Positions 1 to 59,618 of a stretch of 59,618 nucleotides of DNA are shown here, one piece after another; positions within the stretch are counted from its first letter, which is position 1; the number at the start of each line of letters is the position of its first letter. The position numbers and the translations under genes are program-made. This DNA comes from Chiloscyllium plagiosum (lineage: Eukaryota). The DNA is taken from the NCBI RefSeq assembly GCF_004010195.1, contig NC_057755.1, forward strand, positions 1,849,306 through 1,908,923, read 5' to 3'. The notes under the pieces were generated by a model. That model was not told the origin of the DNA. It saw nothing but the letters and a program-made list of their open reading frames with translations, and did no database searches.

Positions 1-365
1 CCAAATGTCGAAGGGGAAAGGAGAGAAGCTTGGTATCGAGGACTTGCCTGATTCAAGGTGCCAGCTATCCATGGCAAAGCTCATGTTGCCTATTTTAATG
101 AATTTACCATCTATTACTGGTCACAAAACCAACAGACAGATCCTTATGCCTCATTTGTCTTTGGTCGATGTAATGGTGATTTCAATTTCGGAAAACTACA
201 TTAAATCAAGCGGAGTATCTCTTAGCTTCTAAATTGGGGCAATTTTCGGAGTTGCATGTTTGTGACAATTAAGGTGATGTGAGGATTTTCAGTCATAAGG
301 AGTTACCTAAAAATAAGAGCAGTCATCTGTACTGGAGTGTTGGTTGTGCATGGGGAAATCTCCAT

Positions 366-1141
366 TTTCATTTATTTATTCAACTGATGCTGGTGTCACT
401 GGCTAATCCAGCAATACTGCCCATTCCTAATTGCCCAGAGGGCAATTAAGAATCACCAGATTGTCATCGCTCTGGAGTCACACGAAGGCCATATCAGGTA
501 AGGATGACACATTAGACCACGAGACCATAAGGCTATAAGACACAAGAGCAGAAGTGAGGCTATTCATTCCGTCAAGTCTGCTCCACTATTCAGTCATAGC
601 TAATAAGTTTCGTAACCCTATTCTCCCGCTTTCTCCTTGTAACCCTTGAAAATCTTGATACGCCAGAACGTATCTATCTCAGTCTTAAATATCTCTTCCT
701 TTTGTGGCAATGAATTCAATAGGTTCTCCATTCTCTGGCTGAAGAATTTTCTCCTTATTTCCGTTCTGAATGATTTTCCCAAGTATGTTCTCTGGTGTCC
801 TAATCTCACATACCAATATGTAAATCTTCCAAACAACCACTCTCCCAGGCCATTCAGAATTCTGCAAGTTTCAATTAGATTGCCCCTCTAATCGTGTATA
901 ACTCAGAATCCTTAAGAATTCTTCATGATTATCTTCTCTAAAGGACATTCGTGAATACGATTGTCATCAAATGTTGGGAAAAAAAACACAACTTCATGGT
1001 TATCAATAATGCAGATTAAAATGCAGATTTTTAATAGAATTCAAATTTCACCATCTGTCCCGGTGCCCTTTGAACCCAAATCCCAACAACATTAACTCAG
1101 TCTGAAAAATAGCAATAAATCCATTAAGGCCATCATCTCCC
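366..1141 (-). mobile_element. tRNA-derived shark SINE (SacSINE1-like), split by a CR1 insertion (pieces about 366-510 and 935-1141)
   Basis: Reverse complement matches the + strand copy at 57085-57410 (gcccattcctaattgcccagagggcaattaagaatcacc; gaattcaaatttcaccatctg; tttgaaccc B-box-like). Family name from recall. Confidence 0.6.
511..905 (-). mobile_element. CR1-type LINE 3' fragment
   Basis: accataagac-type microsatellite tail at 515-541; gagcagaagtgaggctattc 3'UTR; minus-strand ORF fragments resembling the CR1 ORF2 C-terminus (KFFSQRMENLLNSLPQK). Confidence 0.7.
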
Positions 1142-1736
1142 TAATCTTTAGCATTGGCCTGAATTCGAATAATCAACCTCTGATCCCAAGCAATATTCCA
1201 ATACTTGGGTCTCCAGCAACAAGCTATGGTACAATTCTGGTGCTCTATGCAGAAAATGTGGGTTGAACTACGGGGATTTCTCACTCCAGCATGTTCTCTG
1301 AATCTGGGAGGCAGGTCTCCAAGCACTAGTAGAAGGTTGAGGAGAGGAGCTTGGGTGCATGACTCTGGACATCAGGCAGGAGATTTTGCTTCATTCAAGA
1401 TAACATGCCTAATTTCTCAACTGTGGATTTTCAATGACCAATGCTGCACGGATTTAGACTTTATCTGGATGAGAGCTGTGGTATACAATCTTGAACATGT
1501 AGGAGGAGCCCTGACTAAATGTTGAAGTTTTCCTGATTGCGGTAGCAATCTAACCTGTGAAATAACATAGCTCAGAATGTCAGGATGTTCAATCCCACAA
1601 GCTCAGAATTTTATCATTTGATTTTTATCTCTTACCATGGAATGTGTCCATTCCCAGTCATTGTGAAGTGATTCCAAGCCCTGTGCTGTAGCTCAGGTGG
1701 AGTGGATGTCCAATTCTAGAGGTACCTTCGGTCATG

Positions 1737-2341
1737 TGTGATGATGCTGCTCTTTTGTAAAGGTTATGTTTTCCACAGTTATTTTTTTCACGAGGAGTCA
1801 TAAAGGCAGATGTTCCAGTATGTCTGCAAGTACTTACTTCAAACTGCCTTAATACATTTTATTAAACATGCGCACAATGAAAGGGAAGTGGCCAGTTCTC
1901 CCAATTCAGGCTTTTCTTCCTGTTATGGTTTGGTTGGTTTTCACAAACAGTCTGTTAAAAGCTGCAGGTCAAGTTTTAGCGAGGAACTCAAAGAAGCAGT
2001 TCCACTCGGATCCTGTCTCTCTCTGACAGCTCTCCTGTAAGAACTTGTTTTTGTCAAAGTAGTATTTATGGGGATGTGGCAAGTATTTGGAGCAGCATCA
2101 TTTAGTTGCAAATGAGGTGACTGGGTATTCAAATAGGTTACGTTATTCTAAATTGGCTTCTCTTTTGTTCGTGTATCATTCGGTAGTCTGTAAATATGTT
2201 CTTCTTTATTTAAAACTGAGTGTTTGGGCCAGCCGCATCACTCCAGGAGTATCCACTCTACACCTGCAGAAAACGACAAGAAACATAAGGGTCTCTGCAA
2301 CATTCTTAAATGTTTGAGGGCATATGGCCTGATCCATAGTA
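1737..2341 (+). mobile_element. Solo LTR of a Gypsy retrotransposon (same family as the LTR at 10937-11525)
   Basis: Starts TGTGATGATGCTGCTC. Collinear with the reverse complement of 10937-11525 (gggaagtggccag, caaagaagcag.tcca, ctctctgaca.ctctc.tgtaa, ggcct..tccata). No internal coding sequence follows. Confidence 0.75.
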
Positions 2342-2756
2342 TGTGGAAATTCCAAAACCAAATGCAGGAATTTTGCAATCAGTATTTTTGCTTCATGTTT
2401 CAAATTATTTGTTTTCATCACCTAGGGTGGCTTAGTGTGGATATTTTAGTCTTATTGAAAACTAAAGCCTGTCACAGTTAAAAAAAGCTGTTGAGATCAG
2501 CTGCTGCCAACCCCACTAAAACACGGAATAGAAGACATTGTTTCTAGGAGTAACCTTGCTACTTATGTCCTTGTTGATGTCTTTTTAAAGTGCAAATAAT
2601 TAATTTAGAGGAGGTTTGCTACTGTGGTTGAAATTATTTAACCTTATTATAATAGAGAACAAATTGCACTGAACTTCATTCTTGACAATCTGCTCTCAGG
2701 CACAGAGAGTATTTGATCAGTAACTTGATTCTGTTTTTCCTTTCTTTCTCTTAAAG

Positions 2757-3643
2757 TTATTCTCGTGGCAATCGCATTCTTGGCTCGGGCCAAGTGTGGT
2801 ATTTCGACATGCACCACTCGTTATCTGATGGCCATGGCAATGTCAGATTTACTGTTCATTGTTTTTGATATCATACTTCGTCGATTTGCATATTATTATT
2901 ATCCTCCGTGTTTTCTGGACATCACTCCTATTTGTAGTGCTATCTATATGCTGGGCTGCTTCACCATTGATTGTTCTGTTTGGTTTACTGTTGCTTTTTC
3001 TTTTGATCGATTCGTTGCCATTTGTTTTCAACAGATGAAAATTAAGTATTGCACAAAGAAAACTTCAGTGAGGGTTCTAACCACAATATGCATTTTCTTT
3101 GCTTTAAAGAACGTTCCCAACTACTTTCGATATTTCCCTGGAAAACTCCGAAACAATGTTCCATGGTACTGTTATACCAGATCCAGTTATTATTATGGCC
3201 GTGGATGGGCAAGTTTCAAATATTTTGAAAACTTTTTAACACCATTTCTCCCGTTCACTTTTATTCTCTTTATCAATGTTCTGACTGTCACACATATCTT
3301 TGAGGCCATTACGTTGCGTAAAGGACTGAAGGGTCATAGAAAAATAGACAATGATCCAGAGATAGAGAGCAGAAAGAAATCTGTAATTTTACTCTTTGCC
3401 ATATCCGCCAGCTTCTTACTTCTCTGGATAATGTATATTTTGTATGTCTTTCAAGTTGCTTATCATTTGGATTATGTTCCATTTGGTCTTTTTGTACTAA
3501 TTGCATATATGCTGCGGAACTTCAGTTGCTGCACAAATGTATTTATTTATATGGTGACACAGAATAGCTTTAGAGAGTATTTCAAGTATGTCATTAAATA
3601 CCCAGTTATAAACCTAATTCAATTGATGAATAAATCCAAGTAA
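2757..3643 (+). CDS. Class A GPCR, shark GPR139/GPR142-like family, coding exon 2 (TM1 C-half to C-terminus); exon 1 not found in window
   Basis: Polypyrimidine tract plus AG acceptor at 2755-2756, phase 1, same junction as the paralog. Intact ORF with KCGISTCTTRYLMAMAMSDL, SFDRFVAIC, ECL2 PWYC, TPFLPF, DPEIESRKKS and CCTNVFIY; stop TAA at 3641-3643. Confidence 0.92.
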
Positions 3644-4102
3644 CTGAGAGAGAAGATTAGCTGCAGCAGATTATACAACAAGGAGACCATGTGAGAAATG
3701 GATGGAATGGAGAAGGAAGAGTAACGTCATTATAACTTTCCTTCTCTAATGGGCAGATAATGACTCCATCTGAGAAGCAAAGCAAAAGAGACTGCTGGAG
3801 CCAGGCAGTGCAATGTGATGTTAGCAATGAGTAACAGTTCATACAAAGCTAAATGACACAAGCAAAACTGGAAGGGTAATCAGATGTGCACAAAAAAAAA
3901 GAAACAAGAAGAAAGACTGTTATCTGAGACAATCTGATCTCAGTGAGTGAAACAGACATTTAAAAATGGCCAGGAGGAAATTATCAATCTTCACTGGGGG
4001 CCAGAAGTGAAAAAAGCAATGACTACGTTCACTCCAATCATCCTCATGGAATACTCTATTGTGTACATCTGGATAAAAGTCTTAGAAGTTAATATTATGA
4101 GG

Positions 4103-4108
4103 AATAAA
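4103..4108 (+). promoter_or_regulatory. Candidate polyadenylation signal for the + strand GPCR
   Basis: AATAAA about 460 bp downstream of the stop codon. Confidence 0.35.
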
Positions 4109-6067
4109 TAATGTTCTGCATAAACTGTAAAAAGATTGCATCCTTTTGTTAAAAATGTATTTTCATCAATAACTCACTTTGTCCGATTACATTCAATCTG
4201 CCCTGCCCTGAAGGCTGATCACTCTCCCTTTCTTTATTCATCCCTTTCCACAAACTTTCTTCCTCCAATACAAATAAGTTGTTGTGGTATTCCAAAGCCA
4301 ACTAGAGGATGGCAGATGCGAAGCAAAGCTTGGAAATGGAGTCGGATGTGGCAAATGAGTCAACATCTGCAGTGTCTCCAGGAAAATGTTTTGTGGATTT
4401 CACTGACTCCATCGATCTCAGTGGAAAATGACTCTTAATGAACACGGTTTGCTTGTGGCTTCATAATGAAGAGCGAGATCAATTAAAAAGGATAAACCCA
4501 CAATCACCAAGCATTATTGTTTCCATCTGTTAAAAACAGCCCAGACATCCATCTGTGCCTCGATGTTATGATTCGAGAAACAGTCATTCATTCTATTATT
4601 ACCTCTGCACCCTTGTATTCCAGTGCGAAAGCAATCTGAAGCTAGATTATAAACTCCATACATTTACTTATCTAAATGTCCTCTGCTTTCCTGGATTGCT
4701 TTCCAAACAAATCCTATTTCCAGTTCAACCATTGAACGTAGTGAACTACAGAAGCCGTGGTATGCTCCAAATTCTCGATTTTAAATTCTCATCTGTCTAT
4801 TTAAAAATGTTCCAATGTCGTGCATTGATTATGTTGGTGTCTTGGACTCGTGTAAATCCTGCTGTAAAATCTCTATGAAATCGTGAGATGCTGTTCTGTG
4901 ATGTAAATGGAAAACCTAGTGTGATGGTGAAATGAATTAAAGGTTTCATAGAATTAAGCGAAATGAAATGGCAGGTAAGAATGCCAAGAACAACAGTACC
5001 TGCAATCTTGTGTTCCTGAGCTGCCCTCAGGTTCTGGACTGCCTCTCTAAGTTCTTATGATTAGCCAGAGCCTTCTCCTGTTGTCGGTGCTTCTTCATAT
5101 CTACCTTTTCAAATAATTATTGATCACCTGATCTAATATCACTTTGGTCGGTCAACATTAACTCCACTTAATTTGTCATGACAAAAATCATTTTCAAGTA
5201 CGTTTACAGGGTCATAGAATTGTACAGCACAGAAATACCAACCAGGTATTCTAAATTAATCTAACTCAATTTTCCAGCAGTTGGCCGATAACCCTATCTA
5301 CCTTCCTAACCATGTGCCCATCCAGATGCCTTTTCAATGTTGTAATTATACCCAGCTTCTTCAACGTCCTCTGATAGTTAATTCCATACACACTGCACCG
5401 ACTGTTTGAAAAAAACTCCTTAGATCTCTTTTAAATCTTTCCTATCTCACCTTAATCCTATGCCGCCCACTTTTGGACTCCCGCACCTTGAGAAAACAAC
5501 CATCACTATTCACCATATCCGCATCCCTCATGATTTCCAAAACCTCTCTAAGGTCATCCATCAGCCGCTGACGCCCAAGGAAAATATCCCCAGCCTATTC
5601 ACTCTCTCAGGATAGCTTAAACCCTCTCAGCCTAGCAATATCCTTGTCAATCTTTTCTGAACCCTTTCAAGATTCACAACATCCATCCTATAGCAGGGAG
5701 ATGAGAACTGAACGCAGTGTTCCAAATGTGGCATCACTCATGTCCTGTGCAGCCACAACATATCCTCCCAACTCCTGTACTCAATGCACTCACCAACAAA
5801 GGAAAGCATGCCAAACGCTTTCTTCACAATCCTGTCTCCCTGTGAATCCACTTTCAAGGAGCTTCAAGGTATCTTTGTTCGGCAACACTTCCCCGGAAAT
5901 GAATATTCAGTGGATGAGTCCTTGTCTGATTTGCCTTTTCAAAATGTAGCGCATCACATTTATCTAAAATAAACTCGATCCACTACACTTTGGCCCATCT
6001 GATCAAGGTCCTATTGTACTCTGACGTAACATTTTAACTGTCCACTGCACTACCTATTCTGTTGACA

Positions 6068-6585
6068 AATGATTTTGATTTGATTGTCGCGTGTGTATTT
6101 TTTAAAGAAAACAATAAAACGCATGAAAAGCTTTCATTTGTTTCCACGATTTGGCACCATTTTCAAAAATTTAAGGAAAAGAAAAGATGTAGCTTGAAGG
6201 GCGTCCATCATTCCTGAACCAGCTCATCATCATCAATGATGCCGGCACCGCCATCCCTCCGCATTGCACTGTCACCATCTATATCCGACCCAAACAACAT
6301 CGAGGTCGCCAAACTACAGGTTCCATTCTTGCCACAGGATCTATCCCGAAGACATTCCCTCTGTCTTTGTGGCAGCCACTGATTTCAGGTCTCAAACTTG
6401 CTCCACACACAGTTCCCGTTCGAGGTCTGCACTCAGTGCTTCTCTAAAACTGAAGGCTGAAGACCAACACTGTCTAAGCTCAAGACAATGTAACTAAAAG
6501 AGAGACAGTTAAACAGAATAACAAACGCGGTCAGAGCAGGCAAGCTCCAGCACAGTTGCCCTATACTGCCGCCACCTTGGACTGA
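6068..6585 (-). mobile_element. About 520-bp non-autonomous retroelement inserted into the CR1 RT region
   Basis: CR1 homology breaks at about 6067 and resumes at about 6586 (gcaaactta). On the minus strand it starts ccaaggtggcggc and ends in an aatcaaatcaaaatc-like tail. Confidence 0.5.
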
Positions 6586-7418
6586 AGCAAACTTACAGCA
6601 CACATACTAAACGCACCTCCCACATTCACATCTTAATCAAATACAAATGACAAAATGCATTGGACTCAGCACCGAACCCAGTAGCACACCCTTTGTCCCA
6701 GGCCTTCAGTCCAAAAAAGAAACCTCCACCACCACCCTCTGTCTCGTGCCATAAAGCCAATTCTGTATCTAAGTGGCAACCTCACCTTGAATCCCATCGA
6801 TCCAGCTTTGCTTTGTAGTCTACCATGCGGAACCTTATCAAAGGTTGTACTGGTGTCCAAGTAAACAACATCTACCACTCTGCCCTCATCAGTTGTTTTG
6901 ATTACTTCACTGAAAAAAAATTAAATTTGTGGGACCTGATTTTCTTTGCACAAAATCACGCGGACAATCCTGACTGAATCGTTGTCTCTCTAAATACCCG
7001 TAAATCCTATTTTTCAGAATCAACTGCAACAACTTATCTAACACTGAAATCATAGGTCAACAGTTTCCCGACTTCTCCTCACAGTCTTTCTTAAACAATG
7101 GCACAACATTAACCACTCTCCAGTCCTTTGATAATTCATCCTTGTTTACATGAGATACAAATATTTCTGCACAGGGACAAAGCCCTGGGATACACTTGAT
7201 CAAATCCTGGAGATCTATCTACGTTTATGCTTTTTGCGACATCCGACACTTCCTCTTCAGTAATGTGAACTGGTTTCAGAACAATAATATTCATTTCTAT
7301 GAGTTCTCTAGCCTCCATTTCTTTCTGCAGAAAACTATTTGTGAAATATATAATTAATATCTCTCCCATCTCCTAAGGTTCAAAACAAAGTTAGACTTGT
7401 TGATCTTTAAGGAACGGT

Positions 7419-7505
7419 GCTCTCTCTCTCTCTTTCTCTTTCTCTCTCTCTTTCTCTCTCACTCTTACTCTCTCTTTCTCTCTCCTTTTCTCTCTCTCTC
7501 TCTCG
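7419..7505. repeat. Imperfect (CT)n microsatellite
   Basis: Direct inspection. Confidence 0.95.
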
Positions 7506-9659
7506 TTTTCGTTTCTCACTTGCTCTTATTGGATTGGTAGAATCTTTTTGGACTAACTTTAACATGATCTATCAGGCCATCTCATATCTCCTCAGCCTTC
7601 CTGATTTCCTTCCGAAGAATGGCCTCCACATTTACTACTCTTCAAGAGAGTCAGTTGATCCTTGTTGTCTAGGACATGATTCTTTTGCATTCTTGAATAG
7701 GAATTCAATATCTTTATTCATCCATTGTTCCCTAATCTTACCAGCCTTGCTTTTCACTCTAACAGGAACGTACTGTTTCTGAACTCTCGACATCACACTA
7801 TTAAACTTCTCCCACTTTTCCATCGTCCTTTTTAGCTGCGACCAGTCTACTCCAATCAACTTATGGGAATGATTGTTTCATCCCATAAAATTTGCCTTAA
7901 CCCAATGAAGAAATTTAATTTTTATGGAAGACTTCGCTTTTCCATAACGAGTTCAAAACTAGTGGTATTATGAGCACCAGTCTCTAAAGTGTTCTACTAT
8001 TAGCATTTCAGTCACTTACTCTACCTTATTTCCCAGAGCATTTCAAGCTTTGCTTCTTCGCTAGTAGGAACATTTATATATTGATAAAGGAGGTTTTCTT
8101 TAACACGTTTTACAAAGTCTTCACCGTCCAGACCTTTAAAGCTATGACAGTCCCAATGACCGCTTGGAAAATTAAAATCTCTTAGTTTTGCAACCTTATT
8201 ATTCTTACATATAGTTGAGATCTGTCAACATACTTGCTACAAATTCCCTCTGCCTATTGAGGGTCATATCGTATAATTTCATAAAGGTGACAATCCCTTT
8301 CTTATTTATACTTTCAACCCAGTTTGTTTCACTAAATGGTCCCCTAAATATCTTTTCTAACGGCCTTCCTTAGTCAAAAATGCCAATTCATTTCTTCTCT
8401 TGCCTTTTTCGGACCTTCCCATAACATCTAAAATCCGCAACATTGAGCTGCCTGTCTTGTCCATTCCACTGCCAAGATTCTGTAAAAGCTATGACATCCC
8501 AATCACACGTTCCCATGGATGCCCTGAGATCATCCACTTTACTTGTAGGACCTCTTACATGGAAATAAATGAAGTTTTATTCTTCAGAATTATTTAGTTC
8601 TCCGACTTGGTACTATCTGTCTTTTCTAAATAACTCGCTGTTTTCTGATTCAGTAACATCCTCATCTTTCTTTTTTTTTTAACTGTTAGTTAGGAAGCCC
8701 CCGTATCCCCTCTCTAAAAGATTTCAGGCTTCTGAAACATAACGAGCAAAACTGACTGACAGAATATTTCACCCTTTTCAGTTCAGGTGAAACCCATCCT
8801 TTTCTGTCCCAGAAGAGGTCCTAAAGATCCAAGAAACTGCATCTCTGTACATTGCAGCACCTCCTCAGCTGTTGATTTCTCTTTCCTATCATACCCTCAT
8901 TCAAGCTGAGACTTCCAAATAAACCTATCGGTTTATAACCTGGTGTTGTGTGAATTCTAACATCATTATCACTTCACAACGGAACTAATCTAACAATTAC
9001 TACCTTGCTTGTTTTGTTTTTGGACCTACTATCTAACGTCTTATACTCACTCTGCAAAATCTTAACCCGTTTACTGACTATGTCATTTCTTCCAATGTGT
9101 ATAACAACGTCCAGCTTCTCATTCTCCCAGATGATAATGCGTTTCAAATGTTTTGAGATGTCCTTCACAGTTGCATCATTAAACCATAATACTATCCTCG
9201 ATGCATACTGCTTGCCACAGCATCTGTTATCTACGCATCTGATAGGAAAGTTCCCCAGAACGATTATTCATTTAAATTTTGACAAATGCTTTAATTTCCA
9301 AGATGGTGCTACCACGTCCATTCTCATCTGAGAGACTATCTCTTTCAACAGTACTCAAAATGGAGCATCTTTAATAGTCGCAGGAGACTTCTGAACCACA
9401 TTCTTAAATTTCCTTCCAATCGATTATCTATATGACTGATCCTGCTGTGCAAATTTCTCGATATCTGCTAGTCATTACACTCAGTGTCTTCTGTATGCCC
9501 TCAGTGACATTAAGCCTAAAACGATGAAGCTCCGAAAAGCAACTTACATACAAAACTAAACTATCTCACCTTACCTACAGATTTAACATAAAGCATGCAA
9601 AAATAAGAAAAAAAAACGTATGAAGAAATAAAATACTTCACCAAACAAATGAACCCGTA

Positions 9660-9945
9660 CGGGTGGCACAGTGGCTAGCACTACTGCCTCACAGAGCCAA
9701 AGGCCCAGTTTCGATTTCAGCTTTGGGCGACTGTCTGTGTGGAGTTTGCACATTCTGCATGGGGTTCCTCCGGATGCTCTGGTTTCTTGAATTGTCCATA
9801 GTGTTTGGGGATGTGTAGGTTAGGTGCATTAGTCAGTGGCAAATATAAGGTAGGGGAATGGGTCTGCGCAGGTTATTTTTTGGAAGGTCAGTGTGGCCGT
9901 GCTGGGCCGAAGTGTGGACTTACTGTTTCCATCTTATAGGGACTC
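9660..9945 (+). mobile_element. HE1-type tRNA-derived SINE, diverged
   Basis: gggtggcacagtggctagcactactgcctcacag head with A box; ctgtctgtgtggagtttgcacattct core; gggccgaag...ctgtttcca CR1-like tail; homologous to 33724-34040. Confidence 0.9.
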
Positions 9946-10029
9946 TACTCTGTTCAAATACTCCAACATTCAACTTTCAGTATCGGAATTAAACAAACCT
10001 ATCTCCAGAGCTGTCAACGTGTGAATTTC

Positions 10030-10490
10030 TCGCCACCACATTTTAGGAAGGATGCGGAAGCTTTGGAAAGTGTTCAGAGGAGATTTATCAGAATGTTGCC
10101 TAATATGGAGTGAAGGTCGTCGAAGGAGAGACTGAGGGACTTGAGATTGCTTTCATTAGAGAGTAGAAGGTTGAGAGGTGACTTAATTAAGAACATATAA
10201 GACAGTCAGAGGGTTATATAGGATGGACACTGAGAGCCTGTTTTCTTTGGATCATGATGTCTACCATGAGGGGACATAGCTTTAATTTGAGGGGTGATAG
10301 ATATACAACAGATATCAGAGGTAGTTTCTTACTCAGACAGTAGTAGGGCCGTGGAACACAATGCCTGCAACAGTAGTAGACTTGCCAAGCATGCAGGTTA
10401 GACGGTCTTTGGTTTGGTTTCACAGGGCAGCGCAACGTCGAGTGCCAAAGGGCTTGTACTGCGCTGTTATGTTCTGTGTTCTATGTGTAT
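10030..10490 (+). mobile_element. CR1/HER1 LINE 3' fragment
   Basis: ttaggaaggatgcggaagctttggaaagtgttcagaggagatttatcagaatgttgcct; ttgagaggtgacttaat; ttcttactcagacagtagtagggccgtggaac; ttctgtgttctatg tail. Confidence 0.88.
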
Positions 10491-10539
10491 GCCTCTCCAC
10501 AGGCTCCATATAGAAACAGTCTCTCTTTGTTCACATATT

Positions 10540-10735
10540 TTCTAATATAATATTTCTTCTATCAAAACTTACCAAGCGCTTTTGTCAGGCGCACAAAGAA
10601 ATCCCTTGCTTTTCATTATCTGTTTTTTTTTAAATAATGGACCCACATCAGCCAGCCTACAGTCTTCTGGCACGTCACCCGTGGTTGATTATGATACCGG
10701 GGCGGTCCCAGCTATCTCTTCCTTGACTTCCTCAA
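10540..10735 (-). mobile_element. CR1 ORF2 internal fragment
   Basis: taaataatggacccacatcagccagcctacagtcttctggcac resembles the CR1 segment at about 7085-7130 (VPEDWRxAxVxPLFKK-like). Confidence 0.6.
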
Positions 10736-10936
10736 AGTCTAACATTTTTGAACATCAGATAACCATTTTATGCTAGACTGTATAATGTAAAGTCCACAAA
10801 GAGCACGCCGTCCCATCCACTACCATTCTACATCATGAAGACGGTGGACAATGTTGTATGGGATAGTCTGGACAAACCACGAATCCTGGAGAATACTCTG
10901 AAAATAATAGAACTACCGGAAGTAATGCCCCAATCA

Positions 10937-12630
10937 CTTTATGGACTAGGCCAGAACCCCTCAAAGTATTTCAAGAAAGTAGCCTTGACCCTAACTTTGC
11001 TAGTTTTAATTGGGTGTGCAGTGGATATTCGGTGTGATGCAGCTTTCCAATCATTTAGTCTTAAGAAAACAGAATTTATTTGCAAGTTTACCGAATGAAA
11101 CACAAACAATAGAGAACAGAATGTAGAATAACTTAACATATCCGAAAACTTAGCAAATTATCCCAACCTTATGATACTGTTTTAAAGAATTCCAACAATC
11201 CCCATAAACATCACTTTGCAAAAAAAGGAAAAATCCAACGCAGGTTATTACATGAGAGATGTCAGAGAGATGGAGCGTCAGGATGGACCTGCTTCTTTGG
11301 GTTCATCAGCTTCTCCAATGACTGCTTGCTTAAACCAAAACAAACCAGAGGAAGCTGAGCTCGTAAACCTGGCCACGCCCCTTACGTTGGACAAATGTTT
11401 TTCTTAACTTAAAATCTTCTTCAAGTAAATCAACCCCAGCCATTTCTGAACCTATGCGTTTACGACCTCCTGAACAAATATAAACCAGGACACCAAAACG
11501 TTATTAAAGGAGCAGCAGCACCGCACTCCCCCACTATAAGAAATGAAGCATCACTATCCAATGTCTTCATTTTAAAACTCCATAATCTTACATTGATAAT
11601 ACACTACAAAACTCATATACATTTCATTGGTAATACTCAAGCAAACACGTACAATGTTTCAGTCTGTTTTGCTTCCACCAGCGAATGCCTCTGTTTTTCA
11701 TTAAGTCTCAACAATGCTTCAGCAATTACGTTTCCTCGTCCTGCCACATGCACAATTTACAAACTGAATGGTAGTAACAACAAGCTCCATCTAAACAGGC
11801 TGGAGTTTTTGTCATTAAATTTCTCCCCAAAATTCAATGGCTCATGATCTGTGTATATGATTGTCTCAGATATTGAACAACTGCAATACTAACTCCAAGC
11901 TCAAACTCTGCTTCTCAATTGTTGAGTATTTTCACTGATGAATGTCTTGTTTCCTGTAGAACTATGCGAGACGCATTTCTATGTTCTCATTGTCTTCTTG
12001 AATAAACACAGCACCGACACTTACATTACTTGCATACATAGCCACCTTGAATTGGTTGAATAATTAGGCAGCACTAACACTGGAGCAGTGGTTAACAAAA
12101 TCTTCAAGCTGTTAAATGCCTTGTTACAGTCCGTTGCCCACTGAAGTTTCTTGCCGTTCTTTAGCAGTCTACTGAGTGGAGCAGCGGCACTACTTAAATT
12201 TGTACAAACCTCCATTAAAACACACTCAATCCCAGGAATCACAGTATTCCCCTTTTTGTCAATGATGTGGGAAATTCCCTAGTTATTTTGTTTTTGCATC
12301 CCCCGAGGCCATTTGTCCATGTCCACGAACATGGCCCAAGAAGGTGATTTGGGCTTTTGAAAATTCATTTTCAGCCACGTTTATCATTAAGCCTGCATTC
12401 TGAATTCGATGGAATAATTCTGATGAATGGTGCAATATTCCTTCCATGTGTGACTAAAAATCACCAGGTCATCAGTACATACTACACGATCGGTTAATCT
12501 GGAAAATACCTTATTGATAGGTCACGGAAATGCGGCCTGCGCACTTTTCACACGAAATGGCATGACTTTAAACTGATACATTCCATACCGATTTACGAAA
12601 AACGAATTTTCCTCACTCTTTTTGACAAGG
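10937..12630 (-). mobile_element. 5'-truncated Gypsy (Gmr1-like) LTR retrotransposon: RT-RNase H remnant, PPT and 3' LTR (10937-11525)
   Basis: Minus-strand translation gives YQFKVMPF, CTDDLVIFSHTW, ITFLGHV, AAPLSRLLK, KILLTTAPVLVLP, KYSTIEK, YTDHEPL, FRWSLLL and HVAGRGNVIAEAL. Polypurine tract agtgggggag lies immediately before the LTR start TG at about 11525. Confidence 0.88.
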
Positions 12631-15600
12631 CAACATCAGTGATTAGAGATAGTGACCGGGTATGTGATTCCTGTCAGAGATTAGGGATGGTGACCGAGTT
12701 TTTAATTACAGTCAGTGGTTAGGAATGGTGACCAGCTTTGTGATTACGTTGTCAGGGGTGGTGAGGGGTTTGTGATTACTGTCAGGGCTAAGGGATGTTG
12801 ACCAAGTTTGTGATTACTGTCAGTGGTCAGGAATCGTGACCAGGTTTGTGATTTCCATGATTGGTTAGGGATGATGACCCGTTTTGTGATTGCCTTCAGT
12901 GGTTTGGGATTGTGACCGTGTTTGTGATTACTGTCAGTGTTAGGGATAGTGGTCGAGTTTGTGATTATCGTCAGTGGTGAGGGATGGTGACCGGTTTTAT
13001 GATTACTCCCAGTGGTTATGGATGGTGACTGGGTTTGTAATTACCATCAGCAGTTAGGCGTAGTGATTGGGCTTGTGATTACTATCGGGGTTAGGAATGG
13101 TGACTGGGTTTGTGATTATTGTCAGGTTTTCTGGATGGTGACCAGGATTATGGTTACTGTCAGGACTTAGGGATAGTTACCGGGTGAGTATTATGGTGGC
13201 GGTTAGGGATGATGACTGGCTTTGTGATTTTGTCAATGGTTCGGAATGGTCACTTTGTTAATGATTCCTGTCAGTGTTTCAGGATGGTGGCCGGGTGTGT
13301 GATTACTTTTAGTGGTTAGGTATAGCGACCGGGTGTGTAATTACCGGCAGGGGTTAGGAATCGTGACCGAGGTTGCGATTACTGTCAGGGATTAGGGATG
13401 GTGACCATTTTGTGATTACTGTTAGTGTTTCGGGATGGTAACCGGGTTTGTGGTTATTCTCAGGGGTTAGGATTGGTGACTGAGTTTGTGGCTACTGTCA
13501 GTGGTTAGGAATTGTGACCGGGTTTGTGGTTACTGTGAGTGGTCTAGAATGGTGACCGGGTTTGTTATTACTGTCAGTGGTCAAGGATGGTCACCTTGTT
13601 TGTGCTTACCATGAGTGGTTGTGGATGGTGACGAGGCTTATGATTTCTGTTCGTGGATAAGGATGGTGACTGGGTTTGTGATTACTGTCAGGGGTTAGGG
13701 ATGGTTACCGGGTGTGTGATTACTGTCAGCAGTTAGGGATGTTGACCACGTTTGTGATCACCGTCAGGATTTAAGGATGGTGAACGGGTTTGTGGTTACT
13801 GTCAGTGGTTAGCCATGGTGACCGGGTTTGTAATTACTGTTCGTGGTTAGGGATGATGGTCCAGATTGTGATTTCTGTCAGTAGTTAGGGATGGTGACCG
13901 GAATTCTAATTTATCTCAGTGCTCAAGGTTGGTGACCGGGTTTGTCGTTACTGTCAGTGGTTAGGGATTGTGACCAGGTTTGTGATTATTGTCTGTGATT
14001 AGGGATGGTGAGAGGGTTTGTGATTACTATCAGGATTTAGGGATGTTAACCGGGATAGTAATTACTGTCAGTGGTAAGGGATGGTGACCGGGTTTGTGGT
14101 TACCATCAGGGAATAAGGATGGTGACCGGTTCTCAGGCATTAGGGATGGTGACCATTTTGGGATTACTGTCAGTGGTTAGGGATGATGACCGGGTTTGTG
14201 ATTAATTTTACTTGTTATGGATAGTGATCAGGATGTGATTGCCGTCAGGGGTTAGGAATGGTGACCATGTTTGTGATTATCTTCAGTAGTAGGTGATGTT
14301 GACTGGATTTGTGATTATGCCAGTAGATGGGGATAGTAACCGAGTTTGTGATTACTGTCTGTGGTTAGTGATGATGACCGGGTATGTGATTACTGTCAGT
14401 CGTTAGGGATGGTGATCAGGTTGTGATTACTGTCAGTGGTCAAGGATGGTGACCATGTTTGAGACTATCGTCAGTGCTTTCGGGATGGTGACCAATTTTT
14501 TGTGATTACTGTCTTTGGTTATGGATGGAGAACGGATTTGTGATTACTGTCAGTGGGCAGGGATGGCGGCGTGTTTGTGATTGCTGTCAGTGGTTAGGGA
14601 TGGAGACCGGTTTTGTAATTGCTATCAGTGGTTAGGGATGGTGACCCGGTTGGTGATTGCTGTCTGTGGTTAGGGATGGAGAACGGGTTTGTAATAACTG
14701 TCAGGGGTTTGGATGGTGACTGGGTTTGTGATTCCTGTCAGGGGTAGCGGACGGTGACCGGGTTTGTGATTACAGTCAATGGTCAGGGATGGTGACCACG
14801 TTTGTGATCACTGTCAGTGGTATGGGATGGTGACCAGATTTGTGATCACCGTCAGTGGTTTGGAATTGTGATTGGGTTTGTGATTACAGTCAGTGGGAAG
14901 GGATGGTGCCTGGGTTTGCGATTGAGTCAGTAGTCAGGTATGCTAACTGGCTTTGTGATTACTGTAATTGGTTTGGGATGATGACCAGTGTTGAGATTAC
15001 CGTCATTGGGTAGTGATGGTGACTGGCATTGGCATTACTATCAGTGCTCAGGGATATTAACAGGATTTGTGATTACTGTCAGCGGTTAGCGATGATCGCC
15101 GGGATTGTGATTACCGTTAGTGGCTTGTGATGGTGACCGAGTTTGTAATTACTGTCAGTGGTTATGGATGTTGATCGGATTTCTGATTACTATCAGTGTT
15201 TACGGATGGTGACTGGGTTTGTGTTTATTGTCAGGTTTTCGGGACTGTGACCAGGATTGTGGTTACTGTCAGGGGTTAGGGATAGTGACTGGGTGAGTAC
15301 TACCTTCACAGATAGGGATGGTGACTAGGTTTGTGATTACTGTCAATGTTTAGGAATGGTGACATGCATTCTGATTATTGTCAGTGGTTAGGGATGGTGA
15401 CCGGGTTTGTGATTACTGTCAAGGGTTAAGGATGGTTACCGGGTGTGTGATTACTTTCAGTGGTTATGTGTAGTGACCGGGTGTTTGATTTCCGTCAGTG
15501 GTTAGGAATGGCGACCGGGTTTTTGATTACTGTCAGTGTTTCGGGATACTGACCAAGTTTGTGATTACTGTTAGGGGTTAAGGATGGTGACTGGATTTGT

Positions 15601-18184
15601 AATTACCATGAGTGGCTAGAGATCGCAACTATGTTTGTTATTAAATTCAGTGTTTCAGGATGGTGACTGGGTTTGTGGTTATCCTCAGAGGTTAGGAATG
15701 GTGACTGAGTTTGTTGTTACTATCAGGGATTAGGAATGGTGACCGGGTTTGTGGTTGCTCTCAATGACCATGGATGGGGACCGGGTTTGTTATTACTGTC
15801 AGTGGTTATAGATAGTGACCAGTTTTGTGATTACTGACTGTGGTTCTGGATGGTGACCGGGTTTGTGATAACTGTCAGTGCTTACGGATAGTAACCATGT
15901 ATGTTATAACTGTCAGTGCTTCAGGATGGTGACTGGGTTTGTGATTACAGTCAGTAATTCTGAATGGTGACTAGGTTTGTGATTGCTGCTAGTGGTCAAG
16001 GATGGTAACTACGTTTGTAATTACTGTCACTGGTGGTCACCGTGTTTGTGCTTACTGTCAGTGATTATGGATGGTGACCAGATTTGCGATTATTGTCAGT
16101 GGTAAGGAATGATGACTGTGTTTTTGACTACCGTCATTGGTCGGGATGGTGACCGGGTTTTTGATTAGCGTCAGTGGTTTGTGCTTGTGACTGGGCTTGT
16201 GATTACTGTCAGTGGTCAAGAACACTGACCAGGTTTGTAATTACTGTCATCGGTGGTCACCATTTTTGTGATTACTGCCATTGGTTATGGATGGTGACCA
16301 GGTTTGTGATTACTATCAGCGTTTAGGGATGGTGGCTGGATTTGTGAATACTGTCAAATGTTAGGGATTGTGACCAAGTTTGTCATTATTGCCAGTGTGG
16401 CGGATGTTGGCCAGATTTGTGCTTACTGTCAGTGGTCAGGAATGGTGACTGTGCTTTTGATTACCGTCATTGGTAGGGATGGTGACCGGATTTGTGATTG
16501 CCGTCAGTGGTTTGGGATTGTGAGTGGGTTAGTGATTATTGTCAGTGTTTATGGATGGTGACTGTATTTGTGATTACCGGCAGCAGTTAAGGTAGTGAAT
16601 GTGTGTGTGATTATTGTCAGCTTTTAGGGATATTGACACCATTTTCATTACTCACAGTGGTTAGGGAAGGTGACCGAGTTTGTGATTACTGTCAGGGGTT
16701 AGGGATGGTGACCGGGTTTGTGATTACCTACAGTGGTAGAGCTGTTGACCAGATTTTTGTTTAAATCAGTGGTATGGGATAGTGACCGCGTTTTTGATTC
16801 TGCCTGTGTTTGGGGATGATGAACGGGTATGTGATTACTGTCAATCGCAAGGGATGGTGGCCAGTTTGTGATTAGTGTCGGTGGTTACGGATGGTGACCG
16901 GGTTTGTGATTACCGTCAGGGGTTAGGGATGGTGACCATTTTCCTGATTCCTGTCATTGATCTGGATTGGTGACTGGGTTTGTTCTTACTGTCAGTGGTC
17001 AAGGATGGTGACCGCGTTTGTGATTATCGTCAGTGTTTTAGAAATGATTACCACTTTGGCAATTACTGTCAGTGGGTGGGGATGCTGACAGGGTTTGTGA
17101 CGACTGTCAGTGGTCAGGGATGTTGACCAGGTTTATGATTTCTGTCAGTGGTCTGGGATGGTGATCGGGATTGTGATTACAGTCAGTTGTCAGGGATGGT
17201 GACCGGGTTTGTGATCGCCATCACTGGTATGGTGATTTTTAATTATCGTCAGTGGTTTGGGATGGTGAGCAGATTTGTGATCACTGTCAGTTTTTTTTGT
17301 AATAGTGAACGAGTTTGTGATTACAGTCAGTGGGAAGGTATGGTGACTGTGTTTGTGATTAATATCAGTAGTCAGATATGCTAACTGGCTTTGTAATTAC
17401 TGTCAGCGGTTTGGGATGATGACCAGGGTTGAGTTGACCGTCAATGGGTGGGGATGGTAACTGGCATTGTCATTACTGCCAATGCTCAGGGATGTTAACA
17501 GGGTTCGTGATTATTGGCAGTGGTTAGGGAAGATCACTGGGATTGTGATTGCCATCAGTGGTTAGGGATGGCGATCGGGTTTGTGATTACTGACAGTGGG
17601 AAGGGATGGTGACCGGGTTTGTGATTACAGTCAGTGGTCAGGGATGGTGACCGGGTTTGTGATCACCGTCACTGGTATAGTATGGATGACCGGATTTTTG
17701 ATTTTCGCCAGTGGTTTGCGATGGTGAGCGGATTTGTAATCACCGTCAGTTTTTTTTTTGTAATAATGAATGAGTTTGTGATTACAGTCAGTGGGAAGGT
17801 ATGGTGACAATGTGTTTGTGATTAAATGTTAGTAGTCAGGTATGCTAACTGGCTTTGTGATTACCGTCAGTGGTTTGGGATGATGACCAGGGTTGAGATT
17901 ACCGTCAATATGTAGGGATGTTGACTGGTATTGCCATTACTGTCAGTGCTCAGGGATGTTAACAGGGTTTGTCATTACTGGCAGTGGTTAGGGAAGATCA
18001 CCGGTGTTGTGATTGCCATCAGTGGTTAGGGATGGTGACCGGGTTTGTAATTACTGGCAGTGGGATGGTGACTGGGATGGTGATTACTATCAGGGTATAG
18101 GGATGGTGACCGGGTGTGTGATTACTCTCAGTACTTAGAGATGGTGACCAGGTTTATGATTACCATCAAGGGTTAAGGCTGCTG

Positions 18185-18331
18185 GACAAAAGCGAGGACA
18201 GCAGATTCTGGAAACTAGAGTTTAGATCAGAGTGGTGCTGGAAAAGCACAGCAGGTCGGGCAACAATCGAGGAGTAGGAAAATCAATGTTTCGGGCAAAA
18301 GCCCTCATGAAGGGCTTTTGCCCAAAACGTC
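18185..18331. mobile_element. Penelope-like element terminal (pLTR) fragment with inverted junction, inserted in the satellite
   Basis: gagtggtgctggaaaagcacagcagg...tttcgggcaaaagccc tcatgaa gggcttttgcccaaaacgtc; matches the PLE termini at 51996-52080 and 59003-59095. Confidence 0.85.
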
Positions 18332-21300
18332 GGTTAGGGGTGCTGACTGAGTTTGTGATTACTGTCAGGGGTGGTGACTGGGTTTGTGATACCTGTCAGG
18401 GGTTAAGGATGGCGATCTGGCGTGTGATTACTTTCAGTGGTTAGGTATAGTGACTGGATGGTAGATTACCGTGAGTGGTTAGAGATGGCGACGGGTTTTT
18501 GATTACTGTCAGTGTTTCAGGATAGTGACCAAGTTTGTGATTACTGTCAGGGGTTAGGGTTGGCAGCCATGTTTGTGATTACTGCCTTTGTTTCAGGATG
18601 GTGACCGGGTTTGTGGTTATTCTCAGGGGTTAGGAATTGTGACCGGGTTTGTGGTTACTGTCAATGGTCAATGATGGTGACCGGGTTTGTTATTACTGTC
18701 AGTGGTTAAGGATGGTCACTGTGTTTGTGTTTACCGTCAGTGGTTATGGATGGTGACCAGGTTTGTGATTTCTGTTAGGGGTAAAGGATGGTGATCGGTT
18801 TTGTGATTACTATAAATGCTTAATGATAGTGATCAGGTGTGTTATAACCGTCAGTGATTCAGGATGGTGATTGGGGTTGTCATTACCGTCAATGGTTAGG
18901 GATGGTGACGGGTTTGTGATTACCATCAGTGGTTTGGTTTTGTGACAGGGTTTGTGTTAACTGTCAGTGGTTAGCGATGGTGACCGAGATTGTGATTATC
19001 ATGAAGTTGAGGTTTGGGGACTGGTTTTGTAGTTACTGAGAGCGGTTTGAGATAGTGACTAGTTTTGTGATGACTGTCAGGTGTTATGGATGGTGACCGC
19101 GTTCGTGATTACTGTCAGTGGTTATGGATGGTGACCGGGTTTATCATTACTGTCAGTGGTTATGGATGGTGACCGGGTTTGTGATTACCATCAGTGGTTA
19201 GGGATAGTGACTGCATTTGTGATTACTATCAAGAGTTTGGATGGTGACTGGGTTTGTGATTACTGTCAGGTTTTCGGGATGGTGATCGGGATTGTGGATA
19301 CTGTCTGGGATAAAGGATAGTAAAGGGGTGAGTACGACCATCACAGGTTACGGTTGTGACTGGGTTTGTGATTAGTGTCAATGGATTGGAATGGTGATCA
19401 GCATTCTGATTATTGTCAATGGTTAGAGATGGTGACTGGTTTTGTGGTTACTGTCAGACGTTTGGAATGGTGATCATGTGTGTGATTGCCATCAGGGGTT
19501 TTGGATGGTGACCGGGTTTGTGACTACTGTCAGGGGCTAAGGATAGTGACCGGTTGCGTGATTACTTTCAGTGGTTATGTGTAGCGACTGAGTTTTTGTT
19601 TACCGTCAGTGGTTAGGGATGGCGACCGAGGTTTAGATTACTGTAATTGCTGCGGCATCGTGACAGAGTTTGGAATTACTGTCAGGGGTTAGGGGTGGCG
19701 ACCAAGATTTTGACGACTGTCAGTGTTTCATTATAGTGACCAGATTTGTGATTACTTACAGGGATTATTGATGGTGACCGGGTTTGTGACTACCGTCAGT
19801 GGTTAGGGATCGCGACCATGTTTGTGATTACTGTCAGTGTTTCGTGATCGTGACTGGATCTGTGGTTATTCTCAGGGGTTAGGAATGGTGATCGTGTTTC
19901 TGGTTACTGTCAGGTATTCGGAATGGTGAGTGGGATAGGATTACTGTCAGTGGTCAAGGCTGGTGACTGAGTTTATTACTACATTCAGCCATCAAGGATG
20001 GTCACCATATTTGTGATTACCGTCAGTGGTTTATTGATGATGACCAGGTTTGTGATTACTCTCTGTAGTTAGGAATGACGATCAGGTTTGTGATTTCTGT
20101 TTGTGGGTAGGGATGTTTACCGGGTCTGTCATTACCGTCAGGATTTAGGGATGGGTTTGTGATGACAGTCAGTGGTAAGGGATGGTGATCCGGATTGTGA
20201 TTACTGTGAGTGGTTAGGCATGATGACCAGGTTTCTGATTAACATCAGGGATGAGGAATGATGACCAGGTTTGTGACTACCATCAAAGGTTAGGGATGAT
20301 AACCGAGTTTATGATTAATGAAAGTGGCTGACAATGATGACCGGGTTTGTGATTAGTGCCAGTGGTTAAGGATGGTGACTTGTTTTGTGTTTGCTGTCAG
20401 GGGGTAGGGATGGTGACCGGGTTTGTGATTTCCCTCAGTTGTCAAGGTTGGTGACCAGGTATATGGTTACTCTCTGAGGTTAGGGGCGGTTACCGGGTTT
20501 GTGCTTACCGTCAGGTGTTCGGGATGTTAACCAGGATCGTAATTCCTGTCTTTCATTCGGGATGGTGGCAGGGTTTGTGGTTACTATCCGGGATTAAGAA
20601 TTGAAACCTGTTTTGTGCTTACTGTCAGTTGTTATGGATTGTGACCAGCTTTTTGATTACTGTCAGTGGTTCGGGATGGTGACCACGTTTGAGATTACTG
20701 TCAGTGGTTATGGATGGTGACCAGTATTGCAATTACTGTCAGTGGCTAGGGATGATGACGAGGTTTGCTACTACAGTCAGCGGTCAAAGATGGTCAACGT
20801 GCTTGCGATTACTGTCAGTGGTTATTGATGTTGACCAGGTTTGCGATTACTTTCTGTGGTTAGGGATGGCGACAACCTTTGTGATTCATGTTAGTGATTA
20901 AGGATGGTGATCGGTTTTGTGATTACTTTCAGGGGTTAGGGATGGTTAGAGATTACTGCCAGCGGTTAGAGATGGTGACCATGTTTGTGATCACTGTCAG
21001 GGTTTAGGGATGGTGACGGGGTTTGTGGTTAAGGTCAGTGGTTAGCAATGGCGACCGGGTTTGTGATTACTGTCAGTGGGAGGGCTGGTGACTGGGTTTA
21101 TGATTACTATAAATGGTTATTGATGGTGACCGCATTTGTGATTACTGTTAGTGCATATGGATAGTGACCGGGATATGATTACGGGCAGTGGTTCGTGATG
21201 GAGACCGGGTTTGTGATACCTGTCAGTAGTAGAGGATTTTGACCGGGTTTGTAATTGCTGTCAGTGGTATGGGATGGTTTCTGAGTTTCTGGTTACTGAC

Positions 21301-24300
21301 TATGCTGAGGAATGATCACCAGGTTTATGATAACTGTCTGTGGATATGGATGGTGACCTGTTTTGTGATTACTGTCAGTCGTTAGGTGCGGTGACCAAGT
21401 TTGTGATTACTGTCAGTGGTTCCAGATAGTGGCAAGGTTTGTGATTATCGTCAGTTGTTCTGGATGATGACCGTGTTTGTGATTAACTTCAGTGGTACGG
21501 AGGTTGATCGGGTTGGTGATTACCATCAGTGGTTTGGGACAGTGACCGGGTTTGTGATTACTCTCTGTGGTTAGGATTGATGACTGGGTATGTGATTACT
21601 GTCAGGGCTTAGGGATGGTGAACGTTTTTGTGATTACTGTCATTGGTCTGGGTTGGTGACTGGGTTTGTGGTTACTGTCATTGGTCTGGGTTGCTGACTG
21701 AGTTTGAGATTACTGTTTTAGGGATGATGTCCAGTTTTGTGATTTCTATCTGTAGTTATGTTTGCTGACCGGATTTGTGATTACTGTCAGTGGTCAGGGA
21801 CGGTTACCGGCTTTGTGATTGCTGTCAGTGTATAGGGATAGCGGCCTGGTTTGTGATTACTGTCAGGGGTTAGGGATGATGACCGGATTTGTGATTACTG
21901 TGAATGATTTGGAATGGTGACAGTGTTTGTGATTTCTGTCAGTGGTAGTGGATGGTGACCAGAATTGTGATCACTGTCAAAGTTTAAGGATGGTGACAGG
22001 ATTTGTGATTGCAGTCAATGGTTAAGAATGGTGACCCGGATTGTGACTACTCTCAGTGGTTAGGGATGGCGACCAGCATTATGATTACTCTCAGCCATCA
22101 AGGATGGTCACCGTATTTGAGATCACCGTCTCTGATTGTGGATGTTGACCAGGTTTGTGATTGCTCTCTGTGGTTAGGGATGACGACCAGATTTGTGATT
22201 TCTGTTAGTGCTTAAGCATGGTGACCGGGTTTGTGAATATTGTCAGGGGTTAGGGATATTTACCGGGTGTGTGATTACGGTCAGCGGTTAGGGATGGTGA
22301 CCATGTTTGTGATTATCGTCAGGGTTTAGGAATGGTGACTGGGTTTGTTATGACAGTCACGGGTTAGCGATGGTGACCGGGACTGTTTTTACTGTCAGTG
22401 GTCAGGGATGTTGACCAGATATGTGATAAAAGTCAGTGGTTAGCGATGGTGATCACGTTTGTGATTACTGTCAGTGGTTAGGTATGGTGATTTGGGTTGA
22501 GATTATTGTCAGTGGTAGCGGATGTTCACCGGGTTTGTGATTACTGTCAGGGAAAACCGTCAGGGTTTAGTGAACGTGAATGCATTTGTGATAACAGTCA
22601 GTGGTTAACGATGGTGACCGGGTTTGTGACTATCATGGAGGGTTAGGAATGGTAAGTTAGTTTGTGATTAATGGAAGTAGCTGGCGATGGCATCCGGGTT
22701 TGTGTTTAGTGTCCGTGGTTAGGTATGGTGACTGGTTTAGTCAATACTGTCAGGGGGTAGGGATGGTGACTGGTTTTGTTATTTATCTCAGTGGTCAAGG
22801 TTGGTGACCGGGTTTGTGGTTACTGTCAGTGCTTAAGGACTCTGATCAGGTTTGTAATTAATGCCCGTGGTTAGGGATGGTAACCAGGATTGTAATTACT
22901 ATCCGTGGTTTGGGATGGTGACAGGGTTTGTGGCGACAATCATGGATTAAGGATAGTAACGGGTATATTGCTTACTGCCAGGTGTTATGGATGGTGATCA
23001 GCTTTGTGGTTACTGTCAGTTTTCGCAATGGTGACCACGTTTGTGATTACTGTCAGTGGTTAGAGATGGTGACCAGCATTGTGATTACTGTCAGAAGTAA
23101 GGAATCATGACCGGGTTTGTGATTACTGTTAGTGACTTTGAATGGTGACCGGGGATGTGATTACTGTCAGGGTTAGGCATGGTGATTGGATTTGTGATTA
23201 CTGTCAGTAGTTCTAGATGGTGACTGTGTTTCTCATTTCCTTCAGTGGTCGGGGATATTTACCGGGTTCGTGATTACAGTCAGTGGATTGGGAAAGTGAC
23301 CGTGCCTGTGATTACTGTCAGGGGTAAGGGATTATGGTGACTGCGATGTAATTACTGTCAGGTGTTAGGGATGATGACTGGATTTCTGATTACTGTCAGT
23401 AGTTCTGGATAGTTACCGTGTTTGTGATTAACTTCAGATTTAGGGGATAATGACCAGGTTTGTGATTCCAGTCAGTGGTTTGGGATAGTGACCGTGTTTG
23501 TGATTACTGTCTGTGGTTCGGGATGATGGACAGGTGTGTCGTTACAATCAGTCGTTAGGGATGATGACCAGTTTGTGATTACTATCAGTAGTATGTTGCA
23601 AACTGACTTTCTGATTACTGTCAGTGATTTTGGATGATGACCAGGTTTGTGATTAATGTCAATGGATAGGGATGGTGACAGGCATTGATATTATTGTCAG
23701 TGCTCAGGGTGTTAACAGTGTTTACGAACACTGACAGTGGTTAGCAATGATCACCTGGATTGTGATAACCATCAGTGATTAGGGATGTTGACCGGGTTTG
23801 TGATAACTGTCAGAGGTTTGGAATGGTAACGTAGTTTTGTGATTACAGTCAGGGGTTAGTGATGGTGACTGGGTCTGTGATTACTGTCAGTGGTTAGGGA
23901 TTGAGACGGGGTTTGTGGTTACTGCCTTTAGGAAAGGTGACCCCGTGTGTGATTACTGTCAGAGTTTCTGGATAGTTACTGGGTGTGTGATTACTGACAA
24001 GGTTTATGGCTAATCACGGGGTTTTTGATTACCCGTCAAAGTTTATGGGTAGTGGCTGGGTCTGTGATTACTGTAAGCTGTTTGGGATAATGAGCGGGTT
24101 TGGTTTTACTGCCTGTTGTTAGGAATGTTGATTGGGTTTGTGACTACCATCAGTCATCAGGCATGGTGTCCGATTTTGTGATTTTTGTCAGTGGTTAAGT
24201 ATGGTGACCAGCTTCGTGATTACCATCAGAGGTTAGAGATGTTGAAGGTGTTTGTGCTATATGTCAGGACTTATGGATGGTGACTAGGTTTGTATTACTG

Positions 24301-27300
24301 TCAGATGGTTGGGATGGTGACTAGGTTTATGATTCTGTCAGTGGTTAAAGATAGTGACCGTGTTTGTGATTACCGTCAGTGGCTAGGGTTGTGACTGGGT
24401 CTGTGATTGCGTTCAGTGGTTTAGGGATGGTGACGAAGATTGTGATTTCTTTTAGGGGTTAGGGATGGTTACCAGGTTTAGGATAGTAACTGGGTCTGTG
24501 ATTATGTTCAGTGGTTAGGGATGATTACCAGATATGTGATTATTGTCAGTCGTTAGGGATGGCGACCAGTTTGTGATTACTGTCGGCAGTTCGTGATGGT
24601 GACCGTGTTTGTGATTACCATCAGGGGTTAGTGATGGTGACGGTTTTTGTGATTCCGGTAATTGGTCTGGGTTGATGAGTGTGTTTGTGATAACTTTCAG
24701 TGGTCAAGGATGGTGGCCGTGTTTGTGATTATCGCCATTGCATTAGGAATGATGACCAGTTTTGTGATTACTGTCAGTGTTTCGGGATGCTGACCGGATT
24801 TGTGATAACTGTTAGTGGTCAGAGAAGGTAACCAGATTTGTGACTACTCTCAGCGGTTAGGGATGATGACCAGTTTTGTGATTTCTCTCAGTGGTAAGTG
24901 ATGCTTACCGCATGTGTGATAACGGTCATTTGTCAGGGATGGTGACCGGGTTTCTATTGCTGTAAGTCGTTAGGGATCGTGACAAGGTTTGTGATTACTG
25001 TCAGTGGTGGCGGATGGTGATTGAGTTTGTGATTACAGTCAGTGGTCAGCGATGGTAACTGGGTTTGTGATCAACGTCAGTGGTATGGAAGGTGACCAGA
25101 TTTGTGATTACCATCAATAGTTTGAGATGGTGAACGTGTTTGAGACCACCGTCAGTGGTATGGGATAGCGATTGAGCTTGTGATTACAGTCAGTGGGAAG
25201 GGATGATGACTGGGTTTGTGATTACCGTCAGTGGTAGCGGATGGTGAATGAGTTTGTGATCACCACCAGTGGTATGGAAGGTGACCGGATTTGTGATTAC
25301 CATTAGTGGTTTGAGATGGTGACCGGGTTTGTGATTACAATCAGTGGGAAGGGATGTTGACTGGGTTTGTGATTACTCTCAGTAGTCAGGTATGCTATCT
25401 GGCTTTGTGATTACCGTCAGTGGTTTGGGATGATGACCAGGTTTGTGATTATAGTCAGTGGTTTGGGATGGTGCCCTGGTGTGTGATAAACATCAGATGT
25501 TAGTGATGGTGACTGGGTTTGGGGTTACTGTTAGTGATTAGGAATGGTGACCAGAAATATGATTACTGCCAGTGGTTATGGATGGTGATCAGGTTTATGA
25601 TTACAGTCATGGCTTAGGAATAGTGACCGGGTTTATTGTTCTGTCAGTGGTTACAGATAGTGACCGTGTTTTGATTACCGTCAGTGGTTAGGCATTGTGA
25701 GTGGGTCTGCGATTACGTTCAGTGGTTATGGATGCTGCCGAGGTGTGTGATTTCTCTCAGGGGTAAGGGATGGTGAGACGGGTTTGTGATTTCTTCCAGT
25801 GGTCAGGGATGGTAATCGGGTTTGGGATAATGACTGGGTCAGTGATTACGTTCAGTGGTTAGGGATGGTGACCAGATACGTGATTACTGTCAGTCGTTCG
25901 GGATGGTGACCAGTTTGTGATTACTGTCGGTGGTTATGAATGGTGATGGCTTTTGTGATTCCTGTAATTGGTCTGGGTTTTCGACTGGGTTTGTGATTAC
26001 TCTCAGTGGTCAAGGATGGTGTCCGTGTTTGTGATTATCGTCAATGTATTAGGAATGATGACCAGTTTTGTGATTACTATCAGTGGTTAGTGATGCTGAC
26101 CTGATTTGTGATAACAGTCGGTGGTCAGGGAAGTTGACCGGGTTTGGGACTACTGTCAGTGGTTAGGTATGATGACCAGTTTTGTGATTACTCTCAGTGT
26201 TTAGGGATGCTTACCGGATTTGTGATAACTGTCAGTGGCCAGAGATGGTGACTGGATTTTTATTGCTGTCAGTGGTTAGGGATGGTGACCAGGTTTGTGA
26301 TTATTGTCAGTAGCAGTGGATGGTGACCGATTTTGTGATTACAGTCAGTGGTTTGAGATGGTGACCGGGTTTCTTATCACAGTGAGTGGTTTAGGATCGT
26401 GATCGAGCTTGTAATTACAGTCAGTGGGAAGGGACGTTGACTGGGTGTGTGATTACTGTAAGTAGTCAGGTATGCTAACTGGCTTTGTGATTACCATCAG
26501 TGGTTTGGAATGATGACCAGGTTTGTGATTACTCTCAGTGGCGAGGGATGCTTACCGGATTTGTGAAAGCTGTCAGTGGTGAGGGATGGTGCCCGGGTTT
26601 GTGATTGCTGTTACTGGTAGTGATAGTGACCTGGTTTGTGATTACATTCTGTGGTCAGCGATTGTAATAGGGTTTGTGATCACCGTCAGTCGTATGGAAG
26701 GTGACCGCATTTGAGATTACCGTAAGTGGTTTAGGATGGTGACCGTGTTTGTGATAACCATCAGTGGTTTAGGATCGTGATTGAGTTTGTGATTGCAGAC
26801 AATGTGAAGGGATGGTGACTGGGTTTGTGATTACTGTCAGTAGTCAGGTATGCTAACTGGCTTTGTGATTACTATCAGTGGTTTGTGATGATGACCAGGT
26901 TTGTGATTACCGCCAATGGGTAGGGATGGTGACCGGCATTGTCATGACTTTCAGTGATCAGGGATGTTAACAATGTTTGTGATTACTCTCAGTAGTTAGG
27001 AAGGTCACCGGGATTGTGATTACCATCAGTGTTTCGGGATGGTGATCGTTTTTGTGTTTACTGTCAGTGGTTCGTGATGGTGACCTGGATTGTGATTACT
27101 GTCAGTGGTTAGGGATGGTGAATCGGTTTCTGATTACCGTCAGTAGTTACGGATGATGATCGGGTTTGTGACTACCATTAAGGGTTCGGGATGATAACTG
27201 GGTTTGTGATTAATGGAATTGGCTGGCGTTGATGACCGGCTTTGTGATTAGTGTCAGAGGTTATGAATGTTACTGATTTTGTGATTGATTAAAGCGGGTA

Positions 27301-29380
27301 TGAATGGTGAGTGGTTTGCGAATAATATCTGTAGTTAGTGATGGTGACCGGGTTTGTGATTAATATCTGTGGTTAGGGATGGCGGCCGGGTTTGTAATTA
27401 CTGTCGGGGGTAGGGATGGTAACCAGGATTGTAATTACTGTCCGAGGTTATGACTGGTGACCAGGCTTGTGGTTACCATGAGGGATTAAGGATGGTGACC
27501 GGTTTTTTCCTTGCTGTCAGGTGTTAGGAATGGTGACCAGCTTTGTGATTATCGTCAGTGATTAGGGATGATGACCAACATTGTGATAACAGTTAGGGGT
27601 TAGGGATGGTGATTGGGTTTGTGATCACTGTCCGTGGTTGTGGATGGTGACCGTATTTGTGATTATCTTCAGTGGAAGGGCATGTTGACCGGGTTTGTGA
27701 TTACCGTCAGTGATTTGGTATAGTGACCAAGTTTGTGATTACTGTCAGTGTTTAGGGATCGTGACCCGGTTTCTGACCCGATTACGGTCAGAAGTTAGGG
27801 ATAATGACCGGGTTTGTGACTACCATTAATGGTTGGGGATGTAAACTGGGTTTGTGATTAATGGAAGTGGCAGGCGTTGATGACGGGGTTTATGATTAGT
27901 GTCAGTGGGTCGGTTTTGTGATTTCTCTCAGTGGTCAAGGTTGGTGAGTGGGTTTGTAGTTACTGTCAGTGTTTAGGGATGGTGAACAGGTTTGTGATTA
28001 ATATCTGTGGTTACGGATGCTTACCGGGTTTGTGATTAATGTCGGGGTTAGGGAGGGTAAACAGGATTGTAATTACTGTCCGTGGTTAGGGATGGTGACC
28101 AGGCTTTTGGTTACCATCAGTGTTTAAGAATGATGACCGGTTTTGTGCTGCTGTCACGTGTTAGGGATGATGACCACCTTTGTGATTACAGTCTCTGATT
28201 AGGGATGGTTACCAGCCATTTGATTACTGTCTGGAGTTAGGGATAATGACCGGATTTGTGATTACTCTTAGTGGTTATGGATGGTAACCGCGTTTGTGAT
28301 TACCTTCAGTGGGAGGGCATGTTGACCGAGTTTGTGATTACCGTCAGTAGTTAGGGATGGTGACCAACATTGTGATTACCGTCAGTAGTTAGCGATGGTG
28401 ACCAACATTGTGATTACCGTCAGGAGTTAGGAATGGTGACTGGGTTGGTGATTACTGTCAGTGGATCTGAATGGTGACCGTGCTTGTGATTACCTTCAGT
28501 GGCGGACATTTTAACCGGGTTTGTGATTAACGTCAGTGATTTGGTATAGTGACGAGGTTTGGAATTACTCTCCATGGTTAGGGAAAAAGACCGGGTTTTT
28601 GATACCATAAGGGGTTAGGGATTGTGACCGTTTTTGTGATTCCTGTAATTGGTCTGGGTTGGTGACTGGGTTTGTGATTACTGTCAGTGGTCAAGGATGG
28701 TCACCGTGTTTGTGATTATCGTGAGTATTTTAGGAATGATGATCAGTTTTGAGATTACTGTCAGGGGTGACAGATGAAGACTGGATTTGTAATTACTGTT
28801 AGTGGTATGGATGGTGACCCTATTTGTGATTACATTCCGTGGTAGAGCATGTTGACCGAGTTTGTAATAACCATCATTGTTTAGGGATGATGATCAAGTT
28901 TGTGATTGCTGCTGGTGGTTAGGGATGATGACCGGGTATGTGATTACTGTCAGTGGTTAGGGATGGTGAACGGGATTGTGAGCACTGTCAGTGTTTATGG
29001 ATGATGACCCGCTTTCTGATTAGCATCAGTAATTAGGGATAATGACCGGGTTTGTGACCACCATTAATGGTGAGGGATGGTAATTGGATTTCTGATTAAT
29101 GGAAGTGGCGGGCATTGGCGAACGAGTTTGCGATTAGTGGGTTGTTTTGTGGATCGGTTTTTTGTGAAAGCAGTCAGTTGTTAGCGATGGTGACCACGTT
29201 TGTGATTACTGTCAGTGGTAGCGGATGGTAACCCGGATTGAGATTAATATCAGTGGCAGCGGATGTTGACCGGGTTTTTGATTACTCTCAGAGAAAACCG
29301 TCAGGGTTTAGGGATGGTGATCGCATTTGTGATAACAGTCAGTGGTTAGCGATGGTGACCACATTTGTGATTTCTGCCAG

Positions 29381-29410
29381 TGCGCTTTTCCAGCAACACA
29401 TTTTTAAACA
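29381..29410 (+). mobile_element. Tiny Penelope-like terminal remnant in the satellite
   Basis: tgcgcttttccagcaacacatttt is the reverse complement of aaaatgtgttgctggaaaagcgca at about 58195-58218. Confidence 0.75.
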
Positions 29411-32400
29411 TTGTTATTACCGTCAGGGGTTAGGGATGGTGACTGGGTTTGTGATTACTGTCAGTGGTTCTGGATGGTGACCGTGTTTGTAATTACCTTC
29501 AGTGGTAGGGCATGTTGCCTGGGTTTGTGATTAACGTCAGTGATTTGGTATAGTGAACAGGTTTGTGATTAATGTCCATGGTTAGGGATGGTGACCGGGT
29601 TTGTGTTACCATAAGGGGTTAGGAATTGTGACCGTGTTTTTGATTCCTGTCATTGGTCTGGGTTTGGGTTGGTGACTGGGTTTGTGAATACTGTCAGTGG
29701 TCAAGGATAGTCACCGTGTTTGTGATTATCATGAGTATTATAGGAATGATAACCAGTTTTGTGATTACTGTCAGGAGTTAGGAATGAAGACCGGATTTGT
29801 GTTTACTGTTAGTGGTTATGGATGGTGACCTTGTTTGTGATTACCTTCAGTGGTAGGTCATGTTGACCGAGTTTGTGATTTCCATCGGGGTGGGAATAGT
29901 GACCGGGTTTGTGATTACTGGCGGTGCTTAGGGACGGTAACCAAGATTTTAATTACTGTCCGTGGTTCGGGATAGTGACTGGGTCTGTAGTTACCATAAG
30001 GGATTAAGGAGAGTAACCGGTTTTTTTGCTTACTGTCAGGTATTAGGGATGGTGACCAGGTTTGTGATTACTGTCAGGTGTTCGGGATGCTGACCAGCAT
30101 TGTGTTTGCTCTCAATGGTTACTGATGATGACCGGGTTTGTCATTAATGTCAGCGATCAAGGATGGTCACCATTTTTGTGATTACCGTCAGTGGTTATAG
30201 ATTGTGACCAGGTTTGTGATTACTCTCTGTGGTTAAGAATGGGTACCAGATTTGTGATTTCTGTTAGTGGTTAAGGATGGTGACTGGGGTTGTAATTACT
30301 GTCAGTGATAAGCTTTGGCAACCGGCTTTGTGATTACTGTCAGGGATGGTTAGGGATGGTGACCATGCATGTGATTACCGTGAGGGTTTAAGGATGGTGA
30401 CCGGGTTTGTGATGACAGTCAATGGTTAACGATGGTGGCCGGGTTTGTGATCATTACCAGTGGTAGCGGATGGTGACCCGGATTGTGATTACTGTCGGTG
30501 GTCAGGGATAGTGAGCGGGTTTCTGATTACCATCAGGGATTAGGGATGCTGACCGGGTTTGTGACTACCATCAAGATTTAGGGATGGTAGCCGGATTTGT
30601 GATTAATGAAAGTGGCAGGCGATGGTGACCGTGTTTGAGATTAGTGTCAGTGATTAGGGAAGGTGTCGGATTTGTGAAAACCGTCATGGTTTAGGGATGG
30701 TGATCGAGTTTGTGATAACAGCGATTGGTTAGCGGTGGTGAACACGTTTGTGATTACTGTTAGTGGTTAGAGATGGTGGAAGGGTTTCTGTTTGCCGTCA
30801 TGGGTTAGGGATGTTGTCCAGGTCTTTGTCTACCATCAAGGGTTAGGGATGGTAAGTAGGTTTGTGATTAATGGAAGTAGCTGGCGACGGCATCCGGGTT
30901 TGTGATTAGTGTCAGTGTTTATGGATGGTGACTGGTTTTGTGAATGCGGTCAGGGGGTAGGGATGGTGACCGGTTTTGTGATTTATCTCACTGGTCAAGT
31001 TTGGTGACAGGGTTTGTGGTTACTATCAGTGGTTAGGAATGGTGACCAGGTTTGCAATTAATGTCTGTGGTTAGGGTGGAAACCGGGTTTGTGATTAATG
31101 TCGGTGTTCGTGATGGTAACCAGGATTCTGTTTAGTGTCCGTGGTTCGGGATGGTGATAGGGTTTGTGATTACTATCAGGGATTAATGATAGTAACCGGT
31201 GTTTTTGCTTACTGTCAGGTCTTAGCGATGGTGACCACGTTTGTGATTAATGTCTGTGGTTAGGAATGGTGACTGTGTTAGCGATTACCATCAGTGGTCA
31301 AGGATGGTGACTGGGTTTGTGATTACAGTCTGTAGTTTGCGCTGGTAGCCGGGTTTACGATTACTGTCGGGGGTTGGGGATGGTAACCAGGATTTTAATT
31401 GCAGTCCATGATTAGGGGTGGTGACCACGTTTGTGATTATCGTCAGGGATTAAGAATGATGACCGGTTTTGTGCTTACTGTCAGGTGTTAGGAATGGTGA
31501 TCAGCTTTGCGGTTACTGTCAGTTTTCACAATGGTGACCACGTTTGTGATTACTGTCAGTGGTAAGGGATGGTGACCAGCATTGTGATTACTGTCATGGG
31601 CTAGGAATTATGACCAGGTTTGTGATTGCTGTTAGTGACTTTCTATGGTGACCGGGATGTGATTACTGTCAGGGTGAGGCATGGTGACTGGATTTGTGAT
31701 TACTGTCAATAGTTCTAGATGGTGACTGTGTTTCTCATAACCTTCAGTGGTAGGGGATATTCACCGGGTTCGTGATTATAGTCAGTGGGTTGGGATAGTG
31801 ACGGTGTTTGTGATTACTGTCAAGGGTTAGGGATTATGGTGACTGGGATGTGATTACTGTCAGGGGTTATGGCTGATGACTTGAATTGTGATTACTGTCA
31901 GTAGTTCTGGATGGTGACCGTGTTTGTGATTAACTTCTGATTTAGGGGATATTGACCGGGTTTGTGATTACAGTCAGTGGTTTGTGATAGTGACCATGTT
32001 TGTGATTACTGTCTGTGGTTCGGGATGATGACCGGGTGTGTGATTACAGTCAGTCGTTAAGGATGTGACAAGTTTGTAATTACTATCAGTAGTATGTTGC
32101 TAACTGATTTTCTGATTACTGTCATTGGTGTTGGATGATGACCAGGTTTGTGATCAACGTCAATGGATAAGGATGGTGACTGGCATTGACATTATTGTCA
32201 GTGCTCAGGGATGTTAACAGTGTTTGTGATTACTGACAGTGTTTAGGAATGATCACCTGGATTGTGATAACCATCAGTGATAAGGGATGTTCACAGGGCT
32301 TGTGATAACTGTCAGTGGTTCTGGATGGTGACGAGGTTTTGTGATTACAGTCAGGGGTTAGTGATGGTGACTAGGTCTGTGATTACTGTCAGTGGTTAGG

Positions 32401-33723
32401 GATTGAGACGGGGTTTATGGTTACTGCCTTTGGGAAGGGTGACCCGGTGTGAGATTCCTGTTAGAAGTTATAGGATAGTTACCGGGTGTGTGATTACTTA
32501 CAAGGTTTATGACTAATCACCGGGTTTGTGATTACCGTCAAAGTTTAGGGATGGTGACTGGGTCTGTGATTAATGTAAAGTGTTTGGGATAAGGAGCGGG
32601 TTTGGTTTTACTGTTTGTTGTTAGGAATGTTGATTGGGTTTGTGACTACCACCAGTCATCAGGCATGGTGTCCGATTTTGTGATTTTTGTCAGTGGTTAA
32701 GTGGTGACCGGTTTCGTGATTACATCAGATGTTAGAGATGTTGCAGATGTTTGTGCTACATGTCAGGAGTTCTGGATGGTGACCAGGTTTGTATTACTGT
32801 CAGATGGTTGGGATGGTGACCCGGTTTGTGATTACTGTCATGGCTTAAGGATGGCGACCCGGTTTATGATTTTGTCAGTGGTTACAGATAGTGACCGTGT
32901 TTGTTATTATTGTCAGTGGCTAGGTATTGTGACTGTGTCTGTGAATGCGTTCAGTGGTTAAGGGATGTTGACGAAGTTTGTGATTTCTTTTAGGGGTTAG
33001 GGATGGTTACCGGGTTTGGAATAGTGACTAGGTCTGAGATTACGTTCAGTGGTTAGGGATGATTACTAGATGTGTGATTATTGTCAGTCATTAGTGATGG
33101 CGATTAGTTTGTGATTACTGTCGGCGGTTCGTGATGGTGACCGGGTATGTGATTACCGTCAGGGGTTAGTGATGGTGACGGTTTTTGTGATTCCTGTAAT
33201 TGGTCTGGGTTGGTGACTGTGTTTGTGATTACTCTCAGTGGTCAAGGATAGTGGCCGTGTTTGTGATTATCGTCATTGTATGAGGAATGATTACCAGTTT
33301 TGTGATTACTGTCAGTGGTTGGGGATGCTGATCTGATTTGTGATAACGGTCGGTGGTCAGGGAAGTTGACCGGGTTTGTGGCTAGTGTCCATGGTTAGGG
33401 ATGATGACCAGTTCTGTGATTACTCTCAGTGGTTAGGGATGCTTACTTGATTTGTGATAACTGTCAGTGGTCAGGGATGGTGACCGGATTTTTATTGCTG
33501 TCAGTGGTTAGGGATGGTGACCAGGTTTGTGATTACTATCAGTGGTAGCGGATGGTGACTGGGTTTGTGATTACAGTCGGTGGTCAGCGATGGTGACTGG
33601 GTTTGTTATCACTGTCAGTGGTTTGGAAGGTGACCAGATTTGTGATTAGCATCAGTAGTTTGAGATGGTTACCGTGTTGGAGATCACCGTTATTGGTTTG
33701 AGCTAGTGATCGAGCTTGTGCTT

Positions 33724-34040
33724 GGTGGGGGGCACAGTGGTTAGCACTGCTGCCTCACAGCGCCAGAGACCCGGGTTCAATTCCCGCCTCAGGCGACTGA
33801 CTGTGTGGAGTTTGCATGTTCTCCCCGTGTCTGCGTGGGTTTCCTCCGGGTGCTCCGGTTTCCTCCCACTGTCCAAAGATGTGCAGGTCAGGTGACTTGG
33901 CCACGCTAAATTGCCCGTATTGTTAGGTATAGGGGTAAATGTAGGGGTATGGGTGGGTTGCGCTTCGGCGGGTTGGTGTGGACTTGTTGGGCCGAAGGAC
34001 CTGTTTTCACACTGCAATGTAATCTAATCTAAAATCTAAT
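33724..34040 (+). mobile_element. Young, full-length HE1-type SINE inserted in the satellite
   Basis: ggcacagtggttagcactgctgcctcacagcgccagagacccgggttcaattcc (A and B boxes), conserved core and (aatct)n tail. Interrupts a unit at gagcttgtg|cagtcaatg. Confidence 0.95.
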
Positions 34041-36076
34041 CAGTCAATGTGAAGGGATCCTGACTGGGTTTATGATTACTGTCAGCAGTAGCAATGGTGA
34101 ACGGGTTTGTGATCACCGCCAGTGGTATGGAAGGTGACCGGATTTGTGAATGCCGTCAGTGTTTTGGGACAGTGAACGGGTTTGTGATCACCATCAGTCG
34201 TTTGGGATAGTGATCGAGCTTCTGATTAAGTCAGTAGAAAGGGATGTTGACTGGGTTTGTGATTACTGTCAGTAGTCAGGTTTGCTAACTGGCTTTGAGA
34301 TTATTATCAGTGGTTAGGGATGATGACCAGTTTTGAGATTACTCTCAGCGGTTAGGGATGCTGACCGGATTTGTAATAACTGTCAGTGGTCAGGGAAGAT
34401 GACCGGGTTTTTATTGCTTATTGTTGTTAGTGATACTGACCAGGTTTGCGATTACTGTCAGTGGTAGCGGATGGTGACTGGGTTTGTGATTACAGTCAAT
34501 GGTCAGCGATCGTGACCGGGTTTATGATCAGCGTCAGTGGTGTGGAACGTGACCGGATTTGTGATTACCGCCAGTGGTTTGAGATGGTGACCGGGTTTGT
34601 GATCACCGTCAGTGGTTTGGCATTGTGGTCGAGCTTGTGATTACAGTCAATGGGAAGGGATGGTGACTGGATTTGTGATTACTGTCAGTGATAGCGGATG
34701 GTGACTGGATTTGTGATTACAAGTCAGTGGTCAGCGATCGTGACCGGGTTTGTCATCACCGTCAGTGGTATGGAAGGTTACCGGATTTGTGATTGCCGTC
34801 GGAAGTCTGCGATGTTGACCGGGTTTGTGATCACCGTTGGTGGTTTGGCGTAGTGATCGAGCTTGTGATTACAGTGGGAAGGGATTGTGACTGGGTTTGT
34901 GATTACTGTCAGTGGTGGCCGATGGTGACAGGGTTTGTGATTACAGTCAGTGTTCAGAAATGGTGACCGGGTTTGCGATCACTGTCAGTGTTTTTGAAGG
35001 TGACTGGATTTGTTATTACTGTCAGTGGTTTGAGATGGTGACCGGGTTTGTGATTACTGTCAGTGGTATGGGATAGTGATCAAGCTTGTGATTACAATCG
35101 TTGGGAAGGGATGTTGACTGGGTTTGTGATTACTCTCACTAGTCAGGTACGCTAACTGGCTTTGTGCTTACCGTCAGTGGTTTGGGATGATGACCAGGTT
35201 TGTGATTACAGTCAGTGTTTAGGGATGGTGACCTGGTGTGTGATAAACATCACATTTTAGGGATGGTGACTGGGTTTGATGTCAGTGATTAGGATTGGTG
35301 ACCAGAATTATGATTACTCTCAGCGGTTTTGGATGGTGATCAGGTTTGTGATTACAGTCATAGCTTAGGAATGGTGACCAGGTTTATGATTCTGTCAGTG
35401 CTTACAGATAGTGACCCTGTTTGTGGTTACTGTCAGTGGTTAGGCATTGTGATTGGGTCTGTGATTACGTTCAGTAGTTATGATGTTGACGAGGTTTGTG
35501 ATTTCTGTCAGGGGTTAGCGATGGCGACCGGATTTGTGATTACTGTCAGTGGTCAGGGACGGTTACCGGCTTTGTGATTGCTGTCAGTGTATAGGGATAG
35601 CGGCCTGGTTTGTGATTACTGTCAGGGGTTAGGGATGATGACCGGATTTGTGATTACTGTGAATGATTTGGAATGGTGACAGTGTTTGTGATTTCTGTCA
35701 GTGGTAGTGGATGGTGACCAGAATTGTGATCACTGTCAAAGTTTAAGGATGGTGACAGGATTTGTGATTGCAGTCAATGGTTAAGAATGGTGACCCGGAT
35801 TGTGACTACTGACCTTATTTGTGATAACGGTCGGTGGTCAGGGAAGTTGACCGGGTTTGTGACTACTGTCCGTGGTTAGAGATGATGACCAGTTTTATGA
35901 TTACTCTCAGTGGCGAGAAATGCCTCCCGGATTTGTGAGTGGTGAGGATTGGTGACCGGGTTTTTTTTTATTACAGTCAGTGGTGAGGGATGGTGACCAG
36001 GTTTGTAATTACTGTTAATGGTAGTGGATGATGACCGGGTTTGTGATTACAGTCAGTGGTCAGCGATGGTGATCGT

Positions 36077-36236
36077 TGTTGTGGTTCTGTTCGCCGAGCT
36101 GGAAGTTTTTGTTGCAAACGTTTCGTCCCCTGGCTAGGCGACATCATCAGTGCTTGGGAGCCTCCTGCGAAGCGCTTCTTTGATATTTCCTCCGGTGTTT
36201 ATAGTGGTCTGTCCATACAATCTTCGCACAAACTTT
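36077..36236 (-). mobile_element. Penelope-like terminal fragment (second family) inserted in the satellite, flanked by a 12-bp direct repeat
   Basis: Non-satellite 160 bp flanked by GATGGTGATCGT at 36065-36076 and 36237-36248; contains a hammerhead core on the minus strand. Confidence 0.8.
36113..36153 (-). ncRNA. Minimal hammerhead ribozyme motif (PLE-type)
   Basis: Minus strand: gca CUGAUGA u gucgccuagccaggggac GAAA c GUU ugc. Both core boxes intact, stem II guc/gac, stem I gca/ugc, NUH cleavage triplet. Confidence 0.7.
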
Positions 36237-38699
36237 GATGGTGATCGTGTTTGTGATCACCATCAGTGGTATGGAAGGTGACTGCATTTGAGATTACCGT
36301 AAATGGTTTGAGATGGTGACGGTGTTTGTGATCACCGTCAGTGGTTTGGGATCGTGATCGAGTTTGTGATTACAGTCAGTATAAAGGGATGGTGACTGGG
36401 TTTGTGATTACTGTCAGTAGTCAGGTATGCTAACTGGCTTTGTGATTACTATCAGTGGTTTGGGATGATGACCAGGTTTGTGATTACCGTCAATGGGTAG
36501 GGATGGTGACCGGCATTGTCATGACTTTCAGTGCTCAGGGATGTTAACAGTGTTTGTGATTACTGTCAGTGGTTAGGGAAGGTCACCGGGATTGTGATGA
36601 CCATCGGTGGTTAGGGATGGTGACCGTGTTTGTGATTACTCTCAGTGGTTTGGGATGGTGACCTGGATTGTGATTACTGTCAGCGGTTAGGGATGGTGAA
36701 TCGGTTTCTGATTACCGTCAGTAGTTACGGATGATGACCGGGTTTGTGACTACCATTAAGGGTCCGGGATGATAACTGGGTTTTTGATTAATGGAATTGG
36801 CTGGCATTGATGACCGGCTTTATGATTAATGCCACTGGTTATGGATGGTGACTGGTTTTGTGATTGTTTTAAGGGGGTATGAATGGTGACCAGGTTTATG
36901 ATTAATATCTGTCGTTAGGAATGGGGACCGGATTTGTGATTACTGTCGGGGCTAGGGATGATAACCAGGATTGTAATTACTGTCCGTGGTTAGGAATAGT
37001 GACCAGGCTCTTGTTTACCATCAGGGATTAAGGATGGTGAACAGTTTTTTTGCTTGCTGTCATGTGTTAGGAATGGTGACCAGCTTTGTGATTACCGTCA
37101 GTGATTAGGGATGATGACCAACATTGTGATTACTGTCCTGGTTATGGATGGTGACCGTATTTGTGATTATCATCAAATGTAAGGCATGTTGACCGGGTTT
37201 GTGATTACCGTCAGTACTTTGGTATAGTGACCAAGTTTGTGATTACTGCCTGTGGTTAGGGATGATGACTGGATATGTGATTACTGTCAGTGTTTATGAA
37301 TGGTGACTTGGATTGGGATTGCTGTCAGTGGTTAGGGATGGTGACACGGTTTCTGATTACCATCAGAAGTTAGGTATAAATACCGGGTTTGTGACTACCA
37401 TTAATGGTTAGGGATGGTAACTGGGTTTGTGATTAATGGAAGTAGTGGGTGTTGGTGACCGGGCTTGTGATTAGTGTCAGTGGGTAGGGATGGGGATCGG
37501 TTTTGTGATTTCTTTCAGTGGTCAAGGTTGGTGACCGGGTTTGTAGTTAATGTCAGTGTTTAGGGATGGTGACCAGGTTTGTGATTAATATCCGTGGTTA
37601 CAGATGCTGCCCGGATTTGTATTTATTGCTAGTGGTCAGGGATGTTGACCAGGTATGTGAAAACCGTCAGTGTTCGGGATGGTATCCACGTTTGTGATAA
37701 CAGTCAGTGGTTAGCAATAGTGACCAAGTTTGTGATTACTGTCAGTGGTAGCGGACGTTGAGCGGGTTTGAGATTACTGTCAGGGAAAACCGTCAGGGTT
37801 TAGGGATCGTGACTGGATTTGTGATAACAGTCAGTGGTTAGCGATGGTGACCACGTTTGTGATTACTACAGGCATAATCTCCCAGGCACTTTCAAGGATC
37901 CAAACGCATCATTCTCTGAAGATTTGCAATGGGTCCAAACACAGACTGCTACTGGTTTTCCGATGCCAATGATGGCCTCAACATTCAGAAGCCAATCTTA
38001 ATGCTGAAGAAAACATTGCTGCATTTTTAAATTTGATTTTATGCTTCCTAGGTGTGATGTGGAAATGTGGGAGATGAACACAGATCTCCTGGATCCATGG
38101 GACCAAACAGCCCTCAGCAGCATTCCTGCTAATTTTAAGGTCTTTAAGAGTAACCCAGGGGGTGAGAATCAGCTGAAGAATAGTGTTTCCTCAGGGATAA
38201 AAGAACAGGCGAAAAGCCTTAAGTTGGACACAATTGACAGAAATGCCTCCATCTCAGGGACATGAGGGGAAACAATCTGATCATTTTAGGCAGTTGATCA
38301 GTCTATTAAATATTTGCCTGTAACACGTACCTCACCTGCCACAAGGCTTCATTCATTCTCTAGGAGTTCAATAAAGGTGGCATTGTCCCATAGTCAAGAC
38401 TGGAAGGGATCCAACATCTCATGGTGTGTTCGTGTATTCAGTATTAACACTGCACGTAACTGAACGTTCAAGTTTCAGTCTGCAACACAACAATATACAT
38501 GGTGCAAACTGCTTACTGTCCAAATTTCAGTTGTCCCACACTATGGATATTGTATGTCCGTAGAGAGTACACGCTTTGCAGACTGTAGAGTGTCCAAACT
38601 TCAGCCGATCCACACAGTAGTCCTGAATTTCTTTTCACAATGCAGTAGCTGAATGCTGCTGAGTACTCAAATATCAGTTATCCCGCGCTATTGATAATG

Positions 38700-38946
38700 T
38701 ATTAATGTACATTGTGTCTGTTTGTACGAGTGTTTGGGTACGTGAGCATGTGTGTGTGTGTTTGTGTGCGTGTCTTGTGATTGTATTAATGGGTGAATAT
38801 ATTGTCTGTGTGTGTCTGCTTGTATGACAGTGACAGTGTCTCTGGTTGACTAAGTGCATATTTGTTCACATGTGTGAGCACGTGTGAATTAATGTATGTG
38901 AGTGAGTGTGTACATGTGTGTGTGTGTGAGAGAGAGAGAGTGAGAG
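38700..38946. repeat. Degenerate (TG)n/(AG)n microsatellite region
   Basis: Direct inspection; runs into the gap. Confidence 0.9.
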
Positions 38947-39337
38947 NNNNNNNNNNNNNNNNNNNNNNNNNNNNNNNNNNNNNNNNNNNNNNNNNNNNNN
39001 NNNNNNNNNNNNNNNNNNNNNNNNNNNNNNNNNNNNNNNNNNNNNNNNNNNNNNNNNNNNNNNNNNNNNNNNNNNNNNNNNNNNNNNNNNNNNNNNNNNN
39101 NNNNNNNNNNNNNNNNNNNNNNNNNNNNNNNNNNNNNNNNNNNNNNNNNNNNNNNNNNNNNNNNNNNNNNNNNNNNNNNNNNNNNNNNNNNNNNNNNNNN
39201 NNNNNNNNNNNNNNNNNNNNNNNNNNNNNNNNNNNNNNNNNNNNNNNNNNNNNNNNNNNNNNNNNNNNNNNNNNNNNNNNNNNNNNNNNNNNNNNNNNNN
39301 NNNNNNNNNNNNNNNNNNNNNNNNNNNNNNNNNNNNN
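38947..39337. other. Assembly gap (391 N)
   Basis: Run of n. Confidence 1.
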
Positions 39338-39342
39338 TTTCA

Positions 39343-39672
39343 TAGATGGAGAGGGGTGTTGGGGCCTGAGGGGATTACAGAGATTGGGAGGACTGCAGGA
39401 ATTGGAGGAGGTGACAGAGATAAGGAAGACAGTATTGTCTGGAAGCCGTTAATGAGATAAGGAGGGAACTGGAGGATGTTACAGAAAAAAAATGTGTTGA
39501 GGCTGAATGAGATTACAGAGAAAGGGAGGGGTGTAGGCAGGGAGAAAAGTACAGAGGTATGGAGGTGGTCGGGGCTGGAGGAGGTTACAGAGATAGAGAG
39601 GGTGTAGGGTCCAGAGAAGGATACAAAGATGGAGAGCTTTAGGGGCTGGAGGATGCTGTAGAGATCGGGAGG
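39343..39672 (+). repeat. Degenerate purine-rich minisatellite, about 37-bp unit (acagagatagggaggggtgtaggggctggaggaggtt-like)
   Basis: Repeated ggaggaggttacagagatag / ggggctggagga motifs. Confidence 0.8.
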
Positions 39673-39934
39673 ACAACCAGTGTCTTCCCGACAATTCCTT
39701 TTGACAGATCTGGAAAACGTGATTTTCTTTGACACAACAATGCCAGCACTAATCCATCAGATTATTTTCGATGTAGCCAGTTTTCACATCCAATACATTT
39801 TAATTACATTTCCATAAATCTGATGTCCGCTCAATCGTTTTGTATTTCAGTGTTATTTTATTTCTTCCCTTCATTTCTTAAACTTCGTTGTCACAATTTC
39901 AGAAAGAAAAATACAGTTCTGGTATTGGAAAACA

Positions 39935-40215
39935 TCAGCAAAGTGGAGAATTGGCCGAAATCTGGGATCTGTGATGCTCTGGATCCCTGCCGAGGAGGTG
40001 AAGATGGGTCATCCACTCGGCATTTCTGGATGAAGATTGCTGTAAATGCTTCAGCCTTAACTTTTTTACTGATCTGCTGGGCTCGTCCATTATTGAGGAT
40101 GGGGGTGGAGCCGCCGCCTCCAGTGAGTTGTAGAATTTTCCACCACGATTCCCGACTGTATGTGGCAGGATTGCAGAGCTTACATCTGTTCTGTCCATGG
40201 TGGTATCTCTTAGCT
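39935..40215 (-). mobile_element. LINE (CR1/L2 group) ORF2 internal fragment
   Basis: Frameshifted minus-strand translation resembles the LINE linker WW..IxQLTGGG..PILN....KAEAF..IFxQKCRVDDPS. Confidence 0.6.
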
Positions 40216-40594
40216 TAGTGCCCGCCATAGACATGTTATTGTTCCTTTCATAGGAATATATCCAAATACTTAAATTCCAGAAATAAGTTTTAATAAATGG
40301 ATTAAATAGGGCTCGCGCATAATTCAGTGCTTATAAATAAAATAACAAGATTAACGAATATTTAATGCAACTTAGCTTGCATGCTATTCTGTAAAACCAT
40401 ATTCCGTGATACATGCACAGTTTTTCTACATTAATTTACAGAATGTTATAATTGGATTACAATATGTGTTTAAAGAAATGCTGAGAGCTACATAGTATAT
40501 CAAATACACGGCGTGCAAAACGAAACGTTACGTTACACAGAATGAATTGTATTGGAAACTTTAAGTATAGATTGAAGTGCATGGAGATTTCATT

Positions 40595-40845
40595 TTAACC
40601 CCCTGCTGTCCCTGTCCATGAAGTGTTTGATGGGTCAGTGGGCGGAGACCGTTTTATCAGATCAAACGAGTCAAAGGAATGTCCCTCTTTTTTTTAACCT
40701 CTTGATGTCCCTGTCCTGGGATGTTTGACGGGGAATAATCTGAAGATACTTTACTTTAAATTTAGTTTGAGTTCAAACAATTCGGGGTAAGAGTAGTCTG
40801 CATTTCATCCCTTTGTTGTCCCTGCGCTAGTAGTGCTTGACAGCC
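40595..40845 (+). repeat. Three degenerate copies of a ctgtccctgtcctgggagtgtttgatgggg-type shark dispersed/tandem repeat
   Basis: gctgtccctgtccatgaagtgtttgatggg (about 40605), gatgtccctgtcctgggatgtttgacgggg (about 40705), gttgtccctgcgctagtagtgcttgacag (about 40815). Related decayed reverse copies at about 52440-52700. Confidence 0.6.
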
Positions 40846-42769
40846 ATGGAAGTGAGTGAATGTCATTTTAATTTTCAAAGAGTGAAAGGAACTTTATTTT
40901 GAGTTCAAAAGAGAGACCTTTGAATTCCAAATGATCGAGAAACCTTTACCTTTATGCTTTAAGAGAGTCTCCGGCTTACTGTGAATGAATATATGAATAT
41001 CCACACTTCAACATTTGTTCTGTAATTTAGAGTTGACTGATACAGCAGTAATGGAAGAACACAATATCATTATCTTCATCCTCACAGTCACAAGCATCAA
41101 TATTGATTGTCATACAGTGGAAGAAATCTTGTAGAAATGATCATTTGCTGGTATCGACGGTACTTTGACCAGCAATCTTCTTCCTGATATCGATACAATT
41201 GATAATGACAGCTGCAACATGCCTGCAATAATAGGTAGAGGAACCACACCTTGTTTCTTTCAATTCAACCAAGCTCCGTTCATGCGCATTCACAGAAGTT
41301 GCTGTGTTTAATTCTGAACTTGTGATGATGCACATTACAAAAAACTTAATGTTGAAAACATTTTTTGTGGTTGATGCTCTTTCCGATTTTATTCAATTTC
41401 GAACAGAAAGGCACACACTTCCGCACATGACTTGCATTGTAAAGCTTTGTGCCAGTTGTTTAGATTTCATTTGCAAACCAGAGGAAAATCATGGGAGAAT
41501 ATAGTTATTTTTATTGTGGGATTTGCTAGATGTGATTGAATCAGAAAGATAAATCATGTTCGCAGATGGGTTTTGAATGACTGGAAATCATAATTCTCTG
41601 TTCCCAAATTCCCTTCCCACACGAGAACGGACTCTCCAAATCTGTGCATGCATCAGTTAAACCACCAACTAGCGAGCTGACGCTGATGTCAGAAAACATA
41701 GCTTTTAAACATCAAGGTCAATTTTGATGTTTTCTCAATCTATTTGCATGCACACTTGAATTTGTCTGATTTGTCTATTTTTAACATTGAGACTTGCCAT
41801 ATGATTTGATTGGCATTTTTTTGTTCATTTCTCCTGTCCATTATCGTTTTAGTGTTCATTGAAAGAAGGGCGAATATTCTTCCCACAATCTCTGTGGATG
41901 TGAAGGTCCTCTATCGCTGACAGGAAGCCGCGCTGCACCCTGGGAGAGGTTGAGATGCAATGATGATCTGCATCGTGATGTCACTCAATGTGACTGAGCC
42001 CATTAGTGAATGACGTTTTCCTGCTTCAGGTCTCTCTTTGTCTGTGTTTCTGATTCGGTGAGTTACAGCACAGGAATAAGTCCTTCCACCCACCAAAACT
42101 GATGCCTTTCTAAATTAAATAACTTGTCCCTTCACGCAATTAATATCTCTCTGTCTCTCTCCCTCTCTCTGCTCTCTCCCTCCCAGTTCTTTTCCCTGTC
42201 TCTGTCTCTTTGTCTCTTTCTCCCTATCTCTCTCTCTAAGTCTGTTACTTTTCCTCTTTGTCTTTTTGCAGTCTGCAAATCCTGAAATTCACAGCCCTCA
42301 AACGCTACCCTTCTCAACTCTGCCTCTCAATTTCTTTCACTCGCAAACGTTTACATACCCTACAACGGAGATTCCCATAATATTTGTAAATCCCCAAACT
42401 TGCACCCTCAAATTTAGCTGTCTACCACAACTGTAAACAACCCAAAAATGTTCTCTCTCAGCATTCCTGACATTTTGCCTCTTCATCTGCCCCACAAAAC
42501 CTGCCTCTCACAAATGTTGCTCCCTCAAATCTTGATTGTTCACAAATTTTCACCAGCAATCAATATTTGCAGCAGCCCAAGTGTACACCCTTCCAATAAT
42601 TCCCCTGTCAATTTTTTTCTCCCAACTTTGGACCGCTCTCTTAAATTTCAACCTTTTTTTTCCCTAAGTCTTGAACCCCATGAAATTTTGTGGAACATGA
42701 ATTTTGTGACAGTTCCCTCAAAATTTATCATCCCTCAAAAGTTGATACATGCGTTAAGGTTTGCCTGAT

Positions 42770-44050
42770 CATGTAAGCCTGTTTTTGCTGAAACAATCGT
42801 TTCTTATTTTCTCAAAGTCTCACTTATCCTACAGGGGATAGTCCACACATTCTGATAGAGACCCCAATGTGATTTTTTGAGTTAAATTCCTGCCCAACCT
42901 CAGCGTCTGATGTATTTTCACATCTAACCACTTTGTCGCAAGCCTATCAACTCAGCTTGTCTTTATCCACATAAACATAACTTTCTTATACCACAATATT
43001 AATCTTTGGATTTTTCAACTTCCCTGTATTCGAACCTTTCGTCGCCTCTGTATTCTTTTTTATTTCATTCTTGCTGGCCAGCCACCGGTGGCCGGATTTC
43101 GTTGATGAACTTATTGCCATAATGATTTGATTCTACTCTCCTTTGCAACACGCTGGCTACACGATGTACATTCTACTATTGACTCTTCCTTCTGCTTAAC
43201 TCGCCAAATCTCTTCTCATGTAAGAAATGCAGCACAGTGGCATTTTAAAGCTCTTGTGAAATCTGTAGTTATCTCACCCAGCAATACACTTACCGAAGGG
43301 AAGTTCACGTGTTCAGAGTCCTACAGCAACGATCCTTCTGCATGCTTCAATTGGAAACATTTTCTTACGCCAGTCTTTGTACCAGGAAATAAAAATCTTG
43401 ATTCGATTGTGTGTTTGTACTTCATTAGTAATCAGTAGATTATGACACTTTGGTGTTCTTCTTTTCATTTTACTCACAAGTTGTTCTTACCCTACAGCTT
43501 ATCAATGTTCTTGATTTCAAATATTCATCTATAGGCTGGGGGAGACGTTGCATCGAGTTCCTTTCCATCCCACTCCAAATTAATCACCAGGATGGTGTCC
43601 TGAAGAGAGACATCAGGTGGGGAAGATTGTCTTTGAGACACATACTCTTGGGCAAAGGATGCAATAATTACCTTCTGAGCCGTCATGTCACTCACGACCA
43701 TAGCAGTCCTTTTTAATTATGCAGATTTAGTGGTTAGTTAGGTCCCTCAAGCTCAACGATTCTCTCGTTTCTCTGAAAACGTGTATTCGCCAATAATATT
43801 GAAAATTGCAGGGCTCATACTTAACACTGCTACTGCCTGTTTCTCACAAACTAAGTTAATTGCACCAACTTCCTGACCATGAAACGAATATGAAGTGCCT
43901 CTGGAACGGGTCGTCAATACTAACTGGAACTGTGAATGCAGGTCTCCCTCTATGAGCACATGGCATTGTTTGAAATATGATTCAAACTCATTATCCATGA
44001 GCCGCAGACATTGCCTCCAAATGTTTCTGTGGATTGCACAAGTTGATGCA
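42770..44050 (-). mobile_element. Possible very old Gypsy pol remnant
   Basis: Weak by-eye resemblance of minus-strand fragments to the protease-adjacent region (DNEFESYF...GAINLVCEKQAVAVL) and to integrase zinc-finger-adjacent segments; many stops. Confidence 0.3.
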
Positions 44051-44529
44051 CTCTACAGTTGCAGAACAACACCCACCCTGAATTTTTCATGGTATTTTTA
44101 TTCAACTGATTAGCTCTCAACAACGGAAGTGTAATTTAGATAAATTCCTTGGGTTAATAATAATCTTGAACATTTCTAAATGTACCTTTTGATTGCCAAC
44201 TGCATTGGCATTTAAATAATTTGAACGATACAGTTAATATAACACTGACGTTTCACCAGTGCCAGTTCAGTCTATAGTCTCTCATTCAAAGCTTGGATAC
44301 CTTCAATCTCAGTCGATGGGCACGTAAATGCACGATCACAGAGCTGAAATACTCCGCATCCAGTGTAGCTGCAGGGCTCTTGCGATGCAATGGCAGTGTC
44401 GGCATGTCTGAGCCAGATTATTCCACACGCACCTGCTCCAGCGATGTGTTGTAACACAAAACCTGATTTTTCTGCAATGTAGAAGCCTCTTTATGGACAA
44501 CAAAGTTACAGCTGCTGAGGGAGCGTCCA

Positions 44530-45400
44530 GTAACCTCAGATTACCAAGATTATCTTGGTTAGATGGGTCAATGGGCTGATAAGCAGCATTTGGATTTTAA
44601 TTGAGATAAATGCAAGGTGCTGCATTTTGGAAAAGCAAGTCTTAGCAGGACTTACGCACTTAATGATAAGGTCCTAGGGAGTGTTGCTGCACAAAGAGAC
44701 CTTGGAGGGAAGGTTCATAGCTTCTTGAAAGTGGAGTCATAAGTAGATAGGATAGTGAAGAAGGTGTTTGGTGTGCTTTCCTTTACTGGTCAGAGTTTTG
44801 AGTACAGGGGTTAGGAGGTCATATTGCGGCTGTGCATGATTATGGTTAGGCCACTGTTGGAAGATTGCGTGCAGTTGTGGTGTCCTTCCTATTGGAAAGA
44901 TGTTGTGAAACTTGATAGTATTCAGAAGACATTTACAAGTATGTTGCCCTGGTTAGAGGATTTGAGCTAGAGGGAGAGGCTGAACAGGCTTGGGCTGATG
45001 TCCCGGAGCGTCAGGAGCTGATGGGTTTCCTCATAGAGGTTTATAACATCATGAGGGGCATGGATAGGATAAATAGACACAGTCTCTTCCATGGGGTGGA
45101 GAATTCCAGAGCTAGAGGGCATAGGTTTAGGATGAGAGGGCAAGATATAAAAGTGACCTAAGGGACAACTTTTTCACACAAACTGTAGTACGTATATGGA
45201 ATGAGCTGCCAGAGGAAGTGGTGGAAGTGAGTACAATTGCACAACTTAAAAGACATCTGGATAGATATATGCATGGGAAGGGTTTGGAGGGATAACGCAG
45301 TGTTGCTGGCAGGTGGTACTAGATTGAGTTGGGATGTCTGTTTGGCATTGACGAGTTAGACCGAAGGGTCTGTTTCCGTGCTGTAAATCTCATGACTCTA
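44530..45400 (+). mobile_element. CR1/HER1 LINE 3' portion (RT C-terminus and 3'UTR)
   Basis: gataaatgcaaggtgctgcattttggaaaagc (DKCKVLHFGK), caaagagaccttggag, tggttaggccactgttggaagattgcgtgcag, tggaatgagctgccagagg; tail catgactcta. Confidence 0.93.
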
Positions 45401-45684
45401 ACACCTCTTTTGAGAAAGAAGGGCAGACAGCAATTTGATTTCCGGGGAACTGTCACTGTCTCAAAATCTCGATTAAACAAGCTTGTTCTATTGGCTCAGT
45501 TTTTCAGATCAAACTCTGTGTCTAACTTTTCATCTAAAACATCACTGAGGAAAAACATAGTTCTGATATCTCGTGTGTCCCACATTCCAAAACTATTGAT
45601 TTCATCTGCATTCTTGGCTTATTGTCTGTATGCTTCCTTCGTTGAAAATACCCTGGCTTAGACTTGTGCAAACATGGCTCAAAT

Positions 45685-45970
45685 GGGTGGTGTGGTAGCT
45701 CAGTGGTTAGCAATGCGTTGGTCTAGGGTTTGATTCCAGTCTCTGGGCAACTGTCTGGAGCTTGCATACTCGCCCGATGTTTCCTTTGGTTGTTCTGGTT
45801 TTAATTCCACAATCCGCAGATGAGGGTGAATTGGCCATGTTAATGTGAACAAATGTTCAGGCGTTAGGTTAATTGAACTAGTCATGGGAAATGTAGATTA
45901 ATAGAGGAGGGGAAGGGGTCTAGACGGAATCCTCTTTTTTGTGCCGACTGCCCTGTTTCCATACTGTAGA
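45685..45970 (+). mobile_element. HE1-like SINE, strongly diverged
   Basis: gtggtagctcagtggttagca head; gggtgaattggccatgttaa core; ccctgtttccatactgtaga tail. Confidence 0.75.
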
Positions 45971-46039
45971 GATTTTTTGAGATTAGCAGCACTGCGACGG
46001 AGGAGTTTTTTTTCTCTCTCTCATTCACATGGAAGGAGA

Positions 46040-46990
46040 GATGCTACAAAACCTTGGTCAAGATGACTAAAGTTAACCAATAGTCGTAAAAGGGGAGTGC
46101 AAGGTCGATTGATGGGGCTTTGTCACAAGGATATTCTGGAGATTGGAGAACTAAACATGTGTCTGCTTTCTAAAAAAAACTTGTGAATTCTCAATCCAAA
46201 ATTAGCGGAGTATACACGGCTTGGAGGTTTCGTTCGTCAGATGAGATTAAAGAATTGGATGAACAAGGATGTGAAAACAAGGATCAGAATTTTGAAAGCT
46301 GGAATTTGTTGGAAGTGCAATAACACGCAGCTCAGCAAACTGAGTGATGATTAGCGAAGAGCTAACAGTGTGATAAACACCAGAAAAGGTGATTTCGTGT
46401 TCATGCAGAGGGGAATGTGCTTATATAATTGTACTGGAAGAGCAAGGCAAACTATGTTAACGGTGGCTTCTTACGCTGATGAAATAACACAATGTCAGCG
46501 CTGGACAATGTTGTGAACATGTGAGAAGGCAGTTTCAAAAAGATGTGAGTGAGTTGGTCGGAAACCAATCTCTAATTGATACATGATACAAAGTTTCCAA
46601 ACGTTCAGCCATGTTTTCCAGTGAGTAGATTGGAGCCAGTATCTGGTTATTCAAATTTTGAGTAAATTGAAAAGTTATGTAATGTCCTGTAATCAGTTGC
46701 CAAATATTTAAATGGCAGAAATATATGCCAGTGCGTAATTGTCATTAAGAAATCTAATTTTTTGGGAAGATTTCAGAGACAGGAGAAGTGTCAGTGAGTT
46801 AGATGTTTATGTTGCTTATGTACATATTGAAACTTTTAAATTATTGTTGAAGTCTCTGAGGGGCAACTACTTTCATGTGGAAGAGGACGTGATGAAAGAA
46901 CAATCGCCAAATGCAATAGCTGAATAATAAGAAAACAGTAGATTGCAAGTGAAGGTCGAGAGGAATTGAGATGAAGTACATATTGTGAAT
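46040..46990 (-). mobile_element. Decayed L2-type LINE fragment
   Basis: gatgtgaaaacaaggatcagaattttgaaa and gagttagatgtttatgttgcttatgtacat (degenerate YADDxQL region on the minus strand). Confidence 0.45.
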
Positions 46991-47059
46991 TCGGGGGATT
47001 ACAGAGGAATCATTTCACATCAGACTCATCTTGTGGTGAGTTGGTTTTCATTAGCAGGA

Positions 47060-47580
47060 AGATTGAGTTGAAGAACCGAGAAATTATGCTGCAGTCCTAT
47101 AAAGTCCGAGTTAGACCACATTCAGTTCTGTTCGTCTCATTATAGAAAGAATTTGGACGAGTGAGAAAAGATGCAGAGAAAATTTTCCAGGACGCTGCCT
47201 GGACTGGAGGGAATGTCTTAGGAGGAAAGTTTGAGCGAGCGGGGCTTTTCTCAAAGAAGGATGGGAAATGCATTGATAAAGGTGTACAAGATGAGTAGAA
47301 GCATCAGGACAGTGAATAGCTAGAGATGTTTTACCAGGGCGGAACTGGCTATCAGGAGTGGGCATAATTTTAAGGTAATTGGAGGAAGGTTTAGTGAAGG
47401 TGTAAGAGGTAGGTTTTTACACAGAGTGTAGTGGGTGCGTGGAACACACTACTAGCAGTGGTGGTAGAGTCATATACCTTTAGGACATTTAACTGACTCT
47501 TGAATAGGATAAAACGTCGGTGCAACGTCGAGGTTTTAAGGGCATGCATTTTGCTGAACTGTTTTATGCTCTAAGTTCTA
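47060..47580 (+). mobile_element. CR1 LINE 3' fragment
   Basis: gttagaccaca, gcataattttaaggtaattggaggaaggtttag, ttttacacagagtgtagtgggtgcgtggaac. Confidence 0.85.
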
Positions 47581-48302
47581 TTCAACCAAGTACAAATCAG
47601 TGGTAAGGTTTAGATGGCTGAACATGGAAACTGTACATTTGTCCAAAGACAAGACGAAATTTGCAAAGGATGTGATTTGGGAGGAGCAATTTTGCTACTT
47701 TTTAAATTGTGCAAACTTGACTCGGGACATTCAAATTGGGGATTAATCTCTGTAAAAGCAGACGAGGATTATAGACAGAGTTCACGTTTTCCAGATTAGA
47801 ATTGCTATTTGAAGGCCGGGCATCAATTTTTAAGAATGGTCAAGATTTCAGTTCAGACACTGTATTAGGGAACATGAGATGAAAAGAGAGAGGCAGGTGG
47901 TGTAAGGACATGAGAATTAATCCATGGGAGGTGGGAATGTAAATGTGATGGTTTGACTTTCTTCCTGTGTTCTGAATATCACAGTGTGTCCTGTCTCCAC
48001 TGTCATTTTGGGTTTCCAACTCCAAGCATCTGCGTAATCCCCATCGTGAATAATGTTTCAACTTCTTCCAGTTCCAGGGCACTTAATAACTCCCAATTAA
48101 TTTGCTTGTGATGAGCCAACGCTATCATGTAAGAGTTGGACCTCTCGTGCATCCATTATTTGCTTAATGTTATATACCAAAACATAGTCGGTACACTGTT
48201 CCCATGAGAGTTATTTCTAGAGTTATAATTCCTGCTAAGTAGGTTTGAGTTAAATGTAAAGTCCATGGATAGGGACAACGAGAACCTGTCTCTGAGTTGC
48301 TC

Positions 48303-49201
48303 TCACTTCTTTTGTTTACTCATTAATTGAATAACTGTCGTAAATGGATATTTCACTGTTCTCTTCATCTCATTTCTGAATTTCTTCTGTGTTGCCACAT
48401 AAATGAATGTGTTTGTGCAGCAATTTAAGGTCCGCAGCATCCAGCCAGCTCTTCGAACTTTATAAAAAGTATCACTGTAAATATTGCCTGTGAGGGCATA
48501 GAAGAAATTTATAACGTACAGAAGCCACAGAACTATGAAACTTCCTGAAATTGTGAACAACAAAATCACAGATTTCCTTCTACTCTCCATCTCCGGGTCG
48601 TTGATATTTTTCCTCTTGTTCTGCCTGCTCAGTCCCAATCTGAATTGACTAACCACCAAAATATATCGGACTGTCAGAACATTCAGCAAAACGACAGAAA
48701 GAAATGGGAGTAATGGGGTAAATATCAAATCAAACCAATCAAATCCCACCCAACCTGGATCGGTAAAATAGTTTGCCTTTCTGTAACAGAACCACGGCAC
48801 ATTGTTGACTATCTTTCCAGGTTCAAACGTAAAGTAGAAGGGAATGTTTTTTAAGCAGAACAGAGTAGACGTTGTTGCTAAAACTATACTCGCAGTTTTC
48901 TCAGTGCAATATTGCGTATTAAACTTCTGGCAACAAATGGCCACAAATCGATCAAAGGTGAAAGCGTCAGTGAACCAAACAGAGCAGTCTGTAGCAACAC
49001 AAAACAGGAGATTGATAATATTACAAGCATAGGTGATGTCCAAGATGCCCACTGGGAAGTAATAGTAATAGATCTGTCTCAGTATGACCTCAGTGATAAT
49101 GAACATTAGATCCGCTACTGCCATGGCCACCAGGTAGCGAGTAGTGCAAGTGGAAAGGCCACACTTACCCCGACACAATGTCAGAATTGCCAATAAATTA
49201 A
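48303..49201 (-). CDS. Class A GPCR, shark GPR139/GPR142-like family, coding exon 2
   Basis: Acceptor tttctcttttcttttgcag|TT AAT TTA (AG at 49203-49202), phase 1. Intact ORF with VNLLAI, RGKCGLSTCTTRYLVAMAVADL, TFDRFVAICC, PWFC, TPLLPF, DPEMESRRKS and CCTNTFIY; TGA at 48305-48303. Confidence 0.95.
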
Positions 49202-51627
49202 CTGCAAAAGAAAAGAGAAATTGCACTATCAAGCATTGATCAGATATTCCTAATTTATTAGGGATCTGCCACACTCTCCCAATCTTGCTCTTCAAACTTA
49301 CTCCTCACTTCCGTCCTTCCACAACCTTCACTTGAGACTGACAATGACAATTCGCAACCTGGTACAAAGCTCAAGAAAGCAAACCAATCTCAATGTTTTG
49401 TACCATCACAGGCTTATTGTATCCACCCCCATTCCATTCCGCTGAGTGGTGCATCCCAAGTCCTTGTGAATGACATCCCATTTTGAAGTGTGAAAGTTAT
49501 CTTTCGCACACAGTGATTCACAGGGAGGAAGAAATGCAAGATTTTGTCTGGGTCTATAATGGCCACTTTGGGAATCATGCTGTATATTCTGAGAGTATGC
49601 TACATGACATGGGTAAAATATCAAAACAGTCAGCTCACTTTCAAGATACATAGCGTCATGGTGGTGGGTTTTGGATTGGAGCAGAGGGAGTGGAGGGCTG
49701 CACGTTGTGAGGGGGAGCCACTGATAAAAGTGGTGCAGTGGCATTTTGCCGCACTGATCTCTACACCATTGAAGTCAAGCGCCAACTTGAAGACACTTCC
49801 GCCTACCGTCCCCTCGACAATGACCCCACCCCACCCATCACCAAACCATCATCTCCCAGACCATACACAACCTCATCCCCTCAGGAGATCTCCCAGCCAC
49901 AGCTTCCAAACTCATCGTTTGGGAACCCTGCACTGCCCGATTCTACATCCTTCCCAAGATCAACAAGCCTGAAAATCCTGGCCGACCCATTGTCTCAACC
50001 TGTTCATGCCACACCGAACTCATCTCTGCCTACCTCGATACTGTCCTCCCTCTCCGACACTCGGAACACCTCACATACGTTCGAGACACCACCCATGCCT
50101 TCCACATCCTACAAGCCTTCCAATTCCTCAACACCTAACGCCTCATCTGCACCATGGATATCCAATCCTTCGATGCTTCCATTCGCCCTGACCATGGCCT
50201 CCAAGCCATTCGTTTTTTCCTCTCCCAACGTCCCCACTACTGCCCTTTCACTGACACTCTCTTTCGTTTGGCTGAACTGGTCCTCACCCTTAACAATTTC
50301 TCCTTTGAATCCTCCCATTTCGTCAAGACCAAAGGGGTAGCCTTGGGCACCCGTGTGGGCCCCAGCTATGCCTGTCTCTGGGTTGGCTACGTAGAATAGT
50401 CCATCTTCTGTAGTTACACCGGTACCACTCCCCACCACTTCCTCCACTACATTGATGACTGAATCCGCGCCACCTCGTGCTCCGGCGAGGCAGTTGAGCA
50501 GTTCATCAACTTCACCAATACATTCCGCCCGGCCCTTAAAAATTCACCTGGACCATCTCTGACACGTCCCTCGCCTTCCTAGATCACTTCATCTCCATCA
50601 ATCATGACCGACTTAACACTGAAGTTTTTTTTACAAACCCACCAACTCCCACAGCTACTTGAATTACACATTTTTCCTTCCGACCTTCTGCAAAAATGTT
50701 ATCCCGTATTCTCAGTTCCGCCATCTCCTCTGTATCTGTTCCCAGGAGGACCAGTTCGACCACGGAACACACCAGACGGCCTCCTTCCTTAAAGACTGTA
50801 TTTTCTCTTCCGACGTGTTTGAAGATGCCCTCCAATGCATCTCACCCACGTCCCGCACCTCCGCCCGCATACCCCACTCCTCCATGCACAAGGACAGAAC
50901 CTCCCCGGCCCTCACCTTTCACCTTAGCAACCTTTGCATAAACCGCATCATCCGCCTACTACGAACGGACACCACCATCAGTGATGTATTTCCCTTCCCA
51001 CCCCTATCCACGTTCCGCAAAGACCGTTCCTTCCGTGACTACCTGGTCAGGTCAATGCCCCCCAATAACCCACCCTCCCGTCGTAGCAGCTTCCCCTGCC
51101 ACAGCAGGAATTGCCAGCGTCCAGACCTCCCCCTCACCTCCATCCAGGGCCTCAAAGGAGCCTACCACAGCCATCAATTTTTCACCTGCACATCCACCAA
51201 TGTTATTTATTGTATCAGATGCTCCCAAAGCAGTGTTCGTTACATGGGGGAGACTGGACGCCTCCTCGTGGAGTGCTTTAAGGAACATCTCCGGGACACC
51301 CGCATCAGTCAACCCCACCGCCCTGTGACCGAACATTTCAAATCCCCCTCCACCTCTGCGAGGATATGCAGGTCCTGGGCCTCCTCTACCACAACTCCCT
51401 CGCCACCTGACGCCTCGAGGAATAACACCTCATCTTCCACCTCGGAATACTTCAACCCCAGGGTATAAATGTGGACGTCACCAGTTTCCCTCATTTCCCC
51501 TCCCCCAATATACCCCAGTTTCAAAGCAGCCAGCTCAGCACCATCCTGATGACCAGTCCTACCTGCCAATCATCATCCTATCTGCTCCACAATGCTCTCG
51601 GAACCTAACCCCACCTCCATCCACCTC

Positions 51628-51900
51628 GTTAAAAATCACACAACACCAGGTTACAGTCCAACAGGTTTAATTCGAAGCACACAAGCTTTCGGAGCGACGC
51701 TCCAACATCAGGTGATAGTGGAGGGCTCGATGGTAACAGAGAGCTGTGTTACGATCGAGCCCTCCACTATCACCTGATGAAGGAGTGTCGCTCCAAAAGC
51801 TAGTGTGCGTCCAATTAAACCTGTTGGACTATAACCTGGGGTGTTGTGTGATTTTTAACTTTGTACACCCCAGTCCAACACTGGCATCTCCAAATCATGA
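51628..51900. mobile_element. About 230-bp foldback (two inverted PLE terminal repeats) plus tail, nested in the Penelope 3' region
   Basis: 51628 to about 51740 is the near-perfect reverse complement of about 51745-51859. Flanked by ccatccacct direct repeats (about 51617-51626 and 51904-51913). Confidence 0.88.
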
Positions 51901-51991
51901 CTCCCATCCACCTATTTTACTCTCCCCTACTTTTATTTCCGCAGCCCCACCACTTCCCATTTATCTCTCCAATTCAAACACTCCCTGCATC

Positions 51992-52026
51992 ATTCCTGAT
52001 GAAGGGATTTTGCCCGAAATGTTAAT
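51992..52026 (+). ncRNA. Minimal hammerhead ribozyme motif in the Penelope pLTR
   Basis: auuc CUGAUGA(51996-52002) a gggauuuugccc GAAA(52016-52019) u GUU aau. Confidence 0.65.
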
Positions 52027-53059
52027 TTTCCTGCTCTTCGGGTGCTGCCACGCTTGATGTGTTTTTCTAGCACCACTCAAATCTTGACATAGATTCATCC
52101 AGCACAGATACAGCCTTTGGTCCAACTTGCCCACGCCAAACAAATTTCCTAAACTAAAGTTACGCTTTCCAACATTATCTGGGCATAGGTCTTTAATCCC
52201 TTCTGGTAGCCTAATAGTGCATGACTTTTAACCCTGGGCCTCTGACACAATATTTACTGTATGTTTCACATACTTTTTAAAACACCATTCTGATCAGGGT
52301 ATGTAGGGGTGTCCCAGCTGACAATGCCTTCACTGCTGTTAAACAGAAAATTAGCTTCCTCGACTCTTTAGAATTCAAAGGTCTCTCAACTCTCTTGAAC
52401 TTAAAATAAAGGTATTTCAATTCTGAAAGTAAAAAATGACTTTCCCTTGTCCCTGTCCCTCAGCGCAGGGACAACAAGTGATCAAATTATAGAATAAACT
52501 TTCCTCTATTCATTCAGACTAAAAGTAGCCAAAAAAATCAAATCCCCCCATTTCTGTTCCCGTTGAGCACTCTCAGAACACGGATAAAGAGGTTTAAAAT
52601 CAGACAAAATTTCTTCTCATTGGAACAGAAAACAAAAAATGTCTGGTTCCCTCACCCTGGGACAGACGGAAGAGGCGGGAGTTAAAATAAAAGTGTCCTT
52701 GATTCTTTCAAAAGTCCAAAATATCTCTAGGTCTCCAAGACAACAGGCAAGCACCTGTACCCACCTCCCCATGCTGACTTCCAGTGTCTCTCTGTACCCC
52801 ACTATCTTTGCTCACATTGACAGGTGATCACCTGGCTAATGGGCCAATTTCCATTCGGCTGCCGGTGTCATCAGTTACTCAATTAAATCCTGGCTTTCCT
52901 GTGGGGTATTAAATCATGGCTCAGGCTAAATTCTGAGAATACCAGGCCGGTGGGTTTGACTTCAGATGAACCAACGATCACTTCTTATCGAAGGTCATCG
53001 AGGGACGGCAAGTGTTATCTAGTTCTTTCGTAAGAAACGTTAGACAACTCTAACTAGAA

Positions 53060-53655
53060 TGTTATGAATGAATTTGCCCAGATATCTCACAATACCAAAG
53101 CGATCAAAACACTATGAACACAAGCCAGTTCTAATGCAAAACAGTCTCAATTTTATTCGGAAACAACGTGCAATAACTATGACTACACAAGAATACCACC
53201 TCCAATTATATTCAGCCCCTCAATCTTCCAATACTTCCAGAGTTTCTTGTATATTTACATAGCTGTTCTCTTTTTCACAGTCCCTGTTTTACTGCAAAGC
53301 TGCTTTCTCTCTCTCTTTCTCTCTCTCTCTGTCTCTCTCTCTCTCCAGATGGTCAGTGGATATCTGCCTTTGGCCATGCTAGTCTATTCAGAAGATCCAA
53401 GAGGAAATGGTCACAAAGGTGACCCCTATGTTTATATATTTTGGATGCTTTTCCGGCACTCTCCATTGTTTTGACCAGTCAGGGAGACACACTTAATAGT
53501 TTGAAACACTGTAAATCATTTGACCGGCCTGCTACTTTTCAATTATTTGTGCAGAAGGACCCCTGCCTTTCTGTCTGTGCCTTTCTCTGACTTGGTGGAT
53601 AATTTGTTGGAGATGTGTCAGTCCAAGATTACTGTTTTTTTTTAATATTATGCAA
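53060..53655 (-). mobile_element. Possible solo LTR
   Basis: Begins tgttatg and ends near attatgca. Minus-strand AATAAA at about 53152-53157; internal (CT)n at about 53305-53345. No second copy in the window to confirm. Confidence 0.3.
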
Positions 53656-53989
53656 AATACATTAGCACCCAGCTGTCCTGCTTGCGCTGTGTCTTGATAC
53701 TAAAGCTCATTCGATGAGAGATGTTTGCGCTGAAGGGATCAAAGAATATCTGAATCAGATTACCTGCTTCCACAACACCCTAAAAAATCAAGACAATATA
53801 TTGTATCTGTTTATAAATATATATCATCAGAATAGACAACAATGACAGATGATTCTATTCATGTAGTTACAAGAGAAGACATCAGAAGCTTCAATAACGT
53901 CTATGAGATTAATCCTAATAGATAGGAAAGAAAATGGAATTCATATTAAAATAGACGCTGAAATGCTTTGAGATCACATAATATAATGA

Positions 53990-55650
53990 AACACTTAACA
54001 TATACTAGAGTAGGCTGGGCACATATTCCAAAAGGAAGAATTACTCTTGATCAACTTACTTGGGCAAAGTAAATAAATCACAATTGATAAACAATATGTG
54101 GAACCACTGAAATTTATGTACCTTCTAAAGGTCGTTGATATGGCACCAGGTAGCAGGCACATGAGCAAGGTCAGAGATTTGGATTCAAGATTGGATAGCT
54201 TACTAACAGTAAGAACATCAAAGAGAAGAGGTGGTTCACTCAGATCTGTGAAAAGGATTAAAATGCATTCCAGAGGAATGTGCAATGAACCGATGACATC
54301 CAATATTTGGAACAAGGCTTAAAAAAGACGAAAACAATGTTCACGCAAATATAAATTGTGACTTGCAGGTAACACAGCGAACAATCCAACAAACCACCAG
54401 AACAATAAATAAAATTGATCAATTAAGATCAACAACTAGCATAAAATAATGTCAACAAATATAAATTGTGACTTGCAGGTAACACAGCGAACAATCCAAC
54501 AAACCACCAGAACAATAAATAAAATTGATCAATTAAGATCAACAACTAGCATAAAATAATGTCAATACAGTTAATTATAGGGCACAACGTTCTGGTCAAA
54601 TTAAATATTAACAAAATGTCTTTTGAGAATATGAGTCTGACATGGACAGATTGGCAAAATGATTGACAGTGTAGAATTTTTTGAAAAGTGTTCAATACAA
54701 CAATACAAGTCAACATAGTAATAAATTAGCATATAAATCAAGAGCAAAGAAACTAAAGTTAAAAATTCAGGTTACATTGTACTCATACAAAAGCATTGAT
54801 ATGCAAAATTTATCATCTCATCTATACATATATGGCATGCGACATTTTTCAATTAAAACTGATATTGTTGAGGACGCACAATTATTCCAAACAGGATGAC
54901 AGTAATACTATGAGGTGTACAAATGTATTTCATAAATATTAATAATGCCTGTGTAATTATTATTTATGATTAACTTGCTTGGTTTGATCACCACATTATG
55001 AAACTTTGTTCACAATTGTCCTCAATGAGAAACGCCATCCTTTATACCAATACAGCTCAAATAAACTAGGCCAGTTATGGGACCAGCAGGTCTACCAATA
55101 CACAGAATTATGGTGAGAAATTACCAATAAGATTTCAGCTATGCAATTGTATAATGAATAACCATAGACCTATATTAGTCCTTTCTTAAATTAGGAACTT
55201 ATACCCAGGAGCATTCTAGAGCAGGTGGATCAATCATTCTATAAAATTATTCTTTAACTATACTCAGAAGAATAAAAAAACACAGAGGTTTGCAGCATTT
55301 CAATAGAACTGTCCAACATGTTACGAGTTAATATACAGCAGATATGTGTTACTTTTCAAACAGTGCATGTAATGCTCTTCACACATGTATTGCTAAACAG
55401 CAGAAGTTTTCTCTTTGTAATCGATCGATTCTGTATAACATGTTGTCAGATCCATTTCGTGGATAGTTTAGTGACCAAGAATAATTATTCATGGAAACAC
55501 ATTTTATGATATCACAGCCATTAACTTACACCTTAGTATTCTATGCTAACAGATACGGCTAGCATGACAGAGTCACTTGAGCTAAATGTTCACCCTAAAC
55601 AGTAACCAAACCTTGCTCTTGTAACAGCCTGCATGACACTCTCATGATTA
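53990..55650 (+). pseudogene. Possible fossil viral class I fusion (F-type) envelope gene
   Basis: A-rich coding-like stretch. Frameshift-joined translation gives a basic site KEKR|WFTQI, then KGLKCI, GMCNE, DDIQYLEQGL, a heptad-like segment and a later Cys-rich block. Heavily decayed. Confidence 0.35.
54346..54565 (+). repeat. Perfect 110-bp tandem duplication
   Basis: 54346-54455 is identical to 54456-54565 by eye. Confidence 0.97.
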
Positions 55651-55985
55651 GGTCGGAACATTGCCGCCACCAGAACTTAAATACAGTTGGAACTTCATTA
55701 CATTAAAATTCAGTAACTTGATAATTCAACAAGCATATGGTTTACAAGAATATTCTTTATAGTTGAGTCAATGGAATAATTTGATATGACCTACACCTTG
55801 CAAAATGATATCACTGATCAGGTGCTTGCAGGTATTTTCCAGTCAACCTGTTCAGAGATGTTACTGAATACTGCTGAAACAGACATGATATGTACGGATG
55901 GTTAGCACTGCAGAAAACACTCTCGGCAACATAGTGACAAAAGATCAAGATCAATTACATAATTTTAGTAATTCTAACTTCTTAC

Positions 55986-56052
55986 CAGGAATACCAATAC
56001 AAGCAAGAACAGTGTAATATATCTTCCTGATACTGTAAAATGTGAGACACAT
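55986..56052 (-). CDS. Coding exon 1 of the minus-strand GPCR (MCLTFYSIRKIYYTVLACIGIP plus 1 nt)
   Basis: gaaaATG (A at -3); 67 nt = 22 codons + G; canonical G|GTAAG donor at 55985-55981. Phase 1 joins exon 2 to give GIPVNLLAI, an intact TM1 with N1.50. Intron 6784 bp; protein 321 aa. Confidence 0.93.
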
Positions 56053-56129
56053 TTTCTGAGTGAACTGTCCCTTCGTCCAACAAGCAAACTTGCTGAATTA
56101 AAGTCTAAGTGACACATTCCCAAAGCCAT

Positions 56130-56137
56130 TATTTATA
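56130..56137 (-). promoter_or_regulatory. Candidate TATA box (TATAAATA) about 78 bp upstream of the GPCR ATG
   Basis: Reverse complement of tatttata; spacing compatible with a short 5'UTR. Confidence 0.45.
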
Positions 56138-57084
56138 TTGTGTGGTCTCTATGGGGATATGAACTTTGCAATGTCACTTGTTTTGTTTAAATTGTATTTT
56201 GAACAAAGACATTACGACATTCAGCAAGTTATTTTTGTGAGATTTGTTTTCCGAATTTCAATGTGATTACCCCAAGGATATGGGACTTGGAAAGAAATGA
56301 GTTCTTAATTTTCCATCTGAATTCACACTTTTACAACAGATTTTCCAAACGATGCAAACCCTCAACTAATGCCATAACCTTCAACTAGTCATTTCAGTGT
56401 TCAAGAATTATCCTGCTCTAGATTGCGACCATTCAGCAATGAATGTCTGAACAATGGAATGCCAGAATAGGAGCTATGTAATGTGGTTCAACCCTTTAAA
56501 TGGTATTATTCAGTACTTAAATTTCAGAGCTATGAGCATAACTCTCGGGACATTTGTGCTCACATTTGGCATATAGTTACCCTTGTGCATTATTGACTCT
56601 AAATAATCGGTTCCTCGGCAACTGTAAAGGTTGCCTCATATACCCGAGATATCGATGCAGTGGTTGGGTTAAACCATCAACAAATTAAGTATTTGAATTC
56701 TGACTGATTCATCGTTTCTCTCATAGTGTCCTTCTACATATGATAAGAGTGTAAGATATTGGAGCAGAAGCGGCTCATTCAGCCCATCCGGGCTGTAACT
56801 TGCAATGGTAAAAACACAAAGTTCCACCTGAAGGTTTAACTGTGTCCATTAGATGAATGGCGAAGGTAGATTTTTGTTTGGTCCCGAGCTTATACAATTC
56901 AATTTACTGACTGATTCACTCTGTGCAGCAAGAGAAACAAATATTTTGGCTTGGCAACCCACTCCACCGAGTTTTGTTTTTGGCGCTTTGTTGAGTCAGC
57001 CATTATTTGTTTTTTTTTTCTCTTTATCAAAGTCTGACAAAGGAATCACAGTGTCTGTCTTTAAACAACAGAGACTCAAGTCAG

Positions 57085-57410
57085 CAGGGGATGCGATAGT
57101 ATTTGTGGTATTATTGCTGAACTGTTAATTCAAAGACCAAGTAATGTTCTGTGAACCTCGGTTTGAATTCCACCGCAACAGATGGTGGAATTTGATATCA
57201 ATGTAAATTTTGATTAAGAGTCTAATGATGACCCGAATATGTTATCAGTTGTCAGTTGTCAGAAAATTTCACTAATTTTCTTTGGGGAAGGAAACTGCCA
57301 TCCTAACCTGATCTGGCCTGCAAATCCACAATAATGTGATTGACTCTTAAATGTCCTCTCGGCAAATTAGGGATAAATGTTAGTCTAGCCAGAGATGCCC
57401 TCATCCTGTA
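57085..57410 (+). mobile_element. tRNA-derived shark SINE (SacSINE1-like)
   Basis: ggtttgaattccaccgcaacagatggtggaatttga, ggaaggaaactgccatcctaacctgatctggcct, tgactcttaaatgtcctctc...aattagggat; homologous to 366-1141. Confidence 0.7.
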
Positions 57411-57419
57411 GAGTCCCCT

Positions 57420-59000
57420 TCCATGGGGAAAATGTACATTGGGTACTCATCCTACCTATGATTTAATAAACCTCACAAGGTCACGCCTCAGTCTCTGACA
57501 TTGAAGGGAAAATAACCCCAGTCGACTCATCCTTACCCTATAGCTCAAACCTTCTACCAATTAGCATCATTTTAGATGTTTTGTGCACCCTTCCGAGTTT
57601 AACAGCATCCTTCCTATAGAAGGGAGACCAGAATAGAATGCAGTATTCAAAATTTGGCCGATGCAATTTCCTGCCCAGCCTCAACATGATATCCGAACTC
57701 CAAACTTAATACACTGACCAATAAAGGGAAGTGGACCAAATGCCATCTGCACTATCTTCTCGAGCAGTGACTCCACCGTTAAGGAAATATGAACGTGCAT
57801 CCCCAGATCTCTTTGTTCAGCAATACACCCTGGACTCCTACCATTAATTATATAGGTCCTACCTTGATCTACCTTAACAAAATGCAACAACTCACACTTA
57901 TTCAAATTAAATTCCAACTACCACTGCTCAATTTCGGTGATTAAGCCTCACTGTACTCTGAATTAACCTTTGACACTGTCCACTGCAACACCAATTTCGA
58001 TTTCATTTGCGGAGTTAATTTCTGTCCCTCCTTTAGCTTACATCTAAATCATTTACATACATGACAAAAAGTAGTGGACCCAGTGCCAATCATTGTGGCA
58101 CACAGCTGGTTTCAGGCCACCAGTCTCGACAAACAACACTCCTCCCACCACCCTTTTTCTCCAACCTTCAAATCGGTTATGTATACAAATGCTGAAAATG
58201 TGTTGCTGGAAAAGCGCAGCAGGTTAGGCAGCATCCAGGGAACAGGATGCTGCCTCACTTCACTCCAAAGCCCAAAGGATCATTCCATTTCGTCAAAAAT
58301 TCACCTGCACGTCCACACACATCGCTTACTGCATCCACTGCATCCAAAGCGGACTCCTCTACATTGGGGTGACAGGCCGCCTAATTGCGGAACTTTTCAG
58401 AGAACACCTCTAGGACACCCGCACCAAACAATCCAACTGGCCCGTAGCTAAACACTTTAACTTCCCGTCCCATTCCGCCAAGGACATGCAGGTCCTTGGC
58501 CTCCTCCATCGCCAGACCATGGCAACACAACATCTGAAGGAAGAGCGCCTCACCTTCCGCCTCGGAACCCTCCAACCACAAGAGATGAATGCAGATTTCT
58601 TCAGCTTCCTCAATTCCCCTAACTCCACCTCATCTCAGCCCCAACTCTCGGAGTCTGCACCGCCTTCTTGACCTATAATCTTCTTCCCGACCTCTCCGAC
58701 CACACCCCCTCTCCGGTCTGTCACCCTCACATTAACCTCCTTTCACCTATCGCATTCCCAACGCCCTTCACCCAAGTCCCACATCCCTACCTTTTATCTT
58801 AGCCTGCTTGGCACACCTTCCTCATTCCTGAACAAAGACCTATACCCGAAACGTCGATTCGCCTGCTCCTCCGATGTTGCCTGACCTGCTGCGATTTTCC
58901 GGCAGCACATTTCTCCCTTCAATTCGTCCTTGCCTTTCCAAATACGTGGAGATCTTGTCCCTCAGAAACGCTTCCACCGGCTTACCCACTACCGATGTCA
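57420..59000 (-). mobile_element. CR1 LINE fragment (57420-58190, resuming 58917-59000) interrupted by a Penelope element
   Basis: Minus ORF EFNLNKCELLHF...EQRDLGMHVH, and LTSVVGKPVEAFLRDKISTYLERQG after the interruption. Confidence 0.88.
58191..58916 (+). mobile_element. 5'-truncated Penelope-like element with inverted terminal repeats
   Basis: GIY-YIG remnant (LLYIGVTGR, FREHL; EERLTFRLGTLQPQEMNADF). 58191-58247 is an inverted copy of about 58860-58916. Confidence 0.88.
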
Positions 59001-59002
59001 GC

Positions 59003-59618
59003 GTTGACAACTGTGACGCTGGAAAAGCACAGCAGATCAGGCAGCATCCAAGGAGCAGGAGAATCAACGTTTCTGGCATACGCCCTTCATTAGGAAGTTG
59101 GGGAGGGAAGGGGACTGTAAGATAAATTGAGGAGTGTGGCGTGGCGAAGGAGGTAGGTAGCTGGGAAGGCGATAGGTGGGTTCAGGTGCGGGTAATAGTG
59201 ATAGGTCGGCAGGGAAGGTGGAGCGAATAGGTGGGAAGGAAAGTGAACAGACAAAAAAGGTCAAGTGGGCGATGGCGGGTTGGAAGATTAAATTTGGGAT
59301 GAGGTGAGGAGAGGGCAGATTTCGAAACTGGTGAAGTCAGTGTTGATTCCATGTGGTTCAACAGTCCCAAAATGGTAGATGGGATATTCTTCCTCCAGTT
59401 GTCAGTGGCTTGAATTTGGCGGTGGAGAAGGCCAGGACTGGCATGTCCTTGGGGAGTGAGAGAAAAGTTTAACGTGGTCTGCCGCAGAATAGTAGGTTTG
59501 TTTGGTGCGGGTGTCCCACAGATGTTGAGCCTATGCTCAAAATGTCGACTCTCCTGCTCCTCGAATGCTGCCTGATATGCTGTGCTTTTGCAGCACCACA
59601 CTTTTCAACTCTGACTCT
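59003..59618 (-). mobile_element. 5'-truncated Penelope-like element with inverted terminal repeats
   Basis: pLTR at 59003-59095 mirrored by about 59527-59612; internal GIY-YIG C-terminal remnant homologous to 58400-58830. Confidence 0.85.

Follow-up and report, generated by a model that had tools for sequence, protein, structure and literature searches.

Receptor genes in the window

The window analysed here, a stretch of 59,618 nucleotides from contig NC_057755.1 of the shark Chiloscyllium plagiosum, contains a two-exon class A G protein-coupled receptor gene (gene B) and the second exon of a related gene (paralog A). Their features, together with those of the gene B promoter, are listed in Table 1. 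The two exons of gene B encode a product of 321 amino acids without internal stops, and exon 1 scores 41 bits against an exon-1 profile built from other sharks. A Pfam search of the open frames inside the intron returned no domains. When about 2 in 100 reads from a single-cell RNA library of unspecified tissue were aligned, none matched gene B in full, and the dozen or so partial matches, all at the conserved TM3 motif, differed from it; a second run placed nothing, and neither run is informative about expression.

Table 1. Features of gene B and paralog A (positions are those of the window)
Feature	Position	Strand	Description
Paralog A exon 2	2757-3643	plus	open frame; Pfam 7tm_1, E 3e-13; 50% identical to B; Ile replacing N1.50
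Gene B exon 2	48303-49201	minus	remainder of TM1 through stop; class A GPCR; Pfam 7tm_1, E 4.5e-19
Gene B intron	49202-55985	minus	6,784 nt; GT...AG; phase 1; directly upstream of N1.50
Gene B exon 1	55986-56052	minus	67 nt; ATG, 22 codons and one base; short N-terminus and first half of TM1; GT donor, phase 1
Gene B TATA box	56131-56137	minus	85 bases upstream of ATG; position conserved across the family
Gene B O/E (EBF)-like site, putative	56148-56157	minus	6/8 consensus positions; 20 bases upstream of TATA; the family's fixed position
Gene B bZIP-like motifs (two)	56165-56174, 56211-56219	minus	conserved; main-clade promoter type; putatively C/EBP-like

The original prediction had two intact paralogs in one window. 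Gene B is intact and exon 2 of paralog A is open; exon 1 of the latter is absent from the window, so its intactness could not have been seen there. The best candidate for this exon lies ~9.2 kb before the window start (locus L031); it would imply an intron of 11,953 nt and has a profile score of only 7-8 bits, and a strict exon-1 scan did not recover the exon of paralog A. A third, degraded paralog is located ~33 kb before the window. Among 86 family members, paralog A is the only one with Ile at N1.50.

The estimate that about half of the positions are identical was accurate (149/299 columns, paralog A exon 2 vs B). Identity was further said to be concentrated in cytoplasmic and structural motifs, with the ligand side diverging. 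This applies to ICL1 (11/12), lower TM3 (17/19) and ICL3-TM6 (20/26) on the one side and to upper TM3 (4/12), post-Cys ECL2 (3/11) and the stretch from the top of TM6 through ECL3 to the top of TM7 (7/31) on the other, but not to TM5, which is average (13/28). The short N-terminus of gene B, which had been pointed out, is found in single-copy relatives as well, and we rejected it as a family-wide trait, one large subfamily having a long, repeat-bearing N-terminus.

Family size and distribution

Exact matches to one TM3 motif were found at 1,632 loci of the C. plagiosum genome and to a TM7 motif at 1,118 (reversed controls, 0 in both cases), although near-identical copies on unplaced contigs may swell these counts. 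All of 20 sampled matches belonged to the family according to tblastn. The second exon was intact in 19 of 60 sampled loci, broken in 31 and interrupted by assembly gaps in 10, which suggests several hundred working genes in this species. The lineage expansion that had been proposed is thus borne out: instead of a few copies per genome there are more than 1,600 loci, which make up a birth-and-death family of hundreds of paralogs, while the true GPR139 and GPR142-like genes are single and lie elsewhere in the genome. The family is present in both sharks and batoids. Its genes are surrounded by satellites and retroelement remnants, and a young subfamily is spread along a 107-Mb contig; for only 2 of 10 intact genes of this subfamily, exon 1 was located in a search within 20-29 kb.

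Relation to GPR139 and GPR142

GPR139 and GPR142 are class A orphan receptors, and L-Trp, L-Phe and alpha-MSH elicit responses from GPR139 (PDB 7VUG, 9M42; PMC8807744). The shark GPR139 locus is single and matches the solved human chain with E 1.6e-157, and a GPR142-like gene is also single in C. plagiosum. The best solved-structure match of the family is GPR139 as well, at E 9e-8. Furthermore, the family shares with GPR139/GPR142 W6.48, the N7.49-x-x-x-Y7.53 motif without Pro and a phase-1 intron before N1.50, whose acceptor position is identical in the shark GPR139, GPR142-like and family genes. This common position shows kinship, not orthology.

The family shares only 17-26% identity with true GPR139/GPR142, which are single-copy and conserved, and it forms one clade (UFBoot 99) apart from them with genes that are single-copy in fish and with one from a salamander. 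The C3.25-C45.50 pair is kept by the family and missing in GPR139/142, and P6.50 is mostly missing in the family. We therefore rejected orthology to GPR139/GPR142: true orthologues exist elsewhere in the genome, the supposed GPR139/142-like expansion derives from a separate vertebrate lineage, and the database label GPR139 is a misnomer. The ligand-contact positions of GPR139 (taken from PMC8807744) are mostly lost; among the 86 members, E3.32 is retained in none, F3.33 in 10, H5.42/43 in 18, R6.51 in 5 and N7.39 in 3, W6.48 being kept by all 86. Given the separate lineage and the lost contacts, aromatic amino acids are not expected to be the ligands, and we discarded them as default candidates.

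The single-copy members of the clade (coelacanth XP_005988539, Odontesthes KAM4562537, anchovy XP_063078741, Pleurodeles XP_069092602) are likewise automatically labelled 'probable GPR139'. They share the short N-terminus with gene B, and two conserved shark orthologues, single among the loci examined, are 51-63% (L074, with the same intron) and 47% (L063) identical to their bony-fish partners. The expansion is restricted to the sister branch of these L074/L063-type genes. The Pleurodeles salamander gene is placed at the base of the family with weak support.

Conserved and variable sites

The class A assignment is based on 7tm_1 and on D2.50, D/E-R3.50, W6.48, N7.49 and Y7.53, which are present in 85-86 of the 86 members; in fact, the signalling-face residues DRF, W6.48, N7.49 and Y7.53 are nearly invariant. 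In the Pfam output, 7tm_1 was accompanied only by one unrelated sub-threshold match, and none of the own-family profiles of OR, TAAR, V1R, V2R, T2R or Srw matched at E 0.01 (note that TAARs have no separate profile in this output). Amine receptors were absent among the seven solved-structure matches. P6.50 is absent in 73/86 members; this bears on normal activation and was counted against the interpretation preferred below.

The AlphaFold model of exon 2 still matched class A folds but was poor (pLDDT 56, pTM 0.40), and pocket sites were therefore assigned by generic class A numbering, with TM4 left out. Across the 86 members, entropy was 2.09 bits at the 37 pocket sites, 1.54 at other outer transmembrane sites and 0.99 at intracellular sites. 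dN/dS was likewise higher on the outer side (0.40 vs 0.21, 19 sister pairs), and the intracellular values of 0.2-0.45 indicate purifying selection. A diversifying ligand side and a conserved signalling side are thus found family-wide.

Site-wise analysis gave different results for different subfamilies (per-class omega values are from a grid fit). In the young subfamily (17 genes), positive selection was strong (2ΔlnL 326; at most 1.2 in eight null simulations), with 20 of 21 selected sites extracellular, 15 of the 21 in loops, and a loop omega of 1.5-2 even with the synonymous rate left free. A recombination test of this subfamily gave p 0.41 with only 20 informative sites, which is too weak to exclude gene conversion. 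There was almost no positive selection in the clade of the window genes (49 genes; 2ΔlnL 7, one site; pocket omega 0.45), so that the evidence for selection and the main promoter evidence stem from different subfamilies. The predicted diversification of the ligand pocket holds in so far as variability and dN/dS are raised towards the outside; the strongest selection acts at the ECL2/ECL3 outer vestibule rather than in the deep pocket.

Promoters

Regions from -250 to -20 were scored for the family (n=35), shark V2R genes (n=17) and histone genes (n=19), the latter, which are GC-richer, being the sole negative control family. An EBF consensus of at least 6/8 was present in 32/35 family, 15/17 V2R and 5/19 histone promoters (shuffle means 11.4, 6.5 and 13.5), and at 7/8 in 12/35 family but only 3/17 V2R promoters (p 0.07); the enrichment depends on which of these two cut-offs is used, and paralogous promoters are not independent. 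EBF is active also in B cells, adipocytes and many neurons, and its not being restricted to olfactory cells was likewise counted against the preferred interpretation. A homeodomain site occurred in 19/35 family, 8/17 V2R and 0/19 histone promoters; the classical TAATGA site was not enriched in main-clade promoters (16/35 vs 14.2 in shuffles). The O/E-like, homeodomain and TATA motifs form a compact module that is conserved amid diverged flanks. A strict genome-wide pattern for the main-clade promoter gave 12 matches (control, 0), and a family exon 1 then follows in 6 of them. The bZIP-like motif of this promoter type, which we take to be C/EBP-like, was found in 24/35 family vs 1/17 V2R promoters.

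In the young subfamily, the homeodomain site adjoins an O/E-like site (428 genome matches vs 26 for the control), an arrangement recalling the Lhx2/Ebf pairs of mouse odorant-receptor control elements (PMC5608512). The motifs common to family and V2R promoters favour, as far as sequence can tell, a chemosensory function.

Discussion

The family is likely to be a group of chemical sensors that has been overlooked. The window genes belong to a class A family whose more than 1,600 loci go back, by birth-and-death expansion, to a small lineage of vertebrate receptors separate from GPR139/GPR142. More specifically, we put at roughly 55% the probability that this family works as an olfactory-type chemoreceptor repertoire. 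EBF and homeodomain factors would then activate each gene in only a sparse set of sensory neurons, which are probably the microvillous Go/TRPC2 cells making up the shark nose. The ligands may be polar, water-borne, amino-bearing molecules, peptides being most plausible; they would be held by the conserved acids at 2.57, 3.37, 5.39 and 5.42, with specificity set by the hypervariable ECL2 hairpin and ECL3 and signalling through one G protein common to all members.

One parallel is provided by shark V2R/OlfC genes, which likewise form a birth-and-death cluster with many pseudogenes and promoters rich in O/E-like, homeodomain and TATA motifs. However, V2Rs are class C receptors whose extracellular domain is large and whose expression in the nose is proven; the shark family is class A, more than 10 times larger, and has the extra bZIP-like motif. 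With vertebrate ORs and TAARs it shares the large class A repertoire, the conserved inner and variable outer face and a putative O/E plus homeodomain promoter logic, and Asp at 5.42 (53/86 members) is found also in non-classical amine-binding teleost TAARs (PMC4695389). It differs from ORs and TAARs in lacking an OR/TAAR family match, in the intron within TM1, in loop rather than deep-pocket selection and in a predicted ECL2 hairpin like that of peptide receptors (low-confidence model). Nematode Srw receptors are a chemoreceptor expansion from peptide-receptor stock, and language-model features place the family close to them (0.96); there was no Pfam Srw match at E 0.01, and the two would be independent expansions, if related at all.

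Cartilaginous fishes are credited with 6-13 OR, 3-5 TAAR, 2-4 V1R and 8-43 V2R genes per species, and their large, complex noses with few receptors have been explained as sensitivity gained at the expense of discrimination; the earlier surveys covered just the four known receptor families (PMC10116579). We found no paper describing the family in the open-access literature searched, and the gene name is absent from the supplements of PMC13188829. An olfactory-type function would remove the few-receptor paradox, and vertebrate chemoreceptors would then have one more independent origin. The chances seem about even that sharks and rays have one more family of vertebrate olfactory receptors, with between several hundred and a thousand intact class A members that came from a peptide-receptor lineage, were recruited independently and serve in microvillous olfactory neurons controlled by O/E and homeodomain factors; the smell repertoire would then be at least 10 times as large as the 20-60 genes now accepted, and similar in size to that of mammals.

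The main rival is an immune or barrier sensing repertoire in leukocytes, skin, gill or gut, like formyl-peptide receptors or MRGPRs, whose outer loops would be driven by microbial or host peptides. The concentration of selected sites in ECL2/ECL3 over the deep pocket agrees with it, loop-focused selection being typical also of host-pathogen conflict, as do the putative C/EBP-like motif of main-clade promoters, missing from V2R promoters, and the role of EBF as a B-cell factor. However, ETS, IRF, NF-kB and STAT motifs were not enriched in the 35 family promoters (2, 1, 1 and 1), the homeodomain and O/E pairing is common to V2R promoters, and known immune GPCR expansions are, to our knowledge, far smaller. 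We consider this reading unlikely, but if it were correct, the family would be a diversifying repertoire of innate receptors of unusual size; in both cases, the automatic name conceals one of these genomes' largest gene families.

Somewhat less probable still is a chemosensory repertoire outside the nose, in taste buds, solitary chemosensory cells, skin or somatosensory neurons, or ampullary canals. The sequence evidence for it is identical to that for the olfactory-type reading, and EBF and homeodomain factors are active in many sensory neurons. We know of no non-olfactory vertebrate receptor family of such size. Expression outside the nose is known for several receptor families of the catshark, which counts for this rival, but most of its V2R genes, whose promoters those of the family resemble in make-up, are nose-specific (PMC11979771).

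It is improbable that segmental duplication or mobile elements merely amplified the family passively in small, repeat-rich chromosomes and that most copies have no function. Such amplification would explain the 31 broken copies among the 50 sampled ones free of gaps, the satellite and retroelement surroundings and the scatter of the young subfamily, but for intact copies it is already largely refuted by intracellular purifying selection, invariant signalling residues, the conserved promoter module, the confinement of positive selection to one face and retention in both sharks and rays. Practically no weight is left for the reading that these are conserved receptors of brain or endocrine tissue, few in number, equivalent to GPR139/GPR142 and multiplied in annotation only: despite the structure match, the intron position and the database naming, this reading is refuted by the separate true orthologues and the locus count, with low identity and mostly lost GPR139 contacts also against it.

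Two receptor genes and their locus

Both gene B and paralog A match Pfam 7tm_1, and the two genes are convergent and 44.7 kb apart. Spliced gene B encodes a stop-free product of 321 aa. The original prediction of two intact paralogs in the window holds for B, which is complete, and for the open second exon of A; exon 1 of A lies outside the window, the best candidate being 9.2 kb before its start (implied intron 11,953 nt, score 7-8 bits). About half of the positions were said to be identical, as indeed they are (149 of 299 exon 2 columns), and the claimed concentration of identity in cytoplasmic and structural motifs holds generally, except for the divergence claimed for TM5. Paralog A carries Ile at N1.50 (1/86 members); since Asn is missing at this position in a few further sampled copies too, the change may mark a subclade. 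The decayed retroelement in the gene B intron, which we take to be Penelope-like, gave no match in a Pfam search.

Coordinates of genes and elements (window positions unless a locus or contig is named)
Feature	Position	Strand	Remark
Gene B exon 1	55986-56052	minus	ATG, 22 codons plus one base, GT donor
Gene B intron		minus	6,784 nt, between exons 1 and 2
Gene B exon 2	48303-49201	minus	spliced with exon 1
Paralog A exon 2	2757-3643	plus	open frame
Degenerate satellite	12636-37783		25 kb, 38-base unit, ~660 copies, 65% matches; separates A from B
Perfect tandem duplication	54346-54565		gene B intron, 110 bases; recent event or assembly artefact
Decayed high-copy retroelement, short high-copy repeat	49700-52100		gene B intron
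Third paralog, degraded	L034:6536-7429 (G000:C46, ~1.816 Mb)	minus	stops, frame breaks; ~33 kb before window
True GPR139 (L058)	G000:C21:58.73 Mb
Family members near GPR139	C21:59.2-60.2 Mb		0.5-1.5 Mb away
Conserved receptor L074	G000:C26:36.6 Mb
Conserved receptor L063	C98156
V2R promoters (L190-L209)	G000:C13:59.7-65.9 Mb		degenerate O/E-like site and TATA box near ATG

Size and spread of the family

A and B belong to a class A family that is very large, old and spread through elasmobranchs; its signalling face is conserved and its outer face variable, and pseudogenes are frequent. Searched with the protein, the shark's own genome gave 132 scored candidates out of 8,344; almost all of them were full-length, with E <= 3e-100 and 54-84% identity. 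In a hand count, ~100 of the 133 rows showed no stop, and 26 rows fall on the window's own 12.8-Mb contig. Degenerate patterns for TM3 (24 bases) and TM7 had 1,632 and 1,118 exact genome matches, respectively (reversed controls, 0 each). Sixty TM3 matches were sampled from the first 100 listed, all on contigs C7 and C8; the first 20 were all family members by tblastn, and exon 2 was intact in 19 of the 60, broken in 31 and in gaps in 10. These counts bear out the predicted lineage expansion and extrapolate to roughly 500-600 intact second exons genome-wide. This estimate may be low because the TM3 pattern misses many intact members known from the protein search (it found 28/47 and 11/29), or high because of near-identical copies on unplaced contigs and copies without exon 1.

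At E 0.001 or better the protein database contains 2,234 clusters; all 120 of the matches listed come from sharks or rays, and almost all bear the automatic name 'probable GPR139'. Members also occur in skate, stingray, bamboo shark and zebra shark. The young subfamily is strewn along the 107-Mb contig C8 (about one motif match per 500 kb) without tight tandem arrays, and C50 (8 Mb, dense in histone genes) also bears members. In the open-access literature we found no description of the family; closed-access papers or supplements may hold one.

Relation to GPR139 and GPR142

The best solved-structure match of the family is GPR139, a weak one (E 9e-8). The genome has one true GPR139 gene (E 1.6e-157, ungapped over 279 residues of the solved chain) and one GPR142-like gene (56%, name inferred). 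A phase-1 acceptor just before N1.50 is common to these genes and the family; of 62 sampled genes, 8 had no acceptor call and were set aside, and in 35 of the remaining 54 exon 1 was located within 9 kb, always in phase 1. Full-length relatives from salamanders, coelacanth and teleosts emerged from a profile search of 50% representatives and from name look-ups. The IQ-TREE tree (37 sequences, with 20 of the 88 genome sequences; 295 columns) was rooted on a single distant sequence, presumably somatostatin-receptor-like, and branches weakly inside the family clade. It groups the family with a gene from a salamander and with L074 and L063, two conserved genes of the shark (UFBoot 99), with four unnamed, probably invertebrate receptors as sister (UFBoot 98).

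GPR139/142 fall outside this clade, so 'probable GPR139' merely reflects the best database match of a vertebrate lineage of its own, one branch of which, the family, expanded massively in elasmobranchs. As for the original GPR139/142-like label, orthology is ruled out by this separate clade, by 17-26% identity (20-26% to GPR139, 17-23% to GPR142-like; 59 members) and by true genes elsewhere in the genome. The proximity of GPR139 to family members on C21, close to the end of a contig, may be coincidental. L074 and L063, the closest non-expanded relatives (51-63% and 47% identity to bony-fish orthologues), are conserved single-copy orphan receptors, apparently unnamed.

Protein anatomy and selection

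No variation is seen among 86 intact members at D2.50, D3.49, W6.48, N7.49 and Y7.53, and very little at R3.50 and the C3.25/C45.50 pair; P6.50 is kept in just 13. GPR139 ligand contacts, at positions taken from PMC8807744, are mostly lost. Acids are kept at 2.57 (D/E, 62 of 86), 3.37 (D, 69), 5.39 (D, 52) and 5.42 (D, 53); in a clade of teleost TAARs, Asp5.42 is described as an amine-binding residue (PMC4695389), a likeness by analogy only. A low-confidence model predicts a two-strand ECL2 hairpin. The N-terminus has 19-30 residues in the main clade, whereas that of the young subfamily (exon 1 of L285, L280, L310-L328) has ~45-90 and contains 14-residue repeats that vary in number and carry N-glycosylation sequons.

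Entropy falls from 2.09 bits at the 37 generic pocket sites to 1.54 at the remaining outer TM sites (p 0.002) and 0.99 on the intracellular side; dN/dS over 19 sister pairs is 0.40 (0.27-0.58) in the pocket and 0.21 inside. Under our own codon mixture model, the young subfamily (17 intact genes, C8) gave 2ΔlnL 326 for sites with omega >1 (319 without columns near gaps; maximum of eight null simulations, 1.2). Of 21 selected sites, 20 are extracellular, falling on every second residue of the ECL2 hairpin and along a single face of the TM6 top, ECL3 and TM7 top. When the synonymous rate is left free, loop omega stays at 1.5-2. Gene conversion may be an alternative source of this signal. The main clade (49 genes, A and B included) gave 2ΔlnL 7.0 and one site, with omega 0.45 in the pocket and 0.2 inside; this clade is older, and its signal may be saturated or absent. 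The predicted diversification of the ligand side is seen in pocket entropy and dN/dS and in the young-subfamily loops, but hardly in the site test of the main clade. Beside these values, passive amplification of the loci is highly improbable.

Promoters and putative function

In 35 two-exon genes a module lies ~80-200 bases before ATG between diverged flanks. Its elements are a pair of bZIP-like motifs and a TATA box that an O/E(EBF)-like site precedes by ~20 bases; gene B has all of them. As controls we used V2R genes (exon 1 located for 17 of 20 fetched) and 19 histone promoters, of which 16 have the expected CCAAT. The EBF consensus was matched at >=6/8 by 32/35 family, 15/17 V2R and 5/19 histone promoters (shuffle means 11.4, 6.5 and 13.5), and at 7/8 by 12/35, 3/17 and 1/19. 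A homeodomain site occurs in 19/35, 8/17 and 0/19, respectively. The compact family promoter thus appears to resemble V2R promoters in O/E-like and homeodomain motifs, whereas the bZIP-like motif is nearly confined to the family (24/35 versus 1/17).

Chondrichthyan repertoires are reported as 6-13 OR, 3-5 TAAR, 2-4 V1R and 8-43 V2R genes, and nearly all catshark olfactory neurons as Go/TRPC2 microvillous cells (PMC10116579). The family lies outside all known chemoreceptor families as well as GPR139/142, and on every feature testable here its sequences seem to resemble an olfactory repertoire. We suggest, with a probability of about 0.55, that its genes would be expressed sparsely in olfactory microvillous neurons, bind polar, amino-bearing ligands such as peptides and share one G protein. 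An immune or barrier sensing repertoire seems unlikely, and chemosensation outside the nose slightly more so. The main text of a catshark sensory atlas never names GPR139, and no GPCR is among its 50 most specific genes in a brain-plus-nose library (PMC11979771), which says little on sparse receptors. With this family, the puzzle of why sharks have so small an olfactory repertoire becomes open to direct test.

For mouse odorant-receptor genes, promoters are described as enriched in Lhx2 and Ebf sites, and enhancers in such sites lying side by side (PMC5608512). In an arrangement that may be comparable, the homeodomain site directly adjoins the O/E site in the young subfamily, whose exon 1 is longer than that of the main clade; several copies have a further TAATGA, which is not enriched over shuffles in main-clade promoters. 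A pattern built on two young-subfamily promoters had 428 genome matches (control, 26), a count that is a product of duplication without independent evidential weight. Among the first 30 loci, a family exon 1 comes after 13, the context is shared by 4 others and 13 are unrelated.
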